Below, one piece after another: positions 1-64,000 of a stretch of DNA of 64,000 nt. The position numbers were made by a program, and so were the translations under genes. The notes beneath the pieces are model-generated. The model saw nothing but the letters and a program-made list of their open reading frames with translations. It ran no database searches and had not been told where the DNA came from. Within the stretch, counting starts at the first letter, position 1. Every line of letters starts with the position of its first letter. This DNA is from Candidatus Campbellbacteria bacterium GW2011_OD1_34_28 (GTDB lineage Bacteria > Patescibacteriota > Minisyncoccia > Phycocordibacterales > UBA12079), in NCBI GenBank assembly GCA_001029775.1, contig CP011215.1, positions 490,303 to 554,302 of the forward strand, in the 5' to 3' direction.

Positions 1-117
1 TCCATTTATGGAAACAGCAAAGTTTTTGATTAATTATTATGAAATACCGCCAGACAGATAATTTTGCAAAATTATCTGTCTGGCAAGTGCAAAGTAGTAA
101 GGAGTAAGTATTAAGTT

Positions 118-1389
118 ATGAAAAAGATTTTTAAAAAAGCAATAGTTTACATATTGATGCTCGAAGCCCGAGCGGTTCTTTGGAAGTACAAACCAAAGAT
201 TGTTGCTGTAACAGGAAGTGTCGGAAAGACAACCACCAAAGATACTATATATACTGTTTTAAGCTCTGCATTTTTTGTAAGAAAAAGCGAAAAAAGTTTT
301 AACAGTGAAATCGGAGTGCCTCTCAGTATTTTGGGTGTTCAAAATGGAGGGAATAATCCTGTTATTTGGCTTAAAAATATTTTTGAGGGATTGGTTTTGA
401 TTTTGTTTAAAAATCATTATCCGATGTGGTTGGTTTTGGAAGTAGGCGCTGATAAACCTGGAGATATAGAATATATTGCAAAATGGCTGAAACCAGATAT
501 CGCTGTAATAACTCGTTTTGCAGAGATTCCTGCTCATGTTGAATATTTTGAATCTCCAAAAGATGTGATTGAAGAAAAGAAAAAACTGGTTGAGTATATG
601 CAGAAAGATGGATTTTTGATTTTAAATTTTGACGACAAACAAGTTTTTGAAATAAAAGAAGAATACAACAGAAAGACTGTGACATATGGTATGGAAGATG
701 GCGCAGATATCAAAGGATCAAATAATTTGTTCTTGTACGAAGATAAAAAAGTTGTTGGGATCACTTTCAAAGCCAATCAAAACGGAACAAGTATCCCTGT
801 AAACATAAAAGGATCTTTGGGAGTTCAACATATTTATCCTGCGCTCTCTGCTTTTGCTGTGGGATTTTCTCAAGGACTTAATTTGGTTTCAATGTCGCAA
901 GCACTTTCTTCCGATCACAAATCACAACCAGGAAGAATGAAATTGATTGATGGAATAAATAACTCAACTATCATTGATGACTCATATAATTCTTCGCCTC
1001 TGGCTGTTCGTTGGGCACTAAGGACTGTAAAAGAAATTGAAACTAGTGGTAGAAAAATTGCTGTCCTTGGGGACATGATGGAGTTGGGAAAATATACTTC
1101 GGATGAACACAAAAAAATAGGAAATCTGACAGCCGATGTTTGTGATGTATTGATAGCGGTAGGATTGCGTTCGAAAAGCACGATTGAGGGTGCAGTGGAA
1201 TCTGGAATGAATGAAAAAAATATTTTGCATTTTGAAGACTCTGTTTTGGCAGGGGAATATATGAAAAATTTTGTTAAAGAGGGAGATGTTATTTTGGTAA
1301 AAGGTTCTCGTTGGGCGATGCGAATGGAGAGGGTAGTTGAGAGAATAATGGAGCATCCTGAAAAAGCAGACGAGTTGTTAGTTAGATAA
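118..1389 (+). CDS. murF: UDP-N-acetylmuramoyl-tripeptide--D-alanyl-D-alanine ligase
   Basis: 423-aa ORF; Mur-ligase ATP loop VTGSVGKTTTKD; MurF-like C-terminal region. Confidence 0.85.
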   Translation: MKKIFKKAIVYILMLEARAVLWKYKPKIVAVTGSVGKTTTKDTIYTVLSSAFFVRKSEKSFNSEIGVPLSILGVQNGGNNPVIWLKNIFEGLVLILFKNHYPMWLVLEVGADKPGDIEYIAKWLKPDIAVITRFAEIPAHVEYFESPKDVIEEKKKLVEYMQKDGFLILNFDDKQVFEIKEEYNRKTVTYGMEDGADIKGSNNLFLYEDKKVVGITFKANQNGTSIPVNIKGSLGVQHIYPALSAFAVGFSQGLNLVSMSQALSSDHKSQPGRMKLIDGINNSTIIDDSYNSSPLAVRWALRTVKEIETSGRKIAVLGDMMELGKYTSDEHKKIGNLTADVCDVLIAVGLRSKSTIEGAVESGMNEKNILHFEDSVLAGEYMKNFVKEGDVILVKGSRWAMRMERVVERIMEHPEKADELLVR

Positions 1390-1410
1390 AAAGCAGGTTT
1401 TTTGAGAAAA

Positions 1411-1450
1411 AGGCCGATTTTTGGAAAAAGCCCAAAAATCGGCCTTTTAT
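1411..1450 (+). terminator. intrinsic terminator after murF
   Basis: hairpin AGGCCGATTTTTGG/CCAAAAATCGGCCTT followed by T-run. Confidence 0.6.
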
Positions 1451-1560
1451 TGACCAAAAAACTTGACTTTTGAAAACTAATGTTTTATATTCAGAAGAGG
1501 AGTGTTCATTCATAAAACCCAATTTTTTCAACGATATTTTATTGTTCTAGGAGGAAAAAA

Positions 1561-2175
1561 ATGAAACGAATGTTTGAAGGAACCATGTCAATATTGCTTG
1601 CCATCGCCACTCTTTGGCTGATGTCGGATTTGTATCGACAAAGGATCGAGGGGAGAAAGGCAGAAAAGGCTGGTGTTGTTCAGTTGGAGGGAAAAACTGA
1701 GCAGACCCAACAAGGTCCAAAAATCCACGAAGTGGCGAAGGGGAACACTTTGTTTTCCATCGCTCAGCGCTACGCGGTTTCCGTTGAAGCACTGAAAAAA
1801 GCCAACGGATTTTCTCACAGTCGCGATACTTTGTATCCGCGACAACTTCTCGTCATTCCAAAAACAAAGTATGTGGACGAACAGGTTCTTGCTTCTTGGT
1901 ATGGACCAGGATTCCATGGACGGAAAATGGCGAATGGCAAACGGTTTGATCAAAACGATCCAACCGTCGCCGCACACAAAACTTTGCCCCTCGGGACGAA
2001 GTTGCGCGTGACCAGTAAGGACACGGGCAAAAGTATTATTGTTGAAGTTCAGGATCGTGGCCCCTATATTTGGGGTCGTGAACTTGATCTGTCTATGGCG
2101 GCGATGAGGAGAATCGAACCGTTACAGAAAGGGGTTGTTGAGGTGCAGATCGAGACAATTTATCCCAGAGGATAA
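1561..2175 (+). CDS. LysM domain + RlpA-like double-psi beta-barrel protein (septal lytic transglycosylase family)
   Basis: N-terminal TM; LysM (GNTLFSIAQRYAVSVEALKKANG); RlpA motif WYGPGFHGRKMANGKRFD...TAAHKTLPLGTKLRVT...VQDRGPY; GC clearly higher than neighbours; strong RBS AGGAGG. Confidence 0.7.
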   Translation: MKRMFEGTMSILLAIATLWLMSDLYRQRIEGRKAEKAGVVQLEGKTEQTQQGPKIHEVAKGNTLFSIAQRYAVSVEALKKANGFSHSRDTLYPRQLLVIPKTKYVDEQVLASWYGPGFHGRKMANGKRFDQNDPTVAAHKTLPLGTKLRVTSKDTGKSIIVEVQDRGPYIWGRELDLSMAAMRRIEPLQKGVVEVQIETIYPRG

Positions 2176-2195
2176 ATCGAAGTCTCGGTTTGTTA

Positions 2196-2230
2196 AAAAG
2201 CTCTGCGCTTGCGCAGAGCTTTTATTTTTT
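2196..2230 (+). terminator. intrinsic terminator
   Basis: AAAAGCTCTGCGC-TTGC-GCGCAGAGCTTTT + T-run. Confidence 0.65.
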
Positions 2231-2324
2231 CGTCGTTTTTAGATATCTTTTTTATTTTATAAAATAAAAAATTGAAAGTTTTAACGACCGTGGGTTAAAC
2301 ATATTAACTTGGTTGGTAAATTTT

Positions 2325-2400
2325 GTGCATTAAGAAACGATCGTTTCTTAATGCACAAAAGAAAATAGCTTTTATTTGCTATAGCAAATAAAAGCTATTT
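2325..2400. repeat. two adjacent perfect palindromes (32 nt and 38 nt)
   Basis: GTGCATTAAGAAACGATCGTTTCTTAATGCAC and AAATAGCTTTTATTTGCTATAGCAAATAAAAGCTATTT. Confidence 0.6.
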
Positions 2401-2566
2401 TTATAAAATTTATGTACCACAGGTTAAAGACAAAAAGTCTGTTGATAAAAAGGTAGAGGGCATTTGAATTATTTTTTAACTGGCAAATTTATCGTATTTA
2501 TGGTTATATTTTGTTAGATTAGTGTAGGAATCCAGCGTTAACCAATTTAGGGAGGTAAACAAACAT

Positions 2567-2764
2567 ATGGCTCTGATAATGATTCCGATTGAAGTTCCTG
2601 ATGAGGATGATTGTAAACACCCAAATGGTGAAGTCTGCCGACTTTTTCATTGGGGTCACGAAGATGAGCCTTTTTGTCGAGGATGGAAGGGCGAATTTAA
2701 GATTCAGAATTTCAAAAAACATTCTATGTGTAGAAACTCAACAATCAGAGCGAGGTTAGGATGA
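2567..2764 (+). CDS. small Cys-rich protein (paralog 1 of tandem pair)
   Basis: 65-aa ORF with RBS GGGAGG; motif C-x-H-x3-G-x2-C-x-LF-x-WG...C-x-GW shared with the next ORF. Confidence 0.4.
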   Translation: MALIMIPIEVPDEDDCKHPNGEVCRLFHWGHEDEPFCRGWKGEFKIQNFKKHSMCRNSTIRARLG

Positions 2765-2994
2765 AGATTCATGCAGAAGTAAATATTCCCTCGAGAAATA
2801 CTTGCCGGCATTCAAGTGGGCAGTTGTGTTGTCTTTTTAATCACGGAATTAATGGGCACCCTACTTGTTGGGGATGGAACAATTTGCCGATCATCGATCT
2901 GAAAAAGACCGTAGAGTGTTTGACCTACGGAGTCGAATCGTACAGACCGCGTGGTTTTTTAGACAAACATTATTCAAAACATCACGGTCAATAA
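2761..2994 (+). CDS. small Cys-rich protein (paralog 2, overlaps upstream stop by 4 nt)
   Basis: 77-aa ORF; same Cys/Gly/Trp motif as 2567..2764; followed by a strong terminator. Confidence 0.4.
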   Translation: MKIHAEVNIPSRNTCRHSSGQLCCLFNHGINGHPTCWGWNNLPIIDLKKTVECLTYGVESYRPRGFLDKHYSKHHGQ

Positions 2995-3001
2995 AATCAG
3001 T

Positions 3002-3040
3002 CCCGTGTCGTCTGCAAGCGACACGGGGCTTTATTTTTTT
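3002..3040 (+). terminator. intrinsic terminator
   Basis: CCCGTGTCG...CGACACGGG hairpin + TTTATTTTTTT. Confidence 0.7.
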
Positions 3041-3533
3041 AATCTATTCTTAAATAAATTTTTCTACCGGTTTCTTTTTCAAGATTACGCGCCAGATTGA
3101 GGCCTTCTTTTGATGTAGGCCAAGCAAATACTTTTAAATCTTTTGTTTTTTCAAATCTGCTGATTGCTTCTAATGTCATTTCTTTAGCATATCCTTTGTT
3201 CCTATATTCAGGAGCAGTGACAATTGCACATAAATACAAAGCATCGTATTCCGTATTTGGTTTTGTTTGTTCAAAAAGCTCTTTTTCGTTTATTTCTTTT
3301 GCAAGAAATTTGTCCATTATTTCTGTTGATGTTGGTATTGTAACAACCCATGAAATCAAATTTTCTTTTTCATCTATTTTATACAACAAAGAATCATCAC
3401 TTAACTTTTTAAGTTTTTTCCGACTTTCTTCATTAATAGGCATTTGGTTTGGGTCTTCTGCGGACTTGAAAATAGACTCGGCAATTTCTCGTGCCTGTTT
3501 AATAATTTTTTCGCTGGGTGAATTGGTTATCAT
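3039..3533 (-). CDS. putative GNAT-family acetyltransferase
   Basis: 164 aa; C-terminal segment LCAIVTAPEYRNKGYAKEM resembles GNAT acetyl-CoA binding motif; weak. Confidence 0.4.
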   Translation of the reverse strand: MITNSPSEKIIKQAREIAESIFKSAEDPNQMPINEESRKKLKKLSDDSLLYKIDEKENLISWVVTIPTSTEIMDKFLAKEINEKELFEQTKPNTEYDALYLCAIVTAPEYRNKGYAKEMTLEAISRFEKTKDLKVFAWPTSKEGLNLARNLEKETGRKIYLRID

Positions 3534-3674
3534 TTTGTAAGTTTTATTTTAATGACGATATAATATCACATGATAATAAATAGTCACTTTTTAAATATTG
3601 CATTGAAAAAGTTAAGTTTTCTGTTAATATTCTAATTATTAAATATTATGGTCCCGTTTTTTCTAATAACTAAA

Positions 3675-3718
3675 ACCTGCCTGCCGTGTCGTTGCTTTTC
3701 TTTCAGAAAAGAGGCAGG
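3675..3718. repeat. 44-nt exact repeat, copy 1 (hairpin-forming; second copy at 46239..46282)
   Basis: ACCTGCCTGCCGTGTCGTTGCTTTTCTTTCAGAAAAGAGGCAGG identical at both loci; outer CCTGCC/GGCAGG stem and inner CTTTTC/GAAAAG stem. Confidence 0.8.
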
Positions 3719-3741
3719 ACTAATGGCTATAAACTTAATAC

Positions 3742-3813
3742 GGCCCTATCGTCTAACGGTTAGGACATCGCCTTCTCAAGGCGGGAATCAGAGTTCGATT
3801 CTCTGTAGGGTCA
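3742..3813 (+). tRNA. tRNA-Glu (anticodon CTC)
   Basis: hand-folded cloverleaf: acceptor GGCCCTA/TAGGGTC, anticodon loop TTCTCAA, T-loop TTCGATT; no encoded CCA. Confidence 0.85.
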
Positions 3814-3827
3814 CAAATCGCAAAAAA

Positions 3828-3864
3828 GAAACGCCAGTTCGAAAGAACTGGCGTTTCTTTTTTA
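3828..3864 (+). terminator. intrinsic terminator after tRNA-Glu
   Basis: AAACGCCAGTTC-GAAA-GAACTGGCGTTT + TTTTTT. Confidence 0.7.
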
Positions 3865-4028
3865 GAAAAGCAAACTGCTTTGCTTTTCGGCGATTTGTGA
3901 AGCCGGAGGCATAATTTTTCGAGCATCACGAGAAAAATAGCCGAGGCGAGGTCGACAAGTACTTAGATATTTTAGAACCCGAAGGGTTTTTAAATATTTA
4001 GTAACTTGTGACCACACAGATTTAGTCA
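3865..4028 (+). repeat. tRNA 3'-flank structured repeat element (Glu-CTC copy)
   Basis: GCAAACTGCTTTGC hairpin, GATTTGTGA (inverted copy of tRNA 3' end/trailer), core GAAGCCGGAGGC, variable hairpin, ACTTAGATATTTT...AAATATTTAGT hairpin, terminal TTGTGACCACACAGA; very similar to 44340..44565. Confidence 0.6.
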
Positions 4029-4115
4029 GTATTGAATACTTGGAAATACTGTCTATATAGTTTTTGACTCAATGGCTCAACGAGTTGAGCCGTTGATATA
4101 TGATACAATTTTAAA

Positions 4116-4919
4116 ATGATTGGAAAAAATTATTATATTTATGTTCTTGCTTTGTTTGTCTTGGCAACTATTTTTTTATTTGGTTTGAAAGAAGAAAAAA
4201 ATTTTGAAAATATGACAACTATTGAAGAAATTGAAGCTCGTATCTCAGGCATAGGTATAAAAAATGAAAACAGAGGTTTTTGGTGGAATAGTGGGGATGG
4301 CTATAATATTTTTGTTCCTGCTGATGAATCTGTGACAATTATAAAGACGGGAGTAGCTCCTGTTGAAAGAGACCTCGTCGCGAGAAAATATTTTGATGAA
4401 GAAGGTTCTTTGGCTGATTTGGTTCTTATGAATCGTCATTTTATTTTCAATATAGAAAATTCTTCAACCAGTACCTCTGATAAAAAATTTTATGATTATG
4501 TTCAATCTTATGAAAATGGTGATGAAAAATGTTCGGTAATAGTAAATCCTGATTTTATGTCATATCCAAAAATTATTGATATGGGATACAGTATGTCGGT
4601 AGTTTGTGGAAATGATTTTGAAAAAGCGAAAGATGAACAGGCCCCTCTTATTGATTCTCTCGGTTTAAAAAATACGAAAAATGTTGTGATTTTGAAAAAC
4701 AGAATGGGAGATTTTTTGAAAGTTGGAATATCGAGTGTTAGAAGTGGGGGATATGCAATTTTAAAAAAAGAAGGAGAAAATTATCGGGTATTATTTAAGG
4801 GACAAGAGGACCCTTTTTGCAATCTGATTAAAGAAGAAAATATTCCAGAAAATATTTTAAAAAGTTTTGGCATCAACGGTTGTTTTATAGATGGTGCAGA
4901 ACATAAATTTTTTGAGTAA
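4116..4919 (+). CDS. hypothetical membrane-anchored/secreted protein
   Basis: 267 aa; N-terminal hydrophobic helix; no recognisable motif. Confidence 0.45.
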   Translation: MIGKNYYIYVLALFVLATIFLFGLKEEKNFENMTTIEEIEARISGIGIKNENRGFWWNSGDGYNIFVPADESVTIIKTGVAPVERDLVARKYFDEEGSLADLVLMNRHFIFNIENSSTSTSDKKFYDYVQSYENGDEKCSVIVNPDFMSYPKIIDMGYSMSVVCGNDFEKAKDEQAPLIDSLGLKNTKNVVILKNRMGDFLKVGISSVRSGGYAILKKEGENYRVLFKGQEDPFCNLIKEENIPENILKSFGINGCFIDGAEHKFFE

Positions 4920-4962
4920 ATTAATTTCAAGGAAAAACAAACCACTCACTACCAATTACAAA

Positions 4963-7900
4963 CTAGTCTAGTTTCTTAACACTATCCACAATCAAACTAG
5001 TTTCGCCATTTCGTTTGGAGATTTTTCCTTTTAGAGCGATTGTTGTGTCTTCTAAAATAATATCTTTGAATTGCTCGTATGTTTTTGGAAAGACAACAGT
5101 TTCCATCGTTCCTGTAAAATCAGAAATTCGCACAAATGCCATTTTTGAAGAACCTTTTTTGGTCAAAATTTCTTTTACTTCATCTACAAGTCCCGCCACA
5201 GCAGTTGTTGTCCCTTCGGGAACAGTTTCGGAAATACTTTTTATATTTTTTCCATCTTTCCCCAAAATATTTCTGTATTTATCCAACGGATGTCCCGAGA
5301 TATACAATCCCAACAATTCTTTTTCCCATGCCAATTTTTCTTTCATCTCGGCAGGGTCAGTCTTTTTTAACTTAAGTTGTGGAACATTACTGTCTTCTTG
5401 CATCAATCCAAACAAAGAGTCTTGATCTTTGTGTTGATGAGCTTTCTCTTTGTTGTATGCCAACAAGTCTTCCATGTTTGCAAGAATTTCTCCTCTTTCT
5501 CCAAAATTATCCATCGCTCCGCATTTTGTCAGCGCTTCTAGTGATTTCTTATTCAAATTTCTGTCTTGTATTCTTTCTAGGAAATCAGCGAGCGATTTAA
5601 ACTTTCCATTTTTTGTTCGCTCTTCAATAATCACATTGGCAATTCCTTCGCCAAAATTTTTGATTGTTTGTAATCCAAAACGAATTGCTTCACTTGGAAG
5701 ACCTGTTTCCAAGTCGGTGGTTTCTACAATAGTAAAGTCGGTAAAACTTTCGTTTATGTTAGGAGAAAGAACTGGGATTTTTAGTCTTTTACATTCACCA
5801 ATTATTTCGGCTACTTTTTCTGTGTCTCCCGAGTCCGCCATCAACAAGGCTGTCATATATTCAATAGGGAAGTTTGCCTTCATGTATGAAGTTTCGTAAG
5901 CCACTCGTCCATAACTGGCGGCGTGCGCTTTGTTAAATCCATAAGCGGCAAAGGTTTCAATCTTTGCCCAAAGCTCGTTGATTGTTTTTTCGCTCACACC
6001 GTTTGCTAAACATCCTTTGTAAAATTTTTCTTTTTGTTCTTGCATCAATTCTGGAATCTTCTTTCCGATTGCTTTTCTAAATTTGTCTACTTCCAACCAA
6101 GAATACCCCGCCAATTCAATCGCGGTTAAAAGAATGTCATCTTGATAGGTGATTACTCCAAAAGATTTATCCAAAATCTTTTCTAGCTTTGGATGTAGAT
6201 ATTTTATTTTTCTTGGATCATTTTTTCTCTCAATATACTCTGGGATAAATTCCATCGGACCTGGACGATACAAGGCAACAGCGGCGTTGATGTCGTTGAT
6301 GCTTGATGGTTTCATATCCATAATTACTTTTGTCATACCTCCACCTGACAACTGAAAACATCCAACAGTGTGTCCTTTGGCAAGCATTTCGTAAGTCTTT
6401 TCGTTGTTTAAATCTACATTATCCAAATCAACACTGATACCGCGGAATTTTTTTACCAATTCAACAGAGTTGGAAAGTATAGAAAGATTTTTGATTCCCA
6501 AGATATCAAATTTTGGTAGGTTTACGACACCGTCACGGTCTCCTGTATACATATCGTATTGAGTAATAATCTGTTCATCTTTATCAAACTGAACAGGACT
6601 GTAATCGTCTATACGAGTAGGGGAAATCAGCACACCAGCAGCGTGAGTAGAAATGTGTCTGGCACAACCTTCAATTTTTTTTGCATATTTAATTATCTCT
6701 TGAACATCTTTGTTTTCTTTATGAAGTTTTCTCAGATCTTCTTCCATCTCGAGAGCCCTTTCTATCGTCATTGGGAAACCCTGTGAACCCATCGGGATTA
6801 ATTTTGCTATCTGATCCCCCAATGTATAGGGGTGTCCCAAAGCACGGGTCACATCTCGCACCGCTCCGCGAGCTGCCATCGTACCGAATGTTCCTATCTG
6901 AGCAACCGCTTTTCCACCATATTTGCTCTTTAGATAGGCAATCACATCATCTCTACGAATGTCGGCAATATCCACGTCGATATCAGGAATACCAGGTCTT
7001 TGTGGATTCATAAATCTTTCAAAAGGTAGTTTTAATTCAAGAGGATTTACTTTCGTAATAAAGTTTAAATAAGAGACAAGACTTCCAGCAGCCGAACCTC
7101 TGGTGTTTGTATAAATACCCACACTTCTTGCGTGTTGAATTAAATCTGCCACGATTAAAAAGTAAGACGAGTAGCCTTTGTTTTTGATGATCTCCAATTC
7201 ATATTCAATACGATCAACAAGTTCTTGTGTTTTTTCTAAGCCTCTTTTTTCTATACCTGCATAGGTTTCTTTTTTTAGTTGTGTGTCATAAGTTTCGCCA
7301 TCTGGTATTGCGATGCTGGGAAAGGTCCAAGAGTCTAGGTCCAATTCCAAATAACACATCTTTAATATTTTTTCTATGTTTTCTATTGCATCGGGTGTGT
7401 CCTTAAAATATTCTTCTGCTTGTTTTGGAGTGATAAAAGAAAAATCGTCGTTTTCTCCACCAAAAGATTTTCCTGCCGATGTTTGTACCGACATTAAAAT
7501 GTTTCTTGCTCGACTGTCTTGTTTATCCAGATAATATACATCATGAGAGGCAACTAACGGGATATCCAATTTTTTTCCAAGATTGATTATTTTTTCTTTC
7601 AGTTCAAGAGACCCTTCTATTTCTGGGTGATGGGTGATTTCTAAATAAAAATTTTTAAATCTCTCCTGATACCATTTTGCGATTTCTTCTGCTTTCGTAA
7701 AGTTGTTTACTTTGAGAGCTTGAGAAATTTCTCCACTAAAATGAGGAGAGATACAAATCATTCCGGCGCTGTGATTTTCTATCAGCTCTTTGTCTATTCT
7801 GGGTTTGTAATAAAAACCTTCCAAATTGGATTTTGTTACCAGCTTGATCAAGTTTTTATAACCGCTTTCGTTTTTGGCAAGCATCACGAGACGACTTCTG

Positions 7901-8187
7901 CGGTTGTCTATTCCGGGTTCTTTGTCATGTCTGGTTCTAGTTGCTACATAAAAATCAACTCCAAGAATAGGAGTGATTCCTGCTTTTTTGCAGGCTTTGT
8001 AAAATTCTATCGTGCCGTACATATTTCCGTCGTCGGTCAAAGCCAAAGCTGTCATATTATTTTCTTTTGCTTTTTTAATTAAATCGGGAATCTGAGGAAG
8101 CGCATTCAAAAGACTATAGTGGCTGTGGGTGTGGAGATGGGTGAATTTTGACATAGGTCTATTATAAATTAAAAATTGAAATCTCAA
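4963..8187 (-). CDS. dnaE: DNA polymerase III alpha subunit
   Basis: 1074 aa; N-terminal PHP domain HLHTHSHYSLL; polymerase core and C-terminal OB domain. Confidence 0.9.
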   Translation of the reverse strand: MRFQFLIYNRPMSKFTHLHTHSHYSLLNALPQIPDLIKKAKENNMTALALTDDGNMYGTIEFYKACKKAGITPILGVDFYVATRTRHDKEPGIDNRRSRLVMLAKNESGYKNLIKLVTKSNLEGFYYKPRIDKELIENHSAGMICISPHFSGEISQALKVNNFTKAEEIAKWYQERFKNFYLEITHHPEIEGSLELKEKIINLGKKLDIPLVASHDVYYLDKQDSRARNILMSVQTSAGKSFGGENDDFSFITPKQAEEYFKDTPDAIENIEKILKMCYLELDLDSWTFPSIAIPDGETYDTQLKKETYAGIEKRGLEKTQELVDRIEYELEIIKNKGYSSYFLIVADLIQHARSVGIYTNTRGSAAGSLVSYLNFITKVNPLELKLPFERFMNPQRPGIPDIDVDIADIRRDDVIAYLKSKYGGKAVAQIGTFGTMAARGAVRDVTRALGHPYTLGDQIAKLIPMGSQGFPMTIERALEMEEDLRKLHKENKDVQEIIKYAKKIEGCARHISTHAAGVLISPTRIDDYSPVQFDKDEQIITQYDMYTGDRDGVVNLPKFDILGIKNLSILSNSVELVKKFRGISVDLDNVDLNNEKTYEMLAKGHTVGCFQLSGGGMTKVIMDMKPSSINDINAAVALYRPGPMEFIPEYIERKNDPRKIKYLHPKLEKILDKSFGVITYQDDILLTAIELAGYSWLEVDKFRKAIGKKIPELMQEQKEKFYKGCLANGVSEKTINELWAKIETFAAYGFNKAHAASYGRVAYETSYMKANFPIEYMTALLMADSGDTEKVAEIIGECKRLKIPVLSPNINESFTDFTIVETTDLETGLPSEAIRFGLQTIKNFGEGIANVIIEERTKNGKFKSLADFLERIQDRNLNKKSLEALTKCGAMDNFGERGEILANMEDLLAYNKEKAHQHKDQDSLFGLMQEDSNVPQLKLKKTDPAEMKEKLAWEKELLGLYISGHPLDKYRNILGKDGKNIKSISETVPEGTTTAVAGLVDEVKEILTKKGSSKMAFVRISDFTGTMETVVFPKTYEQFKDIILEDTTIALKGKISKRNGETSLIVDSVKKLD

Positions 8188-8269
8188 AATTTAAAGTCTT
8201 GTTTTGTTTTTTAATATTTAGTATATTTAATGATAAGGAAGTTGAAAATCTCTTCTAAATGCCAGAAAT

Positions 8270-8497
8270 AAGAGATGAGAGGGTAAATGCCCAGACCGAA
8301 TGCTAAGTACTCTGTTGATTGATGCCATTATGTAGAGAATGCTACTAGTGGCTTATATCATTGGAGACTAACGACGCATCGGACGATACCAAAGTTAGGT
8401 ACTGCTTTTTTCTTCGGATAGAGCAATCTGGCCCAATAACTTTGGATTGATGTCGTGGTACACTTCCTTTCTTTTGTAGACCGTCCTCTCGGGGACG
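8270..8497 (+). ncRNA. candidate structured small RNA (unclassified) with intrinsic terminator
   Basis: GC-richer, non-coding in all frames, in the divergent dnaE/rnhB intergenic region; ends with GACCGTCCTCTCGGGGACGGTTTTTTT; no RNase P, SRP or tmRNA motifs seen. Confidence 0.3.
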
Positions 8498-8597
8498 GTT
8501 TTTTTATTGTATGATTTTCAATGTTTAAATTTATTTCTTAAATCGCATCATAATTTAGTTTGGCTTATATTCATAGAAATAGTTATAATTTATCTCA

Positions 8598-9209
8598 ATG
8601 ACCAATTGTCGATATCTAATTGGAATAGACGAAGTGGGTAGAGGACCTGTTGCTGGCCCTGTGGCTGTTGGAGCGGTTTTGTTTTATGCAGAAAACAAAA
8701 CTGTCATGGAAGAAAGATTTTCTAACTTTAAAGATTCAAAAAAACTTTCTCCCAAAAAAAGAAATGAATGGTTTGAAAATATTAAAAAAGCAAAACATGA
8801 GGGACTATTAGATTACAAAGTTGTTTTTGTTGATAATAAAAAAATAGACGAGTTTGGAATTGCTCCATCAATCAGGTCTTGTATAAAAAATTCTTTACAA
8901 TCTCTGTGTAAGACGTCGGACGTCTTACATAAAGATTGTCTGGTGTTGTTGGATGGGGGATTAAGAGCACCAGAGGAATTTGTAAATCAAAAAACTATTA
9001 TTAAGGGGGATGAAAAAGAAATGGTAATTGCTCTTTCTTCAATCGTGGCAAAAGTCACCCGTGACAGTCTGATGTGCAAGTTAGCAAAAGAATACCCCCA
9101 ATATGGTTTGGAAAATCACAAGGGTTACGGAACAAAAGCACATATGACCGCAATAAAAAATAACGGTATCTCTGAAATTCATCGAAAAACTTATCTAAAG
9201 AATATTTAA
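8598..9209 (+). CDS. rnhB: ribonuclease HII
   Basis: IGIDEVGRGPVAGPVAVGAVL motif. Confidence 0.85.
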   Translation: MTNCRYLIGIDEVGRGPVAGPVAVGAVLFYAENKTVMEERFSNFKDSKKLSPKKRNEWFENIKKAKHEGLLDYKVVFVDNKKIDEFGIAPSIRSCIKNSLQSLCKTSDVLHKDCLVLLDGGLRAPEEFVNQKTIIKGDEKEMVIALSSIVAKVTRDSLMCKLAKEYPQYGLENHKGYGTKAHMTAIKNNGISEIHRKTYLKNI

Positions 9210-9289
9210 TATATGTCTTTACAAAATAAATAATATGATTTATAGTTTTGTGAGGATTTCTTATTTAACTCATATTTAGGAGGCACGTC

Positions 9290-9688
9290 ATGCACGATGA
9301 TTTGAAAGGGTTGGCCGAAGGATTCGGCGAGCTGTCGGGGTTTCTTGATTCTATTTTCGGTGGAAGCGAGGAAAAGGGAAGTAAGGAAGACTTGACTGAC
9401 GACGCTCTGGACAAGCTCCGCACCCTGATTGGTACCAACAATGTGATTCTCAAAAAGTTGGTCGCCGGTCTGCTTTTGGAATACTTTGTCGGCAAGCTGT
9501 CGTTTCAAGAGTTGGAATATTTTCTCCACTCTCGTGACAAGGACATTCAGATCGAGGCCGGCAAGGCCATTCTGGACTTCCACTGGAGGTCTCTCAATGT
9601 TAACATCCTACGCGAACTTCTCGCTCTTGAGGACGAAGAGATCAAACGAAAAATCAACGACTATCTCTCTTCAATGAAGAAGAAGTGA
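9290..9688 (+). CDS. hypothetical protein (GC-rich compositional outlier)
   Basis: 132 aa; RBS AGGAGG; own terminator; GC and codon third positions much higher than neighbours. Confidence 0.5.
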   Translation: MHDDLKGLAEGFGELSGFLDSIFGGSEEKGSKEDLTDDALDKLRTLIGTNNVILKKLVAGLLLEYFVGKLSFQELEYFLHSRDKDIQIEAGKAILDFHWRSLNVNILRELLALEDEEIKRKINDYLSSMKKK

Positions 9689-9699
9689 GTGTGGTCAAA

Positions 9700-9737
9700 A
9701 CAGCCCTTGGCAAAGCAATTTGCCAGGGGCTGTATTA
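9700..9737 (+). terminator. intrinsic terminator
   Basis: CAGCCCTTGGCAAA...TTTGCCAGGGGCTG hairpin. Confidence 0.6.
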
Positions 9738-9803
9738 AATTGAGTTTAGTCTGTTGCTTTTTCTGTAATAATGTAGTAAATTTATATCTGTTAATTTTAA
9801 AAA

Positions 9804-9838
9804 AGCTGTTAGCTGTTAGCTATCAGCTATTAGCTTCA
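9804..9838 (+). promoter_or_regulatory. five tandem AGCTNNT heptamers just upstream of rpmF
   Basis: AGCTGTT AGCTGTT AGCTATC AGCTATT AGCTTCA; ends 6 nt before the rpmF ATG; similar arrays at 11240 and 46218. Confidence 0.4.
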
Positions 9839-9843
9839 AAAAT

Positions 9844-10152
9844 ATGTCAGTAAGAATGAGACACACAAAGGGTCACACCCGTAATAGAAGATCACATCAT
9901 GCGCTAACAGCGCCTCGTATTTCTAGTTGCCCAGATTGTGGAGCTTCACATTTGAGACACAGAGTTTGTGAGACTTGTGGAAAATATAGAGGAAAGCAAG
10001 TTGTAGATGTTGTAGCAAAGATTGAAAAGAAAAATACTAGATTAAAAGACAAAGCTAGAAAAATGGGAATTGACCCAGGAGAAGCGAAAGAAAAAGAAGA
10101 AAAGAAAGAAAAGAAGGAAACTCCAAAAAAGAAAACAACTACTAAAAAATAA
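9844..10152 (+). CDS. rpmF: 50S ribosomal protein L32 with Lys-rich C-terminal extension
   Basis: N-terminus [17 protein letters not shown] and C-x2-C...C-x2-C zinc ribbon typical of bL32. Confidence 0.8.
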
Positions 10153-10164
10153 AATAAAATAAAA

Positions 10165-10196
10165 AACTGAGACATCCAATGTCTCAGTTTTTTATT
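10165..10196 (+). terminator. intrinsic terminator
   Basis: CTGAGACAT-CCA-ATGTCTCAG + TTTTTTATTTT. Confidence 0.7.
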
Positions 10197-10280
10197 TTGA
10201 CAAAGTTTTCCACTTCCGCTTTTAAAAATTTTGTGTTATTTTATAGAAAATAGTAAATAATCTAAATTTTAAATTTTGTC

Positions 10281-11201
10281 ATGTCAAACAGGCACCTTTC
10301 AAGAACAATAGTTTTACAATCGCTCTTCGAGTGGGATTTCTCTTCGAAAGATAATTCCGAAGTAGATTCAATTCTTGAATATAATACAAGAGAATTTTCA
10401 ACTGGAATGTGTGATTTTGAGTTTTCACAAAAGCTTATCAAGATTGTTGTTGAAAAAAAACCTGTGATTGATGACATTATTCAAAAAGCAGCTCCTCAAT
10501 GGCCGATAGAAAAAATATCGGTTGTAGATAGAAACATATTAAGAATCGGTCTTGCCGAATTGCTTTTTGCTGATAGAAAAGAAATCCCGCCAAAAGTAGC
10601 TATCAACGAAGCAATTGAATTGGCGAAAAATTTTGGCGGTGAAAATAGCGGCCGTTTTATAAGCGGTGTTTTGGGAACTATTTACAAAGAAATGGGCGAG
10701 CCCGATAAGGACCAATTTGGAAAAAAGAAAAAGAAAATAGAAGATATCCCCTATGACCAAATGTTGGTCGAGAAAAAATGTGGTGCTGTTGTTTACTCTA
10801 TAAAAAATGACGAAATCCATTTTGCCTTGGTTCATGACATTTTTGGACACTGGACTCTTTCAAAAGGAAGTGGTTTAGAAGGAGAAGATCCAGAAAAATG
10901 TACAGCGAGAGTCGTTAAAAAAGAAATGGGTGTTGATATAAGTGTAGAGGACAAATTGGGTGATAACGAATACATTGCTTATGACCCAGAAAAAGGAAAG
11001 ACAAGAAGACAGGTTCTTTATTATTTGGCAAAGACAGAATACGCACCACTTGTTTTGGAGGACGGAGAAGATGCTGGTGGTTTGGATCAAGTAAAATGGT
11101 TCAAGATGTCAGAGATACCAGATTTGAATTTTTATGATGATATTCTTCCTATTGTTACAAAAGCGATTGAAATTTTGAAGAACAAAAAAACTATCGCTTA
11201 A
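10281..11201 (+). CDS. nusB: NusB antitermination domain fused to NUDIX hydrolase domain
   Basis: N-terminal ~140 aa NusB-like (RNILRIGLAELLF); Lys-rich linker; C-terminal Nudix box GSGLEGEDPEKCTARVVKKEMGV. Confidence 0.7.
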   Translation: MSNRHLSRTIVLQSLFEWDFSSKDNSEVDSILEYNTREFSTGMCDFEFSQKLIKIVVEKKPVIDDIIQKAAPQWPIEKISVVDRNILRIGLAELLFADRKEIPPKVAINEAIELAKNFGGENSGRFISGVLGTIYKEMGEPDKDQFGKKKKKIEDIPYDQMLVEKKCGAVVYSIKNDEIHFALVHDIFGHWTLSKGSGLEGEDPEKCTARVVKKEMGVDISVEDKLGDNEYIAYDPEKGKTRRQVLYYLAKTEYAPLVLEDGEDAGGLDQVKWFKMSEIPDLNFYDDILPIVTKAIEILKNKKTIA

Positions 11202-11239
11202 TTTAAAAAATGCTTTGCTAATTTATTTGAAAAAATGTA

Positions 11240-11269
11240 AGCTATTGGTGGCTGTAGCTATTAGCTTGT
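11240..11269 (+). promoter_or_regulatory. AGCTNNT heptamer repeats upstream of rnc
   Basis: AGCTATT GGTGGCT GT AGCTATT AGCTTGT, ending 10 nt before the rnc ATG. Confidence 0.35.
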
Positions 11270-11278
11270 AATAAATAT

Positions 11279-11971
11279 ATGGATTTTTCAAAATTTGAGA
11301 AAAAAATAGAGGTTGAGTTTAAAGATAAAGATTTGCTTAAAAAAGCTTTTACTCATCGTTCTTATATAAATGAACATGGTGGTTCTTACTGGGATCACAA
11401 TGAAAGATTGGAGTATCTAGGAGATGCTGTTTTGGAATTGGTTGTTTCTAGACATCTATATGACAAATTTCCAGAAGAAAAAGAGGGGATACTTACTTCA
11501 TATCGTTCGGCTTTGGTTAATACAGTAACTATTTCTGATTCAGCTAGAAATTTGGACATGAATAGTTATCTTTTGTTATCAAAAGGAGAATCAAAAGATA
11601 CAGGTAGAGCCAGAAATTCTATTTTAGCGAATGCTTTTGAAGCTTTGATCGGAGCAATTTATTTAGACCAAGGATACGACACAGCTGAGCAGTTTATTGC
11701 GAATAATTTATTCCATCTAACAGATAATGTTATAAAAAATAGATCTTGGCAGGATTCAAAAAGTTTTTTCCAAGAAAAAGCACAAGATATTGTAAAAATT
11801 ACACCGTCTTATCAAGTGCTTGATGAGACAGGACCTGATCACGATAGAAAATTTAAGGTAGGTGCTTTTTTGGGTGAGGATAAGGCTGGGGAAGGTGTTG
11901 GAGCTTCTAAACAAATTGCCGAACAGGAAGCAGCAAAAGATGCTCTTAAAAATAAAGGTTGGGATAATTAA
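11279..11971 (+). CDS. rnc: ribonuclease III
   Basis: RNase III signature ERLEYLGDAVLELVVS; C-terminal dsRBD. Confidence 0.85.
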   Translation: MDFSKFEKKIEVEFKDKDLLKKAFTHRSYINEHGGSYWDHNERLEYLGDAVLELVVSRHLYDKFPEEKEGILTSYRSALVNTVTISDSARNLDMNSYLLLSKGESKDTGRARNSILANAFEALIGAIYLDQGYDTAEQFIANNLFHLTDNVIKNRSWQDSKSFFQEKAQDIVKITPSYQVLDETGPDHDRKFKVGAFLGEDKAGEGVGASKQIAEQEAAKDALKNKGWDN

Positions 11972-12000
11972 TCCAAATTTACTAAACTCTAAGCACTAAA

Positions 12001-12027
12001 CCCTGCCTGCCGGCAGGCAGGTTTAAA
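12001..12027 (+). terminator. perfect 21-nt palindrome terminator
   Basis: CCCTGCCTGCCGGCAGGCAGG + TTTAAATT; shares CCTGCCTGCC with the 44-nt repeat. Confidence 0.55.
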
Positions 12028-12089
12028 TTCTAAACAAGTCCAAATAATCAAAATTCAAAATACAAAGAATTGTTCACTGACCGTTTTTT

Positions 12090-12143
12090 GTATTTGTATC
12101 GCATTAGTATTATTCGTATCATTCGTATATTGGTATGTCTATC
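12090..12143 (+). repeat. AT-rich intergenic repeat, TATCATTCGTAT family, copy A
   Basis: TGTATCGCATTAGTATTATTCGTATCATTCGTATATTGGTATGTCTAT; matches rc of 16284..16345 over ~48 nt with few mismatches; related to 43296..43410. Confidence 0.6.
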
Positions 12144-12247
12144 TACAAGATTTGATTATTTTTTTATATTGATGTAAAGTTAAATTCCAGAGAAGTTCTC
12201 AAACATTTTTTATTTTTTTTTATCCAACTTTTCGCAAGGAGGCGATT

Positions 12248-12709
12248 ATGGAACAGACAAGTATTGTTGGAAGTGAAAACGGCCTCCGGCACAAGGTTTC
12301 AGTCCCCAATACTTTGGGGTTGAACGGACGGCTTGTAGAGGCGTTAGATCTCGGATTGAGGGGTCGGGATGAGACCATAGATTCAATTCAAAAATTCGGC
12401 GAAGAGATGGCCGATGTTGCTCGTCTTCGGGCGAGGTTGCCTTTGGTTATTGCTTTGGCAATCGTTGAACAGGTTCGTTACCCTGTTGTTTACAAAATTT
12501 CAATGGAAGACCCGTCTTTTCGGGAACTATTTCATCTGGATCATTTTGTGACAGATAAGCCCGGTGGTTTATTTGGGAAAACCCTTGAGATTTTCAATCT
12601 TATCAAAGGAGAGTCCATCAAGGGATATTCTTTGCCTGTGTGTCTCGTCTGTGGAGGAGGTTCTCCTTATATCAGTGTGGATATTGCTGGCATTTTGAAT
12701 ATTGGATAA
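12248..12709 (+). CDS. hypothetical protein (GC-rich compositional outlier)
   Basis: 153 aa; RBS AAGGAGG; own terminator; GC clearly higher than neighbours. Confidence 0.5.
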   Translation: MEQTSIVGSENGLRHKVSVPNTLGLNGRLVEALDLGLRGRDETIDSIQKFGEEMADVARLRARLPLVIALAIVEQVRYPVVYKISMEDPSFRELFHLDHFVTDKPGGLFGKTLEIFNLIKGESIKGYSLPVCLVCGGGSPYISVDIAGILNIG

Positions 12710-12715
12710 AAAAAC

Positions 12716-12746
12716 AAAAACCCGTCGCATCGAGCGACGGGTTTTA
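12716..12746 (+). terminator. intrinsic terminator
   Basis: AAAAACCCGTCGC-ATCGA-GCGACGGGTTTT. Confidence 0.7.
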
Positions 12747-12837
12747 AAATTTCTTAAACATTATAATCCTAATACCTCAAATTATATCCGAATACTACGA
12801 ATCTTCTCCATCAAGACTTCTAATCACAAAATGTCGT

Positions 12838-12926
12838 GGATTGCTTCGCTTCGCTCGCAAAGACGAATTTCCTTCGGAAATTCGTCAGTGTTGGTTCGTC
12901 TTTGCGAGCGAAGCGAAGCAATCCAG
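12838..12926. repeat. perfect 29-bp inverted repeat with nested 11-bp hairpin; carries GAGCGAAGCGAAG motif
   Basis: GGATTGCTTCGCTTCGCTCGCAAAGACGAA ... TTCGTCTTTGCGAGCGAAGCGAAGCAATCC; centre GACGAATTTCC-TTCG-GGAAATTCGTC; lies between convergent 12248 ORF and dprA. Confidence 0.7.
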
Positions 12927-13007
12927 AATCGTATTTCGTAATTTAAAATTTAAGAATTAATTAAAATTTTTATTTGTAGAATTCAGATTATATTTATTTT
13001 CTGCTTA

Positions 13008-13913
13008 CTACAAACTACTCACTAAACAAATTTCTCCACCCACTTCCTTAATCACACCTTTTATCTCTAATAAAGAAATAACAGAGTTCAATTCTGAAAT
13101 CGGTATCAAAGATTTTTGTGCTATCTCGTCTCGTGAAAGCGGTTCGTTTAATAAAAGTAAAATCTCTTTTTCTTCCTCGGAAAAATTTTCTAGCAATAAT
13201 ATTTTTTGCCCACTTTCTTTTTCAGAAGAGATTCCGAGTATTTCCAAAAGATCATCAGTGCATGTAATAGGGACAGCTCCTTGTCTTAACAATTTGTTTG
13301 ATCCTTTTGCCCCATCTATAAAAATTGAGGCAGGAACAACAGCAATTTCTTTATTATAATCAAGACCCATTCGGGCGGTTATCAATGTCCCCGATTTTTC
13401 TCCAGCTTCTATAACTAAAATAACATCGGATAAACCAGCCATAATTCTATTTCTCTGAGGAAAGCTCCACTGTGTTGCTTTGAAATTGTTTTCAAATTCT
13501 GACAACAAACATCCTCCCGAATTTACAATTTCTTCTGCCAAACTTTTGTTGATAGATGGATAGATGACAGAATTGTCCAGTCCAGAACCAGGTACTGCAA
13601 TAGTTTTTAAATTATTTTTCAATGCACTTCTGTGTGCGATGGAATCAATTCCAACCGCCAATCCGGATATTATTGTTATGTTGTGTCCCTTTAGCCCAGA
13701 AATTATTTTTTCGCAAACTTCTTTTCCGTATGATGTGTATTTTCGTGAGCCTATTACGGTTACAAATTTTGTATCATCCCAATTTGGTATTTCACCTTTT
13801 ACAAAAATTTGTTTTGGAGGCTGGGGAATTTCAAGAAGCTTTTCAGGGAAATATTCTTTTGATAGTTTTTTTATTTCATAATCCATAAAATGATTATAAC
13901 AAGACAAAAACAT
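13008..13913 (-). CDS. dprA: DNA processing protein DprA (Smf)
   Basis: Rossmann-like DprA core VIGSRKYTSYGKEVCEKI...SGLAVGIDSIAHRSAL; C-terminal winged helix. Confidence 0.8.
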   Translation of the reverse strand: MFLSCYNHFMDYEIKKLSKEYFPEKLLEIPQPPKQIFVKGEIPNWDDTKFVTVIGSRKYTSYGKEVCEKIISGLKGHNITIISGLAVGIDSIAHRSALKNNLKTIAVPGSGLDNSVIYPSINKSLAEEIVNSGGCLLSEFENNFKATQWSFPQRNRIMAGLSDVILVIEAGEKSGTLITARMGLDYNKEIAVVPASIFIDGAKGSNKLLRQGAVPITCTDDLLEILGISSEKESGQKILLLENFSEEEKEILLLLNEPLSRDEIAQKSLIPISELNSVISLLEIKGVIKEVGGEICLVSSL

Positions 13914-14113
13914 TCAGACACCCTGATAGATGCCGGAATGTTGATAATGCTTTTTTTCTTATCTTTTTTCTGCTACGATATTATCAATGTTATTAAATGG
14001 TTTAATTGAAAAAAAGTCTACTTCAAACAGCCCAGCTGTAGCGTAGGGTTGGTTGAATATATGGCTGGGCGGAAAATACTAAGGACTAATTACTAAAAAC
14101 TAAAAACTAAACT

Positions 14114-15379
14114 ATGTTAGATATAAAATTCATAAGAGAAAATAAAGATTTAATTGATATGGCTGCTAAGAAAAAGCATATCAATTTTGATGTGGAAAAA
14201 CTTATTTTGGCGGATGATAAAAGAAGAGACATTGTTGGGAAAATAGACGCTCTTCGAGCAGAACAAAATATTTTAAGCGACAAGATACCTTTGATTACCG
14301 ATAGTGCAGAAAGAAACACTGTTGTTGAACAATCAAAAGAAATAAAAGCAAAATTACAGGCACTAGAAGACAGTTCAAAAGAAATCATAAAAGAGTGGAA
14401 ACTTTTGATGTTACAAGTTCCAAATATTCCCGATATGTCTGTTCCTGACGGAGACAGTGATGCTGACAATCAAGAAATAAAAGCATGGGGCGAAAAAACA
14501 AAATTTGATTTTGAGCCAAAGTCACATGTGGATATTATGCAAAATCTTGATATGGTAGATTTTGAAAGAGGAGCAAAGGTGCACGGGTTTCGAGGGTATT
14601 ATTTGAAAAACGACGGGGCAAGATTGTCTTGGGCAATTTGGAATTATGCCAATGAATTTTTTGGAGCAAAAGGCTTTATTCCAATACTTCCTCCTGCAAT
14701 TGTAAAAAAAGAAAATCTTTATGGAACAGGACACCTGCCAAATGATGCGGAAGATGTTTACAATACCCAAGACGAAGATTATTTGATTGGAACAGCAGAA
14801 GTACCTGTTACTGGATATCACTCGGGAGAAGTTTTGTCACAAGCAGAATTACCTAAAAAATATTTGGGATTTTCTCCTTGTTTCAGAAGGGAAGCAGGGT
14901 CTTATGGAAAAGATACAAAAGGACTTATTCGTGTTCACGAATTTTATAAGGTGGAACAGGTGATTTTATGTGAGGCTAGTCATCAAGAATCTGTAAAATG
15001 GCACGAATGGATAAATAGAAATACAGAAGAATTTATTGAATCTTTGGGGATTCCTTATCATACAGTAATAAACTGCGGAGGTGATTTGGGACAAGGTCAG
15101 GTAAAAAAATATGATATTGAATTGTGGGTGCCAATGGAAGAAAAGTACAGAGAGATTTCTTCGGCCTCATATTTCCACGATTTTCAAGCCAGGAGATTTA
15201 ATATTAGATACAAAAATAATGAGGGCAAAGTGGAATATATTCACACCTTAAATTCTACAGCGATTCCGACACCCCGAATTTTGGTTTCTTTGGTTGAAAA
15301 TTTTCAACAGGCAGATGGATCAATTAAGATTCCTGAACCTTTGAGAAAGTACATGAACAAAGATACAATCAGTTTATAA
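14114..15379 (+). CDS. serS: seryl-tRNA synthetase
   Basis: N-terminal coiled-coil tRNA-binding arm; class II core motifs. Confidence 0.9.
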   Translation: MLDIKFIRENKDLIDMAAKKKHINFDVEKLILADDKRRDIVGKIDALRAEQNILSDKIPLITDSAERNTVVEQSKEIKAKLQALEDSSKEIIKEWKLLMLQVPNIPDMSVPDGDSDADNQEIKAWGEKTKFDFEPKSHVDIMQNLDMVDFERGAKVHGFRGYYLKNDGARLSWAIWNYANEFFGAKGFIPILPPAIVKKENLYGTGHLPNDAEDVYNTQDEDYLIGTAEVPVTGYHSGEVLSQAELPKKYLGFSPCFRREAGSYGKDTKGLIRVHEFYKVEQVILCEASHQESVKWHEWINRNTEEFIESLGIPYHTVINCGGDLGQGQVKKYDIELWVPMEEKYREISSASYFHDFQARRFNIRYKNNEGKVEYIHTLNSTAIPTPRILVSLVENFQQADGSIKIPEPLRKYMNKDTISL

Positions 15380-15382
15380 AAT

Positions 15383-15430
15383 AAAAACAACTCTTAAATT
15401 TTTATAAAAATTTAAGAGTTGTTTTTATTT
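15383..15430 (+). terminator. intrinsic terminator
   Basis: AAAACAACTCTTAAATTTT-TATAA-AAATTTAAGAGTTGTTTTTATTTT. Confidence 0.7.
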
Positions 15431-15464
15431 TATCGCTATCAACCACTCATTATCAATTATTTAC

Positions 15465-16283
15465 TTGCTACCAGTTACTTGCTACTTTATACTATTTCCA
15501 ATGGCCAAGTACACATCATCACAATTTACACAAAGAAAGAGAAAAGATTTTTTGATAAAAACAGGCTTGCTTCTCGTTTTTGTTGTTGTGGTTTTTCTTT
15601 GTATCTCAGAAATTTTCAAATTTAATTTTGCAAACATAAAAGAGGTAAATATTAGTGGAAATAAAATTGTAAAAACTTCGGATATTCAAAATATTGTTCT
15701 AGAAAACTTGGAGGGGAATTACTTTTGGAAATTTTTTCCTAAAAGAAATATTTTAATTTACCCACGAGAAAATTTAACTGCAGAATTGTTTGAAAAAAAA
15801 CCAAGAATTAAAGAAATTGATTTAAAATTGAAAGATTTTAATAATTTGATTGTGAAAATAAAAGAGAGAGATCCTTTTGCTTTTTGGTGTCAGGAAAATG
15901 AATTGATTGATGAATGTTTTGTAGTAGACAGTGAGGGTTTGATTTTTGACAAAGAAAGAGGAGAGGACTTGTTCAAATACTATGTAGACTTGAACGATAA
16001 AAAAATAATTGGTAAAAGCGTTTTTGAATTTGAAAAATTTAAAGAAATTGATTCAATAATTAAGTTTGTTACCAATTTAAAATTGGAACCATATAAGTTG
16101 GTTCAAAAAGAAAACAAGCTTGAAATACATATATTAGATGGAAGCAAAATTATTTTTAACAAAGATCAGTCTGCCCAAGAAGTTATTACAAATTTGCAGT
16201 CTGTTATGAATATGAAAGATTTTGATATAACAAAAATCGGGTATGTAGATTTTTCTTTTGGGAATAAAGTTTTTTACAAATAA
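15465..16283 (+). CDS. FtsQ/DivIB-like cell-division protein (POTRA domain); probable true start near 15501
   Basis: single TM then POTRA-like IKEVNISGNKIVKTSDIQNIV. Confidence 0.5.
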   Translation: MLPVTCYFILFPMAKYTSSQFTQRKRKDFLIKTGLLLVFVVVVFLCISEIFKFNFANIKEVNISGNKIVKTSDIQNIVLENLEGNYFWKFFPKRNILIYPRENLTAELFEKKPRIKEIDLKLKDFNNLIVKIKERDPFAFWCQENELIDECFVVDSEGLIFDKERGEDLFKYYVDLNDKKIIGKSVFEFEKFKEIDSIIKFVTNLKLEPYKLVQKENKLEIHILDGSKIIFNKDQSAQEVITNLQSVMNMKDFDITKIGYVDFSFGNKVFYK

Positions 16284-16345
16284 AAATATAAACATACCAA
16301 TATACAAATGATACTAATAATACAAATGCGATACGAATAATATGG
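16284..16345 (-). repeat. AT-rich intergenic repeat, TATCATTCGTAT family, copy B (reverse orientation)
   Basis: rc = CGTATCGCATTTGTATTATTAGTATCATTTGTATATTGGTATGTTTAT, close match to copy A. Confidence 0.6.
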
Positions 16346-16369
16346 CAAAGAATTTCTGGAATAAAATTA

Positions 16370-16420
16370 AAAAAGCGTTCAATTCTGATTTTTAAAATCA
16401 AAATTGAACGCTTTTTATTA
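16370..16420. terminator. bidirectional terminator between convergent genes
   Basis: AAAAGCGTTCAATT...AATTGAACGCTTTTTATT. Confidence 0.6.
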
Positions 16421-16421
16421 T

Positions 16422-16757
16422 TTATAAATGACAGTCGTCATCCATATATTCTTTAAATGTTTTTACAAATCTAAAGCCCATTTTTTCTAAATTAGAATCA
16501 AATTTTGTCGTGCAAAAATACATGGCCCTTGTTTTTTTGTGCCCGTTGATATCGAAAAGCCAACCCCATGCTACCATTTTATTGCTTTCATGCATTTTAA
16601 AATTTTTATCATCTACGCCACGTCCTATTCCTGCTACGCGAAATATACAATCATCATTTGTGACGATATCGTCAGGCTTAAAACCACAAATTTTTTTGCA
16701 TTTCTCTGGGTCAGTATCGACATCAATAAGCTGTCTCTGAAAGGTTGTTATTTTCAA
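16422..16757 (-). CDS. hypothetical protein
   Basis: 111-aa ORF; no motif recognised. Confidence 0.4.
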   Translation of the reverse strand: MKITTFQRQLIDVDTDPEKCKKICGFKPDDIVTNDDCIFRVAGIGRGVDDKNFKMHESNKMVAWGWLFDINGHKKTRAMYFCTTKFDSNLEKMGFRFVKTFKEYMDDDCHL

Positions 16758-16800
16758 GGTATACCTCTTTCTGATTTTTATTTGAAAACTGTATCTAAAA

Positions 16801-17832
16801 GTGATAGTATCAAAAAACTATAATCAATACAATATGTCAAAGAATTTTTGGAATAAAATTAAAAAAAGACCATTTTTTGTTTTGGCTCCGATGGCCGATG
16901 TTACAGATGTTTCTTTTAGACAAGTCGTGGCCAAATATGGAAAGCCAGATGTTTTCTGGACAGAATTTGTCGCTTGTGACGGTCTTTGTTCTGTGGGGCA
17001 AGAAAAGTTGGTAAAAAATTTGTTGCAATTTAGCGAAAAAGAGCGACCGATAGTGGCACAACTTTTTGGTTCCAATCCAGAAAATTTTGAAAAGTCTGCG
17101 AGACTTATAAAAAAACTTGGATTTGATGGAATTGATATCAATATGGGTTGCCCACAAAAAAATATTTTGAAACAAGGTGCTGGTGCAGAACTGATAAAAA
17201 GTACAAAGCTCGCAAAAGAAATAATAAGAGCGACAAAAAAAGGAGCGGGCGGTTTGCCTGTTTCTGTAAAAACTAGAATTGGATATAACAAAAATGAAAT
17301 AGAAACTTGGATACCAGCTATTTTAGAAGAAGAACCTGTGGTGCTAACAATACACGGACGAACAAAAAAAGAGATGTCAAAAGTTTCTGCTCATTGGGAT
17401 ATTATAAGAGATGTCGTTGATATAAGAGACAGGATGAAAAGCAAAACTTTGGTGATAGGAAACGGAGATATTTTTTCTTTTAAAGATGGTCTAGAAAAAG
17501 CAAAGATGAGTGGTGTAGATGGAATAATGGTGGGCCGAGGCATTTTTGGTAACCCTTGGTTTTTTTCTGGAAAAAATCCAACAATAAAAGAAAAAATGAA
17601 AGTAGCTTTGGAACACACAAAATTGTTTGAAAAAATATTTGGTGAAACGAGAGAAAATAAAAAGATATTTGGCGGTCGCGCAAGAAATTTTGCTTTGATG
17701 AAAAAACATTACAAAGCCTATATAAATGGTTTTGATGGAGCGAAAGAATTGCGAATAAAATTGATGGATGCTGATTCTTTAAAAGAAGTAGGGGATATAA
17801 TTGTTCAAAAAATAAAAACTCTTGAAAAATAA
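16801..17832 (+). CDS. tRNA-dihydrouridine synthase (Dus family); probable start at 16831
   Basis: FVLAPMADVTDVSFRQ and TIM-barrel FMN-binding motifs. Confidence 0.8.
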   Translation: MIVSKNYNQYNMSKNFWNKIKKRPFFVLAPMADVTDVSFRQVVAKYGKPDVFWTEFVACDGLCSVGQEKLVKNLLQFSEKERPIVAQLFGSNPENFEKSARLIKKLGFDGIDINMGCPQKNILKQGAGAELIKSTKLAKEIIRATKKGAGGLPVSVKTRIGYNKNEIETWIPAILEEEPVVLTIHGRTKKEMSKVSAHWDIIRDVVDIRDRMKSKTLVIGNGDIFSFKDGLEKAKMSGVDGIMVGRGIFGNPWFFSGKNPTIKEKMKVALEHTKLFEKIFGETRENKKIFGGRARNFALMKKHYKAYINGFDGAKELRIKLMDADSLKEVGDIIVQKIKTLEK

Positions 17833-17891
17833 TTCTGTTGCTGATATATTGTTTTGAGGAATTTTAGTTAAATTTTGAAAAAGGTGGTGTT

Positions 17892-18083
17892 ATGACGAAT
17901 GAAATAATTTTGGAAAAGGATCACCCCGCAGGAACCCGTCTGGTTGTAGGAGGTTTTTCTCTTGTTTTGGGGTGTATGGGCGCGGACATTCATCTGAAAG
18001 CAAAAAAGCAGATTGAAGCTACTCCCGAAGGTACTCCTAATCGTGAAGAAGCACTTCGTCTCATCAATCGTTATTGCAACTAA
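17892..18083 (+). CDS. small hypothetical protein (GC-richer)
   Basis: 63 aa; RBS AAGGTGG; own terminator 18092..18130. Confidence 0.4.
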   Translation: MTNEIILEKDHPAGTRLVVGGFSLVLGCMGADIHLKAKKQIEATPEGTPNREEALRLINRYCN

Positions 18084-18091
18084 TATCAATA

Positions 18092-18130
18092 GGGCAAGGA
18101 AACCGGAGGTTTTCTTGCCCTATATTTATT
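18092..18130 (+). terminator. intrinsic terminator
   Basis: GGGCAAGGAAACCGGAGGTTTTCTTGCCC + T-rich. Confidence 0.6.
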
Positions 18131-18174
18131 TTGAGAGTATTATTCTTTCAGATTAAAAATTAATTTATTTTTTT

Positions 18175-18465
18175 ATGGTGAAAACAATTTCAAGAGAAGA
18201 ATTTAAACAAAGATTGGATTTGGGAGAATACATTTTAATTGATGTCAGAACTGAAGCAGAAAATTTGCTTGCGAATATTCCCGAGTCATTAATACTAGAT
18301 ATTAGCCAGCCTGATTTTGCTCAGAAAATTTTATCACTAGATAAAGATAAGAAATATTTGATATATTGTGCAAGCGGGAATAGATCATCTTATGCACTTT
18401 CATTTATGGAACAATCAGGTTTTAAAGAAGTATATGAATTGGAGGGTGGAATAATGAATTGGTAA
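18175..18465 (+). CDS. rhodanese-domain sulfurtransferase
   Basis: active-site loop YCASGNRS. Confidence 0.75.
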   Translation: MVKTISREEFKQRLDLGEYILIDVRTEAENLLANIPESLILDISQPDFAQKILSLDKDKKYLIYCASGNRSSYALSFMEQSGFKEVYELEGGIMNW

Positions 18466-18471
18466 TAATTG

Positions 18472-18507
18472 CTTGGGGGCTCGACCTCCAAGTTTTTATT
18501 TTTTTAT
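18472..18507 (+). terminator. intrinsic terminator
   Basis: CTTGGGGGCTCGACCTCCAAG + TTTTTATTTTTTT. Confidence 0.65.
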
Positions 18508-18587
18508 ATAAATTTGAATTTTAGAAATAATCTGATATTATCGGTATCAGAAATGTTTTTATAAATTTTTTCTGTGGGAGAAACATT

Positions 18588-18770
18588 ATGGGTGCTGGTG
18601 AAAATTGTGGTTTTACTCCGATGGACGAAGGGAGTGAAGATGAATCGCCACGTAAAAAACCGTTAGGAATTCCGTTAACGCCGGATATAAAGCGTTTTAG
18701 AGAAGAAATAATAGAACCATGGAAAAAAGCCGGCAGAGATGCCGGTGAAGAAGGGAAATATCCCTGTTAA
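18588..18770 (+). CDS. small hypothetical acidic protein
   Basis: 60 aa; own terminator 18778..18810. Confidence 0.35.
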   Translation: MGAGENCGFTPMDEGSEDESPRKKPLGIPLTPDIKRFREEIIEPWKKAGRDAGEEGKYPC

Positions 18771-18875
18771 TTTTTTAAAGCTCTGTCTTACGACAGGGCT
18801 TTACTGTTTTTAATAAATATTGTATTGTTTTATCTAGAAAATATATCTTTTAAACCAAGTATATAAGAGGGAAAT

Positions 18876-19247
18876 ATGAAGAGTTTATTTTTGGGAATAT
18901 TTTTTGCTTTGTTTATATCGGGGTGTTCAGAAAGAGTAATTTCTGGCCACGGATATTCTAGGACAGTTTTTCAATGTCGTCTTTATGATGGAACAATTAT
19001 TTATGTTGATAATCTTGAAGAGTGCAAGCAAGATAACAAAATAACAGAGGAAGTGATCGCAGGAGAACCATTGTCGATTCATGAAAGTCACGAAGAATCT
19101 CTTTCAAAAGAAGTAGAAGATATAAAAGAACAATATCAAACAGAGGGATGTAATAGTTTCAGAAATTCTGACCCCAAAGGGTGGTGTCGCAGTAGTTGTC
19201 GCAAGGCATACAGCGACACCGGTTTCTGTATGTTATTTGACCCTTAA
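18876..19247 (+). CDS. Cys-rich lipoprotein
   Basis: lipobox LFISGC after signal peptide; own terminator 19247..19276. Confidence 0.55.
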   Translation: MKSLFLGIFFALFISGCSERVISGHGYSRTVFQCRLYDGTIIYVDNLEECKQDNKITEEVIAGEPLSIHESHEESLSKEVEDIKEQYQTEGCNSFRNSDPKGWCRSSCRKAYSDTGFCMLFDP

Positions 19248-19326
19248 AAAAAGGCCGAGCAATCGGCCTTTTACTTATTCACCTTATTCCTTTTGTGTTT
19301 ATATTTAATATCTTATAATTATAAAT

Positions 19327-19641
19327 ATGAAAAATTTTATAAAAATATTATCTTTGGGAGTATTTATGTTTCCGGCAATGGCCCTTGCCGCAGCTCCTAC
19401 AAGTTTACAAGATTTAATAGGAAGATTTCAGGAAATTATCAATATGCTGGTTCCTTTGGCAATGGGATTGGCGGTCTTGGCTTTTATATGGGGCCTTGTC
19501 GTTTATATTTATAACGGAAGTAACCCCGCAAAGAGGAGTGAGGGGTATATGTTTATGGTGTATGGAATCATCGCTTTGTTTGTAATGACAACGATGTGGG
19601 GATTGGTAGCAATTCTTAATGGTACAATTTTAGGTGCATAA
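19327..19641 (+). CDS. VirB2/TrbC-like small membrane protein, paralog 1
   Basis: signal peptide (AMALA|AAP) then two hydrophobic helices with FIWGL and YGIIALFVM motifs shared by the next two ORFs. Confidence 0.5.
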   Translation: MKNFIKILSLGVFMFPAMALAAAPTSLQDLIGRFQEIINMLVPLAMGLAVLAFIWGLVVYIYNGSNPAKRSEGYMFMVYGIIALFVMTTMWGLVAILNGTILGA

Positions 19642-19743
19642 TCGGGTGTAAAACATTATCCACACTTGCCTATCGTTTAGAATTGTTTAGTTTGGTATTA
19701 TTAAGGTAAATTTATAAATTAATATTAATAAATAGTAAAAATT

Positions 19744-20088
19744 ATGAAAAAGTTTTTAGTTATGGGTGGTGTGTCATTGTTGATGCCAGCAGTTGTATTA
19801 GCTGCGGATCTTACAACAATTTTGACAAAGGTTCAACAAATTATTGGTTTGATTGTTCCTATCGTTATTTCTCTTGCTGTTATACTTTTCCTTTGGGGAC
19901 TTATTGGTTTCATCACAAAAGCAGGAGCAGACCAAAAAGCAGCTAGAGAACAAATGATCTGGGGGATCATCATTTTGTTCGTGATGGTGTCTATCTGGGG
20001 ATTGGTGGCTTTGATCCAAAATACATTTGGAATAAGAGGTACAGAAGGAACTGTAACAAATCCGTTGGATAAAATTGAGAACTTCTAA
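19744..20088 (+). CDS. VirB2/TrbC-like small membrane protein, paralog 2
   Basis: signal peptide (VVLA|ADL); FLWGL and WGIIILFVM motifs. Confidence 0.5.
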   Translation: MKKFLVMGGVSLLMPAVVLAADLTTILTKVQQIIGLIVPIVISLAVILFLWGLIGFITKAGADQKAAREQMIWGIIILFVMVSIWGLVALIQNTFGIRGTEGTVTNPLDKIENF

Positions 20089-20093
20089 TTTTT

Positions 20094-20372
20094 ATGGGAG
20101 CAACATCACAATTTGTATCTAATATGAACGAATTTATCATAATACCACTTATTGGATTATTGATAAGTTTGGCAACACTGATATTTGTTTGGGGACTGGT
20201 TGAGTTTATACATGGATCGGGAAGTAACCCAGCAGCCAGAGAGACAGGGAAAAAACATATGATGTGGGGAATTATTGGATTGTTTATAATGGTTTTTGCG
20301 AAAGCAATTATTTCTTTGTTCATAAATTCTTTTGGAATTGATACTGCTCCGATAGATAACGCCTTGCTTTAA
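20094..20372 (+). CDS. VirB2/TrbC-like small membrane protein, paralog 3 (no signal peptide)
   Basis: FVWGL and WGIIGLFIM motifs; begins 6 nt after paralog 2. Confidence 0.45.
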   Translation: MGATSQFVSNMNEFIIIPLIGLLISLATLIFVWGLVEFIHGSGSNPAARETGKKHMMWGIIGLFIMVFAKAIISLFINSFGIDTAPIDNALL

Positions 20373-20390
20373 ATCAGGACTATTTAAACA

Positions 20391-20425
20391 AAAAACCACC
20401 GATAAATTTATCGGTGGTTTTTTGT
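20391..20425 (+). terminator. intrinsic terminator
   Basis: AAAAACCACCGATAAATTTATCGGTGGTTTTTTG. Confidence 0.75.
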
Positions 20426-20506
20426 TTGAAATTATTTAATAAATTTGGTACTATTATGCTCAAATCAATTTTGACTTTTGATTTTTAACTTTTAAATTTC
20501 TATAAT

Positions 20507-20640
20507 GCCGAGGTGGCGAATTGGATTAAAAACAAACTGCTTTGTTTTTAATCCGGTTCTGAGCGAAGCGAAGAAATTTCCGTTATCGAGTGAAGCGAGA
20601 TAGGAAATAGGTGGAAGACGCACTAGCCTCTGGTTAAATG
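20507..20640 (+). pseudogene. disrupted tRNA-Leu copy with repeat-module insertion
   Basis: starts GCCGAGGTGGCGAATTGG like the real tRNA-Leu; then AAACAAACTGCTTTGTTT hairpin plus GAGCGAAGCGAAG/GTGAAGCGAG insert; resumes AGACGCACTAGCCT. Confidence 0.55.
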
Positions 20641-20659
20641 AAGCAGGATTGAAAAATAG

Positions 20660-20741
20660 GTAATATAATGCCGAGGTGGCGAAATTGGTAGACGCACTAG
20701 CCTTAGGAGCTAGCGGGGCAACCCATGGAGGTTCAAGTCCT
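20660..20741 (+). tRNA. tRNA-Leu (anticodon TAG), class II
   Basis: acceptor GCCGAGG/CCTCGGC, anticodon loop CTTAGGA, long variable arm, T-loop TTCAAGT. Confidence 0.85.
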
Positions 20742-20746
20742 CTCCT

Positions 20747-20786
20747 CGGCACAAAAACCAGACCTGAAAGCGACAGCTTTCAGGTC
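20747..20786 (+). terminator. intrinsic terminator
   Basis: CCAGACCTGAAAGC...GCTTTCAGGTCTTTGG + TTTTTG. Confidence 0.65.
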
Positions 20787-20790
20787 TTTG

Positions 20791-20966
20791 GTTTTTGTAG
20801 CCAGAGGAGAGGACTTGAACGGCGGAGGCGGTATACAAGACGAGCGAAGCGAGGGCTTGTCGCCGAGCCGCGTCCAGCAGTACTTAGGCTTTCGGAATCC
20901 GTAGCGAAGCGAAGGATGAGCGAAAGACTTAGTAACTGCGGGACAAGTCCTAACTTTTTAGCACAA
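20791..20966 (+). repeat. tRNA 3'-flank structured repeat element (Leu-TAG copy)
   Basis: GAGGAGAGGACTTGAAC (inverted copy of tRNA-Leu 3' end), core GAACGGCGGAGGCGG, hairpin with GAGCGAAGCGAGG, arm GCCGAGCCGCGTCCAGCAGTACTTAGGC ... AGACTTAGTAACTGCGGGAC, degenerate terminal CAAGTCCT. Confidence 0.6.
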
Positions 20967-20974
20967 AAACTTAG

Positions 20975-21010
20975 ACCCAGAAGCACCAGCTTCTGGGTCT
21001 TTGGTTTTTG
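20975..21010 (+). terminator. intrinsic terminator
   Basis: CCCAGAAGC-ACCA-GCTTCTGGG + TCTTTGGTTTTTG. Confidence 0.6.
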
Positions 21011-21087
21011 TAGTCACAAAACATTTGCTAAATCATTAATTTGTGAAATAATTATAATAATTAAAAATTAATTTAATTCAAAAAAAA

Positions 21088-21648
21088 ATGACTACTATTT
21101 TATTTATTATTTTGGGAATAATTGCCGTTATTGCAGGATGGATTGCAATGACCTATAACGGTTTTATTACTTTAAAAAACAGAACAGAAGAAGCGTGGGC
21201 AGACATTGATGTTCAACTAAAGAGGAGATATGATCTTATTCCAAATTTGGTTAACACAGTAAAGGGATACATGACTCACGAGGCAAGTACTTTTGAAAAG
21301 ATTACCGAGGCTCGTTCAAACGCAATGAATGCACAAGGAGTTGAGGCAAAAGCACAATCAGAAAATATGTTATCAGGCGCTTTGAAATCTCTTTTTGCTG
21401 TTGCCGAAAGTTACCCAGACTTGAAAGCCAATCAAAACTTTTTGGAATTACAAAAAGAATTGTCAGACACGGAAAACAAAATTCAATCAGCAAGAAGATT
21501 TTACAACGGCAATGTGAGAGATTTGAATACAAAGATAGAATCTTTTCCATCAAATGTAATTGCAAATATGTTCAAATTTGTTAAGAGAGAATTCTTTGAG
21601 TTGGAAGAGGGATCGGAAGAAAAAGAACCCGTAGAAGTAAAATTCTAA
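21088..21648 (+). CDS. LemA family protein
   Basis: N-terminal TM then conserved LemA region NGFITLKNRTEEAWADIDVQLKRRYDLIPNLV. Confidence 0.8.
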   Translation: MTTILFIILGIIAVIAGWIAMTYNGFITLKNRTEEAWADIDVQLKRRYDLIPNLVNTVKGYMTHEASTFEKITEARSNAMNAQGVEAKAQSENMLSGALKSLFAVAESYPDLKANQNFLELQKELSDTENKIQSARRFYNGNVRDLNTKIESFPSNVIANMFKFVKREFFELEEGSEEKEPVEVKF

Positions 21649-21662
21649 CAATTAAATAAAGC

Positions 21663-23456
21663 ATGCAAAATAAAAGCATTAAATCATATTTAATTTTTGG
21701 CTTGCTGTTTTTTCTTTTCGCAGCTCCTATAAATGCAGAGGAACAAAATAGAAGTTATCTCTATGATTCTTTTAAGGTAGATATTGTCATAAACAAAGAT
21801 TCTACTTTGGATATCACCGAGAGGCAGACCTTTAATTATAAAGGTAGATATAACAAAGGATGGCGTTCTATTCCTCTAGATAAAATTTCTGATATTACAG
21901 ATGTAAAAGTTATCGACGGAGCTACTGGTCTGGAATTAATCCATTCTTCTAAAATTTTAGAAAAAACTGATCCTGATAGTTGGGGTAAATATACATTTTA
22001 CAAACAAAATGGTGCTATAAATATCGAGTGGTATTACGATTTGGCTGATACTTCTCATGAATGGATTATTGAATATAAGGTTTATGGTGGTATTGGTTTT
22101 TATAATGATCATGATGAAGTTTACTGGAATCTATTCACAGATTTCGACGTACCAATTAATCATTTAGAAGTTTTAATTACCTTACCCTCTAATAATTTCT
22201 CAGAAGATGATATAACAGAAACTTTTTACAGTGATGCTGGGGGTCAATATTATTTGAAGAAGATGGAGGGTTCTGGGGTATTTTACTCTAAAGAAAATAT
22301 ACCCGTAAAAGCAGATGTAACTGTCGCTGTTGGTTGGCCAAAGGGTTTAATAAATCAAAGTTCATTTTGGTTGGGTTGGATAAAAATAAATATTCTCCTT
22401 ATCGTCTCGAGTCTTATTATTTTCCTTTGTTTAATAACTGGCTTTGTTTATTGGTATAGGAGTGAAAGAATGAATCAAGGTAGGGGAACAATCATTCCAC
22501 AATATGAACCACCTCAAAATCTACGTCCTGCTATGGCTGAAATAATTTGCAGAGAGGGTATAACCCCAAAGGCATGGCCTGCTACAATCGTCGATCTCGC
22601 AGTAAGAGGTTATATAACTATAACGGATAACACTAAAAAATTTCTTATATTCAAGACTCCTGATTTTGTCTTAGAGAAAAAGAAGAATTTTTTGAATGAA
22701 GATGGATTAGAAGATTATGAAAGAGAATATCTAACTATATTATTTTCATACGGAAAAGAAGGAAAGTTTTCTACAAGAGAAATGAATAAATCTTCTGATA
22801 CTATAAAGAGAGATATGTACAAGAAAATAAAGAAATTGGAGGAACATTTAATTAAAGAAACAGAAATTGATACAGGCGCTTTTGAGAAACTTCTTTCAAA
22901 AGAGAAAAAAATGTTTAGATGGATTATATTTTTAATTGTTTTCATCGCTTTTTCCGCGGAATATTCTATTTATCTTGTCACTGAACATTTACTTTCTACT
23001 AGTTTATTTTTGGTAATTAGTGCTGTGATTATTTTAATCTTTTTTATCAAGTATGAGGCTCGTTTAAATAAAAAAGGACAAATTTTGAAGGAAGATTGGC
23101 TTGGCTTTAAAATTTTCTTGGAAACCACAGGAAAAGATAGAATGCAAAATTTAACTCCAGAAATTTTTGAAAAATATTTACCATATGCCATGATTTTTGG
23201 GATAGAAAAACAATGGGCGAAAAAATTTGAAGGTATACACATGGTTCCTCCTGTTTGGTACCACAATACTGGTGCTATGATTGCTAGCAGTAGTTCGCTT
23301 GGTAACAGCGCTTCCAACTTTTCTCCTTCTGCTTTCTCTTCTTCTTTCTCGTCTGCTTTTTCGTCTGCCTTTTCTAGTTCAGCTGGTGGAGGTGGTGCTG
23401 GAGGTGGCGGGGGTGCCGGAGGCGGTGGAGGAGGTGGTGGAGGAGGCGCCAGCTAG
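21663..23456 (+). CDS. DUF2207-like membrane protein with Ser/Gly-rich C-terminal tail
   Basis: signal peptide, central TM segments, motif QYEPPQNLRPAMAEII, C-terminal SSFSSAFSS...GGGGAGGGGG tail; downstream of LemA. Confidence 0.65.
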   Translation: MQNKSIKSYLIFGLLFFLFAAPINAEEQNRSYLYDSFKVDIVINKDSTLDITERQTFNYKGRYNKGWRSIPLDKISDITDVKVIDGATGLELIHSSKILEKTDPDSWGKYTFYKQNGAINIEWYYDLADTSHEWIIEYKVYGGIGFYNDHDEVYWNLFTDFDVPINHLEVLITLPSNNFSEDDITETFYSDAGGQYYLKKMEGSGVFYSKENIPVKADVTVAVGWPKGLINQSSFWLGWIKINILLIVSSLIIFLCLITGFVYWYRSERMNQGRGTIIPQYEPPQNLRPAMAEIICREGITPKAWPATIVDLAVRGYITITDNTKKFLIFKTPDFVLEKKKNFLNEDGLEDYEREYLTILFSYGKEGKFSTREMNKSSDTIKRDMYKKIKKLEEHLIKETEIDTGAFEKLLSKEKKMFRWIIFLIVFIAFSAEYSIYLVTEHLLSTSLFLVISAVIILIFFIKYEARLNKKGQILKEDWLGFKIFLETTGKDRMQNLTPEIFEKYLPYAMIFGIEKQWAKKFEGIHMVPPVWYHNTGAMIASSSSLGNSASNFSPSAFSSSFSSAFSSAFSSSAGGGGAGGGGGAGGGGGGGGGGAS

Positions 23457-23488
23457 GATATTTTTTAAATTATAATATACTCTTACAT

Positions 23489-24394
23489 ATGGCAACACTT
23501 TATACTCATCAAGATTCAAATATTAGGAAAACATGGTTTTTAATGACCGTGTTTTTCGTCATTATAATTTGTCTTGGTTGGGCGTTTAGTTATTATTTTG
23601 AAAATCCGGCAATTTTATCATTTGCAATTATATTCAGTATTTTGATGAATATTACCAGCTATTGGTATTCTGATAAAATTGCACTGAAAATGTCAGGAGC
23701 AATTCCGGCTGACGAAATAAAATTTCAAGATCTTCACAACATTGTTGAAAATCTTTCCATCACAGCGGGCCTTCCAAAACCAAGAGTTTATATAATAAGC
23801 GACCCTTCTCCAAATGCTTTTGCAACAGGTAGAAACGCAAAAAATTCTGCCGTTGCTGTTACCACAGGTCTTTTAGATATTTTGGAAAAGAGCGAACTAG
23901 AAGGTGTGATTGCGCATGAACTCTCCCACATAGGAAACAGAGATATTTTGGTTTCTACTGTTGTTGTGGTACTGGTTGGCTTTATTGCCTTGCTGTCGGA
24001 TATGTTTTTAAGAATGGCTATTCATGGTGGGGGCAGAAGCAATGATTCTGGGAACAAGGGCAAGGCTATTATCCTCGTAATTGGGCTAATTTTGGCCATT
24101 TTAGCACCTATTGCATCTACTTTGATACAATTAGCAATATCTAGAAAAAGGGAGTTTCTGGCCGATGCGTCGGGGGCTCTCTTAACTCGTTATCCAGAAG
24201 GCTTGGCAAATGCTTTAAAGAAAATATCCGCCAATCCAAATCAGTTACAAAAAGTAAGCAAGGCGACTGCTCATATGTTTATTGCGAACCCATTTAAAGG
24301 GAAAAACATCTCTAATCTATTTATGACACATCCCCCGGTAGAAGAAAGAATTAAAGCATTATTAGGTAAAAATAATCCGAATGACCCGAATTAA
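23489..24394 (+). CDS. htpX: M48-family zinc metalloprotease HtpX
   Basis: HELSHIGNRD (HExxH) plus TM helices. Confidence 0.8.
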   Translation: MATLYTHQDSNIRKTWFLMTVFFVIIICLGWAFSYYFENPAILSFAIIFSILMNITSYWYSDKIALKMSGAIPADEIKFQDLHNIVENLSITAGLPKPRVYIISDPSPNAFATGRNAKNSAVAVTTGLLDILEKSELEGVIAHELSHIGNRDILVSTVVVVLVGFIALLSDMFLRMAIHGGGRSNDSGNKGKAIILVIGLILAILAPIASTLIQLAISRKREFLADASGALLTRYPEGLANALKKISANPNQLQKVSKATAHMFIANPFKGKNISNLFMTHPPVEERIKALLGKNNPNDPN

Positions 24395-24459
24395 ATCCTA
24401 ATTCCCCGAATTATCGAATCATCCGAATTTTATCACTTGTAATTCGTATTCGTAATTAT

Positions 24460-25404
24460 TTGGGGCATTCGGATATAATTTGTAGATTCGGATTATATCT
24501 TATGAAAGAAAATACCCATCTTTATTTTGCGGAAAAGGTTTTTGATTGTTTAGAAAATAAAAATCTTAGAAAAATTTTAAAAGAAAATTTTGATTATTAT
24601 GTTTTAGGAAGTGTTTTTCCTGATATTTTTTATCATAATAAAAAAACATCTGAAATATCCCAGATTATCCACGGAAGGGAATTGGAAAAAACCAATGAAT
24701 TGATATTTGATTTCTTAAATTATGCGAAAGAAAAGCAGGATGAAAAAAGTTTGGCCTTTACATTGGGATATATTTCTCACTATGTTTTGGATTCAAAATT
24801 GCATCCAATTGTTTATTTTTTGACAGGAAATTATTATGACAAAGATCAAACAAAAAGATTTTCTGCAATGTTACGTCACCGTCAATTAGAGACATTTTGG
24901 GATAAAAAACTAACAAAAGGATTTTCTCTTTGTAAAAAAGTAAAAATATCTTCGTTAAATGATCTAAGTCTGACGAATATAATTTTTGAAAAATACGAAA
25001 TAAATAAAAAGACTTTCATCTCTATTTTTAAGCAGTGCAAAATAAATAATAGGTTGTTTAGAAGTTATACGACTTATCTATTGTTTATTTTTTTGATTAA
25101 AGTCGGTTTATACAAAAACAAAACTGTTGATGGATTTTTTTTGTTCACCAAAAACAAAAATCTAGAAAACATAAGTAATGATTTAAGTTACAGAGATTTA
25201 ATTACAGGTGAACACAAAAAAGAAAATCTTTTGGATTTGATGAAAAAAACAGAGTTTTATTCAAAGGATTTGTTGGAATCAGCGTATGAATATTATTTGG
25301 GGAAAATAAGCATATTGGAATTGGAGAGAACAATTCCAGGCGTCAGTCTGGATACTGGTAAAATAGATTTTTCTGTCGAAAGTATTGTCTATACTAAATA
25401 TTGA
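24460..25404 (+). CDS. hypothetical protein, possible metal-dependent hydrolase (zinc phospholipase C-like His/Asp pattern); probable start near 24503
   Basis: H..YFAEK, GSVFPDIFYH and GYISHYVLDSKLHP motifs; weak. Confidence 0.3.
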   Translation: MGHSDIICRFGLYLMKENTHLYFAEKVFDCLENKNLRKILKENFDYYVLGSVFPDIFYHNKKTSEISQIIHGRELEKTNELIFDFLNYAKEKQDEKSLAFTLGYISHYVLDSKLHPIVYFLTGNYYDKDQTKRFSAMLRHRQLETFWDKKLTKGFSLCKKVKISSLNDLSLTNIIFEKYEINKKTFISIFKQCKINNRLFRSYTTYLLFIFLIKVGLYKNKTVDGFFLFTKNKNLENISNDLSYRDLITGEHKKENLLDLMKKTEFYSKDLLESAYEYYLGKISILELERTIPGVSLDTGKIDFSVESIVYTKY

Positions 25405-25406
25405 TT

Positions 25407-25940
25407 TTATTCAACAAAAGTAAAAGATGAGACAATTTGAAGAAGGTCTTTTTTGATTATTTTGTCTTCCATATTCCAAGCAACAAACAAAAATTCATAA
25501 TTGTCTTTTGATGTAGTATAAACTTCACCATCGTTATAATTCATACCTTTTTGGTTTGCAACAAGGATCTCTTCTTTTGAAAATGGATCCATTCCACTTG
25601 GAGGAGCGAGACTGTCATCGCTATTTTCTACTTTTGCGATATTAACCAAAATTTCTTTTTGAGAACTGTTTGTTAGTTGGATTGTTTGGATAACACCTCC
25701 TGGTTGATCTCCATCGTTCCATTTGAAATCTTTTATTTTGTAATTTTTAGGATAATCAAATTTGAATCCATATTCTTGGTTTTGATATGTTCTTGTCTCA
25801 ATAATAGTTTTTTGTTCTTTCTGGATAGGGACATTTTCAGCAGTGGCTTTTTCAATGTTTTTGTTTTTAACAAATAAAAATGCAACAAAAGATGCCAATA
25901 TCAAAGCTATTATGGAAATAAGAATTATAAATTTTTGCAT
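25407..25940 (-). CDS. hypothetical membrane-anchored protein
   Basis: 177 aa with N-terminal TM helix. Confidence 0.45.
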   Translation of the reverse strand: MQKFIILISIIALILASFVAFLFVKNKNIEKATAENVPIQKEQKTIIETRTYQNQEYGFKFDYPKNYKIKDFKWNDGDQPGGVIQTIQLTNSSQKEILVNIAKVENSDDSLAPPSGMDPFSKEEILVANQKGMNYNDGEVYTTSKDNYEFLFVAWNMEDKIIKKDLLQIVSSFTFVE

Positions 25941-26016
25941 GGGTTAGATTTTAACATATTTTGATTCTTTTTATAAATTTTTTTTCCTGCGATATAATTA
26001 TTTTTTGTAAAAATAA

Positions 26017-26628
26017 TTATAAAGCTATTGTAGAAAGAACTGCTTGAAGATCAGTATCCTTTTTTTGTACCTCTATCGTAGGATAGCCGTATTTTTCGGC
26101 TTCTGCTCTAAGTTTATGACTAAAATCCAGCACCCACTCTATTTCTTTTGGTTTGAGGTCATCTGAATATTTTTTTGCATCATCCCAAAGTCCACGATTG
26201 TATATAACATCTTTTATTCTGTCTGCATCTTCATCCACTAAAAATACAGACGTAATTTCTTTGTTATTAGAAAAGTCTTTGGCTACTAGATGCGGTAATA
26301 TACCAACCCCTTCCATCACAAACCCTTTTTTCCATGTGTAATCATTTTCAATAAATTTTTTAATACCAACCCATACTGCCTCACTTTGTTCTAATTCTAT
26401 ATCTGCTATTTCTGAAGCAGAAAATTCAGTCAGAAATTTTTGAGCGTCATAACCTTCAATATTGAATAGTTTTGGATAATCTTCTCTTCGAGCAACGAGA
26501 CGCATGGTTTCTCGTATTTGGTCGGTAGAAATCCAAGGTAGATTCAAATGTTTTGCAACCAAAGCAGCCATAGTTGATTTACCAGTTGTGGGCGCTCCTC
26601 CTATAAGAATAATTTTTTTTGTTTTCAT
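26017..26628 (-). CDS. P-loop NTPase, nucleotide-kinase-like
   Basis: Walker A IGGAPTTGKST at the N-terminus. Confidence 0.55.
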   Translation of the reverse strand: MKTKKIILIGGAPTTGKSTMAALVAKHLNLPWISTDQIRETMRLVARREDYPKLFNIEGYDAQKFLTEFSASEIADIELEQSEAVWVGIKKFIENDYTWKKGFVMEGVGILPHLVAKDFSNNKEITSVFLVDEDADRIKDVIYNRGLWDDAKKYSDDLKPKEIEWVLDFSHKLRAEAEKYGYPTIEVQKKDTDLQAVLSTIAL

Positions 26629-26644
26629 GGTTTGAATTATTATT

Positions 26645-26844
26645 TTGCGGAGGGTACGAGATTCGGCGCCAGTTCTAAATAAAATTTTCGTCCTGCAGAC
26701 TTAATTTTATTAAGAACTCGCTGCCCCCGCTCACTCGTGTTCGTCGCTTCGCTCCTCCATACTCGCTCGGTTCGAATCTCTTCCCCTCGGTGTAACGACA
26801 CAAAACAAAAACAGTGCATTGGTACTGTTTTTGTTTTGGTCGTG
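26645..26844 (-). repeat. tRNA 3'-flank structured repeat element (Ser-GGA copy)
   Basis: minus strand: terminator, GAGGGGAAGAGATTCGAAC (inverted tRNA-Ser 3' end), CGAGCGAG...GGAGCGAAGCGACG core, hairpin GCGAGTTCTTAATAAAATT/AATTTTATTTAGAACTGGCGC, terminal direct repeat CGAATCTCGTACCCTCCGCA. Confidence 0.6.
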
Positions 26845-26929
26845 CGGAGGGTACGAGATTCGAACTCGTGAAGGCTTTCACCTTGCCGCCTTTCCAAGAC
26901 GGTGCACTCGACCGCTATGCGAACCCTCC
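26845..26929 (-). tRNA. tRNA-Ser (anticodon GGA), class II
   Basis: acceptor GGAGGGT/ACCCTCC, anticodon loop TTGGAAA, long variable arm, T-loop TTCGAAT. Confidence 0.85.
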
Positions 26930-26959
26930 AATGAGAGTGATTATAACAAAATAAAAAAA

Positions 26960-27003
26960 ATAGCCCAGCATGGATTGTCTTGCAACAATCTTTGCTGGGC
27001 TTT
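26960..27003. terminator. bidirectional terminator
   Basis: AGCCCAGCA...TGCTGGGCT with T-runs on both strands. Confidence 0.6.
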
Positions 27004-27005
27004 TT

Positions 27006-27287
27006 TTACTTGATCTCTGCCGTGATTTTGGCGGTGAGTTTTTTCAGATAATTTTTTGCCTTGGTGTCATAATGCTCTGGTATTGATTGATTCATCAACG
27101 CTATGGCGATGACGATCTCGTCGATTTTGTCACTGGGGAGTTTGCTCTCCCGAAGAATCGTACCGTATTTACGCATGTCGGCTTCTGCCTGAGCCGTCGG
27201 CAGATGTTCGATCTGTTCGCGCATTTTGCCGAGAATGACCTCGTGAAATGGTTGTTTTTTGCCATTTTTTTTCTCACTCATTTGCAT
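27006..27287 (-). CDS. small hypothetical protein (GC-rich; second gene of two-gene operon)
   Basis: 93 aa; overlaps the upstream ORF by 10 nt; GC clearly above neighbours. Confidence 0.45.
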   Translation of the reverse strand: MQMSEKKNGKKQPFHEVILGKMREQIEHLPTAQAEADMRKYGTILRESKLPSDKIDEIVIAIALMNQSIPEHYDTKAKNYLKKLTAKITAEIK

Positions 27288-27586
27288 TCCTCCTTTACCA
27301 GATTAGAAAGTGCAGAAATTGCCTCTGACAACTCGTTGATTGTTTGCAACGCATCGTCGTTTCTGAATGGTTGTATCTTGATTCTCATCTCGACTAATTT
27401 TGAAATAATAATTTCAATACTCTTTGTGTCTTTGGGCGGACACTCAGATAAATACCGACATACTCTTGCCACTAACTCTCTGTTTTTGGGAGCACAGGTA
27501 GCAAAAATTATGCCGTTGACATCTTTCTCCATATCACCAAGCATAATCTGGTATATGGGTGCTAAACTGTCTTTTCGGCACATCAA
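27278..27586 (-). CDS. small hypothetical protein (GC-rich; first gene of two-gene operon)
   Basis: 102-aa ORF. Confidence 0.45.
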   Translation of the reverse strand: MMCRKDSLAPIYQIMLGDMEKDVNGIIFATCAPKNRELVARVCRYLSECPPKDTKSIEIIISKLVEMRIKIQPFRNDDALQTINELSEAISALSNLVKEECK

Positions 27587-27729
27587 AACCTCCTTGTCAA
27601 AAAATGGTTAATCTTGAATTTCTGACAAAATACTACATTTTTTGAATAAAAAAGACAAGGGATTTGACTTTAAGGCAAGTTTCCTGTTAAATCTTGCTAG
27701 AAAGATTAATTTAAAAGAGGAATATACTA

Positions 27730-28269
27730 ATGAATATTTATAAGGTAATAGCCAATTGTTTAAGTGCTTCAAGATTTTTAATTCCCATAATTCTTTTTGG
27801 ACCGCTAGGTTCTGTGGTTCAAAAAATTGTTGTTGTCATTGTTTTGATTTCCACGGATTTTGTGGACGGATGGTTTGCCAGAAAAGGAGGATCTCCTGCT
27901 CGTTTGGGGGAAATTCTTGATCATACATCTGACAAAGTTGCTTCGCTATCTGTTGGAATTTTTATTTTGTTAAATAATTTTGTTGTTTTCCCTGTAATAT
28001 TTACGGCTCTTGTTTCAGAAACCTTAATATTTTTGTTGTCAGCTTTGTTGGTTAGATTAAATGGTAACTTGATTATTACCAAGATCGGCAGAACAAAAAT
28101 GTTGTTTTTTTGTGCAGGGTTTGTTTTTATTTTTTTAAATCAAATCGATCCGAGACAAATTTTTGAAACGTTGATTTTTGTAAGTTTAGTAATAGGAATT
28201 TTGTTATCAATCATTTTAAATTTTTTTTACTCAACAAAAATTTTACAGCTTGCCATCTGTGGCAAGTAA
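27730..28269 (+). CDS. CDP-alcohol phosphatidyltransferase family protein (PgsA-like)
   Basis: motif DFVDGWFARKGGSPARLGEILDHTSDKV (D-G-x2-AR...G-x3-D-x3-D); multiple TM helices. Confidence 0.7.
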   Translation: MNIYKVIANCLSASRFLIPIILFGPLGSVVQKIVVVIVLISTDFVDGWFARKGGSPARLGEILDHTSDKVASLSVGIFILLNNFVVFPVIFTALVSETLIFLLSALLVRLNGNLIITKIGRTKMLFFCAGFVFIFLNQIDPRQIFETLIFVSLVIGILLSIILNFFYSTKILQLAICGK

Positions 28270-28300
28270 AAAGCGGTGTAAGACACCGCTTTTTTTATTT
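28268..28300 (+). terminator. intrinsic terminator
   Basis: AAAAGCGGTGTAAGACACCGCTTTTTTT. Confidence 0.75.
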
Positions 28301-28416
28301 TTTAAATTTACATTTTATGAAAAATATTTTCTAAATCTTTATCCACAAATAGATTTGAAAAAAAGAGAGTAGAATTTTAGTAAATTCATTATTAATTTAT
28401 TAAAAAAGTCTTCAAA

Positions 28417-30699
28417 ATGGTAAAAAAAGTTCAAAAAGTTGGAAAAACATCCGATTTTATTAAAAAAGTACAAAAAAGAGACGGAACAGTTGTTTCTTTC
28501 AACGAAGAAAAAATTGTAAATGCTGTTTACAAGGCAATGCTTGTAACAAAAGAAGGATCTGAAAAAGATGCAAGATATATTGCTCACAAGGTTTATGTAG
28601 ATTTGTTGAAAATCGCTAAATTACATAAGACTTTTATTCCTACTATTGAGGGGATTCAAGACTCCGTGGAATCCGAGCTCATTTTGGGAGATTATGTAAA
28701 GACTGCAAAAGCATATATTCTTTACAGAAGAGAAAGAGAAAAATTGAGACAACAGGGGGTTAAGGTACCTGAAAAGGTAAAAATATTGACAGAGGAAAGT
28801 AAAAAGTATTTTAAAAATCCTTTGGCAGAATTTGTTTATTATCGATCTTATTCAAAATGGATAGAAGGAGAAGGTAGAAGAGAGACTTGGGTTGAGACAG
28901 TGGATAGATATATGGGTTTTATGCAAAAAAATCTTGGAAATAGTCTAAAACCTGCAGAATATAAAAAAATAAAAGAATTTATTTTGAGTCAAAAAACAAT
29001 GCCCTCAATGAGATTGATGTGGAGTGCTGGCAATGCTGCAGAAAAGTCTAATGTAACTGGTTACAACTGTTCTTTTATTGCACCTTCAAAACCAGAAGAT
29101 TTTGGAGAAATAATGTATCTATCAATGTGCGGTGCAGGGGTTGGTTTTAGTGCAGAAAGTCATAGCGTTCAAAAATTTCCTCAGATTCAAAAACAAACAG
29201 GAAAGAAGAGACCTTCTTATTTAGTTCCTGACAGTAAAGAGGGTTGGGCTGACGCTTTCGTCTTGGCGGTAAAAACATGGATGGCGGGAGAGGATATCGA
29301 CTTTGATTATTCACAGGTTAGACCAAAGGGGGCAAAACTTAAAACAATGGGTGGAAAAAGTTCGGGACCAGAACCTCTTATGGAATTGATGAGTTTTGCA
29401 AAAGAAAAGATTTTAAGAAAACAGGGGAGAAGATTGAGCAACTTGGATGTCCACGATATTGTTTGCAAGATTGGAGAAATTGTTGTTTCTGGAGGAGTGA
29501 GAAGGACTGCTTTGATATCGTTGTCTGATTTGGACGACAAAGATATGAGATCTGCAAAATTTGGACAATTTTATATTACAGAACCACAAAGAAGTATGGC
29601 AAATAATTCTGCCATCTATAATGAAAAACCAACAAATGTTGAATTTATGGATGAGTGGATAGCCTTGATGAAAAGCGGTTCGGGAGAAAGAGGCATCTTT
29701 AATAGAGGGTCTTTAAAAAACCAAATGCCTGATAGAAGATGGAAGGTTTTTGAAAAAGATTTGGATAGTTGTGGGACAAATCCTTGTGGTGAAATTGTCT
29801 TGAAATCCAAACAATTTTGTAATTTGTCTGAAATAGTTGCTCGTGCGGAAGACACAGAAGCTATTCTTATGGAGAAAGCAAGAATTGCAGCAATTTTGGG
29901 AACTTATCAGTCAACACTGACCAACTTTGGATATCTTTCAAAAGAATGGAAAAAGAATTGTGAGGACGAAAGATTGCTCGGAGTATCAATTACAGGACAG
30001 TGGGATTGTAAGATTTTGAAAGATAATGCAAAACTTTTGCAAAAATTAAAAAATGAAGTTATCAAAACCAACAAAGACTATGCAAAAAGATTTAAAATAA
30101 ATCAGTCTACTTGTACGACTTGTGTAAAACCTTCTGGAACAGTTTCTCAATTGGTAGACGCTTCATCAGGAATGCATCCTCGGCACTCAGAATATTATAT
30201 TAGAAGAGTGAGAATTTCTGCGACAGATAGTTTGTTCAAGATGCTAAAAGATCAAGGAGTTTTGTATCATCCAGAAGTAGGGCAGTCATATGAGAATGCC
30301 AATACTTATGTTTTGGAATTTCCCGTTAAGGCGCCTGCAAAATCTGTTTTCAAAAATGATTTAACAGCAATAGAGCAGTTGGAACACTGGAAATTGGTAA
30401 AAACAAATTATACAGAACACAATCCGTCAGTAACAATTTCTGTTGGTGAAGGTGAATGGATTGAAGTGGGGAATTGGGTTTATTCAAATTGGGATATCGT
30501 CGGGGGGCTTTCGTTTTTACCAAGATCAAACCATGTTTACAAGCTGGCTCCGTATGAAGAAATTGATAAAAAAAGATATGATGAGATGTTGAAGCGATTT
30601 AAAAATATTGATTTCTCAAAGATTGTGACTTATGAAAGAGCCGATGAAACTGAAGGAGCAAAAGAATTGGCTTGTATGGGGGGAGTGTGCGAACTTTAA
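28417..30699 (+). CDS. nrdJ: ribonucleotide reductase, likely class II (B12-dependent)
   Basis: N-terminal ATP-cone (VQKRDGTVVSFNEEKIVNAV); RNR catalytic barrel with active-site Cys; C-terminal CMGGVCEL. Confidence 0.7.
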   Translation: MVKKVQKVGKTSDFIKKVQKRDGTVVSFNEEKIVNAVYKAMLVTKEGSEKDARYIAHKVYVDLLKIAKLHKTFIPTIEGIQDSVESELILGDYVKTAKAYILYRREREKLRQQGVKVPEKVKILTEESKKYFKNPLAEFVYYRSYSKWIEGEGRRETWVETVDRYMGFMQKNLGNSLKPAEYKKIKEFILSQKTMPSMRLMWSAGNAAEKSNVTGYNCSFIAPSKPEDFGEIMYLSMCGAGVGFSAESHSVQKFPQIQKQTGKKRPSYLVPDSKEGWADAFVLAVKTWMAGEDIDFDYSQVRPKGAKLKTMGGKSSGPEPLMELMSFAKEKILRKQGRRLSNLDVHDIVCKIGEIVVSGGVRRTALISLSDLDDKDMRSAKFGQFYITEPQRSMANNSAIYNEKPTNVEFMDEWIALMKSGSGERGIFNRGSLKNQMPDRRWKVFEKDLDSCGTNPCGEIVLKSKQFCNLSEIVARAEDTEAILMEKARIAAILGTYQSTLTNFGYLSKEWKKNCEDERLLGVSITGQWDCKILKDNAKLLQKLKNEVIKTNKDYAKRFKINQSTCTTCVKPSGTVSQLVDASSGMHPRHSEYYIRRVRISATDSLFKMLKDQGVLYHPEVGQSYENANTYVLEFPVKAPAKSVFKNDLTAIEQLEHWKLVKTNYTEHNPSVTISVGEGEWIEVGNWVYSNWDIVGGLSFLPRSNHVYKLAPYEEIDKKRYDEMLKRFKNIDFSKIVTYERADETEGAKELACMGGVCEL

Positions 30700-30883
30700 T
30701 AATCAAATTTAAATTTGATTATTAAAGTTCAAGTAGTAAGGTATAAGTAATAAGGTGTAAGCAAAGCAAAAACTTGGGGGGAAATCTCCAGGTTTTTGTT
30801 TTGACAATTTGTTAGAAAAATGTTAAAAATACTGTTAGAAAAAGGACAGCGGGTGTCCTTGTAATTTAAGCAAAGAGGAAATC

Positions 30884-31033
30884 ATGACACTTGAAAAAAG
30901 GTTGCAGAATGGTAAAAGGGTTGTTTCGTTTAAACCCAGTATGGATCTCTTGAACAAGGGTTTCAAGCCAATTTCGCCTCCGGCGATTATGAAGAGTCGC
31001 GGTCGTATCAGTCAAGACAAGAAAGGACGCTGA
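30884..31033 (+). CDS. candidate 49-aa basic sORF or structured leader upstream of rplU
   Basis: GC-rich; RBS AGAGGA; MTLEKRLQNGKRVVSFKPSMDLLNKGFKPISPPAIMKSRGRISQDKKGR; own terminator 31042..31072. Confidence 0.25.
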   Translation: MTLEKRLQNGKRVVSFKPSMDLLNKGFKPISPPAIMKSRGRISQDKKGR

Positions 31034-31041
31034 ACGACAGC

Positions 31042-31072
31042 AAAAAGGGGACCTTGTAAGGCCCCCTTTAAT
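31042..31072 (+). terminator. intrinsic terminator/attenuator ahead of rplU
   Basis: AAAAAGGGGACCTTGTAAGGCCCCCTTTAATTT. Confidence 0.55.
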
Positions 31073-31123
31073 TTGTCTATAATTAGTTGAAATTTTTAAA
31101 TAATAGTGTAATATATAGTAATT

Positions 31124-31435
31124 ATGAAATTCGCAGTAATAGAAACAGGAGGAAAGCAATACAAAGTCTCAGAAGGAGATGTTGTTAAAATTGAAAAGCT
31201 TTCTGATTATAAAAAAGACGGTAAAGTAACTTTTGATAAAGTACTTCTTATTGATGATGGTAAAACAACAGAAGTAGGAGCGCCATATATCAAAGGAGCA
31301 AAAATTTCCGCTGTCTTCGAAGAAGAAGGAAAAGGAAAAAAAGTTCACATTGTAAAATTTAAATCAAAGAGTAACTATTCAAAGAAGATTGGTCACAGAC
31401 AACCATTTAACAAAATAAAGGTTGAAAAGATATAA
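31124..31435 (+). CDS. rplU: 50S ribosomal protein L21
   Basis: MKFAVIETGGKQYKVSEGDVVKIEKL. Confidence 0.85.
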   Translation: MKFAVIETGGKQYKVSEGDVVKIEKLSDYKKDGKVTFDKVLLIDDGKTTEVGAPYIKGAKISAVFEEEGKGKKVHIVKFKSKSNYSKKIGHRQPFNKIKVEKI

Positions 31436-31436
31436 A

Positions 31437-31466
31437 AAAAGCACCCCTAGGGGTGCTTTTTTAGTC
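31437..31466 (+). terminator. intrinsic terminator
   Basis: AAAAAAGCACCCCTAGGGGTGCTTTTTTAG. Confidence 0.75.
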
Positions 31467-31649
31467 GTAGATGTGTAAATATGCTTTGGCAATCTCCCTT
31501 TCCTCGGGAGGCATTTCTTTCATTTTATCAAGAAGATGAGATGTGTTTCCGGTGGAATTTCTTCCGCTAAGAAGACCAAGATGTCTTCTTTCACATACTG
31601 TATGCGGGTAGATTTTCTTGACTGTCTTTTCCGGTTTTTTAGGAGTCAT
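31461..31649 (-). CDS. small basic hypothetical protein
   Basis: 62-aa ORF; family not recognised. Confidence 0.3.
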   Translation of the reverse strand: MTPKKPEKTVKKIYPHTVCERRHLGLLSGRNSTGNTSHLLDKMKEMPPEEREIAKAYLHIYD

Positions 31650-31764
31650 TTTGATTTCTTCCTTTTAGCAAAATTTAAACTTTGTGAACGAATCTGAGAT
31701 AAATTTTAGCATATTTAAATAAATTTAAAATTGTTTGTTAGCAAGTCTTGAGTAGCAAATTTAA

Positions 31765-32313
31765 CTACTCTACGATTTGTAACTTAGGCCATTTCGAAAG
31801 CCATTGTTTTTTGTTTACTCGATTTATAAAATAATCACGCCCATCTCCAAAATTGGGGGTCATTCTTAGTTTAAGAGAAAATAAATCATCTAAACCGTGA
31901 GGAGCTATTATTTTTAAAGAATCGTCTGGCAACATTACAACTCCAATAGCTGTCGCTGTTTCTGGCCAATGTGTGATAGCATCTGTCGACGAAATATAAT
32001 CAGCCCCCTGATTGTTTATTTTCCCCATTCTTGCTTGATTGGTAACAGACCAATCAGCTTCTAATTTTTCTGAAAGAATCCTTTCGTATTTTTTTTCTGT
32101 CTCTTCTGATAAGTCATTTGGATCAAAATATATAACATCAATATCTGTCATATGTGGTTTGTTTTTAAAATTATGTAATGCATCCCAAACAGGGTTACGG
32201 ACAAATCCAGCTCCGATCAACCAATCAGGAAGATTTAATGTGCGAACAGTTCTTAAGATATCCATTCTCCAAGGATCGTTTTTTATTATATTGACGATAA
32301 AATCTTCGTTCAT
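31765..32313 (-). CDS. nucleotidyltransferase-family protein
   Basis: WLIGAGFVRNPVWDALH motif. Confidence 0.5.
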   Translation of the reverse strand: MNEDFIVNIIKNDPWRMDILRTVRTLNLPDWLIGAGFVRNPVWDALHNFKNKPHMTDIDVIYFDPNDLSEETEKKYERILSEKLEADWSVTNQARMGKINNQGADYISSTDAITHWPETATAIGVVMLPDDSLKIIAPHGLDDLFSLKLRMTPNFGDGRDYFINRVNKKQWLSKWPKLQIVE

Positions 32314-32329
32314 TTTTAAAAGTATATCA

Positions 32330-32470
32330 TTTATATTTTTTACGAAAAGCGTGGGGGCGCTTTTCTTTGACTATGATGACTCGACTTCCAGTTCTAATCG
32401 AAAATTTCGTCTTCACTTCGTTACAACTCATTTTCGATAAGAACTCGCTGTCCCGTCGCTCATATTTTTC
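32330..32470 (-). repeat. solo/degenerate copy of tRNA-flank repeat module (no adjacent tRNA)
   Basis: rc: GAGCGACGGGACAGCGAGTTCTTATCGAAAAT...ATTTTCGATTAGAACTGGAAGTCGAGTC; same hairpin module as the Ser copy. Confidence 0.45.
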
Positions 32471-32549
32471 TATATACAAAACACCTAGAATTTTTGTTAA
32501 TTTTGTAATATAATTCAAGATATTTTAAGTTTTTAACTTTTGATATTTG

Positions 32550-32621
32550 GGCGTAGTGGCGAAGTGGAAACGCTGTGGTCTGCAAAACCACCATGCGCCG
32601 GTTCGATTCCGGCCTACGCCT
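32550..32621 (+). tRNA. tRNA-Cys (anticodon GCA)
   Basis: acceptor GGCGTAG/CTACGCC, anticodon loop CTGCAAA, T-loop TTCGATT. Confidence 0.8.
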
Positions 32622-32627
32622 CAAAAT

Positions 32628-32709
32628 GCCTGGGTGGCGGAATTGGTATACGCGCACGACTTAAAATCGTGTCTCGCAAGAGATGCGGGTTCGACTCCCG
32701 CCCTAGGCA
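32628..32709 (+). tRNA. tRNA-Leu (anticodon TAA), class II
   Basis: acceptor GCCTGGG/CCTAGGC, anticodon loop CTTAAAA, long variable arm, T-loop TTCGACT. Confidence 0.85.
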
Positions 32710-32748
32710 CATTGAAATTTTTTGAAATTTCAATACAATAGTGTATTA

Positions 32749-32992
32749 TCCGCTCGTAGCTCAGCTGGATGAGAAGCGTTGAAGCTTCGAATCCGAGCGA
32801 AGCGAGGTGGAAGAGTATTCCTTTGAAATGTAAGAGTCGGATGCTAATACACTTAGCATGGACTTCAGAGGTTTTACACAAAAGTAAAAGTAGAGATATC
32901 CGCTCGTAGCTCAGCTTCTGCCAAAGGCAGACAGGGTCCGAGCAACAATCATTGAGACAGACAAGTCTGTAAAATCATCATGGATTTAGTAT
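32749..32992 (+). pseudogene. two truncated 5' copies of tRNA-Lys each followed by unrelated structured sequence
   Basis: TCCGCTCGTAGCTCAGCT(GG) occurs at 32749, 32899 and 32991; only the third continues into a full tRNA; copy 1 is followed by CTTCGAATCCGAGCGAAGCGAGG. Confidence 0.55.
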
Positions 32993-33065
32993 CCGCTCGT
33001 AGCTCAGCTGGTAGAGCATCCGACTCTTAATCGGCAGGTCGAAGGTTCGATCCCTTCCGAGCGGA
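32993..33065 (+). tRNA. tRNA-Lys (anticodon CTT)
   Basis: acceptor CCGCTCG/CGAGCGG, D-arm GCTCAGCTGGTAGAGC, anticodon loop CTCTTAA, T-loop TTCGATC. Confidence 0.8.
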
Positions 33066-33157
33066 CAAGTAGACCCGAAGGAGGGTAAACGAATTATTAG
33101 ATAATTTTATATTTCTCGTTTTGAATATATTTCAATTTTGAGATTTAAATTTTTAAC

Positions 33158-33307
33158 ATGTCACAAGATCAATTGATAAAACTGGCTTGTCAGAGTTGTA
33201 AAAGAATCAATTACTGGAGCAGAAAAAATAAAAAACTGGTTCAAAAAAAGATTGAATTGAAGAAAAGATGTAAATGGTGTGATAAGCAAACAGTTCACAA
33301 AGAAGTA
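33158..33307 (+). CDS. rpmG: 50S ribosomal protein L33
   Basis: 49-aa ORF absent from the ORF track: MSQDQLIKLACQSCKRINYWSRKNKKLVQKKIELKKRCKWCDKQTVHKK with two CxxC pairs. Confidence 0.7.
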
Positions 33308-33325
33308 AAAAAATAATTTCAAAAT

Positions 33326-33355
33326 TTAGTCGATACTTTATAAACTTTTAACTTT
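33326..33355 (-). repeat. short TTTATAAAGT-type repeat, reverse copy of 55137..55160
   Basis: rc GTTAAAAGTTTATAAAGT matches 55140..55160. Confidence 0.45.
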
Positions 33356-33374
33356 ATAAACTTTCGACTAATTT

Positions 33375-33447
33375 GGGCCTATAGTTTCAATTGGTAAAAC
33401 AGTGGTCTCCAAAACCATCGTTCGAGGTTCGAGTCCTCGTGGGCCCG
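33375..33447 (+). tRNA. tRNA-Trp (anticodon CCA)
   Basis: acceptor GGGCCTA/TGGGCCC, anticodon loop CTCCAAA, T-loop TTCGAGT. Confidence 0.85.
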
Positions 33448-33681
33448 CAAAAAGAAGACCCGCAAGGGTTTTTCTTTTTGTTGGGTCCACGAACAAAGCA
33501 ATCTAAATTGCTTTGTGTAGGACGAGAACGGCGGAGCGGTTTACAATTTTAGTAAAATTTTCCAACAAAGAAAATCTTACTAAAATTGTCGCGAGCCGCG
33601 TCCAGCGATACTTAGACTTTTTGAAACACGAAGTGTTTCAAAAAGACTTAGTAATCGCGGGACAGTCCTCGTGGGCCCGCA
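33448..33681 (+). repeat. tRNA 3'-flank structured repeat element (Trp copy)
   Basis: terminator hairpin, GTAGGACGAGAACGGCGGAGCGG core, variable hairpin, arm GCGAGCCGCGTCCAGCGATACTTAGAC + long hairpin TTTTTGAAACACGAAGTGTTTCAAAAAG + AGACTTAGTAATCGCGGGAC, direct repeat AGTCCTCGTGGGCCCGCA of the tRNA-Trp 3' end. Confidence 0.65.
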
Positions 33682-33683
33682 AT

Positions 33684-33718
33684 TTAAAAACTCTCCACAA
33701 AAGTGGAGAGTTTTTAAA
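33684..33718. terminator. bidirectional terminator
   Basis: AAAAACTCTCCAC-AAAA-GTGGAGAGTTTTT. Confidence 0.7.
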
Positions 33719-33720
33719 TT

Positions 33721-34047
33721 CTAGATCTTATGAGATATTTCATCAATACGTTGTCTATTTTTTTCACCTCTGTCAATTTCAAAATCAAAGAAGGGAATCC
33801 TTTTCATTCTTACCTTTGGTTTGATGAATTCTTTGAAGTCTCTTCTTTTTCTTTTTAAAAAATTAATTACAGATTCTTCACTTGTTTCAGGATAAACGGT
33901 AACAAAAATAGTGGCTCTTTTAAAGTCTTTTGAAACACTGGCATCGGTTACAGTTATTAGGGAAGTATAGTTTGATTCTTCCTGTAAAAATTGAGCCGCT
34001 TGATTTCTTATTAGTTCTTTTACTTTGTCCTGTCTTAAATCAGTCAT
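33721..34047 (-). CDS. rbfA: ribosome-binding factor A
   Basis: KH-like RbfA fold, RVQELIRNQ-type N-terminus, C-terminal basic tail. Confidence 0.8.
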   Translation of the reverse strand: MTDLRQDKVKELIRNQAAQFLQEESNYTSLITVTDASVSKDFKRATIFVTVYPETSEESVINFLKRKRRDFKEFIKPKVRMKRIPFFDFEIDRGEKNRQRIDEISHKI

Positions 34048-34056
34048 ATATAAATT

Positions 34057-35622
34057 TTATTCTTCTATTAGTATATACGCTTCTATATAATCTCCAGGTG
34101 CGAGATCTTTTTTGGCTTCAATCATTGATCCAAATTCGTCTCCTTCTCTAACCTCTTTTGCTTCTATTTTTTGAGTTTGAAGACCTAAAATTTTTCCTTT
34201 TTCTAATTCAAAATCTCTTCTCGATATTTTTATATTGGCATTTACAGAGATTGCACCTTCTGTTACTTTTCCTCCAATAACTTGTTTGTTTTTTGTTTTG
34301 TTAAATATTTTTAATATCTTTGCTTTTCCGATTATTTTTTCTGTTACAATTTTTGGAGTTTTATTTATAATTTGTTCTTCCAACCATTCTGTCAATTTAT
34401 AAATAATATCAAAGTTTTCAATTTTTATATTATTTTTTTCCGCCAAATCTTTTGCTCCTCGATCAACTTTTACGTTGAACCCGACGATCAGTGTGTTTTT
34501 GTCTCCACCCGCAGTTTGAATATCATTTTCTGTGATATTTCCAACGCCTGTATGGATTGTCTTTAAAATTATTCTGTCAGATTTTATTATGTCTTCTTTT
34601 TTTACAAGTTTTCCAATCTCATTTTGGATAGCTTCAATTGTTCCTAAAACATCTGCTTTGATTATCAAAGGCACAATAACCTTTGAGCTATCTTTTTCAG
34701 AAATATTTTTATCTTTGTTTTTTATTTCTGAACCTATAATTTCTTTGTATTCCTCAACCATTTTTTCTGCTTCTTTTTTTGAAGAAACTATTTTAAATTC
34801 TGCACCAACATTTGGAATTTCTTTAAAACCGACTATTTGAACAGGGCTTGAAAAAGTAGCCGTGCTAACTGTTTCTCCCAAGAAATTTTCCAGTGTTCTT
34901 ATTGAAGCAAATTTATCTTCGCTTGCTATAAAAGATCCAGTTTTCATCGAGCCATCTTTTATTATCAAGGTTGTGCAAACTCCTTTTTGGGCATCCAATT
35001 TTGTTTCCAAAATGTAACCTTCTGCGGGTTTTTCTGCGTCTCCTTGCAATTCTTCCATTTCTGCAATAAGTAGAACCATATCAAGAAGTTCTGGCACTCC
35101 TTGGCCTGTTTTGGCTGAAATAGGGGCCCATGGTATATCTCCTCCGTATCCTTCTATATAAATAGCATTTTCTATTAACTGTGTTTTTGTTTTTTCAATA
35201 TTTGCTCCAGGTTTATCAATTTTGTTGATTGCAACAATAAAAGGAATTCCTGATTTTTTAATTGATTCCAATGCTTCCAAAGTCTGAGGCTTTGGACCTT
35301 CTTCGGCTGAAATTATCAAAATTGCGATGTCAGCAATATTGGCTCCTCTGTGTCGCATTGCTGTGAAAGCAGCATGTCCAGGAGTATCCAAAAATGTTAT
35401 TTTTTTATCACCATTTTTTGATTTGTGAACAACTTCGTAAGCAGAGATGTGTTGGGTAATTCCACCAGCCTCACCTGCAACAACATTTGATTTTCTAATG
35501 TAGTCCAAAAGAGCTGATTTTCCATGATCAATATGACCCATCACAGCTATGATAGGAGGTCTTTCTATTGTATTTTCACTGTGTGTTTTATTTTCCATGT
35601 TGATAAATTTATTACGAAACAA
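34057..35622 (-). CDS. infB: translation initiation factor IF-2 (short N-terminus)
   Basis: G domain AVMGHIDHGKSALLD, DTPGH, NKID; C-terminal IF2 domains. Confidence 0.85.
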   Translation of the reverse strand: MFRNKFINMENKTHSENTIERPPIIAVMGHIDHGKSALLDYIRKSNVVAGEAGGITQHISAYEVVHKSKNGDKKITFLDTPGHAAFTAMRHRGANIADIAILIISAEEGPKPQTLEALESIKKSGIPFIVAINKIDKPGANIEKTKTQLIENAIYIEGYGGDIPWAPISAKTGQGVPELLDMVLLIAEMEELQGDAEKPAEGYILETKLDAQKGVCTTLIIKDGSMKTGSFIASEDKFASIRTLENFLGETVSTATFSSPVQIVGFKEIPNVGAEFKIVSSKKEAEKMVEEYKEIIGSEIKNKDKNISEKDSSKVIVPLIIKADVLGTIEAIQNEIGKLVKKEDIIKSDRIILKTIHTGVGNITENDIQTAGGDKNTLIVGFNVKVDRGAKDLAEKNNIKIENFDIIYKLTEWLEEQIINKTPKIVTEKIIGKAKILKIFNKTKNKQVIGGKVTEGAISVNANIKISRRDFELEKGKILGLQTQKIEAKEVREGDEFGSMIEAKKDLAPGDYIEAYILIEE

Positions 35623-35742
35623 TATCTAATTTCTAATTACTAATTTCTAATAAAATGTCCAATTCTTAAATTTTAAAATTTGATATTTAGATTTTTGTTG
35701 GGTATTGGATATTGGTAATTAGAAATTTTAAAAAATAATTTT

Positions 35743-36204
35743 TTATTTTCTTGCTTTTGCTTTTTCCAACACCTCTTTTTCTTCTTCTGTCATTTCGTAT
35801 TCACATTTCCAATTTATTATTGGTTTTGCAAAAACGCTTACTTTTTCTCTCGAGTAAAGAGAAGACAAAATCACTCCGTTTCCATCTTTGTCTACCAATG
35901 CAGTAGCAAAACTCTGATTTCCACCGATACCGTCTCCTTTGAAAGGATTAAATCTTATTGTTTCAATCCCTTGAATAGTATCTCTTATTTCATTATTTAT
36001 AGAAATAATATTTAATTCGGTCTTATCTTTAAATTTAATTAGTTCCGATGTGTCTTCTTCCAATTTTTTTAATCTATCATTTACGATCTTGTCGCTTTTT
36101 ACAGAAGGCAATTTTTTGAATTTTGTTTCAAGCAAAGCAACCCAAGCTATCAAAACAGCCACAATAAAAACCAATATGTAAATAATGAATTGATCGCTAG
36201 ACAT
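35743..36204 (-). CDS. hypothetical membrane-anchored protein
   Basis: N-terminal TM helix then coiled-coil-like region. Confidence 0.4.
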   Translation of the reverse strand: MSSDQFIIYILVFIVAVLIAWVALLETKFKKLPSVKSDKIVNDRLKKLEEDTSELIKFKDKTELNIISINNEIRDTIQGIETIRFNPFKGDGIGGNQSFATALVDKDGNGVILSSLYSREKVSVFAKPIINWKCEYEMTEEEKEVLEKAKARK

Positions 36205-36252
36205 AGATTTATCTCAAATTATATATAATAAATAGCCTTTTAGAGGCTTACT

Positions 36253-37218
36253 TTGAGAGATTATACCTTTTGTGACCCAAATAGTAAACCAATTTTAGTG
36301 TGTTATAATTTATCCCAAATGTTTGGATTTGGTGATAAAAAAATAATATTTGCTACTCACAGTAATCGTTTTCATACCGACGATGTTTTTGCTACGGCCG
36401 TCTTGATGTTGTTTCTAAAAGACAAGGAAATTGAGATAGTTAGAACCAGAGATGAAGAAATAATAAAATCTGCCGATTATGTTTACGATGTTGGTGGTAT
36501 TTACGACGAAAGTCTAAACCGGTTTGACCATCATCAAGAGGGAGGAGCGGGGACAAGAAAAAATGGAATCCCGTATTCATCTTTTGGTTTGGTTTGGAAA
36601 AAATTTGGTAAAGAACTTTGTGGTTCCCAAGAAGTTGCAGATTTTTTGGATAAAAAAATTGTTCAGTTTGTAGATGCAATGGATAACGGAATAAAAACTT
36701 TTAAAGAAGATGACGACGAGACAAAGACATATCTGTTCATAGATGCTGTTGATGCTTTCAATCCTTTTTGGCCAGAAGAAGAAAAATTTGATGAAAGATT
36801 TTTAGAAATTGTTGAATTTGCAAAAAGAATTTTGCAAAGAGAAATTGAAAGAGCAAAAAATCTAGAAGATGCAAAATCAATCTTGAAGAAAATTTATGAT
36901 GAGACAGATGACAAGAGAATTATTTATTTAGACAAAAATTATCCTTGGGAAAATATTTTGAACAAATATCCAGAACCTGTTTTTGTAGTAAAAAGTAGGG
37001 GTGAAGGAATGTGTTCTGTAAATTCAGTAAGAGACAATATATATTCTTTTGAAACTAGAAAATTATTTCCAGAAAGTTGGGCAGGGAAGAGTGGCAAGGG
37101 ATTGGCGGATATTACAGGCGTAGAAGATGCTATTTTTTGTCACAATAAACTTTTTATTTGTTCAGCAAAATCAAAAGATGGAGCAGTTAGACTTGCCCAA
37201 TTAGCCCTTGAAGAATAA
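36253..37218 (+). CDS. MYG1/UPF0160-family metal-dependent hydrolase (start probably 36319)
   Basis: IFATHSNRFHTDDVFATAVLMLF resembles the MYG1 N-terminal signature. Confidence 0.5.
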   Translation: MRDYTFCDPNSKPILVCYNLSQMFGFGDKKIIFATHSNRFHTDDVFATAVLMLFLKDKEIEIVRTRDEEIIKSADYVYDVGGIYDESLNRFDHHQEGGAGTRKNGIPYSSFGLVWKKFGKELCGSQEVADFLDKKIVQFVDAMDNGIKTFKEDDDETKTYLFIDAVDAFNPFWPEEEKFDERFLEIVEFAKRILQREIERAKNLEDAKSILKKIYDETDDKRIIYLDKNYPWENILNKYPEPVFVVKSRGEGMCSVNSVRDNIYSFETRKLFPESWAGKSGKGLADITGVEDAIFCHNKLFICSAKSKDGAVRLAQLALEE

Positions 37219-37233
37219 ATTTGATTCTAAAAC

Positions 37234-39723
37234 CTAGCCCAACTTATTTATCCAATACCTATATTGATCACTTTTGTCTTTATAATTTTTAAACAGATTA
37301 AAGCTGGCGGCGGCGTTTGATAATAGACAGATTCCTTTTCCGTTTTCATAAGCTTTACTGACCGCATTTTTCATATTGTTTACTTCAAAAATATTTCTAT
37401 TCTTTACATATTTAACCATTTCTTTTCCTGTTTCCGGAAAGATTATAAAGTTTTTTATCTCCGTTTTTGTTAGATATTTTGCAAAATTATCCAAAGGAAT
37501 ATTTCTGTTTAATCCGCCTAAAATTATTGTATTTACATTTTTTAGAGATTTTATTGATTCAATCGTTGCTTCTGGAATTGTTGCCAGTGAATCATCATAA
37601 AAGATTACACCTTTTTTTTCCATCACTTTTTCTAATCGCAGAGGTAAAGGCTTGAAGGTTTTTATAGAATCTTTTATTTTTTTGTCTGATAGCCCAAATT
37701 GTCTAGCGACGGTATAAGCAATAAAACAATTAAGTTGATTATGTTCTCCCTTCAATTCCGTCTTAAATTTTATTGGTGATTTTTTAAATTTTAATATTTG
37801 AGCTTTTGTTTTGTAATTATGATCGCTTGTATTGATGAATAAATTATTTTTGTTTTGGAAATTTGTGATGTTAAATTTTGCGTCTTTGTATTCATTAAAA
37901 TTTTCGTGATGATTAAGATGGTCGTGAAAAATATTAGTGAGGACTGCAATCTGGGGAGATTTTTCTAAGTGTTCACACTGAAAACTACTCATCTCATAAA
38001 TATAGACATTTTCTTTTTTGTTGTTCTTGTTTTCTAGAAAATTTAGTCCTGTTGTTCCTATATTCCCGATAAGGTATGAACCTTTTAAGATGTGATTAAT
38101 TAAACTTGATATAGTGCTCTTGCCTTTTGTCCCTGTAATTCCAATAACACTTCCTTTAATATTTTCCATAAAGAGGTTCGTGAGGCTTGATATTTTTGTG
38201 TTTTTTGATTTGATTTTTAATTTTATAGTTGGAATTCCGGGAGATTTATAAACAATTTTAAAATCAGCGGGAATTATTAGATTGTTATGAAAATTAATAT
38301 TACTTGGAAATCCTTCCCTCAAATGATCCTCGTCAAATATATGAATTTCTGTGTTTGGTCGTTTTTTAAAATATTCGTACAATGCCTTGCCTTCTGTTCC
38401 GAATCCGGCTATTGCAATTTTTTCTTTTAAAAATTTATTAGGAACCAGATGTTCTGTAGTTTCAGATGTTAAAATTTTGGAGTAATTGCTAGCTTTATCC
38501 GTATTTATTTTTTGTAAGATAGATGGAAGTTTTTTATATTTTTGTTTGGCTAAGTGAAGAGCGAGAAGTGTTTCTTCAATTGTCCCAACACAATCAAAAG
38601 GTTTGTTGTCTTTTTGTCCAACTAATTCTCTATACAAAGGTAATAGAGATTTATCTTTAAATAAATTTTTCCCAAAAATTTGTTCTGTGGTTTTTGAATC
38701 AATGAACGCATTTAATCCCGCAAATACAAAACCGCATTTAGCACATTTCCCACACCATTTTCCTGTTTTTAAACCAGGGTTACAACTTATAAATGAATTA
38801 AAATATTGTGGATATTCAACAAATTTTTTCATTATCTGAATATCATATAAATTTCTTAAAAGAGAAAAATAATTTATATCCGGGGATATGTATTTCTGTA
38901 TATATTCGTGTATTTGTTTTTCAAATTCAAAACTTTTTGAATATTGATGGTTTATTTCTACTCCCAAATATTTTAAGTTGCCTGTGTTAGCACTTCTTTC
39001 ATTCGATAATATTATGTATTTAAAACCATATATTTGAGCCACTAGCGTAGCACTAAATGCGTAAACTGAGGATATCGGGACATGCCCGTTGTAAGCACCT
39101 TTTTTGTTAAGGTTTGTTATTTCTTTGAAGTTTTTTTGTACATCTCTACCTAGAAATATTTTTTTATTATTTTTTGATGTTTTAATGACTTGTTTTGTTG
39201 CTTTATTTGGCTCTATCGCAAACCAAGTAAAATCAAAACCTTTTTCTCTGAGTATTTCTGCACTTACAATACTGTCTTTACCTCCTCCGATTGGAAGCAG
39301 GACGCTCTCTCTTTTGGGGGACATCCGATGCCCCCCAATTTTTAAGTGAGGTGCTTTTGGATCAATCTTTATGTTTATTAAATTTCTGAAATCAATTTTA
39401 TTTTTATAAAAAAATTCACCCAAACCTTTTTCGTAGAGATTTTCCCAGAACTTTATTTGGACTTTATCTAGATACCCAGCTTTTATTGTGATTTTTGGAG
39501 AGCAATATGCTTTGTAGAAACTGGGCAATTCTGCCATCCCTAAATTAAATACAGCTGATGCAATTTTTGATGTATTTTTAACCTTGCTTAAATCTATTTT
39601 TATTTCTGGATTAAAATAAATTTTGTCGTCAAAAGAATAATGAAAAACTATTCTATTTTTCTTTTTATTTATATTAAATCCGTGAAATATGAATTCTTTA
39701 TAGGTTTCTTTTGATTCAGACAT
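37234..39723 (-). CDS. murD: MurD (UDP-MurNAc-L-Ala--D-Glu ligase) fused to an N-terminal QueC/Dph6-like PP-loop ATP-pyrophosphatase domain
   Basis: C-terminal ~430 aa shows MurD motifs (KIVYKSPGIP, GITGTKGKSTI, YEMSSFQCE, DDSLATIPEAT, LSNAAASFNLFKNY); N-terminal ~400 aa has PP-loop PIGGGKDS and a C-x9-C-x2-C-x2-C zinc ribbon ~170 aa downstream. Confidence 0.7.
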   Translation of the reverse strand: MSESKETYKEFIFHGFNINKKKNRIVFHYSFDDKIYFNPEIKIDLSKVKNTSKIASAVFNLGMAELPSFYKAYCSPKITIKAGYLDKVQIKFWENLYEKGLGEFFYKNKIDFRNLINIKIDPKAPHLKIGGHRMSPKRESVLLPIGGGKDSIVSAEILREKGFDFTWFAIEPNKATKQVIKTSKNNKKIFLGRDVQKNFKEITNLNKKGAYNGHVPISSVYAFSATLVAQIYGFKYIILSNERSANTGNLKYLGVEINHQYSKSFEFEKQIHEYIQKYISPDINYFSLLRNLYDIQIMKKFVEYPQYFNSFISCNPGLKTGKWCGKCAKCGFVFAGLNAFIDSKTTEQIFGKNLFKDKSLLPLYRELVGQKDNKPFDCVGTIEETLLALHLAKQKYKKLPSILQKINTDKASNYSKILTSETTEHLVPNKFLKEKIAIAGFGTEGKALYEYFKKRPNTEIHIFDEDHLREGFPSNINFHNNLIIPADFKIVYKSPGIPTIKLKIKSKNTKISSLTNLFMENIKGSVIGITGTKGKSTISSLINHILKGSYLIGNIGTTGLNFLENKNNKKENVYIYEMSSFQCEHLEKSPQIAVLTNIFHDHLNHHENFNEYKDAKFNITNFQNKNNLFINTSDHNYKTKAQILKFKKSPIKFKTELKGEHNQLNCFIAYTVARQFGLSDKKIKDSIKTFKPLPLRLEKVMEKKGVIFYDDSLATIPEATIESIKSLKNVNTIILGGLNRNIPLDNFAKYLTKTEIKNFIIFPETGKEMVKYVKNRNIFEVNNMKNAVSKAYENGKGICLLSNAAASFNLFKNYKDKSDQYRYWINKLG

Positions 39724-39778
39724 AATTTTATGCGATAATTGTTGTAATTATATACCAGTAAAGAATAAAAGATAAATT

Positions 39779-40948
39779 ATGTTTTTTAAAAAGAAAGAAA
39801 GAAGGGTTTTTTTGGATCACGCTACAACTACGCCTGTTAGAAAAGAAGTCTTGAAAGTAATGGAACCTTATTGGAATGAAAAATTTGGAAATCCAGGTAC
39901 AATTCACAGGTTTGGGGTAGAAGCCAAAAAAGCACTAGATGAATCAAGAAAAAAGATTTCTCAGATTTTAAAATGTCACAGCGATGAAGTGATTTTTACT
40001 GCGAGTGGAACAGAATCAAACTCGTTGGCGATTTTTGGTTTCCTAGACAAACAAGAGGAAAATGGAGCCGATTTTAAAAAAATGCATATTATTACAACAA
40101 AGATGGAACATCCGTCTATTCTTGCTTGGTTTGCACGTTTTGAAAGAAAAGGTATAAAAGTTTCTTATATTGATATTGATAAAGAGGGGATTGTTGATTT
40201 AAAACAATTTAGAAAATTGCTTACTCCCGAGACAATTTTTGTTTCTGTAATGTGTGTAAACAACGAAATAGGAACAGTTCAGCCGATTTCAAAAATAGCA
40301 CATATTATAAAAGATTTTAATCGCGACAATAAAGCAAAAATAATTTTACATAGTGACGCTAGTCAGGCACCTTTGTATTTGAAATTGGATGTACATAGTT
40401 TGGGCGTGGATATGCTGACAATAGATGGACAAAAAATCTATGGACCAAAGGGGGTAGGGGCTTTGTTCAAAAAAAGAGGTATTGAAATCAATCCCTTGTT
40501 GGCAGGAGGCAGTCAAGAAATGGGACTTCGTGCAGGAACAGAAAATATTCCTTTGGTTGTTGGTTTGGCAAAAGCTTTTGAATTGGCGGAAAATGAAAGA
40601 GAAAAAGAATCAGAGAGATTGATAAAATTGAGAGACAAATTTATTGATAGAATTTTAATAGAAATCCCAGGATCAGTTTTGAACGGAAGTAAAACCGAAA
40701 GAATCCCAAGTAATGTAAATATTTCTATTCCTAATATTGATAGTGAATACATGATAATCAAGCTAGATGCAAAAGGAGTTGCTTGTTCTTCAAAGAGTGC
40801 GTGTATGGGAAGAATAAAAAGTGCTTCTTATGTGATAGAAGCATTGGGTAACGACATGGGCAATTCTTTGCGATTTAATTTGGGAAAAAGTACAACAGAA
40901 AAAGATATTGATTATGTTGTTGATATGATAAAACAAAGCATTAAGTAG
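39779..40948 (+). CDS. cysteine desulfurase (class V aminotransferase)
   Basis: PLP-fold; active-site region IDGQKIYGPKGVGALF; C-terminal catalytic Cys loop. Confidence 0.8.
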   Translation: MFFKKKERRVFLDHATTTPVRKEVLKVMEPYWNEKFGNPGTIHRFGVEAKKALDESRKKISQILKCHSDEVIFTASGTESNSLAIFGFLDKQEENGADFKKMHIITTKMEHPSILAWFARFERKGIKVSYIDIDKEGIVDLKQFRKLLTPETIFVSVMCVNNEIGTVQPISKIAHIIKDFNRDNKAKIILHSDASQAPLYLKLDVHSLGVDMLTIDGQKIYGPKGVGALFKKRGIEINPLLAGGSQEMGLRAGTENIPLVVGLAKAFELAENEREKESERLIKLRDKFIDRILIEIPGSVLNGSKTERIPSNVNISIPNIDSEYMIIKLDAKGVACSSKSACMGRIKSASYVIEALGNDMGNSLRFNLGKSTTEKDIDYVVDMIKQSIK

Positions 40949-40953
40949 TTTTT

Positions 40954-41307
40954 ATGAACAAAGAAAAAATTTTTAAAAATCATAGAGCCGAGCCGTATTT
41001 TACTTTTGTTAAAAAAGGAATAAAAACAGTAGAAGGTAGATTGAACAAAGGAAAATATAAAGAGATTCAACCCAAAGACCATATTGTTGTTTTTAATAAT
41101 GAGGAAACAGAAAGTTTTGAAGTTGTCGTCGTTGGCGTGAGAAATTATTTTTCTTTCAAAGAGTTGTTAGAAAAAGAGGGATTAAAAAAAGTTTTACCAA
41201 ATGCAGAAACTTTGGAAGAGGGAAGTAATATTTATCGAGAATTTTATTCAGAAGAAGATGAAAAAAATTTTGGCGTGGTGGCTATTGAAGTGGAAGTTGT
41301 TAAATAG
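40954..41307 (+). CDS. ASCH-domain protein
   Basis: EPYFTFVKKGIKTVEGR beta-barrel motif. Confidence 0.55.
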   Translation: MNKEKIFKNHRAEPYFTFVKKGIKTVEGRLNKGKYKEIQPKDHIVVFNNEETESFEVVVVGVRNYFSFKELLEKEGLKKVLPNAETLEEGSNIYREFYSEEDEKNFGVVAIEVEVVK

Positions 41308-41344
41308 TGTGAGGTGTTTGACACCTTGAATAAGAAAAGTAATA

Positions 41345-41372
41345 AAAAAAGCACCACATGGGTGGTGCTATA
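41345..41372. terminator. bidirectional terminator
   Basis: AAAAAAAGCACCACATGGGTGGTGCT. Confidence 0.65.
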
Positions 41373-41818
41373 TATGTGGATCCTGTGTTGCTAAGCAACT
41401 GGGATCCGAATGAGCTATAAAGGACTGGTTGAGAGCGAAAGTTTAGTTTTTATTTCTTCCTCTCTCACTTATATTGTAGCAAGCGGTCACTTTTTGTCAA
41501 GTATTTTTTGACGATTTTTTGTTGGGATTGGAGACAAAACCTCTCTTATTTTGCTAGTGGTAACAGAGGTAATATTTGAATGGAAACCTTCTGTAATTTT
41601 TCCGTGATGTCCTTCGCCAAAAAATACTTTTTTCTTTTTCATACAGGAATCTCCTCGTTGTTATCGTATTTTGGTTTATATTTACCTAAACAAAGATTAT
41701 CTGAAAAAAATTGTAAATACAAGTCTGCTTCAGTCTTATTGACACAAAAGGAAATTTTGCGTAACCTTGTTGAAGGTGTTTGTTATTGTAATAATACTAG
41801 GAAAAAAAGGAGATAAAA

Positions 41819-42037
41819 ATGAATAAAGGTAGCGCTGGATATGAAATAGCAAAATATTTACAGGATAAAGGAGGAAAAGATTCGTTTATTAATATCGTCG
41901 ATTCGCTTAAATGGGACACTGGATTCACAAATGCTGTGGTTCGAGACATGAAAGATCTTCGTAAAACGATTGAAGTCAAAGGTGGCATGGTTTATTTAAC
42001 AGATGTAGGTGTCGCCGAATTGGCAAGATTACAATAA
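41819..42037 (+). CDS. small hypothetical protein
   Basis: 72 aa; RBS AAAGGAG; terminator 42052..42080. Confidence 0.4.
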   Translation: MNKGSAGYEIAKYLQDKGGKDSFINIVDSLKWDTGFTNAVVRDMKDLRKTIEVKGGMVYLTDVGVAELARLQ

Positions 42038-42051
42038 AATGGTTTTTTGTA

Positions 42052-42080
42052 TAAAAAACCCTCCTTCTTGGAGGGTTTTT
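42052..42080. terminator. bidirectional terminator
   Basis: AAAAAACCCTCCTTCTTGGAGGGTTTTTA. Confidence 0.7.
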
Positions 42081-43290
42081 ATAATGCCAAATTTCCTTCT
42101 GCTCTGATCTTTCCCGTTTTGTTTGGTAGTAGAATCTTGTTATCTAAATATCTAAAATAACTCGCAATTCCTATCATCACGGCATTGTCAGTAGAGTGTT
42201 TTGCATCGGGTATCAAAATATTAATACTCAATTCTTTTTCCAATTTTTTAAATTCTTTTCGTATTTTTTTATTTGCGGTTACACCACCTCCCAAAATCAA
42301 TGTCTTTATATCATTTTTTGCGATAGCTTTTTTTGTTTTTAAAAGTAGTACATCTACAACTGCATCTTCAAATTCTGCACAAATTTCTTTTTTTATTTCG
42401 GGCGTCACTTTTTTAATATTTTTGACGGTATACAAAACAGCCGTTTTTAATCCGGAAAAAGAAAAATCAAAGTCGTTTGTATGAAGCATTGGACGAGGTA
42501 GAGTAAAGTTTTTAGTTTTTAGTTTTAAGTTTTTAGAGAATTCTTCGGAAAGTTTTGATATTTCAGGACCGCCTGGGTAGGGGAGGCCGAGCATTCTTGC
42601 TACTTTGTCATAAGCTTCACCGACAGCATCATCTCTGGTTTGACCGATCAATTTATAATCCATCCAATCCTTAATCAGCACTAACTCTGTATGACCTCCA
42701 CTTATCAATAAACCAAGAGCAGGAAACTCAACTCCTTTATACTTGCTACTTGTTACTTTTGACTTGAGGAGCGAAGCGACGAGGTGTCCTTCCATATGAT
42801 TAACAGGAATAAAAGGTTTGTCCCACGCCAGTGCCAAAGCTTTTGCAAAATTTATTCCTGTCCAAAGAGCCGGTTCCAACCCTGGTCCTTGTGTCACAGC
42901 GATTGCATCAATTTTGGGAATTTTGTGTGTTTTAACAAATTCTAACAACGGTTCGGCTATCTCAATTTCTCTTTCTAGTATTTTATGTATCTTATTTGTT
43001 GTTTGTTTGGAAATTGGAAATTGGAAATTGAAAATTTTATTTTTGGAATTGCTTACGGGATTTAATAGACCCCCTTTTTTTAATGTTGTTAAAAGAATCG
43101 GTAATAAATTCTTAGTGTGCTCCCTTTTTGCGAGAGCAGGGAAGACACCCCCATACTCTTTGTGGATATTTATTTGAGAAATAATAGTATCAGCAATAAT
43201 CTTGAACTGAGGTTTTTTTAATCCTCCTTTTGCTTCAATTATGCTAATTGCTGTTTCATCGCAACTTGTTTCTATTGCTAATATCTTCAT
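42079..43290 (-). CDS. tsaD: tRNA N6-adenosine threonylcarbamoyltransferase TsaD (Kae1/Gcp) with ~50-aa insertion
   Basis: MKILAIETSCDETA, HMEGH and GGVAAN-type motifs; insertion carries tandem GGAAATT heptamers (43010..43050). Confidence 0.8.
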   Translation of the reverse strand: MKILAIETSCDETAISIIEAKGGLKKPQFKIIADTIISQINIHKEYGGVFPALAKREHTKNLLPILLTTLKKGGLLNPVSNSKNKIFNFQFPISKQTTNKIHKILEREIEIAEPLLEFVKTHKIPKIDAIAVTQGPGLEPALWTGINFAKALALAWDKPFIPVNHMEGHLVASLLKSKVTSSKYKGVEFPALGLLISGGHTELVLIKDWMDYKLIGQTRDDAVGEAYDKVARMLGLPYPGGPEISKLSEEFSKNLKLKTKNFTLPRPMLHTNDFDFSFSGLKTAVLYTVKNIKKVTPEIKKEICAEFEDAVVDVLLLKTKKAIAKNDIKTLILGGGVTANKKIRKEFKKLEKELSINILIPDAKHSTDNAVMIGIASYFRYLDNKILLPNKTGKIRAEGNLAL

Positions 43291-43295
43291 AAAAT

Positions 43296-43410
43296 TAATA
43301 TACTAATATACGAATTATACTAATAATACAAATGAATACAAATTTTGGCGGTCCTTATTCGTAAATATTTGTATCATTCGTAACATTTGTATATTTGTAT
43401 GTTTACCTCG
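43296..43410. repeat. AT-rich intergenic repeat, TATCATTCGTA family, copy C (both orientations around a central spacer)
   Basis: ATATACGAATTATACTAATAATACAAATGAATACAAAT ... ATTTGTATCATTCGTAACATTTGTATATTTGTATG; arms similar to copy B and copy A. Confidence 0.55.
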
Positions 43411-43596
43411 GTTATGCACATTTCTTTTTTAGAAAAATGTTATATTCTTTTATATGGAAACAGTACGATATGTTTATATTTTTTCAGGCAGAAAAAAATA
43501 GACATTAAAATTTATTGGCTTGTTAGACACAGGCCTACACAAAAACAAAAATCCTCTCGCAATGAGAGGATTTTTGTTTTTGAGAACCAATAAAAT

Positions 43597-44328
43597 TTAA
43601 GATCTAAAGTCCAAAATAAAAGTTGATTGTATTATATAGTCTGAATTTTTTAACGTCTCTTTTGTTTTTTTTGCGTCGTTATCCTGAAGAGAATATTTTT
43701 CTATTAGTAATTCCGCCAAGCCATTAATTTTTCTACTTTGAATAATTTTATATTTAATATTTTCTTTTTTTAATATACCCTCAATTTCTGCTTCTGTACT
43801 AAAATAAAAATCTTTTCTTTCAAGAAGTTCCACTATTCCACTAAATAATTTATGAGAAGAAATTTGAAGTTCATCCGGATTTTTTTTATCCGCACCTTGA
43901 TGTTGAATAATTGCAATTCCTTTTGTTAGCCTCTTTATTTCAGAGATAATTTTAATTTGATCTTCTAACGAATTCCATGCCAAGACATATCTCGAAATGG
44001 TCATATCAAATTTTTTATTTTCTAATGGAATTTGTTTTGCATCACTTATAATTTTATAATCAGCAATGTTTTTGTCTAAGTCTAGGTTATCTAAGTCTAT
44101 TGCGGTAGTGTTAAAATCATATTCTGTCAAATTCAACATTAAATCTCGCAAAAGTTCTCCTTTGTGGCTTCCAATATCTAACAGCATATATTTCCCTTTT
44201 TTAAACTCATTTTTTATTATGTCAGAAAATAATTTTGAAGACTCTCCATAAATTAATTTTATGGTTTTATTGGTAGAAAATCCGTGAAATAACTTTTCAG
44301 AAAAAGCTCCTTGTATTTTTTGAAACAT
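43597..44328 (-). CDS. class I SAM-dependent methyltransferase
   Basis: motif I LLDIGSHKGELL. Confidence 0.55.
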   Translation of the reverse strand: MFQKIQGAFSEKLFHGFSTNKTIKLIYGESSKLFSDIIKNEFKKGKYMLLDIGSHKGELLRDLMLNLTEYDFNTTAIDLDNLDLDKNIADYKIISDAKQIPLENKKFDMTISRYVLAWNSLEDQIKIISEIKRLTKGIAIIQHQGADKKNPDELQISSHKLFSGIVELLERKDFYFSTEAEIEGILKKENIKYKIIQSRKINGLAELLIEKYSLQDNDAKKTKETLKNSDYIIQSTFILDFRS

Positions 44329-44339
44329 GATATGAGATT

Positions 44340-44565
44340 ATTTATAATCTAGAGGATTCTTATTTTGCTTGTTTAGGAATGCTTCGCATACTAAATCTGT
44401 GTGGACACAAATCACTAAATATTTTTTTCGCCCTTTGGGCTCAAAAATATCTAAGTGTTTGTCGTCCTCGGCTCGCGGTTTTTGTCTCTTTGTGAGAGAC
44501 AAAAACATTGCTCCGCCTTCACAAAGCTAAAAAAGCAAAGCAGTTTGCTTTTTCTTAACGCTTTG
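44340..44565 (-). repeat. tRNA 3'-flank structured repeat element (Glu-TTC copy)
   Basis: minus strand: GCAAACTGCTTTGC terminator, CTTTGTGAAGGCGGAGC core, hairpin GTTTTTGTCTCTC/GAGAGACAAAAAC, CGCGAGCCGAGGACGAC...ACTTAGATATTTTTG...AAAAATATTTAGT, terminal TTTGTGTCCACACAGA; close to the Glu-CTC copy. Confidence 0.6.
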
Positions 44566-44637
44566 TGACCCCACAGAGAATTGAACTCTGGTTAACAGAT
44601 TGAAAACCTGCTGTCCTAACCACTAGACGATGGGGCC
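44566..44637 (-). tRNA. tRNA-Glu (anticodon TTC)
   Basis: acceptor GGCCCCA/TGGGGTC, anticodon loop TTTTCAA, T-loop TTCAATT. Confidence 0.8.
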
Positions 44638-44724
44638 AACAATGAATTTCTAATAAGAAAATCACGTTCAAAATTATACCAACTTTTTTAAAAAATGCAA
44701 AAAAGTGTTAAACTATTTGCCGAT

Positions 44725-44811
44725 GGAAGTGTGGCTGAGTGGCTGAAGGCATCGCTTTCGAAAAGCGACATGCGGGAAACCGCATCAGGGGTTCGAATCC
44801 TCTCACTTCCG
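44725..44811 (+). tRNA. tRNA-Ser (anticodon CGA), class II
   Basis: acceptor GGAAGTG/CACTTCC, anticodon loop TTCGAAA, long variable arm, T-loop TTCGAAT. Confidence 0.85.
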
Positions 44812-44825
44812 CACAACTAAAACAA

Positions 44826-44856
44826 AAAAGTCCTCTCATTGCGAGAGGACTTTTTG
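44826..44856. terminator. bidirectional terminator; reverse-complement copy of the hairpin at 43546..43580
   Basis: AAAAGTCCTCTCATTGCGAGAGGACTTTTT. Confidence 0.7.
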
Positions 44857-44860
44857 TTTT

Positions 44861-45415
44861 TTAAATTGTTTTGTTTTTAAATTTAGAAACGTCTTGTTTT
44901 TCAATGAGTTCCATAAATTCTAGAATTTCACCTGTGTAAGAGGGAATAACTGAACCATTGTAATGATACAATTTTTCTTCTGTTGTTGTTCCTTCGTAAT
45001 AATGAGATGTATTTTTATTATTTCCTCCTAGGTTGTGAGCGATTGTTTCTATCGCTGTATCCCAAGATTCAAATTTTATTTTACATGATCCCCATCCAAA
45101 TGGGTTATAACCGCAAGCAAACTTTCCACCTGTGGATTCTTTGATAGCAATGGCTGGAACCAATCTCCAGTCAAGGTCATTTTTTTCTGCTTCGGTCACC
45201 ATTTTTTCACCGTAACCTTCCAAGGGCATACCTCGTTGGGCAAAATAAGCATCAATTTTTTCTGCACGCTCTATGTTGATTGATACAGAAGTCTCGACAG
45301 CTTTATCTTGCGATTTGCTCATTGTCTGTTGATAAAGAGCCATGAACGGGGAAACGATTGAGAAGATAGGAATAAATGTTAACCCTTGTGCATACCTAAT
45401 TATTTTATTTTCCAT
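44861..45415 (-). CDS. hypothetical secreted protein, possible GH73/FlgJ-like glucosaminidase
   Basis: N-terminal hydrophobic segment; AIAIKESTGGKFACGYNPFGW resembles a GH73 catalytic Glu region; weak. Confidence 0.3.
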   Translation of the reverse strand: MENKIIRYAQGLTFIPIFSIVSPFMALYQQTMSKSQDKAVETSVSINIERAEKIDAYFAQRGMPLEGYGEKMVTEAEKNDLDWRLVPAIAIKESTGGKFACGYNPFGWGSCKIKFESWDTAIETIAHNLGGNNKNTSHYYEGTTTEEKLYHYNGSVIPSYTGEILEFMELIEKQDVSKFKNKTI

Positions 45416-45748
45416 AATATAGCGGTTTCGCTCCGCAAACTCCTTAATGAAATATCAGGGCTTACTAAATAAAAGAAAAGTCCTATATAGGACCGCCAAG
45501 ATATTGCGTATATACTACTATGAACAATATAAAAAGTCAATGATTTTTGGCATTATTTTTGTATGAAATCATTAAAAAAACCAATAATATTAAGGCTTTT
45601 TTGGTATTATAAAAGAAGCTGATAGCGAAGACGAACCATCGTCGTCTTTGCGAACCGGAGGTGAAGCAATCCACTTTATTTCATGATTCAAAATAAATTA
45701 GGGTAAGTTTGTGGATATAAAAATTTAATCATTTGCTATAATTTATTT

Positions 45749-46207
45749 ATGAATAAAACACTTAAATTAATATCTGTGATTTTGATTTGTCACATGGCAG
45801 GTATTTTGGGAGCATTTTTTACGACACCACAAATAGATGGTTGGTACAGCATTCTGATAAAACCATCTTTTAACCCACCTAGTTGGATTTTTGGACCCGT
45901 ATGGCTGACTCTCTATACTTTGATGGGGATTTCTTTATTTTTAATTTGGCAAAATAAAGGAAACAAAAAAGCGGTAAATTGGTTTTATTTACAGCTTTTA
46001 TTAAATGCTAGCTGGTCCATTATTTTCTTCGGCGCTCATGAATTGTTTTTGGCTTTTATAATTATCTTGGCATTAATTCTTTCTGTTATAAAAACAATGT
46101 TGGAATTTTGGAAAATAAACAAAACATCTGTTTATTTACTTGTTCCATATTTATTGTGGATTTCTTTCGCAGGATTTTTGAACTACAGTATTTGGATACT
46201 CAACTAG
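45749..46207 (+). CDS. tspO: TspO/MBR family tryptophan-rich membrane protein
   Basis: five TM helices; Trp-rich motifs GWYSILIKPSFNPPSWIFGPVWLTLY. Confidence 0.75.
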   Translation: MNKTLKLISVILICHMAGILGAFFTTPQIDGWYSILIKPSFNPPSWIFGPVWLTLYTLMGISLFLIWQNKGNKKAVNWFYLQLLLNASWSIIFFGAHELFLAFIIILALILSVIKTMLEFWKINKTSVYLLVPYLLWISFAGFLNYSIWILN

Positions 46208-46217
46208 AAAAATGAAA

Positions 46218-46238
46218 AGCTGCTAGCTTGTAGCCAAT
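46218..46238 (+). promoter_or_regulatory. AGCTNNT heptamer triplet
   Basis: AGCTGCT AGCTTGT AGCCAAT directly preceding the 44-nt repeat. Confidence 0.3.
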
Positions 46239-46282
46239 ACCTGCCTGCCGTGTCGTTGCTTTTCTTTCAGAAAAGAGGCAGG
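46239..46282. repeat. 44-nt exact repeat, copy 2
   Basis: identical to 3675..3718. Confidence 0.8.
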
Positions 46283-46534
46283 GTTGATAGTGGTAATCAA
46301 AATGAGTTTACAGTTTACAGCAAAGACGGAAGAATTTTGGCAAAGCCAAAATTCTTCCGCACTTGCTACTTGATACTAGCTACTTTATACTTGGTTCAGT
46401 GTATTGGGCAAAAGTGTGCTGTTACCATCACGGCCAAAACTCTCCAGCGCGCATCTCTTTTATTTGCCTTTTTACACAAAACCCGCCATTCGGCGGGTTT
46501 TTTTACTTGCTACTTATTACTCAGCACTTTTTAC

Positions 46535-47461
46535 TTATTTTGTTCTTATATAAATATAAATATCTTCCAAAGCTTTTATAGCATCTCCCGAAGCAATATT
46601 GTTTTGATGATATAAACCGTCGGTACAATCTCCAGCTGCCCAAACACCCTCTGCAGAGGTTCTTTGTGTTTGATGATCAACAACGATAGATTTGTAGTCG
46701 TTCAGTTTGACCAATTCAGAAACAAATCCTGTTGTTGGTTCTGCACCAATTTCTACAAAGATTCCATTTGTAGAAACTTCTTTTTCTTCGCCTGTGTGAA
46801 TATCAATATATCTCAAACCAGTGACAAATTTTTCTCCTAATATTTCTTTTGTCTCGGCATTTGATATCAGTTTGAAATTTGGATGTGAGGAAACTTTTTT
46901 GACGGTTATTTCATCTGCTTTAAATTTTCCATTTTTGTGTAGCAGAGTGACGCTCTTGGCATATGCTAAAAGTTGGGAAGCGGTTTCAAATCCTGCATTA
47001 CCGCCACCAATAACCATTACATCTCTTCCTGTGTATAGAGGGCCATCACAGGTAGCACAGTAAGTAATTCCGCGATGTTCCAAGACATCAGCATTTTTTG
47101 CTTGTAATCTTCTTCGGTGACTTCCTGTTGTTACCAAGACTGTCTTTGCTTTGTATAAATTATTTTTTGTTTTTATTTCAAAGCCATCAACTTTATTTCC
47201 ACTTATCAGCTCTACTTTTTCACCTTCTTTAATATCAACAATATCGCCAGCATATTCTTTTAAGTGACTTTCCAGATTTTTTGATAGCTCTTGTCCCGAA
47301 ATAGATTTTGTTCCAACCCAGTTTTGAATATCATCGGACACAATACTTTGTCCGCCAAAAGAGTCTGCAATTAAAACAGTTTTTAATTTTTTTCTTGCAG
47401 CGTATATTCCTGCGCTGATTCCTGCGGGACCTCCGCCAATGATTGCCAGTTCGTATATCAT
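46535..47461 (-). CDS. trxB: thioredoxin reductase
   Basis: FAD motif IIGGGPAGISAGIYAAR; redox CATCDG; NADPH motif VIGGGNAGFE. Confidence 0.85.
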   Translation of the reverse strand: MIYELAIIGGGPAGISAGIYAARKKLKTVLIADSFGGQSIVSDDIQNWVGTKSISGQELSKNLESHLKEYAGDIVDIKEGEKVELISGNKVDGFEIKTKNNLYKAKTVLVTTGSHRRRLQAKNADVLEHRGITYCATCDGPLYTGRDVMVIGGGNAGFETASQLLAYAKSVTLLHKNGKFKADEITVKKVSSHPNFKLISNAETKEILGEKFVTGLRYIDIHTGEEKEVSTNGIFVEIGAEPTTGFVSELVKLNDYKSIVVDHQTQRTSAEGVWAAGDCTDGLYHQNNIASGDAIKALEDIYIYIRTK

Positions 47462-47630
47462 AGTTTTTAGTCGTTAGTTTTTAGTTTATAGATAATTTCA
47501 AATTTTAACAGTTTTTGTTTAATAAGTAAAAATTTATGTAGTTTGAAAAAGCAAAGAAAAAACCCGTATTAATAATTACGGATTTTTTCTTTAAATTGGC
47601 GATGAAATGTGCCAAATTTGGGTTAATTTT

Positions 47631-48827
47631 TTATTTATTTCTTCTTAAAAATGAAGGTATAGCATCCCAAGTATCTTCTTCCTCCTCTTGTGCTGGCGGT
47701 TGCTGTGTAGGAGTTGGGTTGATTGGTTTTTGTGGAGTTTTAATTTCTTCTTTCTTTGTTCCTATTGTGTTGTGAATTTTATTTTTTTTATCGTCTATAA
47801 TAACTTTTCCAATAGGGGATAATCCAAACCCTGTTGCAATAACAGTAATTTTTATTTCGTTCTTTTTCAATTTGTCGTCTTTGATTGTTCCAAATTTTAC
47901 CTTTGCATCTGGATCAATTGATTCTGTAATAATATTTGCTGCTGTTTGGATTTCGTCCATTCTCAAATCGTCACCACCTGCAATTGTAAACAAAACTCCT
48001 TTTGCTCCGTGAATTGAAACATCCAATAGGGGAGAGCTGATTGCTTTTTTAGCGGCTTCTTCGGCTCTTTTTTCTCCAGTTGCTTTTCCTACTCCCATAA
48101 GAGCAGAACCAGAGTTTTCCATGATGGCGCTGATGTCTGCAAAGTCCACGTTGATTCTTCCAGGGGATGTAATAAGGTCTGAAATGCCCTCTACGGCCTC
48201 TCTTAATACCTCATCGCTCATAGCAAAGGCACTATCCACTGTCATTCCTTTTGGAGCAATACTCAAGATGCGATCGTTAGGGATAATAATCACAGCATCT
48301 ACCGCTCTCTGTAAATCGTTTAATCCGGCTTCTGCCAATTTCATTCTTTGATTTCCTTCAAAAGAAAATGGTTTTGTTACAACAGCAACTGTTAGGATGC
48401 CAAGTTCTTTTGCCATCTTTGCAATCACAGGGCTAGCACCTGTTCCTGTTCCTCCCCCCAATCCTCCGGTGATAAAGACCATGTCAGATCCTTTCAAAGT
48501 TTCTTGAATTTCTTCACGAGTTTCTTCTGCCGCTCTTTGTCCCAAGTCTGCGTTCATTCCTGTACCAAGTCCACGAGTTAGATTTTTTCCGATATGAATT
48601 TTTTTGTTTGCAAGAGAGTGATGCAAATCTTGTGCATCTGTATTCATAACAATAAATTCAACTCTGTCTACTTTAGACTTGATCATATAGTTGGTTGCGT
48701 TTTTTCCAGAGCCTCCTACTCCAATCACTTTTATTCTGGCGAATGCTTCAACCTCGGGGTTTATTTTCGGCATATTAGTATAAAAATTATTTGTTAAATT
48801 AAAATAAAATACAGAGCGCTTTTTCAA
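47631..48827 (-). CDS. ftsZ: cell division protein FtsZ
   Basis: tubulin signature GGGTGTG; T7 loop. Confidence 0.9.
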
Positions 48828-48996
48828 GTCCGCACCGGTCTTTTAAACCATTTTTAAAAGTCATTACTATAATACCAAAAAGAAAAGCAAAATCAAAATT
48901 GATTAAAAGAGGCCTTTTTTGAATTTTATCCGAGATCCGACCTCGGGTAAATAAAAATCCCCCAGGCCGAAGCTTGGGGGTTGAAAGGGTTATATG

Positions 48997-49200
48997 TTAG
49001 AGAATCACCTGAATTCCCTTTGCCTCTAATTCTCTCCGAATTTTGAGAGGATCAGAGGTCTCTCCCACAACAACAAGAGGGTTGTTGGGGTGAGTGATGT
49101 TCCAGCCACGCTTGTCGTCCCTACGGACAACAGCGACTTCTTTCAGGTCGTACTTACGACCGTTCTCTGTTTGGAAAGTCATTTTTTTATCCTCTTTCAA
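48997..49200 (-). CDS. small hypothetical protein between ftsA and ftsZ (GC-rich outlier)
   Basis: 67-aa ORF with GC-rich third codon positions; own terminator hairpins at 48900..48990. Confidence 0.4.
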   Translation of the reverse strand: MKEDKKMTFQTENGRKYDLKEVAVVRRDDKRGWNITHPNNPLVVVGETSDPLKIRRELEAKGIQVIL

Positions 49201-49427
49201 TTTTTTTTAGGTTGTCCTCCCTATAGACAACCTTATTCTTATATTATTATATAACTATATAATACAAGTGTCAATAGAGTAAAAACCTTTTAAAAACAAG
49301 CTAAAATAGGGAAGTGAGATACAATAAGATTATATGTTGTTTGTGTCAATATAGCGTAATAATTCAAAACAAAAAACGGAAAATTTTGTTTCAACAAAAT
49401 TTTCCGTTTTTAATATTTAAATTGCAA

Positions 49428-50594
49428 TTATATTGAAAACATTCGAAGCCATCCAAACAATTTTTCTTTGATATTCTTGAATCCACGAGAGATTCCGCCT
49501 TCATCTTTTGAATTTAATCCCAAGACACACAATCCATAGGCGACAGTCCAAGTAGAGTCTTTTATTTTTGCATTTGTATTAGTAATTAGGTTAATAGAAG
49601 CAACTTTTGAAGGCAATTTCAAATATGCTTTTGCGATGTCTTCTATTGTGGTAATACCGGATCCACCCCCTGTCAAAATAATTCCCCCTGGTAACAGTCC
49701 ATTTCTACCGATTTTTTTAAGGTGTGCCTCGATTAGCTGGAAAATACCTGCCAATCTTGAAAAAATAATATCGTCTAATTTCTTTTTTGGGTAAGATGTA
49801 TTGCTGATTACTCCTGTTTTTATTTTTTCCGCTTCCTCCAAAGAAATCTTTAGACCCAAAGCAATGTCGTTTGTTATATTAGTTGATCCAATAGGGAATA
49901 TTTCTAAGGAAATAGGAGTGTTGTTTTCGTAAACTATTATTGAGACAGTTTCTGATCCTAAATTTGCCAAAACACAGCCCGGCATCTTTTGAGATTTTGT
50001 TAGGGTTACGATTCCTGCTGCTATCGGAGCAGCAACAATGTCTTCTACTTCAATACCAATTTCTTCAACCGCATTTATCAAATCTTCCAAATGTTGTTTT
50101 AGATATGTAATAAATAAAACTTCTATTTCCATTTTTTTCCCCTTTATTCCCTGTGGTCTGCCGAATACTTTTTGTCCATCTATTTTATATGAAAGGGGAA
50201 CACGATGAATAATTCTTTTGTTTAAAAGCTGAACATTGTTTTCTGCTGAACGGATTGCTTTTTGTATATCAAGTTCTGTTATTTCATAATCTCCTTTTGT
50301 TGAGATAGTAGAACCGACGGTAGTGATCCCTTCTAGAGAAACTCCTCCTATCGATAGGTATGCTTTTTTAATTTTTATACCCGAAGATCTTTCTGCTTGT
50401 TTAACCGCTCTTTCTAGACTTTTTGATACATCACTTTGATTTATGATATAGCCGTGACGAAGACCTTTTGATTCAGAAGAACCTCTCCCAATAATCCTTG
50501 GAATGTCTTTTGATTTCTCTTTTATCAATTCAGCAACAACCACCTTTATTTGGTGTGTTCCGATGTCTATTCCCACTGAATTTTTTTTAGACAC
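49428..50594 (-). CDS. ftsA: cell division protein FtsA
   Basis: actin-like ATPase VGIDIGTHQIKVVVAE; C-terminal amphipathic helix. Confidence 0.85.
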   Translation of the reverse strand: MSKKNSVGIDIGTHQIKVVVAELIKEKSKDIPRIIGRGSSESKGLRHGYIINQSDVSKSLERAVKQAERSSGIKIKKAYLSIGGVSLEGITTVGSTISTKGDYEITELDIQKAIRSAENNVQLLNKRIIHRVPLSYKIDGQKVFGRPQGIKGKKMEIEVLFITYLKQHLEDLINAVEEIGIEVEDIVAAPIAAGIVTLTKSQKMPGCVLANLGSETVSIIVYENNTPISLEIFPIGSTNITNDIALGLKISLEEAEKIKTGVISNTSYPKKKLDDIIFSRLAGIFQLIEAHLKKIGRNGLLPGGIILTGGGSGITTIEDIAKAYLKLPSKVASINLITNTNAKIKDSTWTVAYGLCVLGLNSKDEGGISRGFKNIKEKLFGWLRMFSI

Positions 50595-50649
50595 TTTTAA
50601 AAATCAATAATTAATAATTATTAAATCAGAAAATTATTTTTTGCAGAAA

Positions 50650-51042
50650 TTAAAGATTAAAAAATTTTCTAATTTTATCTTCTTGTTCCTCCATTCTACT
50701 ACTATGTTCAAAACCTTTCAAATGGATAAGTCCGTGTATAAATAGGAATCCTATAAAATCGGAAAATTCTCTCTCGTATTTTTTTGCTTGTTTTTCGGCT
50801 AGTTTATAATTTATAAAAATTTCTCCAGAATCTTCTGAAAGTGGAAAACTTAGAATATTTGTCGGGCTGTTTTTTCCTCGGTATTGTGTATTTAGTCTTT
50901 TTGATAATTTATCTCCAATAAACACCAAACTTAATTCATATTTTTTACCTAATGCCTTATTTTTGATATTTTCAAAAGGCAAGCTGGGAAGCTTGCCTTT
51001 TGTTTGGTTTTTTATATTGATTGTTTCTTCTGATTTTTTCAA
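50650..51042 (-). CDS. ybeY: rRNA maturation endoribonuclease YbeY
   Basis: HGLIHLKGFEH zinc-binding H-x3-H-x5-H. Confidence 0.8.
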   Translation of the reverse strand: MKKSEETINIKNQTKGKLPSLPFENIKNKALGKKYELSLVFIGDKLSKRLNTQYRGKNSPTNILSFPLSEDSGEIFINYKLAEKQAKKYEREFSDFIGFLFIHGLIHLKGFEHSSRMEEQEDKIRKFFNL

Positions 51043-51046
51043 AGTC

Positions 51047-51277
51047 TTACTTCTTTGCGGGAGCTTTTCCCATCTTAATCATTTGATCAATTTCAGCTTT
51101 TCTTGTTATTGATTTAAGAGTTCTCTTTTTTCTTGTGTATTTTGATTCATCTCTTTGGTGGTATCTGATAGAACGCACTCTAGCGATGATTCCCGAGCTC
51201 TTTACTTTCTTGCTGAATCTTCTAATCAAACCAAGGTTATTTTCGTTATTATTCTTTGTTAACTCAATGTTTATCAT
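51047..51277 (-). CDS. rpsU: probable 30S ribosomal protein S21
   Basis: LIRRFSKKVKSSGIIARVRSIRYHQ matches the bS21 RRF.K..G....R..Y pattern; start taken at internal Met. Confidence 0.45.
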   Translation of the reverse strand: MINIELTKNNNENNLGLIRRFSKKVKSSGIIARVRSIRYHQRDESKYTRKKRTLKSITRKAEIDQMIKMGKAPAKK

Positions 51278-51498
51278 GGCTGTTAGAATAACATAATTTA
51301 TTTTTTTATGCAAAGAAAAAACGCCTTCCCGGGGGAAGGCGTTGAAAGAAGGTTGTAATCGTTGGAAGTTTTCCTGATTATTTGTTTGGGAGGGAAGCCC
51401 AAACCCAATCGATTACATTAATAGTATACATTTAAATTTATCATTGTCAATCCCACACTTTTTGTTTTTGTAGAAACAATCCGCCTGTCTTTAATGGT

Positions 51499-52656
51499 TT
51501 AAACAAACTTTATTTTTTTCAAATATTGAGGAAGTTTGTTTATTTTTACAATTTCATAAGAAACATTATGTGTATTTTTGAAAATAACTTCGTCTTCAAG
51601 CGCTTCTTTTTGGCCGATTATTATCATATAAGGAACGCGTGTTTTTTTTGCGCTGATAAACTGATCGCTTAGCTTGTTTTTATATAGTTTTTGATGAACT
51701 GTGATTTTTTGTCTTCTCAAGATATCAATTACCTCAAAACTTTTTAGTTTTGCTTTGAATCCAAATTGAATCAAAAATATTTGAGGGGTGTTTATTTTGT
51801 TTGAGTAAGCAGGAGTAAATCCATTTTTCTTGTAAATCATAGAAAGACCAACTGCGGGTAGATTTCTTTTTCCGATGATTTTGTTTACTACATCATCATA
51901 TCTTCCTCCTCTTGCCAAGATTAATTCTGTAGAGTCTTCTCCTAATGTTTTAATTTCAAAGACTGTTTTTGAATAATGGTTGTCTTCTACAACAAGGTCA
52001 CTGTTGATTCGGTAGGGAAGACGCATGTCTTCTAGATATTCCAAAACCTCTTTAAAGTGTTGGCGGCTTTTTTCTGTTAAGTAGTTTATTGGTCGCGGAG
52101 CATTTTCTATCAATTCTCTGCAGTTTTCGTTTTCACAAGAGGTTGCTAAGAAATTTTTCTTATCAATTTTATATTTACAACTACAATTGAAAGAACCAGA
52201 ATGTTTTTTATAATAATTACCTACTTCCTCTATAAATTTGTTTAGAGAGTCTTTATCACCTGTACAATTTATATCTATAAAAAAATTTTTATAACCTTCT
52301 TCACTTAGAATTTTTGAAGCCGTATTTATAAGCATTGCTTCGGCGATACTATTTTGAACTCCGATAATATCAAGGCTTAAGACTTTGTGAGTTTTTAAAT
52401 TAGGAATTTGTTTTTTGTTTATCAAAATAGGACGATCAAAATAAAGCATTAGTGGTTGTGAGTTTGCACCTTTTCCACTCATTTTTCCATATGTTTTTAA
52501 TACATGGTGTTTTTCTTCAGGGTGAAGAGGAGTATTTTTGTTTGTGTAGGCGGTTGGGATTTCTTCAAATCTAAAACCATGGTGAAGTGCTATTTCGTCA
52601 GCTTTGTCTAATCTTTTTTTGAGGATTTTAATGTCCATATTTTTGTTAAAAAACAA
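51499..52656 (-). CDS. hisS: histidyl-tRNA synthetase (atypical N-terminus, Cys-rich insertion)
   Basis: LSLDIIGVQNSIAEAMLI, motif 3 GGRYDDVV, C-terminal anticodon-binding domain. Confidence 0.65.
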   Translation of the reverse strand: MFFNKNMDIKILKKRLDKADEIALHHGFRFEEIPTAYTNKNTPLHPEEKHHVLKTYGKMSGKGANSQPLMLYFDRPILINKKQIPNLKTHKVLSLDIIGVQNSIAEAMLINTASKILSEEGYKNFFIDINCTGDKDSLNKFIEEVGNYYKKHSGSFNCSCKYKIDKKNFLATSCENENCRELIENAPRPINYLTEKSRQHFKEVLEYLEDMRLPYRINSDLVVEDNHYSKTVFEIKTLGEDSTELILARGGRYDDVVNKIIGKRNLPAVGLSMIYKKNGFTPAYSNKINTPQIFLIQFGFKAKLKSFEVIDILRRQKITVHQKLYKNKLSDQFISAKKTRVPYMIIIGQKEALEDEVIFKNTHNVSYEIVKINKLPQYLKKIKFV

Positions 52657-52682
52657 TTTATTAATGATATTTAATTTGATGA

Positions 52683-53231
52683 TTAATAATCAAAATTTCC
52701 TGGCAATACATCTATCTTATTAATTGGCAGAAGTCTTAAGAAGGCTTTTCCTACTATCATATCTTTGGGCAATGCCCCCCAAAATCTTGAGTCCGAGCTA
52801 TTTCCTCGGTTGTCTCCCATAACAAAATATTCATTTTCTCCTAATTCAACCCGCGTGTTTTCCAGAGATCCTTTTTCAACATAATTTTCTTTTAGATTTA
52901 AACCTTCTGGTTTGTTGATATTGTAGATTGTTACCTTTCCGTTCTTAATTTCTACTGTTTCGTTTGGTAATCCGATAATTCTTTTTATAAAGAAACGACT
53001 TGGATCTTTGGGATATTTGAAAATTATTACTTCGCCTCTTTGAGGGTCTTCTATTCGGTAAGAAATTTCATCAACAATGAGATAGTGACCTGTTTCAAAT
53101 GTCGGACTCATCGATGCGCCATCAACAATAAATGGTTTTGCGACGTACATTCTGAAAGGAAGCACAATAAGTAAAGTAAGTAGTGAGAACTTTAAAACTT
53201 CTACAAAAAAGTTTTCTTTAGAATTATTCAT
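52683..53231 (-). CDS. lepB: signal peptidase I
   Basis: S26 catalytic Ser motif VDGASMSPT and Lys box GDNRGNSSDSR. Confidence 0.8.
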   Translation of the reverse strand: MNNSKENFFVEVLKFSLLTLLIVLPFRMYVAKPFIVDGASMSPTFETGHYLIVDEISYRIEDPQRGEVIIFKYPKDPSRFFIKRIIGLPNETVEIKNGKVTIYNINKPEGLNLKENYVEKGSLENTRVELGENEYFVMGDNRGNSSDSRFWGALPKDMIVGKAFLRLLPINKIDVLPGNFDY

Positions 53232-53385
53232 TGCAGATATCTTATCACAAACAAAAATTCAAATGCAAAGAAAAATTTATCGGAAAATTTTTTATTTCTC
53301 TCGTCAATAGGATTTTTTCTGGTGTTTTAAAAAATTTATGTGTTATAATTTATCGGAATTAATTATAAATTTAAAATTTTTTTAT

Positions 53386-53622
53386 ATGAACAAAGTAACA
53401 ATTTATACAACACCGACTTGTACTTATTGTTTGATGGCAAAAGATTTTTTTCAAAGCAACGATGTTGACTATGAAGAAGTTGATGTTGCTGGCAATCAAG
53501 AAAAAATACAAGAGCTGTTGGAGTTGACCGATGGTCAAATGGGAGTGCCTGTTATCGTAATTGATGGGGAAGTAGTCTTTGGTTTTGACAAAAGCAGAAT
53601 CGAAGAGCTTTTGGGAATTTAA
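53386..53622 (+). CDS. glutaredoxin/NrdH-like redoxin
   Basis: VTIYTTPTCTYC (CxxC) and GVPVIVIDGE. Confidence 0.7.
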   Translation: MNKVTIYTTPTCTYCLMAKDFFQSNDVDYEEVDVAGNQEKIQELLELTDGQMGVPVIVIDGEVVFGFDKSRIEELLGI

Positions 53623-53647
53623 AAACAACAATAAAATTTTAAATAAA

Positions 53648-53683
53648 AAACCCCGTATAAATTTTATTTACGGGTTTTTTTAT
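53648..53683 (+). terminator. intrinsic terminator
   Basis: AAAAAACCCCGTATAAATTTTATTTACGGGTTTTTTT. Confidence 0.75.
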
Positions 53684-53738
53684 TTATTAAACATTAAATT
53701 GAATAAAAAACATTATAATGATATCTTAGAGAATAAAT

Positions 53739-53810
53739 GCTCTCATAGTTAAATGGATATAACGACTCCGTCCTAAGGAGTAATTCTAGGTTCGATTCCT
53801 GGTGAGAGCA
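53739..53810 (+). tRNA. tRNA-Arg (anticodon CCT)
   Basis: acceptor GCTCTCA/TGAGAGC, anticodon loop GTCCTAA, T-loop TTCGATT. Confidence 0.85.
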
Positions 53811-54056
53811 CAAAATAAAAACAGGTGTAGCGAAAGCTCCGCCTGTTTTTATTTTGTGTTCTCACAGAAAGCAAACTGCTTTGCTTTCGTCAGGAATCGA
53901 ACGGTGGAGCATGTCGCACGCAAGTTATTTTCTCCCACAAAGAGAAAATAACGAGTACGACAGCGAACCGCGTCCAGCGATACTTGGGATTTTTTGAAAC
54001 ACGAAGTGTTTTGAAAAAGACTTAGTAATCGCGGGACGATTCCTGGTGAGAGCACA
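53811..54056 (+). repeat. tRNA 3'-flank structured repeat element (Arg copy; best-preserved)
   Basis: GCAAACTGCTTTGC hairpin; GTGTTCTCAC..TCAGGAATCGAAC = rc of tRNA 3' half; core GAACGGTGGAGC; variable hairpin; CGAACCGCGTCCAGCGATACTTGGG + long hairpin + AGACTTAGTAATCGCGGGAC; terminal direct repeat CGATTCCTGGTGAGAGCACA. Confidence 0.7.
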
Positions 54057-54106
54057 TATTAAAAACAAGTTTACTTTGATGTTTTTTTTGATATACTTTT
54101 GTTTAT

Positions 54107-54227
54107 GGATCCCGTTAGAGATAGCGAACGCATAGCGGGATAAACAACAGAATCAATTTATTAATATAATTTAAATAGATAGAACGTGTGATTATATAAA
54201 GTTCGCGTCCTATCTCTAACGGGATGG
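54107..54227 (+). promoter_or_regulatory. long-range inverted repeat whose 3' arm ends at the start codon of ORF 54224
   Basis: GGATCCCGTTAGAGATAGCGAACGC ... GTTCGCGTCCTATCTCTAACGGGATGG; at least 16 perfect bp across a ~70-nt loop; ATG at 54224. Confidence 0.45.
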
Positions 54228-54505
54228 AATATTTTGATCCAGAATTACAAAATTTGATGAGGGAAAATCTCAAAGTTGCTAATGAGAACAATGAATTGCT
54301 TCACAAAATTTGGAGAGATGTTCAATATAAGAGATTTCTCAAATTTTTTTATTGGGGAATAATAATTGCCATTACTTTTGGTGCATATTATTATATCCAA
54401 CCAATCATAGATTCAATTTCTGAAAATTATGGTAGTTTGAGAGGAGGACTTGATGTAGGTATCAAAAATTTTCAAAAAATAAATGATTTGATTCCCAAGA
54501 TTTAA
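54224..54505 (+). CDS. small hypothetical membrane protein
   Basis: 93 aa; central TM helix FFYWGIIIAITFGAYYYI. Confidence 0.4.
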   Translation: MEYFDPELQNLMRENLKVANENNELLHKIWRDVQYKRFLKFFYWGIIIAITFGAYYYIQPIIDSISENYGSLRGGLDVGIKNFQKINDLIPKI

Positions 54506-54531
54506 AAATTTAAATTTTTAACTTTAAATAT

Positions 54532-54604
54532 GTCGAGGTAGCTCAGTTGGTAGAGCATTCGCCTGAAGAGCGAAGGGTCGGCGGTTCGAGCCCGCCCCTC
54601 GACA
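54532..54604 (+). tRNA. tRNA-Phe (anticodon GAA)
   Basis: acceptor GTCGAGG/CCTCGAC, anticodon loop CTGAAGA, T-loop TTCGAGC. Confidence 0.85.
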
Positions 54605-54636
54605 CATATAAAAAATCAGCCTGAATAAGGCGTAAA

Positions 54637-54672
54637 AAAATGCAGAGGCCTTGCCTCTGCATTTTTTGTTTT
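54637..54672. terminator. bidirectional terminator
   Basis: AAAAAAATGCAGAGGCCTTGCCTCTGCATTTTTTG. Confidence 0.7.
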
Positions 54673-55126
54673 ATTGAAAAAGTTTTTCCACTACTTCTTT
54701 TACATCTCCTCCGTCTGCCTTATCTTTTAATTCTTTTATTATTGCTCCCATCAACATTCCCATCTTGGACTTATCCGTTAGCCCCATTTCATCTTTCTTA
54801 ACGATGGCAATTTTCAGGATCTCTTCTTTGCTCATTGTTGCTGGAAGATATTCACCTAATATTGCGAGCTCCTTTTCTTCGTTTTGTGCCAAATCCTCGC
54901 GATTTCCTTTTTTAAATAGTTCTATAGAATCTTTTCTTTGTTTAACCATTTTTTTGATCACATTAAGGGCATCTGCATCAGGTAGTTCTTCGCTCGGTTT
55001 TTTTCTTTGTGCAACTAATTCATTTGTGAATCCAGCAAGTAGACCTTTTAAAACGAGAGTTCTTACTTCGTCTCTTGCTTTCATAGATTCTTTTAACTGT
55101 TCTTTGATTTGATTTTGTATTGTCAT
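54671..55126 (-). CDS. GatB/YqeY-domain protein
   Basis: YqeY-like N-terminus MTIQNQIKEQLKESMKARD..RTLVLKGLL. Confidence 0.7.
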   Translation of the reverse strand: MTIQNQIKEQLKESMKARDEVRTLVLKGLLAGFTNELVAQRKKPSEELPDADALNVIKKMVKQRKDSIELFKKGNREDLAQNEEKELAILGEYLPATMSKEEILKIAIVKKDEMGLTDKSKMGMLMGAIIKELKDKADGGDVKEVVEKLFQ

Positions 55127-55136
55127 ATAAACAAGT

Positions 55137-55200
55137 ATAAAGTTAAAAGTTTATAAAGTCTATAAAGTTCATAAAGTTTTTAAAGTATAAAGTTAAAGTA
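55137..55200 (+). repeat. tandem TATAAAGT-type repeats
   Basis: AAAGTTAAAAGTTTATAAAGTCTATAAAGTTCATAAAGTTTTTAAAGTATAAAGTTAAAGTACATAAA. Confidence 0.5.
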
Positions 55201-55505
55201 CATAAAAAAATAATTTATAACCCTATATGTTCTTTACATTTGCAGTCATATAATCATAAGTAACAAAAGCTATTTGAATAGAAGTTTTCAAAAAAGAATA
55301 TCCTATTATAAGGGTACAAACAAAAAGAAATCCTAACAGGAAATCATAATGGTATTCTTTTTTAGAAGTTTTCTCGATCATTGTTTTTAAACAAGGTGTG
55401 ATACACACAAAGAGAAATTTTACACCATCTTTCTGAAAAGTAAAATGTGGAAAACCCAATATTTTTATTAAATAAACTAATAAAAAATTTTGTTATAATT
55501 GTTTT

Positions 55506-58178
55506 ATGATAAAAAAACAATTATGGCACCATCTTTCAATAAAAGAGATTGAAAAATATTTAAATACCGATTTAGATGTTGGTTTAAAATCTTCGGATAT
55601 TCAAAATATTCAAAAAAAGTTTGGAAGAAATTTGTTTGATAAGAAAAAAGATTTTGGATTGTTAGGAAAAATATTTTCTCAATTTAAAAGTCCTTTAATT
55701 TTTATTTTACTAGTTGCGGGAATTGCCACATTTTTTCTTAAAGAGTATTCCGACTCAATTGTTATTTTTTTGGCTTTACTTATAAATACAGCAATTGGGG
55801 CATTTCAAGAAAATAAAGCATCTAATGCCTTTGATAAACTAAGCGAGTTACAACAAAAACAAGCTACGGTTATTAGAGATGGAAAGAAAAGCGTGATTTT
55901 GGCAGAAGATTTGGTTCCTGGTGATTTGGTTGTGTTGAATTCTGGAATGTTTGTCCCTGCCGATTTAAGATTAATAGAAGAAAAAAATCTATTGATAAAT
56001 GAATCTGTTTTAACTGGAGAGTGGGCTGATGTTGTAAAAGAAACAAAGGTAACAACAAGTTCTTTGGCGGACAGGTCTTTGAACAAGCAAATTAACATGG
56101 TTTGGATGGGTACAACAGTTTCTTCTGGTAATGCATTAGGAGTTGTCGTAGAGATCGGAGATAAAACTGAAATTGGAAAAATTGCACAGAGTTTAAATTT
56201 GGTAAAGGAGGAAAAGACACCTATTAAAGAAAGTCTGGAAAAATTGGCAAGATTTTTATCAGTTTTGGTTTTGATTGTTTTAGTTGTTATTTTTTTCTTG
56301 GGACTCGCTCGCGGAGAATCTGTAACAGAAATGTTGATTGTTGCTATTGCAATGGCTGTTGCTGTAATGCCAGAGGGTTTGCCTATTGCTGTGACATCTG
56401 TCTTGGCGGTTGGAATGAGTAACATCTTAAAAAAAGGTGGTTTGGTTAGAAATTTGTTAGCAGCAGAAACTTTGGGTAGCACTACTTATATTCTGACAGA
56501 TAAAACAGGTACACTCACAGAAGCAAAAATGCATTTAGACAAAGTTTACACTTGGAATTTTATTAACGATGGAGGAGATCAAGACGATGAAGATTTGATA
56601 AAAATGGCAGTGTTGTCATCGGATGCTTTTATCGACGAAGGTAATCAAGCCCCAGATAATTTGATTGTGAGAGGTCGTCCTATCGAGAAAGCAATTATAT
56701 TGGCAGGAATAGAACACGGATTTACTCAAGATGATTTATTTAATGAGAGGGAAAGGTTGGATTTTCATTCTTTTGAATCCAAAAATGGTTTTAGTGCTTC
56801 ACTGAACAAAGATAAAAAAAGGAATAAATTGTATGTCAGCGGTATTCCAGAAATGATTTTGGAAAAATCAAAATTTATTTACCACAACGGTAAAGAGAAA
56901 AAAATGACAAAAAAAGCATTGGAACATTTTTTGAAAGTACAAAAACAAAAAAGTTTAGATGGCGTGCGTTTTATTGCTCTTTCTTATAAAAAAGTTGATT
57001 GGGAAAAAATTCCTAATTTAGAAAAGCAAGAAAACCAAGAAGATTTGAGCGATTTAGTTTTTGTCGGCCTTCTTGCTTTTTCTGATCCAATAAGAGCGGA
57101 TGTGAAAGAAGCAATAAAAAAAGCTCAAATGGCAGGAGCTCATGTTGTGATGGTAACAGGAGACAATCCCAATACTGCCTCAAAAATTGCAGAAGAGGTT
57201 GGTATTATAAAAAAGGGAGACAAAATTTTGACAGGCATAGAGATTGAGAAAATGAAAGACAACGAATTATTTGAAGAATTAAAAACCGTAAGAGTTTTTG
57301 CAAGGATGAATCCTTCTCAAAAATTAAGACTTTCAAAAATTTTACAAAAAAATGGAGAGGTGGTGGCAATGACAGGAGATGGTGTAAATGATGCCCCTGC
57401 TTTGCAAGGGGCGGATATTGGTATCGTAATGGAAAGTGGAACAGAAGTATCAAAAGAGGCATCGGATCTGATTTTGTTAGGTGGGGATTTTTCAACAATA
57501 ATTTTTGCGATAGAAGAAGGAAGAAGGTTGATCGATAATTTAAAAAAGATACTGGGATATTTATTATCTACAAGTTTTGCCGAATTTTTGATAATTGGCG
57601 GAGCTTTGCTGGTTGGGCTTCCTTTGCCCATTCTTCCGACTCAGATTCTTTGGTCAAATATAATTCAAGAAGGGTTAATGAATTTTGCTTTTGTTTTTGA
57701 ACCAGGTGAAAAAGATTTAATGAAAAGAAAACCTGGTTCAATGAAAAAAAATAATATCCTGACAAAAGAATTAAAGATGATGATTTTTACAGTTGGATTA
57801 TCTGCGGGAATATTTTTGCTTTTGGTTTATTTGTTTATTATGCAAACAAATATGACAATGGAAAAAATAAGAACAATAATGTTTGCTTCTGTTTCTTTGG
57901 GGACTGTCTTTTTCAGTATTTCTTTCAAATCTTTTCACTTAAGTTTTTGGAAAATAAATATCTTTTCCAATAAATATCTTATTTTTTCTTTGCTAATCAG
58001 CCTCTTATTCTTGGCTGTCGCTTTGTTTGTTCCTCCTGTGAGAGATATGCTTTCGTTAGTTAAATTGACGGGAGGAGAAATAATTTTGCTCGGAATTATA
58101 GGTATTTTCAATTTTGCCATAATTGAACTGTCTAAATATTTTGTGTTTAGAGGGGAGAGATTGTCTAATGCGGTATAG
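55506..58178 (+). CDS. cation-transporting P-type ATPase (P2-type)
   Basis: phosphorylation motif DKTGTLT, hinge TGDGVNDAPAL, ten predicted TM helices. Confidence 0.85.
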   Translation: MIKKQLWHHLSIKEIEKYLNTDLDVGLKSSDIQNIQKKFGRNLFDKKKDFGLLGKIFSQFKSPLIFILLVAGIATFFLKEYSDSIVIFLALLINTAIGAFQENKASNAFDKLSELQQKQATVIRDGKKSVILAEDLVPGDLVVLNSGMFVPADLRLIEEKNLLINESVLTGEWADVVKETKVTTSSLADRSLNKQINMVWMGTTVSSGNALGVVVEIGDKTEIGKIAQSLNLVKEEKTPIKESLEKLARFLSVLVLIVLVVIFFLGLARGESVTEMLIVAIAMAVAVMPEGLPIAVTSVLAVGMSNILKKGGLVRNLLAAETLGSTTYILTDKTGTLTEAKMHLDKVYTWNFINDGGDQDDEDLIKMAVLSSDAFIDEGNQAPDNLIVRGRPIEKAIILAGIEHGFTQDDLFNERERLDFHSFESKNGFSASLNKDKKRNKLYVSGIPEMILEKSKFIYHNGKEKKMTKKALEHFLKVQKQKSLDGVRFIALSYKKVDWEKIPNLEKQENQEDLSDLVFVGLLAFSDPIRADVKEAIKKAQMAGAHVVMVTGDNPNTASKIAEEVGIIKKGDKILTGIEIEKMKDNELFEELKTVRVFARMNPSQKLRLSKILQKNGEVVAMTGDGVNDAPALQGADIGIVMESGTEVSKEASDLILLGGDFSTIIFAIEEGRRLIDNLKKILGYLLSTSFAEFLIIGGALLVGLPLPILPTQILWSNIIQEGLMNFAFVFEPGEKDLMKRKPGSMKKNNILTKELKMMIFTVGLSAGIFLLLVYLFIMQTNMTMEKIRTIMFASVSLGTVFFSISFKSFHLSFWKINIFSNKYLIFSLLISLLFLAVALFVPPVRDMLSLVKLTGGEIILLGIIGIFNFAIIELSKYFVFRGERLSNAV

Positions 58179-58262
58179 GGACCAGAGGTGTGTGAAAAAA
58201 CCATATCCTCTAATTCCTAACTCTAAATACACTTTTTAATTAAAAATGTTATCATTGAATCA

Positions 58263-59321
58263 ATGGAAATTATTCTTACAGCACTCATTATTTTGTTGGT
58301 TTTAGCCGTTGCGGTGATGGCATATTTTTTGTACAAACTTTCTCTCAAAGGCAACGAAAAAAAAGATGACAACAGTTTTTTGTTGATTCAAAACCAATTA
58401 AATGAATTGACCAGAACTTTGGATTCAAGGATAGGGGAGTCATCAAAAATGATGAATGATTCAGTTAAAACACAATTTAGTGAATCACAAAAATTGATTA
58501 AAGAGATTACCCAAGAATTGTCCAGTGTCAAAGAAACCAGTCGTCAGGTAGTTGGTTTTGCTGATCAACTTAAAAATTTGCAGGACATTTTAAAAAATCC
58601 AAAACAAAGAGGTGTGCTAGGAGAGTATTATTTGGAGACAGTTTTAAAAAATGTTTTACCACCGGAAAGATTTCAAATGCAATACAAATTTGAAAACGGA
58701 GAAATAGTAGACGCGGTTGTTTTTTTGGATAAAAACAAATTTCTTCCCGTTGATTCAAAATTTTCTTTGGAAAATTATAATAAAATAGTTAGCACTAACG
58801 ACCCTCAAGAGAAAGAAAGATTGGAAAAAGTATTTAAACAAGATTTGAAAAACAGGATTGATGAAACAGCAAAATATATTCGTCCAAAAGAGGGAACAAT
58901 GGATTTTGCCTTTATGTTTATTCCATCAGAAGGAATTTATTATGATTTGCTCATTAATCAGGTAGGTGCAGTAAAGACTTCTACAATTGACCTGATAGAG
59001 TATGCATTCCAGCAAAAAAAGGTAATTATCGTCTCTCCTACGTCATTTTTGGCTTATTTACAGACTGTTTTGCAAGGATTAAGGTCTCTTCAGATTGAAG
59101 AAAAAGCTCAGGATATCATCAAGAGGGTGGGTCAATTGGATAAACATATGAACAATTTTGGTCAGTTTATGGAAAAATTAGGAAGCTCTCTATCAACGAC
59201 CGTAAATCATTTCAATCGTTCACATAAAGAATTTCAGCAAATAGACAAAGATGTTTTAAGAATTACAGGTGAATCATCAGGAGTTGAGTCTATTATTATT
59301 GATAAACCAGCTATTGATTAA
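58263..59321 (+). CDS. rmuC: DNA recombination protein RmuC
   Basis: N-terminal TM, coiled coil, RmuC motifs KQRGVLGEYYLETVL and FMFIPSEGIYYDL. Confidence 0.7.
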   Translation: MEIILTALIILLVLAVAVMAYFLYKLSLKGNEKKDDNSFLLIQNQLNELTRTLDSRIGESSKMMNDSVKTQFSESQKLIKEITQELSSVKETSRQVVGFADQLKNLQDILKNPKQRGVLGEYYLETVLKNVLPPERFQMQYKFENGEIVDAVVFLDKNKFLPVDSKFSLENYNKIVSTNDPQEKERLEKVFKQDLKNRIDETAKYIRPKEGTMDFAFMFIPSEGIYYDLLINQVGAVKTSTIDLIEYAFQQKKVIIVSPTSFLAYLQTVLQGLRSLQIEEKAQDIIKRVGQLDKHMNNFGQFMEKLGSSLSTTVNHFNRSHKEFQQIDKDVLRITGESSGVESIIIDKPAID

Positions 59322-59324
59322 TTT

Positions 59325-59573
59325 ATGTCTAATCATATAAGAGTATTTTTTTCAAAATTATTTTATTGTCCAGGATTTTTCTGGGGAATTTTTGTCGCAG
59401 GTAGTTATCTTATATTTACTCAATATGAATTCATCGGTTGGCAGTTGCTTTTGTTATGTGCGTTGATACTTTCTTGGATAAAAGAATTAGAAAGAAAAAA
59501 TATTTATGAAGAATGTTATGGAAGAAAGCTTTTCAAAAAATGTTTTAGAAAGAATGATAGACATGAAAAATAA
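59325..59573 (+). CDS. small hypothetical membrane protein
   Basis: 82 aa with two hydrophobic segments. Confidence 0.3.
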   Translation: MSNHIRVFFSKLFYCPGFFWGIFVAGSYLIFTQYEFIGWQLLLLCALILSWIKELERKNIYEECYGRKLFKKCFRKNDRHEK

Positions 59574-59633
59574 AAAACAGCCAGTCGGAGGGACTGGCTG
59601 TTTTGCTGTAATTATTCATCCGACTCAAATCTA

Positions 59634-60035
59634 CTAAAACATAAAACAAGAATCATCTTCAAAAATATTGAATGTTCTTTCATAGCCAGAAAGTCGTGCC
59701 GTTCGGCGTATGCAATACCCGTTGGCATTTTCTGAATCAATACAATAAGATATTTCAATATGAGGTTCTTCGTTGTCCTGGAGAGACCCTATGTAGTCAT
59801 ACGGGATCAAATCTCGCTCTATGAGTTTTTCAGCCAACCCCGGATGTCCATTTTTGGGCAAAAGATTACAATTCTCATCTATATAAATTTTTTCAACAAT
59901 GGTCTTTGCTCCAGTTTTTTTAATCTCGGCATATATTTTTTTGTCTATTCTTTTATTGAATAACCTCAAGATTAATATTAATACAAGTATAGCAAAAAAA
60001 ATTATAGCTATAGCCGTTATAATTTGTTGTGGCAT
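59634..60035 (-). CDS. hypothetical membrane-anchored protein
   Basis: N-terminal TM helix; 133 aa. Confidence 0.4.
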   Translation of the reverse strand: MPQQIITAIAIIFFAILVLILILRLFNKRIDKKIYAEIKKTGAKTIVEKIYIDENCNLLPKNGHPGLAEKLIERDLIPYDYIGSLQDNEEPHIEISYCIDSENANGYCIRRTARLSGYERTFNIFEDDSCFMF

Positions 60036-60190
60036 AAGACTTTTCCTCCTTTCAAAAAATTGATGTTTAACCCCATGTTTTTTCTGTTGATAAATATACT
60101 TAAAATTTAAAATAAAGTCTAGTTTTTAAAATCTTAGAGTTTTGATGGTCGTCAGAATTTTAAGATTTTGTTTCATTAAAAAATCGTAGC

Positions 60191-60814
60191 TTAGCTACGA
60201 TTTTTTAATGCGTTTTTAAGAGTGTCGTCGTCTGAATATTCCAACTCGCTTCCTGTAGACAATCCTTTGCCCAGTGTAGACATTTTGAAGGAGTATTTTT
60301 CTTGCAGAGGTTTCAATATCTGTTGAATATGATATATGGTATTTTCTCCTTCTGGGTTGAGACTTAACGCCAAGATAATTTCTTTCAATGTTCCTTTTTC
60401 CAACTCTCTCTCAATCAGTTTAAAAAGTTCTTTTGATCGTACCCAACTGGCACTGTTTTTTAAAATAGGCAAGTATCCTCCAAGAATAAAATATCTACCA
60501 TTATAAATATTATTTTTTTCTATATTTTCCATATCAGCGTCTTTTCCGACAATCATAAAGACAGAGTCGTCTCTGGTGGTGTCTCTGCAAATATCACATT
60601 GAGTTTTTGCCGTAGGATTTTTTGATTGAAAGTAACAAAAACAGATTTGACAGATATTTACTGATTTTTTTAGACTTAAAATATTTTCTGATAATTCTTT
60701 TAGGTATTGATCGTCTCGGGTAAGCAAAAAATACACAAATCTTTTTGATTGCCTTGGCCCTATTCCGGGGAATTTTGAAAAATATTCAGCTAATTTGTCT
60801 ATATTATTCGACAT
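60191..60814 (-). CDS. recR: recombination protein RecR
   Basis: HhH N-terminus, C4 zinc finger CQICFC...CDICRD, Toprim domain. Confidence 0.85.
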   Translation of the reverse strand: MSNNIDKLAEYFSKFPGIGPRQSKRFVYFLLTRDDQYLKELSENILSLKKSVNICQICFCYFQSKNPTAKTQCDICRDTTRDDSVFMIVGKDADMENIEKNNIYNGRYFILGGYLPILKNSASWVRSKELFKLIERELEKGTLKEIILALSLNPEGENTIYHIQQILKPLQEKYSFKMSTLGKGLSTGSELEYSDDDTLKNALKNRS

Positions 60815-60866
60815 AATAAAATTTTATTTTTTAAAATTTATATTTTGGAAATTGTTTAGAATTTTA

Positions 60867-62255
60867 TCAGAAGGCGTCATCGTCACCTACTTCTGTGAGA
60901 GCAAAATCGTCAAAGGCGTTGGTGTCAATTTCTTGGAAGGTTGCCTTCTTGTCATCAAAATTAAGAGTTATCCTGCCTGTTGGACCATTTCTGTGCTTTT
61001 CAATAAGTATTTCTGTAACATTAGATTTTTCACCGTCGTCATTTTTGTCTCTGTGAATAAACATAACCACATCGGCGTCTTGTTCAATAGATCCAGAGTC
61101 TCGGAGGTCTGAAAGTTTTGGTCTACCTCCGCGTGACTCAATAGCACGGCTTAGCTGTGAAAGAGCAATAACGGGTACATCTAACTCTCTCGCCAAATGT
61201 TTTAGTGATCTAGATATTTCTGTCACTTGTTGAACAACATTGTCGGATGATTTTGTCTGTGTCGGAGCCATCAACTGGAGATAGTCCACAATAATCAATT
61301 CCAAACCGTGTTGTCTTTTTAATTTTCTCGCCATAGAACGCATTTTAAGGATATTGTTTGCAGGCTGGTCATCTATAAAAATAGGGGCCTTTGAAAGATT
61401 GTTCAAAGATTCTCTAATCAAATCAAACTCCTCTTCTTTGTTCAATTTTCCTGTGCGAAGTTTCCACGCATCTACTTTTGAATCGGCGGCGAGCATTCTA
61501 TCAACTAATTGCTGAGAACTCATTTCCAAAGAAAAAATAGCCACAGGTTTTTTGTGTTCTATTGCTACTCTTCTTGCAATGTCCAAGGCAAAAGCGGTTT
61601 TACCCATAGAAGGACGAGCTGCCAAAATAATAAGATCTGATTTTTGAAAACCAGAAAGTTTGTTATCCAAACTTTTAAATCCAGAAGGAACACCTCTCAT
61701 CTTGTCTGTAGATTCGTGAAGACGACTAAGCCTCTCAAAGGCTTCGCCCAATGCATCCTTTATCTCAATAAATTTATTTGAAAGTAGTGATGTTGTTACT
61801 TCATAAATACTTTTTTCTGCTTTATCTAGTGATTCATCCAAATCGTCTACTTCGTTGTATCCCAATTCTGAGATTCTTTCAGAAGATTCAATTAATCTCC
61901 TTAACATATATTTTTTATGAACGATTTTGGCATAGTATTCAATGTTTGCAGAAGAAGGAACTGTGTTGACTAGCTCTGTCAGGTAATCACTCCCACCAAT
62001 CTGATCAAAGACTTGTTTGTTTTTTAATTTGTTTGAAAGAGTAAGGACATCAATCGGCTCTTTTTTTGAAAACAATTCAAGCATTGCTTTGAAAACAAGT
62101 CTATGCTTTTCGGCATAAAAACATTCAACTGAAATGAAATCCATAATTTCAAAAAGTGCGTCTGCTTTTAACATAACAGAACCTAAAAGAGCTTTTTCTG
62201 CATCAATATCTTGAGGAGGAATTCTTAATTTATGAGGATTATTTTTTTCTGCCAT
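60867..62255 (-). CDS. dnaB: replicative DNA helicase DnaB
   Basis: Walker A ARPSMGKTAFAL; DnaB N-terminal domain. Confidence 0.9.
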   Translation of the reverse strand: MAEKNNPHKLRIPPQDIDAEKALLGSVMLKADALFEIMDFISVECFYAEKHRLVFKAMLELFSKKEPIDVLTLSNKLKNKQVFDQIGGSDYLTELVNTVPSSANIEYYAKIVHKKYMLRRLIESSERISELGYNEVDDLDESLDKAEKSIYEVTTSLLSNKFIEIKDALGEAFERLSRLHESTDKMRGVPSGFKSLDNKLSGFQKSDLIILAARPSMGKTAFALDIARRVAIEHKKPVAIFSLEMSSQQLVDRMLAADSKVDAWKLRTGKLNKEEEFDLIRESLNNLSKAPIFIDDQPANNILKMRSMARKLKRQHGLELIIVDYLQLMAPTQTKSSDNVVQQVTEISRSLKHLARELDVPVIALSQLSRAIESRGGRPKLSDLRDSGSIEQDADVVMFIHRDKNDDGEKSNVTEILIEKHRNGPTGRITLNFDDKKATFQEIDTNAFDDFALTEVGDDDAF

Positions 62256-62605
62256 AGGGGAATTTTAACACGAGAGTTACTTTCAAAGAAAACCTCGTTT
62301 GGTTGAGAAGGTGGGGAAGTGTTGGGGATAAAGATACAGCATTCTGCTTCGCAGAATACTCAAAAAGAGTTAATTTAAGTAAAGTGATTTACAGGTCAAT
62401 ACTCATGTGTTATTTTAAAAAGAGATAAGTTGATTTCAACATTGTGATAAAGGAGGAACTATGAAAAAGGAATGTTCTTTCAGGGATATTTTAAACCGAT
62501 TTTTTATTTTTATAACAGCAACGGCCATATCTCTTTTTATTTTTGAGTTTTTTCTTCCTTTTCCCAAGTAAAAAAGTTGGCGGTCTGACCGCCAACTTTT
62601 TATTT

Positions 62606-63988
62606 TTAAATTTTGTGGATTTTTTGTCCGTCAGGAGTGTCTTTTATTTCAAACCCAAGTTTTTCTATTTCATTTCTCAAATGATCGGCTTCTGCGTAGT
62701 TTTTATTATCTCTTGCCTCTTTTCTTTTTTCCATCAGCATGACAATGTTGTGAGGAATTATTTCTTCAGAGAATATTTTTGGTGCCATAGATTTTGAATT
62801 TTTTAAATCTAATCCTAATACTCTATCAAAATCTAAAATCGTTGCTAATTTGTCTTTATTATTTAGATCAGATTTCAACAAATCAGACACGACAGCTAGA
62901 GCTTGTGCCGTATTAAAATCATCTTCCAATTTTTCTGTAAATTTTTTCTTGTAATCAATATTTATTTTCCCTTTGGGAGAAAAGATCTTTTTAAAGAGAG
63001 ATGTATTGTTATCAAGTTTTGCTACTTGCCCATATAAATTAATCAGACCTGTTTGAGAAGCTCTCAGCGCATCCCAAGTAAAATTTTGTTGGGAACGATA
63101 GTGTGCTTGCAAGAAAAAATATCGCAATGACAGTGGTCTATACCCTTTACTCTTTATATCAGAAACGCTAAAAGAAGTTCCTTGTGATTTTGACATTTTT
63201 CCACCATCAACCAAAAGATGTTCGTTGTGTATCCAATAATTTACAAATTTTGTATCGTTTGCTGATTCACTTTGTGCAATTTCGTTGGTATGGTGAACAG
63301 GAATATGTTCTACTCCTCCCATATGAATATCTACAGTATCTCCAATAAATTTTTTACTCATTGCAGAACATTCTATATGCCAACCAGGGAAACCTTGGCC
63401 CCAAGGAGATTTCCATGTTTGGATAGCATTTTCGTGAACTCCTTTTTTGAAAAACCAAAGAGCAAAATCGGAATTATTTTTCTTTTGTGCGTCAGTCACA
63501 TTTCCAGAACCTGCTCCTTGAATATTTTTTTCAAGAGACTGCCCTGAAAGTTGCGTGTAATTTTTTGCTTTTGATATATCAAAATAAATTGCCAAATCTG
63601 TTTGATAGGCGAAACCTTTATCAATCAATGTCTGTATCATACTTACAATTTCTGGAACTGTTTCTGTCGCTTTTGGACGATGGGTGGGGGAAAGGGTGTT
63701 TAGTTTTTTTACATCCTCTTCAAATATTTTTATGTATTTTTCAGAAATTTGTTGGGGGGTTAGGTTTTCTCTTTTTGCGCCTTTTTCCAGCTTGTCTTCG
63801 CCCTCATCCTCATCGCTTGTAAGATGTCCGACATCGGTATAATTGCGAACAAAGTTTACTTCGTAACCTAAATATCCAAATGTCCTAACAATGACATCAG
63901 ACATTACCATAGCGCGAATATTACCCAAGTGTTGTGTCCAATAAACAGTTGGTCCGCATTGATAAAAACCGACCCTTTTTTCTTCCAA
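62606..63988 (-). CDS. cysS: cysteinyl-tRNA synthetase
   Basis: CGPTVYWTQHLGNIRA (HIGH-type), GGKMSKSQGT (KMSKS), zinc-binding Cys. Confidence 0.85.
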   Translation of the reverse strand: MEEKRVGFYQCGPTVYWTQHLGNIRAMVMSDVIVRTFGYLGYEVNFVRNYTDVGHLTSDEDEGEDKLEKGAKRENLTPQQISEKYIKIFEEDVKKLNTLSPTHRPKATETVPEIVSMIQTLIDKGFAYQTDLAIYFDISKAKNYTQLSGQSLEKNIQGAGSGNVTDAQKKNNSDFALWFFKKGVHENAIQTWKSPWGQGFPGWHIECSAMSKKFIGDTVDIHMGGVEHIPVHHTNEIAQSESANDTKFVNYWIHNEHLLVDGGKMSKSQGTSFSVSDIKSKGYRPLSLRYFFLQAHYRSQQNFTWDALRASQTGLINLYGQVAKLDNNTSLFKKIFSPKGKINIDYKKKFTEKLEDDFNTAQALAVVSDLLKSDLNNKDKLATILDFDRVLGLDLKNSKSMAPKIFSEEIIPHNIVMLMEKRKEARDNKNYAEADHLRNEIEKLGFEIKDTPDGQKIHKI

Positions 63989-64000
63989 AGGTTTAAATTC

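Follow-up and report, generated by a model that had tools for sequence, protein, structure and literature searches.

A triplicated tRNA-Lys(CTT) 5′ end in a Campbellbacteria genome bounds two miniature noncoding modules: a possible strain-variable cassette array

Integration into tRNA genes has a central place in the biology of prokaryotic mobile elements and is described almost only for kilobase-sized, integrase-bearing, 3′-duplicating elements. When an integrase mediates it, the established signature is integrated DNA lying between partial tRNA repeats, with tandem arrays forming at a single attB (PMC7192596, PMC9897764). In the classical case, kilobase-sized elements with an integrase duplicate the 3′ part of the tRNA gene, using sublocations in the anticodon loop, the T-loop, or the 3′ end (PMC7192596, PMC9897764, PMC8371274). 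Targeting of the tRNA 5′ half is known from archaeal pTN3-like integrases and is “seldomly encountered in bacteria” (PMC8371274). Group I introns are known from anticodon loops of Patescibacteria tRNA genes (PMC13011429); the literature found on tRNA features of this group concerned group I introns only, and no description of 5′-sided miniature modules was found. Here, a tRNA integration signature is described at the 5′ end of tRNA genes, associated with noncoding modules of about 75 to 130 nt at several tRNAs of Paceibacterota and Saccharibacteria.

The locus lies in a 64-kb stretch of DNA (the window, i.e., the whole stretch analyzed), among housekeeping genes of a Campbellbacteria/Paceibacterota genome, in the order tRNA-Cys, tRNA-Leu(TAA), a 282-nt spacer with two partial tRNA copies, tRNA-Lys, rpmG, and tRNA-Trp. 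The 18-mer TCCGCTCGTAGCTCAGCT has three exact plus-strand matches in the window, at 32749, 32899, and 32992, against a chance expectation of 0 (zero matches from 100 shuffles), and no further match was found when up to two mismatches were allowed. The initial annotation had recognized the three copies but placed the third at 32991, giving spacings of 150 and 92 nt; the spacings are 150 and 93 nt, and the 18-mer, although real, is part of a longer shared block of 20 to 22 nt. All three copies share the 20 nt TATCCGCTCGTAGCTCAGCT, starting at 32747, 32897, and 32990; copies 1 and 3 have 22 nt in common (ending in GG), and copy 2 only 20. The block corresponds to positions −3 to +17/+19 of tRNA-Lys(CTT), with 3 nt preceding the mature 5′ end and its own end in the D-loop. 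Since the repeat extends 3 nt outside the mature tRNA, it is a copy at the DNA level and not a copy of mature tRNA. Direct or inverted matches of at least 15 nt to tRNA-Lys were reached in 0 of 2,000 shuffles of the 450-nt upstream flank.

Copy 1 (TATCCGCTCGTAGCTCAGCTGG, 32747 to 32768, plus strand) covers tRNA positions −3 to +19 and would be the displaced, oldest tRNA-Lys 5′ end. Copy 2 (TATCCGCTCGTAGCTCAGCT, 32897 to 32916, plus strand) covers −3 to +17 and forms the left boundary of an indel relative to the related locus L182. Copy 3 consists of TAT (32990 to 32992) and the first 17 to 19 nt of the intact tRNA-Lys(CTT) (32993 to 33066, plus strand), which was identified by ARAGORN and by the Rfam tRNA model (68.6 bits). 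As had been proposed from the sequence, this last copy alone is a complete tRNA: ARAGORN found none at copies 1 and 2, and cmscan at an E value of ≤10 over positions 32300 to 33500 gave no tRNA hit at 32747 to 32989. Presence of the intact gene excludes a split or permuted tRNA gene. A group I intron was likewise rejected, as the Intron_gpI model gave no hit even at permissive thresholds and the tRNA is uninterrupted, known cases being in the anticodon loop (PMC13011429). The array is also not a CRISPR array, given its spacings of 150 and 93 nt, the position of the third repeat inside a tRNA, and the lack of cas among the called genes.

The outer module, unit 1 (32747 to 32896 including its repeat copy), has a noncoding plus-strand body of 128 nt (32769 to 32896). 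The hairpin GAAGC-GTTGAA-GCTTC (32773 to 32788) comes after the repeat and is followed by the 15-nt hairpin cap CCGAGCGAAGCGAGG (32793 to 32807) and a degenerate sense copy of the tRNA D-stem/anticodon-stem region (about 32812 to 32822), all on the plus strand. The plus-strand segment TAAGAGTCGGATGCT (32831 to 32845) is a perfect 15-nt reverse complement of tRNA-Lys positions 23 to 37 (33015 to 33029), a length reached in 0 of 2,000 shuffles. It complements the 3′ strand of the D-stem, the 5′ strand of the anticodon stem, and the loop through A37, and it is kept in L182 and in both unit 1 copies of L036, i.e., in three genomes including that of the window. This antisense stretch did not feature in the initial annotation. 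It overlaps the hairpin ATGCTAATACACTTAGCAT (ATGCTAA-TACAC-TTAGCAT; 32841 to 32859, plus strand), and a hypervariable AT-rich tail (32846 to 32896, plus strand) ends the unit. The plus strand of unit 1 folds at −50 kcal/mol (z = −4.5), and no Rfam hit, to tRNA or any other family, was obtained in it. Unit 1 is homologous to modules at the tRNA-Lys of L008 and at tRNA-Leu(TAG) of the window.

The hairpins reported previously for both copies are present, and two other descriptions of copy 1 require revision. The supposed “T-loop-like segment” GAAGCTTCGAATCC is actually the 3′ strand of the hairpin GAAGC-GTTGAA-GCTTC plus a linker; a T-arm was rejected here, as there is no complementary 3′ T-stem strand and the segment is homologous to the hairpin CTGAAAAGC-GATTAA-GCTTTTCAG at the same place in L008. 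The “family motif” does occur in copy 1, but this 15-nt hairpin cap is a generic one, frequent also in unrelated viral contigs. It is found nine times in the window against 0.6 expected and in >110 unrelated viral contigs, and the 16-mer around it has >120 unrelated matches; in its viral contexts, the stem extends by at least four more Watson-Crick pairs in 12% of cases versus 0.4% expected. Read from its letters, the motif would fold with two closing pairs, tandem G-A pairs, and G-C/C-G pairs around a GAA triloop. The >120 unrelated viral matches mean that this motif is a generic building block and not a marker of tRNA modules.

The inner module, unit 2 (32897 to 32989 including its repeat copy), has a noncoding plus-strand body of 73 nt (32917 to 32989). 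Along the plus strand, it comprises the hairpin TCTGCCAAAGGCAGA (TCTGCC-AAA-GGCAGA; 32917 to 32931); the segment GGGTCCGAGCAACA (32934 to 32947), which pairs with the repeat like the 3′ acceptor strand and D-stem strand of a tRNA; the conserved TCATTGAG (32949 to 32956); and the hairpin CAGACAAGTCTG (32958 to 32969), followed by a tail. Its core folds as a compact stacked hairpin (z = −3.8). Homologues at tRNA-Lys(TTT) in L013/L145 and L104 show a compensatory T-A to C-G change in the hairpin. The homologue at tRNA-Cys of L036 has the same hairpin and the same 15+17-nt spacing before TCATTGAG, and it keeps a segment complementary to the local acceptor strand. Partial copy and tRNA are 74 to 77 nt apart in all four loci of this type, at tRNA-Lys(CTT), tRNA-Lys(TTT), and tRNA-Cys; one of the four unit 2-type sequences aligned poorly. 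Locus P0153, reached through a neighboring holA-like protein and considered as the tRNA-Lys(TTT) locus of this genome and a possible source of unit 2, belongs to another organism and does not contain that tRNA. Neither unit 1 nor unit 2 contains an open reading frame of note, and no terminal inverted repeats were found in them, the longest end-to-end inverted match being 3 to 5 nt.

In the comparison with related genomes that had been proposed earlier, close strains carry variant arrays and more distant relatives a clean tRNA-Lys. In L182/L183, the flanking genes are 99.3% identical to those of the window, and only unit 1 is present; the difference between the window and L182 is exactly the 73-nt body plus one repeat copy. 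Unit 1 of L182 matches that of the window perfectly over its first 99 nt. In the 50-nt tail, by contrast, about one in three positions differs, against 0.7% genome-wide, which suggests allele replacement; the unit 1 hairpin of L182 shows a G-U-compatible change. L036, which is about 90 to 94% identical, has two near-identical copies of unit 1 and no unit 2, and its outer copy is split by a 22-nt CCTGCC palindrome. L188/L189, whose L33 proteins are 85 to 87% identical to that of the window, have a clean tRNA-Lys with no units, and the Leu-Lys spacer of L188 is 25 nt. The clean tRNA-Lys in these two loci indicates that the ancestral cluster was compact and that the units were added to it. With unit 2 missing from both L182/L183 and L036, one recent gain is a more parsimonious account of it than two losses. 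The tRNA-Lys-rpmG synteny was not found in the distant L33-homologue loci P0031, P0037, P0086, and P0007. The tRNA-rpmG segment is inverted in a strain-specific manner, and local inversions occur between near-identical strains.

Homologous modules, each headed by the 5′ end of the local tRNA itself, occur at tRNA-Leu(TAG), tRNA-Lys(CTT/TTT), and tRNA-Cys. A unit 1-type 5′ module at tRNA-Leu(TAG) of the window (20501 to 20664, plus strand) opens with TATAATGCCGAGGTGGCGAA, a 20-nt copy of positions −6 to +14, and continues with a hairpin, GGTTCTGAGCGAAGCGAAG, a second hairpin, and a sense copy of tRNA positions 21 to 34 (20616 to 20629). The same architecture recurs in L008, ahead of an identical tRNA-Lys(CTT). 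Judged by their sequences, both modules resemble a tRNA 5′ half that reaches the anticodon loop and is interrupted in the D-loop by hairpin modules. The internal tRNA-derived piece is in sense orientation in L008 and at tRNA-Leu(TAG) and in antisense orientation in unit 1 of the window. More 5′ arrays were found at tRNA-Lys(TTT), in L099 and in the Saccharibacteria genome L027, which has three 73-nt units. A metagenome scan with CCGCTCGTAGCTCAGCTNNNB yielded, among the matches listed, mostly chance occurrences in high-GC coding sequence, L099, L104, and L145 being useful.

Mirror-image modules lie at tRNA 3′ ends. The 3′ module at tRNA-Trp (33449 to 33682, plus strand) combines a terminator and a conserved core with two copies of the tRNA 3′ end, one antisense and the other direct, the latter being 19 nt long and covering A58 to the 3′ end (33664 to 33682). 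Its sisters in the window are located at tRNA-Arg (53812 to 54056), tRNA-Leu(TAG) (20753 to about 20965), and tRNA-Ser (26646 to 26843, minus strand), and others occur in L011, L032, L036, L099, L104, and L339. A full 3′ module comprises a terminator, an antisense T-loop-to-3′-end copy, the conserved core, and a direct copy, and in places the modules are in tandem. The pair L339 and L341 represents a filled and an empty site, differing by 191 nt with a 63-nt repeat. At a single nucleotide polymorphism between them, the distal copy matches the empty allele, which indicates that the copy next to the tRNA arrived together with the module, as happens in att-type integration; this argument concerns one substitution, in a 3′ rather than a 5′ module. 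The 3′ core motif was not found in viral contigs, and five stretches in viral contigs matched the tRNA-repeat pattern. Apparent tRNA-Leu/Trp fragments at ∼30147 to 30186, within a ribonucleotide reductase gene, were dismissed as ordinary conserved coding sequence.

The two kinds of module obey a side rule. Across the 17 Patescibacteria loci examined, 12 of 13 upstream direct copies begin at the tRNA 5′ end (starts at −11 to +1, ends at +12 to +19), the remaining one being the internal copy of positions 21 to 34, and each of the 12 downstream direct copies begins within or beyond the anticodon/T-loop region and reaches the 3′ end or passes it. None of the 17 loci reverses this rule. Together with the modules at other tRNAs, the rule bears out the earlier description of the triplication as a 5′-side counterpart of the 3′ duplications.

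A promoter-like site, TTGAAA-16-TACAAT (32712 to 32739, plus strand), which matches 10 of 12 consensus positions, lies upstream of the outermost partial copy, and the start predicted from this consensus match falls about at the TAT that opens repeat copy 1. L036, L104, and tRNA-Leu(TAG) have equivalent sigma-70-like sites ahead of their outermost copies, likewise consensus matches only. Units 1 and 2 contain no predicted terminator. With the promoter-like site outermost and the units terminator free, the units would be transcribed as a pre-tRNA-Lys leader. The idea that modules bring their own promoter was rejected, as unit 2 has only a weak site (32952 to 32981, plus strand; 9 of 12, by consensus match only) and the good sites precede the outermost copy. 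Apart from tRNAs, Rfam searches covering this locus and two sister loci gave nothing but noise at either gathering or permissive thresholds, and no T-box or CRISPR repeat matched.

We give about even odds to the reading that the triplication is a strain-variable array of two miniature, protein-less cassettes at the 5′ end of tRNA-Lys(CTT), recombining across an att-like block of ∼20 nt. The block (−3 to +17/+19) would bound each cassette and act like an att core. Recombination across it, in or just before the D-loop, would put a cassette between promoter and gene, with one block copy regenerating the 5′ end of the gene and the other pushed upstream. A second event at the still-intact tRNA would stack a new cassette next to the gene, and unequal recombination or slippage between repeats could then duplicate or delete units. 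The cassettes, with hairpins and no terminator, would be transcribed in the pre-tRNA leader, and the tRNA would stay expressed. The 3′ modules would follow a mirrored logic, duplicating the T-loop-to-3′-end segment and carrying their own terminator. The sequence data establish the repeat boundaries, the indel polymorphism, the homology of modules between different tRNAs with ends fitted to each tRNA, the side rule, the absence of coding capacity, and the intactness of the tRNA genes. Beyond this, we infer that cassettes are gained by movement and not merely lost, that their movement depends on a trans-acting recombinase of the host or of an element, and where the crossover lies.

Several observations weigh against the cassette reading. 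Bodies of 73 to 128 nt are much smaller than any integrative element known, and recombination would be unlikely to use a circle of about 95 to 150 bp as its substrate. Neither an excised form nor an empty-site read nor an autonomous relative was found, and no integrase, transposase, or reverse transcriptase was found in the 64-kb window (called genes, Pfam) or beside any array examined. Deletion between repeats, or allelic replacement by homologous recombination, can give the same polymorphisms, and a unit 1-type module that resembles a tRNA 5′ half interrupted in the D-loop is not predicted by a simple att model. The initial annotation took the locus to imply tRNA-targeted insertion or recombination. 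The unit 2 indel bounded by the repeat and the clean tRNA-Lys of distant relatives agree with this, but active targeting we only infer, because no recombinase was found and loss between repeats explains part of the polymorphism equally well.

Other explanations of the locus differ in how far they account for these features. Duplication of the 18-mer by assembly or binning, a concern raised in the initial annotation, has next to no probability: apart from the metagenomic origin of the genome, nothing speaks for it, the sequence between the copies is unique, and related genomes have variant arrays. The identical 282-nt spacer with three copies is present in the ENA groundwater contig ERZ909590 (L181), GCA_003489565.1 (L184), and GCA_000990865.1 (L186). 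A repeat of just 20 nt is far below assembly k-mer length, and, with three assemblies in agreement, assembly duplication can be set aside. Local tandem duplication followed by decay is a more serious candidate, although an unlikely one. Slippage or unequal crossing-over would have copied the tRNA 5′ region or the whole gene without targeted insertion; the upstream copies would then have been shortened and gained small hairpins, with gene conversion keeping the 20-nt identity. This would suit the plain 73-nt tandem array of L027, whose units are like diverged 5′ halves, the two near-identical unit 1 copies of L036, and the resemblance of the end of unit 2, TCCGAGCAACA, to the tRNA 3′ end, TCCGAGCGGACA; in addition, small palindromes (CCTGCC..GGCAGG) demonstrably land inside repeats, and 20-nt repeats delete easily. 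However, the bodies of the units come from neither the tRNA nor its flanks, homology links those at tRNA-Leu(TAG) and at tRNA-Cys to those at tRNA-Lys, and the 74- to 77-nt spacing of the unit 2 type is kept across genomes and tRNAs. Independent decay would not converge on such shared bodies and spacing.

Selection on a functional leader RNA has been considered as well, and we judge it distinctly improbable. The modules would be structured parts of the pre-tRNA-Lys leader, e.g., tRNA-like minihelices, with possible roles as substrates for RNase P or processing, as decoys, or as an antisense regulator acting through the 15-nt anticodon-arm complement. Their strong plus-strand folds (unit 1 and the unit 2 core), the compensatory change in the unit 2 hairpin and the G-U-compatible change in the unit 1 hairpin of L182, the internal segment that covaries with the acceptor strand between tRNA-Lys and tRNA-Cys, and the conservation of the antisense 15-mer in three genomes are consistent with such a role, as is the orientation of the modules, which is that of the tRNA, downstream of the only good promoter-like site and without a terminator. 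Yet the units are dispensable, unit 2 being missing in a 99.3%-identical strain and both units in L188/L189; no Rfam family matches; and independent sequences are too few for real covariation statistics. That the tRNA piece is sense in L008 and at tRNA-Leu(TAG) but antisense in unit 1 also argues against one conserved RNA function. Still harder to credit is an origin as scars of large elements, i.e., phages or plasmids with 5′-half integrases that integrated repeatedly and were then almost wholly deleted. Integrases classically leave partial tRNA repeats and tandem arrays (PMC7192596), 5′-half attB sites exist (PMC8371274), and Patescibacteria genomes are strongly reduced, but random deletion should leave arbitrary sizes and contents, whereas the modules fall into families with conserved length and architecture. 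They contain no integrase remnant or any open reading frame, and no large element with such ends was present in any locus fetched.

The cassette reading can be extended to a broader proposal, which we consider speculative and rather doubtful as a whole. The modules would belong to an undescribed class of miniature, protein-less mobile cassettes in Patescibacteria that home into both tRNA ends, on the D-loop and T-loop sides, each bringing a replacement terminus and a target-mimicking foldback. They would be inserted by a trans-acting recombinase of the host (Xer-like) or of an element, or by an RNA- or single-strand-templated route, building polar arrays and seeding rearrangements such as the tRNA-rpmG inversion. 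If the modules really move, they would be the smallest tRNA-targeting elements known, and the question would be which trans-acting enzyme serves them in genomes of about 1 Mb. In annotation, partial tRNA copies and “leaders” of 130 to 280 nt could be misread. The modules also matter for strain typing in candidate-phyla-radiation populations, and they are likely breakpoints of local inversions between near-identical strains.

Among described systems, integrase elements (Islander/TIGER type, with the sublocations of Williams 2002) resemble the arrays in that a direct repeat of a tRNA fragment bounds the insert and the tRNA is regenerated. Repeated use of one site leads to tandem arrays in both, the 3′ modules start in the T-loop, a classic sublocation, and filled and empty sites differ by the insert plus one repeat (the window versus L182; L339 versus L341). 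In contrast, known elements of this kind are 2 to 200 kb in length and have an integrase, whereas the inserts here are 73 to 230 nt and noncoding. In bacteria, the known cases nearly always have the 3′ part duplicated and retain the original promoter, but the part duplicated here is the 5′ one (−3 to +19, D-loop region), outside the three described sublocations, in a mirror image of the classical arrangement. The pTN3-like integrases share an attachment site in the 5′ portion of the tRNA and upstream displacement of the 5′ fragment (PMC8371274). They differ in belonging to archaeal plasmids and viruses and in having a suicidal integrase whose promoter drives the recombinant tRNA; in the present case, the host is a bacterium, there is no integrase fragment, the repeat of ∼20 nt stops at the D-loop rather than spanning half the gene, and it is the outermost displaced copy that retains the best promoter-like site.

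Among folded single-strand attachment sites, represented by integron attC cassettes and by the CTX-phi attP used by XerCD, cassettes are also small, often noncoding, and found in same-orientation arrays. By analogy with them, modules of the unit 2 type and the 3′ modules, which have the arrangement target copy, apex hairpin, and complementary copy, could fold into a mimic of the target duplex. Unlike in those systems, where IntI or XerCD acts on a folded single strand with conserved core sites, no IntI, R′/R″ core sites, or dif-like sequence was identified here. REP/BIME-like palindromes and MITEs are similarly short, noncoding, hairpin rich, multicopy, and strain variable, and the generic hairpin caps GAGCGAAGCGA and the CCTGCC palindromes of the modules are common to other intergenic sites. 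However, the units have neither terminal inverted repeats nor a short (2- to 14-bp) target site duplication, the flanking repeat being 20 to 22 nt, and, unlike these elements, the modules are tied to the ends of tRNA genes, with a 20-nt repeat matched to the tRNA.

All four tRNA-flanking 3' modules of the window, units that duplicate the segment from the T loop to the 3' end downstream of the gene, comprise a terminator, a core, and the tRNA's 3' end copied in antisense. They lie at tRNA-Trp (33449-33682), tRNA-Arg (53812-54056), tRNA-Leu(TAG) (20753-20965), and, on the minus strand, tRNA-Ser(GGA) (26646-26843). The Trp, Arg, and Ser modules also carry a 19- to 20-nt direct copy of the T-loop-to-3'-end segment, which is degenerate in the tRNA-Leu(TAG) module. 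Cores are homologous among the Trp, Arg, and Leu modules (CGAGCCGCGTCCAGCGATACTTAG ... GACTTAGTAATCGCGGGAC), and the Ser core matches a Trp module of the relative L036.

Relative to the window, the entire tRNA-Cys..tRNA-Trp/rpmG segment is inverted with respect to its flanks in the strain loci L182/L183 (99.3% identity) and in L036, and these tRNAs are rearranged differently in L189, a more distant relative. The breakpoints correspond to a 9-nt inverted repeat, CTAGAATTT/AAATTCTAG (32485-32493 and 33716-33724), and the NTP_transf_6 gene (31765-32313) is absent from the inverted arrangement of L182/L183. Upstream of tRNA-Cys, in inverted orientation, is what is left of a 3' module of the tRNA-Trp type (32375-32471, minus strand; 89.7% identity to L036 7412-7508). 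This arrangement would be expected had the inversion broken within a tandem array of 3' modules.

Nine copies of the 15-nt hairpin cap C(Y)GAGCGAAGCGA(R)G are present in the window, where 0.6 would be expected (12844, 12906, 20561, 20588, 20842, 20902, 26742, 32795, and 42769, the last within a tsaD-like coding region). It is also common across unrelated viral contigs, where it has flanking bases that are complementary, e.g., GTCATTCTGAGCGAAGCGAAGAATC. A near-perfect long hairpin of about 95 nt (12830-12925) is built of GGATTGCTTCGCTTCGCTCGCAAAGACGAA... and its complement, and L008 has a related palindrome (1820-1985) on the upstream side of its tRNA-Lys module.

Tiny palindromes of the family CCTGCCTGCCGG..GGCAGG are dispersed through this genome and others (window 12003-12022; L036 6481-6502; and, at the tRNA-Lys(TTT) loci, L104 about 122-141, L013 3758, and L145). 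Some were found inserted within module repeats, splitting CCGCTCGTA|GCTCAG in L036 unit 1a and TTCCTGCCG|AGCGGACA in L104. Another recurrent hairpin, AAAGCAAACTGCTTTGCTTT (six matches versus 0.55 expected; window sites 3870, 44535 [minus strand], 53871, 20532, and 9710 [minus strand]), often adjoins tRNA genes or sits inserted in the antisense arm of 3' modules. Two copies of a 73-nt repeat containing CCTGCCTGCCG...GGCAGG (3667-3739 and 46231-46303) share 82% identity; one lies immediately upstream of tRNA-Glu(CTC), preceded by GGTCCCGTTTTTTCTAA, possibly a degenerate copy of the 5' end of that tRNA.

Modules headed by a copy of the tRNA 5' end also occur at other tRNAs. That of tRNA-Leu(TAG) (20501-20664) contains a 20-nt copy of positions -6 to +14 and a further 14 nt that repeat positions 21 to 34 in the sense orientation, with GAGCGAAGCGA-capped hairpins between the two, and is homologous to the L008 tRNA-Lys module. 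In Saccharibacteria, three tandem 73-nt units, each opening with ACAATACATCCGCTCGTAGCT (-9 to +12), lie upstream of tRNA-Lys(TTT) in locus L027 (1940-2175, minus strand), and a 3' module of the type seen in L011 and L032 lies downstream. The phenomenon of tRNA-end modules thus reaches beyond Paceibacterota.

Follow-up and report, generated by a model that had tools for sequence, protein, structure and literature searches.

An intact and uninterrupted tRNA-Trp gene, whose CCA end is not encoded, is located in the window (i.e., the whole stretch of 64 kb of DNA that was analysed) and is directly followed by a folded element, the parts of which are reported in Table 1 together with the other copies disclosed in the same window. 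The 3' end of the gene is duplicated by this element, as had been claimed in an earlier note on this DNA: the 64-kb window contains two, and only two, exact copies of the 18-mer AGTCCTCGTGGGCCCGCA, at 33432-33449 and 33664-33681, in both cases on the + strand. The first copy had been placed at 33430..33449; the copy itself stands, while its start has to be shifted to 33432, where the exact repeat begins. No further match with up to two mismatches was found in the 64-kb window, and none was retrieved from 100 dinucleotide shuffles, the number expected by chance being none.

The first copy of the repeat (S1) runs from the T-loop A58 to the discriminator G73 of tRNA-Trp, followed by CA; the stretch that pairs with the downstream arm A in the minimum-energy fold begins at T54 (33428). 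S1 is followed by a hairpin (hp1) made up of an A-tract, ACCC-GCAA-GGGT, and a U-tract, which represents the tip of a long inverted repeat S1-hp1-A. The outer half of arm A is the antisense of tRNA positions 63-72 (the 3' strand of the acceptor and the end of the T-stem), and the inner half that of the T-loop/T-stem (positions ~53-62), the inner half also supplying the 5' strand of helix P1b. The small hairpin inserted between the two halves keeps a constant spacing of ~9 nt to the core; about one half of the family members possess it, among them the tRNA-Arg copy. The three-way-junction core is composed of GAACGGCGGAG, P2 (33529-33598; GGA/GA internal loop, variable hairpin), C33599, and P3 (GUCC-A-GCGAUACUUAG...CUUAGUAAUCGC-G-GGAC). 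The second copy of the repeat (S2) corresponds to tRNA positions 58-73 plus CA and acts as the 3' strand in both the P1b and the P1a helix; behind it lies hp2, which is used jointly with the convergent rbfA gene (33721-34047, - strand).

Each internal feature listed in the earlier note (core, hairpin, arm, and long hairpin) was located in the sequence, namely GAACGGCGGAGCGG at 33526-33539, the hairpin ACAATTTTAGTAA...TTACTAAAATTGT, corresponding to P2, at 33543-33589, GCGAGCCGCGTCCAGCGATACTTAGAC at 33591-33617, and the long hairpin P3 at 33600-33663, which is common to the Trp and tRNA-Arg copies. The hairpin at 33450-33481 had been overlooked, and so had the tRNA-antisense segment 33483-33492/33519-33529, split by 33493-33516. 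The strand carrying the Trp element folds at -93.6 kcal/mol (z = -12.2 versus shuffles), and the T-loop nucleotides of the repeat are fully paired with arm A in the folds; when DNA parameters are used, the two strands of this copy give -74.3 and -72.3 kcal/mol, values that do not discriminate between them.

Table 1. Position of the parts of the tRNA-Trp locus and of the other copies of the element, in window coordinates.
Feature	Position	Strand	Evidence
tRNA-Trp(CCA)	33375..33448	+	ARAGORN 33375-33448; Rfam 33375-33447, 57.9 bits
S1, first 18-nt repeat copy	33432..33449	+	Exact match
hp1, terminator-like hairpin	33450..33481	+	Terminator scan match 33454-33473; folds
Arm A, outer half, GGGTCCACGA	33483..33492	+	Sequence, folds
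Optional small hairpin inside arm A, ACAAAGCAAT-CTAA-ATTGCTTTGT	33493..33516	+	Fold
Arm A, inner half, AGGACGA + GAAC	33519..33529	+	Alignments, P1b covariation
Three-way-junction core	33526..33663	+	Covariance-model match 33517-33671, 85.9 bits, E = 1.9e-22
S2, second 18-nt repeat copy	33664..33681	+	Exact match, fold
hp2, bidirectional terminator-like hairpin, AAAAACTCTCCAC-AAAA-GTGGAGAGTTTTT	33682..33719	+	Sequence
Copy after tRNA-Glu(CTC) (3742-3814)	3893..4021	+	Covariance model, 35.1 bits, E = 1.4e-7
Copy after tRNA-Leu(TAG) (20670-20752)	20753..20965	+	Covariance model, 106 bits
Copy after tRNA-Ser(GGA) (26844-26929, -)	26647..26843	-	Covariance model 26656-26782, 27.9 bits
Copy after tRNA-Glu(TTC) (44565-44637, -)	44394..44529	-	Covariance model, 41.8 bits, E = 1.6e-9
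Copy after tRNA-Arg(CCT) (53739-53811)	53812..54056	+	Covariance model, 102.7 bits

The Trp element belongs to an undescribed family of folded, non-coding elements located after tRNA genes in Patescibacteria, in agreement with its previous assignment to a family of tRNA-flank elements. The use of a covariance model derived from 51 homologues disclosed six copies in the window, downstream of 6 of its 11 tRNAs and each directly 3' of a tRNA on the same strand, and well over a hundred further matches in Patescibacteria genome and metagenome loci. The copies behind the two tRNA-Glu genes lack the long S2, that of tRNA-Glu(CTC) being divergent. The Leu(TAG) copy harbors hp1, an arm A with one bulged A and no hairpin insert, the core, and a degenerate S2 (CAAGTCCTaactttttaGCACA), and a second copy of hp1, 76% identical, is located behind it (20966-21016). 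S2 is an exact 19-nt repeat in the Ser(GGA) copy (26647-26665) and an exact 20-nt repeat in the Arg(CCT) one (54037-54056). The genes found downstream of the window elements (LemA/DUF2207, a kinase-like gene, a methyltransferase, and the convergent rbfA) are unrelated to the amino acid of the respective tRNA. The duplicated 3' end is retained in the relatives of the window (loci L107-L109, L271, and L253; the truncated locus L110 stops at the tRNA), and the same sequence was recovered from independent assemblies, so that the assembly artefact contemplated in the earlier note can be discarded.

An antisense copy of the 3' end of the tRNA within 130 nt downstream was adopted as the signature of the element. 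In about 100 Patescibacteria loci, such a copy of its own 3' end lies just downstream of 95/180 tRNAs, versus 1/180 in the control; in two sets of testable tRNAs, the proportion was 55/98 and 40/87, and the element was always immediately downstream and on the tRNA strand. The elements are ~180-230 nt long and share the architecture S1-hp1-A-core-S2 in all six window copies and in ~100 loci. S1, hp1, and A form a single inverted repeat of 35-45 bp, in which A is the reverse complement of tRNA positions ~54-73 plus the trailer; S2 is a direct copy of the tRNA from the T-loop C56 onward, which varies in length between 7 nt and more than 70 nt and closes a conserved core of 70-150 nt. The end point of the antisense arm is constant (position 53/54) in ~95 cases; arm A always ends with TCGAA and S2 always begins with CGAxTCC, both being universal T-loop sequences. 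Within this scheme, the arms are matched to at least 27 different tRNA species, and several unrelated-looking core families share the same flank architecture. The sequences of P2 and P3 are lineage-specific and common to different tRNAs of one genome (as an example, Trp and Arg), and hp1 has been wholly replaced between the window and L253, remaining a perfect palindrome in each. In the core structure, 92% of the cells are paired, with 197 double-change cells versus 70 in shuffles, and P2, P3, and P1b covary strongly, the divergent subfamily included. The elements are GC-rich islands (0.42-0.56) within a genome of 34% GC. Some of them are embedded in tight tRNA operons and must therefore be transcribed.

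The long duplication does not define the family, since in ~21/56 members the direct copy is reduced to the 7-12 nt closing the core; the antisense arm of members with a shortened S2 is still complementary to the tRNA, and the cores and A arms of truncated-S2 copies are as intact as those of perfect-S2 copies. The identity between S2 and S1 is bimodal, with ~29/56 members showing at least 17/20 identical positions and ~21/56 no more than 12/20. S2 terminates at the mature 3' end of the tRNA and shares with it a lineage-specific change (G69 vs A69) that the pairing with A does not require. Mismatches are biased towards G-T (51, vs 20 A-C), and the S1:A and hp1 arms are almost wholly Watson-Crick (1140 pairs vs 37 G-T pairs). 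The changes accumulated by S2 (33 C>T plus A>G vs 13 G>A plus T>C) show an excess close to that predicted by base composition, because S is C-rich. Concerning the loops, 70/150 triloops are GNA, mostly C(GNA)G, and the motif T[GA]GC-GNA-GC[GA]A recurs at several hairpin tips; GNRA accounts for only 20/165 tetraloops, and tandem G-A motifs are present along with these loops. The GC-rich hairpin and U-tract of a plain intrinsic terminator are provided by hp1 alone, and the 200 nt beyond it (A, core, and S2) are not explained by a terminator.

The elements are gained and lost as exact units. Over 511 nt of flank, the loci L261 and L277 show 100% identity, and they differ by exactly one unit of 188 nt, spanning from C56 to the end of the core. 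The tRNA-Cys and tRNA-Leu(TAA) genes, 5 nt apart in the window, are separated by an element in L041, L104, L239, L258, and others, and the tRNA-Trp site is occupied in the lineage of the window, harbors another core in L272, and lacks an element in L277. In some cases (L019, L031, L069, and L277), the elements are arranged in tandem arrays; in other arrays, cargo genes are located between the elements, i.e., an unknown ORF as well as radical SAM and CYTH genes together in L099, a GNAT gene in L093, and a DUF4116 gene in L094. The last S copy of L099 is the most decayed one, and in some copies duplicated trailers and terminators lie behind S2.

No counterpart of the element was found in Rfam or in the literature searched. 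A search of Rfam 15 at the gathering score, performed with the window and seven loci covering core families A-D, returned only tRNAs, and in permissive searches (window and Trp, Leu, and Lys regions) the matches overlapping elements or tRNA flanks remained far below that score; a full-text literature search retrieved no description of such an element, but only the tRNA group I introns and the TIGR-Tas systems considered below. A Pfam scan of ORFs from the window (50), from cargo or neighbouring positions (19), and from the regions downstream of the elements (128) disclosed no enriched family. No linked recombinase, transposase, or reverse transcriptase was found beside the elements or in the cargo arrays; a tyrosine-recombinase motif scan of all loci detected only generic XerC/D-like genes, in 2 loci and 2-3 kb away, and no integrase adjoins any of more than 150 copies, nor was an integrase-bearing parent element seen. 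Two pattern scans of viral contigs yielded 0 and 120 chance matches, none with the upstream core motif; neither a free, viral, or plasmid form nor a true copy among viral contigs was found. Self-cleaving ribozymes were also considered and rejected, the junction strands (GAA, C, none) being unlike those of hammerhead, twister, and HDV-like ribozymes in a by-eye comparison and Rfam being silent; the same applies to retron ncRNA, IS110 bridge RNA, IscB/TnpB guide RNA, and box C/D guides, for which the defining protein is absent or RNA features are missing.

The explanation that we tentatively prefer, while assigning it somewhat less than an even chance, is that the element might be a DNA-level module for insertion/recombination, folding as a single strand and anchored on tRNA 3' ends, like the attP of CTX phage or the attC of integrons. 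Its working form would be the folded top strand (the tRNA-sense strand), in which the S:A pairing would mimic the double-stranded 3' end of a tRNA gene, as in CTX-phage attP(+) and integron attC. The unit comprising the C56-to-3'-end stretch, hp1, A, and the core would enter by site-specific recombination, through a recombinase acting in trans on folded single-stranded DNA; the element would supply the new tRNA 3' end (S1), and the old end would be displaced downstream as S2, free to decay. Arm A might stay complementary to the tRNA because close hairpin arms are re-templated, in a quasi-palindrome correction by which the selected tRNA arm would continually rewrite A. Repeated events would give rise to tandem arrays, and the same sites might capture gene cassettes.

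This proposal is supported by the exact-unit gain and loss, the occupied and empty sites, the arrays with cargo, and the shared flanks; by S2 ending at the tRNA 3' end, its bimodal identity, and the G-T bias; and by the near-perfect arms and the GNA-loop hairpins, which are typical of stable DNA hairpins. Among the mechanisms known to us, only folded-single-strand integration (CTX phage) leads to the order sense, hairpin, antisense, payload, sense. Besides, hp1 looks like an efficient terminator upstream of A in the AT-rich genome of the window, which argues against a routine transcription of the element. On the other side stand the lack of any linked recombinase, transposase, or reverse transcriptase, and of a free, viral, or plasmid form among the sequences searched; the retargeting to at least 27 tRNA species, which would need the rewriting of A and S by a mechanism that the proposal does not supply; the equal intactness of truncated-S2 copies; and the unavoidable transcription of operon-internal elements. 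The same tRNAs (Val-TAC, Pro-TGG, Cys, and Gly-GCC) are occupied across distant Patescibacteria lineages with their cores intact, suggesting a long-term useful retention more than a decaying parasite.

The main rival, which is quite possible even though we consider it improbable on balance, is that the element might work as a co-transcribed structured RNA, that is, a functional 3' external transcribed spacer. Upon read-through past hp1, arm A would invade the acceptor and T stems and capture the 3' half of the tRNA, and the core and S2 would compete for A by strand displacement; the whole would act as a bistable switch, or else as a fail-safe substrate of RNase III, setting the release of mature tRNA. 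Alternatively, the long-S2 copies might give rise to a stable RNA with a tRNA end, trimmed by RNases P and Z. In the predicted minimum-energy fold of an RNA comprising tRNA-Trp, hp1, and A (-66 kcal/mol), arm A does pair with the tRNA 3' half and the cloverleaf is destroyed. An RNA function is also consistent with the invariable location of the elements directly downstream and on the strand of the tRNA, with their transcription within tight operons, with the strong covariation of the helices, and with the GC-rich composition. The complementarity of A to the tRNA is kept where S2 has been lost, and the mean dG is -31.8 for A:S1 versus -23.2 for A:S2. The insert of arm A occupies the point from which a tRNA body would project, and A:S2 might thus imitate the acceptor/T-stem stack; S2 follows the G69/A69 change, and tandem G-A motifs and some GNRA loops occur. 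The same reading is at odds with a canonical terminator preceding arm A in AT-rich genomes and with 70 GNA triloops versus 20 GNRA tetraloops, an excess that is unusual for functional RNAs. It does not explain the duplicated trailers and terminators after S2, the exact-unit changes in copy number, the cargo arrays, or the shared flanks of unrelated cores; moreover, downstream genes bear no link to the amino acid, and no protein partner is known.

It is conceivable, even if rather doubtful, that the element represents a device without a described counterpart, combining a conserved three-way-junction scaffold with a 20-nt arm matched automatically to the 3' end of the adjacent tRNA, and is either a guide-based system of target-templated insertion or a genome-wide RNA switch acting on tRNA 3' halves. 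The former would write an antisense and a sense copy of whichever tRNA it adjoins; in the latter, the capture and release of tRNA 3' halves would control the tRNA supply in minimal cells.

An unlikely origin is a passive one, in which the element would be a functionless by-product of replication template switching at the terminator hairpin and T arm, and the core a hitch-hiking repeat homogenised by gene conversion via the flanking universal T-loop sequences. Tandem-inversion-duplication events give sense, antisense, and sense copies, and the triplication with an inverted middle copy and hairpin junctions matches such an outcome. The near-perfect palindromic arms, which include non-functional trailers, the P2/P3 sequences common to Trp and Arg in one genome, and the invariant ends of A and beginnings of S2 also speak for a passive origin. 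However, about half of the sampled tRNA genes are occupied in streamlined genomes that are presumably subject to a strong deletion bias, and the fold of the core is kept by compensatory changes across deep lineages and subfamilies; in addition, the antisense end point is identical in ~95 independent cases, and random template switches would not bring repeatedly a structured core of 70-150 nt to one position.

Even less probable, to the point of being very unlikely, is that these elements are scars of classical double-stranded integrase islands or prophages inserted at tRNA 3' ends, of which attL and attR would have been left after the deletion of the island genes, the core corresponding to a conserved attP-arm region in a single mobile element widespread among Patescibacteria. 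In the T-loop class of tRNA integration sites, the repeats run from the T loop to the tRNA 3' end, just as they do here; cargo islands with partial tRNA copies are found in the same arrays, and the total of ~230 bp is similar to a phage attP. Nevertheless, a double-stranded attP needs neither a full antisense copy of its target nor covarying helices with a top-strand G-T bias, no integrase adjoins the more than 150 copies, no copy was found on viral contigs, and scars would not be expected to retain intact cores at one in two of the tRNAs sampled.

That ORF 33513-33824 (103 aa, TTG start) might be a real protein-coding gene, with incidental repeats, is hardly credible in spite of its open frame, and is refuted by the frameshifting 1-nt and 2-nt indels shown within its span by the orthologous element of L253 and by a covariation revealing that base pairing, not codons, is the conserved trait; the frame, already dismissed as an artefact in the earlier note, crosses the core, the repeat, and the terminator, then overlaps the convergent rbfA on the opposite strand, and has no counterpart in the other five window copies.

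Patescibacteria (CPR) make up a large bacterial branch with genomes of roughly one megabase, in which little room for junk DNA is expected; despite such tiny genomes, about half of the tRNA genes in ~100 loci bear a structured appendage of 180-230 nt. If this is a recombination module, it would represent a new tRNA-anchored route for gene capture and shuffling in Patescibacteria, as well as a new case of target recognition, in which a folded nucleic acid reproduces its target. Should it instead be an RNA, a new layer of control of tRNA maturation would be added, specific to organisms that lost many regulators. The covariance model and the downstream-antisense signature allow the annotation of the element in every Patescibacteria genome. 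The elements also yield spurious ORFs, such as 33513-33824.

Among known systems, anticodon-loop group I introns have been described in Patescibacteria tRNA (Nakagawa et al. 2026, PMC13011429); here, the tRNA is uninterrupted, its 3' end is duplicated, and there is no Intron_gpI match. TIGR-Tas systems are long arrays of ~36-nt dual-spacer units beside a Nop-domain Tas protein (PMC12045711), whereas the units analysed here are single or few, 180-230 nt long, and adjacent to tRNAs, with no Nop-domain family among the neighbouring-ORF families listed. Like functional tRNA 3' trailers, the element is non-coding, immediately follows the tRNA, would belong to the same transcript, and would be releasable by tRNA-processing enzymes; however, neither the E. 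coli leuZ 3'ETS sponge nor the plant tRNA-snoRNA genes (RNase Z) pair with their own tRNA or duplicate its 3' end, and trailer RNAs do not accompany one half of all tRNA genes. The A:S2 helix of long-S2 copies imitates the acceptor/T-stem stack and ends at the discriminator, as in tRNA-like RNAs (tmRNA, YrlA, and viral ones), and the specificity for one tRNA is reminiscent of T-box leaders; in contrast with both, the element has no T loop, anticodon-arm mimic, tag ORF, specifier, or antiterminator, and 40% of the copies are without the acceptor mimic. A T-box leader was rejected on the basis of the lack of an Rfam T-box match and of downstream genes unrelated to the amino acid, and a tmRNA or tRNA-like RNA on the basis of the lack of a tRNA-like domain according to ARAGORN or Rfam, the T-loop nucleotides being paired with A.

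Concerning mobile DNA, MITEs have terminal inverted repeats that are identical in kind in all copies and a short target-site duplication of fixed length; they differ from the element, whose ends vary with each tRNA and whose repeat is of variable length. IS200/IS605 minis and REP/RAYT sequences are likewise small, non-autonomous, hairpin-based, strand-specific, and active as single strands in intergenic regions downstream of genes, and IS608 reads its target through base pairing with the element DNA; however, their guides are of 4 nt instead of 20, they insert 3' of a target of 4-5 nt, they do not produce any target duplication (here, a repeat of 7 to >70 nt), they have no three-way-junction core, and they need a Y1 transposase, while no Y1 (HUH) transposase is among the top 25 families listed for the window ORFs or the neighbouring ORFs. 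The tRNA-targeting islands, CIMEs, and tycheposon-type arrays share with the element the insertion at tRNA 3' ends with restoration of the tRNA and direct repeats, the remnant arrays with partial tRNA copies, and the accessory-gene cargo. Unlike it, these islands, CIMEs, and arrays are kilobases long and act as double-stranded DNA, with a linked tyrosine integrase that was not found here, and are devoid of an antisense copy of the target and of a covarying structured core.

Integron attC sites are also imperfect inverted repeats that fold on one strand, are bulged or provided with extra hairpins, and have a distal structure that varies; structure prevails over sequence, and they form arrays behind cargo ORFs, beside a fixed attachment point, GNAT-type cargo included. 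Arrays of an ORF and a folded site with a single-strand bias were observed in L099, L093, and L094 (G-T to A-C ratio of 51:20). The RYYYAAC/GTTRRRY order of attC is reversed here, since the palindrome is GTTCGA (T loop)...TCGAAC and the outer ends are the tRNA acceptor; besides, the repeat consists of 20 nt of a tRNA end, cargo is missing from most units, it is the top strand that folds, and there is no intI, attI, or tyrosine recombinase next to the arrays.

The elements of the CTX type (IMEX) target dif, the chromosome dimer resolution site, through XerC/XerD, instead of the 3' end of a tRNA gene, and the body of CTX phage is replaced here by a geneless three-way junction of 70-150 nt, with arms fitting at least 27 tRNAs and no helper phage or recombinase found. 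Nonetheless, the order hybrid site, spacer, inverted site, body, hybrid site, which characterises the integrated single-strand elements exploiting Xer, such as CTX-phage attP(+), is the one observed here; tandem copies are likewise common to the two, as would be a folded strand mimicking the double-stranded target and a strand-specific function.

The earlier note had drawn attention to an exact 18-nt duplication of the tRNA-Trp 3' end, and this duplication proved to be real: the window contains two exact copies of AGTCCTCGTGGGCCCGCA, at 33432-33449 and at 33664-33681, with no further near match and no match in 100 shuffles. The first copy coincides with the 3' end of tRNA-Trp(CCA), a tRNA that is itself intact, and spans A58 of the T-loop to the discriminator plus CA. 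All the internal features that had been listed between the two copies are present in the sequence, and the interpretation given to the element is supported overall; a component that had been missed is arm A, antisense to the tRNA 3' end (S1), which forms with this end and the following hairpin (hp1) one continuous inverted repeat. Arm A paired with the second copy of the tRNA 3' end (S2) gives helix P1, which closes the core. The element strand folds at -93.6 kcal/mol, far more stably than shuffles (z = -12.2), and in the predicted minimum-energy RNA fold of tRNA-Trp, hp1 and A (-66.2 kcal/mol) the 3' half of the tRNA pairs with A, abolishing the acceptor and T arms. ORF 33513-33824 had been taken for an artefact, which is borne out by frameshifting indels in L253 (L-numbers denote other Patescibacteria loci) that exclude a protein-coding reading.

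Anatomy of the element following tRNA-Trp in the window
Feature	Position	Strand	Description
tRNA-Trp(CCA)	33375-33448 (ARAGORN), 33375-33447 (Rfam)	+	S1 = last ~20 nt
hp1	33450-33481	+	terminator-like hairpin
Arm A	33483-33492 and 33519-33529	+	reverse complement of tRNA positions ~53-72
Small hairpin splitting arm A	33493-33516	+	
Core, three-way junction	33526-33663	+	GAA, P2, single C, P3
P2 of the core			CGGC/GCCG, GGA/GA internal loop, variable hairpin
P3 of the core			GUCC-A-GC...GC-G-GGAC, long hairpin
S2	33664-33681	+	second 18-nt copy
Second terminator-like hairpin	3' of S2	+	common to the convergent rbfA gene

Repeat finding and alignment revealed that the same element follows tRNA-Leu(TAG) and tRNA-Arg(CCT), the Trp copy being one of a family. 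A covariance model (R1) detected the element six times in the window, downstream of 6 out of its 11 tRNAs (Glu-CTC, Leu-TAG, Ser-GGA, Trp, Glu-TTC and Arg-CCT). Scanning species-representative genomes for the core pattern yielded 106 loci, about half of which are true copies, all in MAGs of Patescibacteria (Saccharibacteria, Paceibacterota, Kaiser-, Nomura-, Campbell- and Peregrinibacteria), the remainder being chance matches in high-GC genomes that miss the 3' motif; a metagenome scan added 52 loci. At the other loci, a copy lies directly downstream of 55/98 and 40/87 testable tRNAs (two locus sets), always on the tRNA strand. Independently of any model, 95 of the 180 tRNAs are followed, within 15-130 nt downstream, by an exact antisense match (at least 9 nt) to the 3' end of the tRNA itself, against 1/180 in the equivalent upstream control; in 33 of these 95 the core belongs neither to family A nor to family B, with the same flanks and three-way topology. 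No Rfam family matched any of the elements, and a non-exhaustive literature search found no equivalent, an earlier description elsewhere being possible.

The consensus structure was assessed on an alignment of 51 copies, in which 92% of cells are paired and double-sided changes occupy 197 cells, against 70 ± 7 in shuffles; when the partners are slid by 1-3 columns, pairing falls to 32-41%. Textbook compensatory changes are found in P3 (GCGAU/AUCGC, GCAGU/ACUGC, GCUGC/GCAGC), and a divergent subfamily (the first elements of L093 and L099) keeps the fold with A-U for G-C in P2 and GGUC/GACC for GUCC/GGAC in P3. One constant feature is arm A, which pairs with an average of 17 out of the last 20 tRNA positions (1140 Watson-Crick and 37 G-T pairs) and always ends in TCGAA, opposite T54-A58. 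In S2 the constant part is limited to 7-9 nt (CGAxTCC) closing the core, and identity to the tRNA is bimodal (at least 17/20 in ~29/56 copies, at most 12/20 in ~21/56), with breakpoints dispersed across positions 62-70. Long S2 copies usually end at the discriminator or one base beyond, some (e.g., Leu, Arg, L059) extending into a copied trailer and hairpin. Since arm A remains fully complementary to the tRNA also where S2 is short, the exact duplication is frequent yet dispensable, the invariant feature being the tRNA-complementary arm. The mean dG is -31.8 for A:S1 versus -23.2 for A:S2.

Concerning the turnover of the element, L261 and L277 share 511 nt of identical flank, the difference between them being exactly one unit of 188 nt that starts at C56 and takes in hp1, A and core. 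tRNA-Cys and tRNA-Leu(TAA), 5 nt apart in the window, have an element between them in L041, L104, L239, L251, L258, L263, L270, L272 and L274. tRNA-Trp carries a family-A element within the window lineage (L107-L109, L271 and L253), a different core in L272 and no element in L277 and L261. Tandem arrays are common (L019, L031, L069). Three elements follow tRNA-Gln in L099, with an unknown 231-aa ORF and then a radical SAM gene and a CYTH gene as cargo between them. The cargo blocks all open with promoter-like sequences homologous to one another; decay is seen in the last S copy, the internal ones being perfect. Similar cargo arrays occur in L093 (GNAT) and L094 (DUF4116). No linked recombinase was found, no family being enriched among 128 ORFs downstream of elements, and viral contigs yielded no true copy.

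The cargo blocks of L099 (5150-5090 and 4250-4200, - strand) and L093 (5195-5240 and 6005-6090) have homologous starts, ...TTTAG(AG)CTATATTT..CAAC..., after which come a fragment resembling a T arm and a -10 element of TATAAT type; shared by different genomes at different tRNAs (Gln, His), this sequence represents a conserved left end of cargo cassettes. In L108 (3520-3575), downstream of the Trp element's S2, inverted strains retain part of a second element, absent from the window: a hairpin AAAAGTGCCTGCGCACTTTT, CGT, GAGGACGA and a degenerate core start GAAAAGAGCG, i.e., a tandem-copy remnant.

The reading given the highest weight, tentatively, is that of a DNA-level module inserted at tRNA 3' ends via a folded single strand. 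The inserted unit would comprise C56 to the 3' end, hp1, A and core, and in the folded strand S:A would imitate the double-stranded target. GNA occurs in 70 of 150 predicted triloops, mostly as C(GNA)G, and GNRA in only 20/165 tetraloops; the motif T[GA]GC-GNA-GC[GA]A, found repeatedly at hp1 and P3 tips, combines tandem sheared G-A pairs with a GNA mini-hairpin, and both of these are known hallmarks of unusually stable DNA hairpins. Moreover, hp1 is wholly different in the window and in L253 and a perfect palindrome in each, which suggests DNA-level copying of one arm from the other; in the AT-rich window genome it is also an apparently efficient terminator ahead of A. The architecture, covariation, strand bias, exact-unit polymorphism and arrays with cargo are matters of observation; we infer a recombinase, a single-stranded intermediate and the upkeep of arm A by quasi-palindrome correction.

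We give somewhat less credence to the main rival, in which the element would be co-transcribed and act as an RNA switch or as a tRNA-ended RNA. The elements lie within tight tRNA operons and therefore must be transcribed there; they are GC-rich islands, and arm A is, according to the predicted fold, thermodynamically capable of unzipping its own tRNA. The small hairpin in A is located at the would-be branch point of the tRNA body, so that A:S2 would imitate the acceptor/T-stem stack, and S2 tracks a lineage-specific tRNA-Trp change (G69/A69) which is not needed for pairing with the U in A. G-T mismatches number 51 against 20 A-C, and the top strand is required by both the DNA and the RNA readings. 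A passive by-product of template switching, which is improbable, and classical integrase scars, which are more unlikely still, each account for part of the data but leave the conserved fold and the antisense arm unexplained.

Other peculiarities were observed near tRNA genes. Upstream of tRNA-Lys(CTT) (gene start 32993), the region 32744-32992, with no Rfam match, contains two partial sense copies of its 5' end, CCGCTCGTAGCTCAGCTGG at 32750 and a second at 32900 with 2 mismatches, separated by structured sequence including GAGTCGGATGCT, antisense to tRNA-Lys positions ~23-34; the related strain L108 has one copy only. These look like a 5'-side counterpart of the 3' elements. Upstream of tRNA-Leu(TAG) (20470-20669), a promoter-like TTGACT...TATAAT precedes, in this order, a copy of positions 1-19 of tRNA-Leu, a hairpin-bearing insert of 95 nt (GGATTAAAAACAAA-CTGC-TTTGTTTTTAATCC; GCGAAGC motifs), positions 18-40 in degenerate form, another TATAAT and the real gene; the 5' half is duplicated here and interrupted at the D loop by the insert. 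In the groundwater assemblies L108 and L109, with identical rpmG, the block of tRNA-Cys, Leu, Lys, rpmG and tRNA-Trp with its element (window 32480-33726) has the opposite orientation with respect to its neighbours, rbfA/infB at one end and L21 at the other; short inverted repeats, CTAGAATTT / AAATTCTAG, are present at the two window breakpoints (~32486 and ~33716). A 73-nt repeat with a hairpin CCTGCC...GGCAGG (3667-3739 and 46231-46303, 82% identical) stops in one copy 2 nt before tRNA-Glu(CTC) and in the other precedes no detected tRNA; possible explanations are a promoter or leader common to both sites, or an RNA gene that escaped detection, e.g., an intron-containing tRNA. In a permissive Rfam search, tRNA-Leu(TAA) (32627-32709) scored 30.9 bits against skipping-rope RNA (gathering score 36.7), probably a cross-match, the tRNA having a long variable arm. 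Among the neighbours of the tRNA clusters are genes for an NTP_transf_6 nucleotidyltransferase (31765-32313, - strand), variably present among strains and missing from L108/L109, and TsaD (42079-43290, - strand); with the MYG1-type exonuclease, Dus and RNase III also encoded in the window, they are candidate tRNA/RNA-processing partners.

Among known systems, the parallels are the CTX-phage attP(+), whose integrated form has its parts in the same order, and the integron attC; the element is like CTX-type and integron-type sites in its logic. The element differs from CTX-type sites in the absence of dif; from integrons in the absence of attI and intI and in the wrong order of the core sites; and from tRNA-targeting islands in having an antisense arm and no integrase. 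IS200/IS605, REP and MITE failed as assignments, and so did T-box leader, tmRNA-like RNA, group I intron and TIGR array. Since it failed the defining tests of all the compared systems, the element was provisionally rated as lying outside the known kinds; the tRNA-Trp duplication leads to an undescribed feature of tRNA genes that is abundant and extends over the phylum.

Follow-up and report, generated by a model that had tools for sequence, protein, structure and literature searches.

A MurL-MurD2 fusion protein in a Patescibacterium, a probable bifunctional enzyme for the alternative D-glutamate route in peptidoglycan precursor synthesis

An alternative pathway for placing D-glutamate in the peptidoglycan stem has been known since 2017 from Xanthomonas oryzae, in which MurD2 (XOO_1320), a MurD-type ligase, is coupled to MurL (XOO_1319), an AMP-forming glycopeptidyl-glutamate epimerase (Feng et al., 2017; PMC8788868, PMC5808125). 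The two genes are adjacent and both are required; MurL has been proposed to adenylate the alpha-carboxylate, and its epimerisation is unidirectional, from L to D (PMC8788868). Reviews describe MurL as a protein without a recognisable domain (PMC8788868, PMC5808125), and the pathway has been presented as restricted to a handful of genera and, as a drug target, narrow in spectrum (PMC8788868). Among the positions discussed as MurD2 determinants (Arg358, Lys319 and Phe435), Arg358 of X. oryzae MurD2 is the L-Glu determinant, and a K319T mutant of Escherichia coli MurD accepts L-Glu; the E197D substitution changed the stereospecificity of MurD2, and the E197D/R358K double mutant switches the X. 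oryzae enzyme to D-Glu (PMC8788868). In the canonical arrangement of MurD with MurI, free D-Glu comes from a cofactor-independent racemase.

The 64-kb window analysed here (the whole stretch of DNA) contains, at 37234..39723 on the minus strand, a gene that very likely encodes a bifunctional MurL-MurD2 enzyme acting in peptidoglycan precursor synthesis, on the alternative branch that supplies D-glutamate. As in X. oryzae, both families are present and a MurD-type ligase is coupled to an AMP-forming glycopeptidyl-Glu epimerase. Several features set it apart from that system: MurL and MurD2 follow one another in a single chain, with MurL first; the gene is carried by an AT-rich Patescibacterium, not by a proteobacterium or an actinomycete; its sequence is distant (267 bits, against an equivalog cutoff of 700); and Asp occupies the Glu197 position. 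A preliminary description of this DNA had suggested a one-enzyme route to an amidated stem peptide and knew of nothing like it. The gene is a fusion of known enzymes and does not represent a novel way of amidating the cell wall, and the basic biology of the two-enzyme MurD2/MurL pathway was already described.

The fusion gene and the linkage of murL with murD

The gene and all of its features lie on the minus strand. The ORF runs from ATG to stop (829 aa plus stop; ORF list and translation), and the plus strand of 37234-39723 is full of stops. At least 24 contigs encode an identical 829-aa protein, with three separate NCBI assemblies among those listed, and we therefore dismiss a frameshift artefact, an objection already raised in the preliminary description. 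All of the other full-length top matches listed (119/119, 36–68% identity) are fused likewise, the frame is continuous through the linker, and the full-length AF2 model of the 829-aa protein has a pLDDT of 92.9 and a pTM of 0.81. That an assembly or sequencing error joined separate murL and murD2 genes might be argued from the 56 of 80 GTDB loci that hold two adjacent genes, not one; this explanation is refuted by the independent assemblies and retains almost no probability. We conclude that the ORF does encode a PP-loop domain and a MurD-type ligase fused in one polypeptide, as first described.

In 56 of these 80 GTDB loci with a MurL relative, murL directly precedes a co-directional murD-like gene; in 10 the two are on the same strand but further apart, and in 8 they are fused, giving murD linkage in 74/80. 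A fusion in the reverse order, MurD-MurL, also exists (P0141). We infer that the fusion makes one polypeptide out of a conserved murL-murD2 operon, and the tight operon and fusion linkage across phyla favours an obligatory two-step pathway. No account of a MurL-MurD fusion, or of MurL in CPR bacteria, was found in the literature searched.

The N-terminal MurL domain and its predicted fold

The NF041275 (MurL) profile matched the N-terminal half at E 1e-78 to 2e-79 over model positions 3-396 of 447 (aa 4-393 aligning with positions 3-394), and precomputed Pfam matches on the 829-aa protein, from which its MurL family names are taken, comprise MurL_N (PF26299), MurL_epimerase_C and Mur_ligase_M. 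By this homology the N-terminal half is a member of the MurL family, a membership that does not imply equivalog status: the Xanthomonadales model sets its equivalog cutoff at 700 bits, far above the 267 bits obtained here, and identity of function with MurL is thus extrapolated over a large distance.

Residues 1-135 (39319..39723; PF26299 MurL_N and AF2 secondary structure) form a MurL-specific subdomain of a beta-sheet and helices, with conserved K71, C74, W93 and GLGEFFY (100-106), whose boundary is an estimate from the predicted model. A QueC-like PP-loop ATP pyrophosphatase core including a Cys4 ribbon follows (aa 136-340, 38704..39318). The PP-loop PIGGGKDS noted in the preliminary description was located by translation and conservation at aa 144-151 (39271..39294); across 147 diverse relatives, G148 is found in 147, D150 in 146, and K149 and S151 in 142 each, while at residue 146 there is G in 128 relatives and S in 16. 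The Cys4 cluster read from the translation (C314-x9-C324-x2-C327-x2-C330, aa 314-330, 38734..38784; CNPGLKTGKWCGKCAKC), a putative QueC-type zinc ribbon, has the pattern originally reported but begins 163 aa past the PP-loop rather than about 170, and each of its Cys residues is kept in 146/147 relatives. Being invariant or nearly so in relatives of such diversity, the combination of PP-loop and Cys4 is, on sequence conservation, not a chance pattern; by analogy with QueC, the ribbon most likely binds structural zinc. The remainder of the domain is a helical C-terminal extension plus linker (aa 341-432, 38428..38703; AF2 secondary structure and conservation profile), poorly conserved in the linker at about aa 395-432. 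The extension carries a KPFDCVG motif recognised by conservation (aa 374-380, 38584..38604), with C378 present in 147/147 relatives, K374 in 141/147 and, just beyond, E384 in 146/147. The invariant Cys378 is a candidate for catalysis in the epimerase.

Because the first 433 aa matched nothing in the PDB by sequence, even at E up to 10, the fold of the MurL domain was taken from the predicted model. The nearest solved folds are QueC and other PP-loop enzymes that form nitriles or amides; QueC, Cap9 and QatC are the best structural neighbours. With QueC (e.g. Bacillus subtilis 3bl5) the modelled domain has in common the fold, a (S/G)GGxDS PP-loop and a Cys4 ribbon ~160 residues downstream, as well as carboxylate adenylation chemistry, which for MurL is the proposed mechanism. 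It differs from QueC in having further N-terminal (~135 aa) and C-terminal (~90 aa) segments, with an additional invariant Cys, and in its predicted action on a UDP-muramyl dipeptide, where the outcome would be epimerisation and hydrolysis and not an amide or nitrile. Nor does it belong to the QueC family by HMM: the QueC profile NF008317 gave only a faint match confined to the Cys ribbon (aa 309-345, E 0.17, 11 bits vs a cutoff of 378), and Pfam QueC did not match the 829-aa protein at E up to 1. The QueC-like character proposed earlier thus stands for fold, PP-loop and Cys4 layout but not for HMM membership, and the Dph6-type alternative named beside it falls away, no Dph6/ATP_bind_4 profile match being found on the 829-aa protein. 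The literature searched did not assign MurL to the PP-loop or QueC-like enzymes, and the fold, as modelled, is apparently new to it. A QueC-like PP-loop enzyme with Cys4 and an invariant extra Cys would give adenylation-driven epimerisation a concrete, testable basis.

The ligase half and its glutamate-specificity positions

The MurD motifs of the C-terminal ~430 aa, also recognised at the outset, belong to a three-domain MurD-type (MurD2-like) Mur ligase at aa 433-829 (37237..38427). It scores 257.7 bits with TIGR01087 (murD; cutoff 211.95), matches the solved MurD structures 4buc (E 1e-35), 3lk7 and 1e0d, and in a Pfam scan gave Mur_ligase_M and a weak Mur_ligase_C. The ligase fold is that of canonical MurD, and so are the catalytic residues: K535, E577, H602, K616, T715 and S807 correspond to E. 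coli K115, E157, H183, K198, T321 and S415. The translated ATP-binding P-loop GTKGKST (aa 531-537, 38113..38133) is invariant in the family, and every family-invariant residue of the MurL and ligase halves is found in the 829-aa protein.

At the specificity positions, where equivalences to X. oryzae MurD2 rest on the E. coli numbering of the review (PMC8788868), alignment to E. coli MurD placed Arg740 (37504..37506) at Lys348, the site of MurD2 Arg358, and Leu713 (37585..37587) at Lys319. All 119 fused homologues have Arg at the 740 position, as do 70 of 71 partner ligases linked to MurL. At the 713 position the fused homologues carry Ile, Leu or Asn (119/119) and the partner ligases Ile or Leu (71/71), never Lys, whereas the canonical MurDs of E. 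coli, Thermotoga maritima and Streptococcus agalactiae have Lys there; at the 348 position the canonical enzymes vary, with Lys in E. coli and T. maritima but Arg in streptococcal MurD. Phe808 supplies the aromatic residue at the MurD2 Phe435 position. R740, L713 and F808 would together constitute a signature common to MurL-linked ligases, and the ligase half most likely adds L-glutamate. Moreover, since MurL works one way, from L to D, a ligase fused to it is sensible only if L-Glu is delivered.

One position departs from MurD2. By alignment, Asp601 (37921..37923) corresponds to E. coli Asp182 and MurD2 Glu197 and is in the E. coli-like state. Asp and Glu are equally frequent here among the fused homologues (59:59, n = 119), and partner ligases linked to MurL mostly have Glu (Glu 65, Asp 8; n = 74). 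Given Asp601, the effect of E197D on MurD2 and the scoring of this half as an ordinary MurD by TIGR01087, the ligase could be relaxed or D-Glu-capable. The murD HMM, for its part, cannot separate MurD from MurD2, since XOO_1320 itself carried a MurD annotation before it was characterised (PMC8788868).

Proposed pathway, alternatives and distribution

In the pathway we propose, the ligase (aa 433-829) would convert ATP to ADP while joining L-glutamate to UDP-MurNAc-L-Ala. The MurL domain (aa 1-432) would then spend a second ATP, yielding AMP and PPi, on adenylating the alpha-carboxylate of the terminal L-Glu; adenylation at this carboxylate had been anticipated in the preliminary description and agrees with the published MurL proposal. 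The adenylated residue would have a more acidic C-alpha proton and would be inverted, after which the activated carboxylate would be hydrolysed, a reaction borrowed from the characterised Xanthomonas MurL. The modelled PP-loop fold is compatible with AMP-forming adenylation and so would provide a structural basis for that proposal. Cys378, H214, H259 and K263 are conjectured candidates for a proton-transfer or thioester step. In contrast to the MurD plus MurI arrangement, inversion is thus proposed to come after ligation and to cost the second ATP, and a Campbellbacteria-type Patescibacterium would need neither free D-Glu nor a glutamate racemase.

With E. coli MurI as query, phmmer detected no MurI-like ORF in either the 64-kb window or the flanking regions of the 80 loci, and Pfam scans of about 40 of the longer window ORFs revealed neither a glutamate racemase nor a D-amino-acid aminotransferase. 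A tblastn search with the MurD half found no second MurD or MurL in the window, consistent with the original remark that a separate canonical murD is missing there; the same search overlooked a MurF-like Mur ligase at 118-1389, which Pfam and NCBIfam identified. A NifS/IscS-type cysteine desulfurase gene is divergently adjacent to the fusion gene. As a functional partner of the PP-loop domain, of the kind seen with thiolating PP-loop enzymes, it was rejected because this adjacency occurs in 0/80 related loci.

In the amidation reading, the alpha-carboxylate of newly added D-Glu would be adenylated by the PP-loop domain and then amidated by ammonia, so that one enzyme makes an iso-glutamine stem in place of MurT/GatD. 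This reading draws on the nearest solved folds, QueC and PP-loop enzymes that make nitriles or amides by transferring an adenylated carboxylate to ammonia or an amine, and on Asp601, the canonical D-Glu state of MurD. It is nevertheless very improbable: along its full length the N-terminal domain is homologous to MurL (E 2e-79, with MurL_N and MurL_epimerase_C), QueC itself reaches only the 11 bits given above, the R740, L713 and F808 signature of MurL-linked ligases is present, and Asp at the 601 position is common in such ligases (59 fused homologues, 8 operon partners). MurT/GatD, the lipid II isoglutaminyl synthase, resembles the proposed enzyme in targeting the alpha-carboxylate of D-Glu in the stem peptide and in having a Mur-ligase-fold subunit, but MurT activates by ATP to ADP and acts on lipid II together with a glutaminase. 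The MurT model scored 28 bits on the 829-aa protein vs a cutoff of 800, generic Mur-ligase similarity only, and no GatD-like protein was seen among the window ORFs scanned, all flanking genes included. There is likewise only a very slight chance that the MurL domain partitions the inverted Glu acyl-adenylate to ammonia and releases D-iso-glutamine, combining ligation, epimerisation and amidation in one protein; if so, one fused protein would replace MurI and MurT/GatD at once. The homology arguments all point to plain epimerisation.

Somewhat less improbable, though still unlikely, is that the ligase is an ordinary D-Glu-specific or relaxed MurD, with the MurL domain as a corrector of, or second route for, mis-incorporated L-Glu and with D-Glu mainly from a racemase elsewhere. 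The TIGR01087 score over cutoff and the E. coli-like Asp601, at the position where E197D altered MurD2 stereospecificity, are consistent with this, and according to the title of one reference some CPR bacteria have MurI, an active glutamate racemase being reported there for Saccharimonas. Against it stand the replacement of Lys319 in every fused homologue (119/119) and partner (71/71), the Arg at the 348 position (119/119 and 70/71), the tight operon and fusion linkage across phyla, and the inability of the murD HMM to discriminate. Finally, the N-terminal part might be an authentic QueC (preQ0 synthase), or a defence protein of the Cap9/QatC type, fused fortuitously to MurD. QueC, Cap9 (CBASS, 9nto) and QatC (QatABCD, 9y02) are the best structural neighbours and have the same PP-loop and Cys4 layout, and QatC is similar in overall length (Foldseek alignment of ~425 columns). 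However, an authentic QueC, the fallback offered in the preliminary description, is effectively refuted by the lack of HMM membership, by the absence of que genes (queD/queE/queF context) among the annotated neighbours in the window and by the specific linkage with murD in 74/80 loci, and the extra N-terminal (135) and C-terminal (~90) residues are conserved with MurL. The defence reading is ruled out by the lack of a PADLOC match; there are no defence genes nearby, the context here is housekeeping, and the TM-score is low (0.40). Either origin is thus vanishingly improbable, and the bifunctional MurL-MurD2 enzyme is the reading we retain.

MurL relatives number 2689 in a 50%-identity representative library, and GTDB species genomes gave >600 MurL matches, spanning many Patescibacteria lineages and MAGs labelled Bacteroidales, Clostridia, Delongbacteria and Acidobacteria. 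These matches suggest that the MurD2/MurL pathway is far broader than has been presented. MurL is often fused to its own ligase (top matches and GTDB loci), and a naturally single-chain MurL-MurD2 would lend itself to structural work and to studies of substrate channelling. In public annotation the fused proteins are plain 'D-glutamate ligase', a label that conceals a likely independence of free D-Glu in these reduced genomes.

The fused ORF and its MurL-family domain

The minus strand at window positions 37234–39723 carries a single unbroken ORF, from ATG to stop codon, of 829 aa (ORF list and translation); the plus strand across this interval is blocked by many stops. The translation confirmed the PP-loop motif PIGGGKDS (aa 144–151, minus strand) and the C-x9-C-x2-C-x2-C motif (aa 314–330, minus strand) of the preliminary description, and contains the Mur-ligase P-loop GTKGKST at aa 531–537 (minus strand). 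At least 24 contigs encode the identical protein; three separate NCBI assemblies are listed for it, and the genomes are all of the Candidatus Campbellbacteria type. Among the best 120 database relatives, 119 were full-length proteins (757–939 aa) of identical architecture, with identity down to 36%, and the AlphaFold2 model of the full-length protein was confident (pLDDT 92.9, pTM 0.81). An assembly artefact, including two genes joined by a frameshift as the preliminary description had considered, is therefore effectively refuted.

The N-terminal half (aa 1–432) had no match in the local Pfam copy. However, aa 4–394 matched the NCBIfam model NF041275 'MurL_Xanthmoales' (E 1e-78 to 2e-79, model positions 3–396 of 447), the model of UDP-N-acetyl-alpha-D-muramoyl-L-alanyl-L-glutamate epimerase; a ~450-aa representative from the MurL-domain search carries the same name at JGI. 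Precomputed Pfam annotation of the exact protein gave PF26299 (MurL_N), PF26298 (MurL_epimerase_C) and PF08245 (Mur_ligase_M). Current Pfam and NCBIfam models recognise both halves of a protein publicly annotated as plain MurD. On these sequence matches, the N-terminal half is assigned to the MurL family and to neither QueC nor Dph6, the family label first proposed; QueC HMM membership was not obtained.

The fold first proposed, a QueC-like PP-loop domain with a Cys4 ribbon, was nonetheless correct. Foldseek with an AlphaFold2 model of aa 1–432 (73 aligned sequences; pLDDT 94.7, pTM 0.93) retrieved QatC, QueC, TtuA and Cap9, and the sole further NCBIfam match of this half was a faint one to QueC (E 0.17) placed exactly on the Cys ribbon. 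Sequence comparison of the MurL domain with solved structures gave no match. An authentic QueC is effectively refuted, since the HMM assignment failed and no que genes were found among the flanking genes and annotated window ORFs; a QueC-like defence protein is likewise effectively refuted, as PADLOC returned no defence match for the query. Across 147 diverse relatives, the PP-loop (G/S)GGKDS, H214, E242, H259, Q260, K263, R290, the four ribbon cysteines, K374 and E384 were invariant or nearly so. A fifth cysteine, C378 in KPFDCVG, was present in 147/147, and C74 in only 114/147. The Cys4 ribbon of QueC is a structural zinc site, and that of the MurL domain is probably one as well.

Distribution and arrangement of murL and murD-like genes

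With the MurL domain as HMMER query, the 50%-identity representative library yielded 2689 relatives at E ≤1e-3 and 1194 at E ≤1e-30. The best 146 of the 2689 included 121 stand-alone proteins (~400–500 aa), 23 MurL-MurD fusions and one fusion in the reverse order, MurD-MurL (P0141, 883 aa). Two representatives were longer at the N terminus: P0210 (791 aa) has its MurL domain at 350–754 behind a part of ~349 aa, and P0191 (1039 aa) has additional sequence before MurL-MurD. The corresponding search of GTDB species genomes gave at least 600 matches (599 confirmed). The best 80 of these loci span many Patescibacteria lineages (Gracilibacteria, Paceibacterota/Parcubacteria, Peribacteria, the cultured Minisyncoccus archaeiphilus, and Nealson-, Falkow-, Kerfeld-, Roizman- and Gottesmanbacteria), together with MAGs titled Bacteroidales, Clostridia/Lachnospirales/Oscillospiraceae, Delongbacteria, Acidobacteria and others, these labels being record titles.

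In 56 of these best 80 loci murL lies directly upstream of a murD-like gene on the same strand; in 8 the two are fused, in 10 they share a strand but lie further apart, and 6 have MurL only, several on truncated contigs. On these counts, the fusion in the window derives from a murL-murD2 gene pair that is itself strongly conserved. That the two have been fused independently, in either order, is a classic sign that their functions are coupled.

The MurL and MurD2 enzyme pair is already known; it was discovered in Xanthomonas oryzae, where MurL is the product of XOO_1319, the gene adjacent to that of MurD2, was said by the authors to lack known conserved domains, and belongs to a pathway described as limited to a few genera (PMC8788868; PMC5808125). 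In the literature searched we found no description of the fused MurL-MurD architecture, of its prevalence in Patescibacteria, or of MurL as a QueC-like PP-loop protein. The genera listed in the 2021 review are far from the only ones in which a MurL relative has a murD-like gene beside it (loci L005–L084; labels are record titles): further examples are the cultured Patescibacterium Minisyncoccus archaeiphilus PMX.108 (L024) and MAGs titled Bacteroidales, Clostridia, Delongbacteria and Acidobacteria.

The ligase half and the proposed reaction

The C-terminal 397 aa are MurD-like, as the preliminary description had stated: they scored 257.7 bits against TIGR01087 (cutoff 211.95), matched Mur_ligase_M and, weakly, Mur_ligase_C in Pfam, and matched the solved MurD structures 4buc (1e-35), 3lk7 and 1e0d. 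Aligned with E. coli MurD (L001; literature positions are one lower than those of the translation), the C-terminal half retains every catalytic residue: K115, E157, H183, K198, T321 and S415. Five further positions have been singled out for Glu stereochemistry, namely Lys348, Leu416, Lys319, Asp182 and Ala414, and the K319T substitution enables E. coli MurD to use L-Glu (PMC8788868). We compared these in 119 fused homologues and 74 MurL-linked partner ligases. Lys348 (Arg358 in X. oryzae MurD2) is R740 in the query, with Arg in 119/119 fused and 70/71 partner proteins; Leu416 (Phe435) is F808, with Tyr or Phe in 118/119 and 69/71. Lys319, present in E. coli, T. maritima and S. agalactiae MurD, is L713, with Ile, Leu or Asn in 119/119 fused proteins and Ile/Leu in 71/71 partners, never Lys. 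At two positions the query is in a minority or E. coli-like state: Asp182 (Glu197) is D601 (fused, 59 Asp and 59 Glu; partners, 65 Glu and 8 Asp), and Ala414 (Pro433) is A806 (fused, Pro in 96/119; partners, 32 Pro, 24 Ala and 13 Ser). Overall the ligase half resembles MurD2.

A real reservation attaches to Asp601, because the E197D substitution altered MurD2 stereospecificity (PMC8788868), and its E. coli-like state would suit a canonical D-Glu-adding MurD for which MurL acts as a corrector. Asp is, however, found in many MurL-fused or operon-linked ligases, so that it is evidently compatible with a coupled MurL-MurD2 pathway. We regard the corrector arrangement as unlikely. Chemically conceivable but very unlikely is the headline proposal of the preliminary description, that the PP-loop domain amidates and the single enzyme makes an amidated stem peptide. 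Its structural insight was good, but the amidation hypothesis is unsupported: full-length homology identifies the domain as MurL, and the characterised MurL enzyme produces D-Glu and no amide.

In the coupled MurL-MurD2 reaction, the ligase half would form the UDP-MurNAc-L-Ala acyl-phosphate and couple L-Glu, a step suggested by the signature residues and the logic of the fusion. The PP-loop domain would then bind ATP and adenylate the alpha-carboxylate of the terminal L-Glu, as suggested by its fold and by the reaction of characterised MurL, for which this adenylation was proposed by the original authors (PMC8788868; PMC5808125). Finally, C-alpha might lose its proton and regain one on the opposite face, either in the adenylate itself or by way of an oxazolone or a thioester to Cys378; candidate acid/base groups are the invariant His and Lys residues together with Cys378.

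Genomic surroundings

The query is flanked by unrelated housekeeping genes (MYG1-family protein, DUF4446, IF-2, RbfA, a NifS/IscS-type cysteine desulfurase, an ASCH protein and TsaD), with FtsZ and FtsA ~8–10 kb away. The desulfurase gene at 39779–40948 (+) (TIGR03402 390 bits, below cutoff) is divergent and lies 55 bp from the MurL-MurD2 start. A desulfurase beside a PP-loop protein looked suggestive, but the adjacency is kept in 0/80 related loci and is therefore treated as coincidental.

Searching the window revealed neither a second MurD nor a second MurL, in agreement with the earlier statement that no separate canonical murD is present there. Positions 118–1389 (+) encode a 423-aa MurF-like Mur ligase (TIGR01143 254 bits, slightly below the cutoff of 288.6; Pfam Mur_ligase_M and C), which tblastn with the MurD half missed; it is followed at 1561–2175 (+) by a LysM and DPBB (RlpA-like) protein. 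Neither the 64-kb window nor the related loci, which cover only a small part of the genome, yielded a MurI-like ORF.

Eleven tRNA genes lie in the window, for example at 32550–33448 (+), among them a Cys-Leu-Lys-Trp cluster immediately past rbfA/infB; the Rfam search of the window gave no other family at gathering score. Beyond rbfA, the window (~28400–33500) and loci L003 and L004 carry NTP_transf_6, L21 and a B12-type ribonucleotide reductase, and same-species locus L002 (GCA_003489565.1, 16401–21665) carries alanine racemase, L33 and ClpB, a strain-level rearrangement or assembly difference. The 306-aa ORF at 10281–11201 (+) is an unusual NusB fusion, joining a NusB domain (aa 7–136) to a NUDIX hydrolase domain (aa 175–283). 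The 385-aa ORF at 51499–52656 (-) matches histidyl-tRNA synthetase only weakly and in its C-terminal part (tRNA-synt_His, E 4e-8 over aa 179–274, plus an anticodon-binding domain); it may encode a HisZ-like protein or a HisRS that is divergent or truncated.
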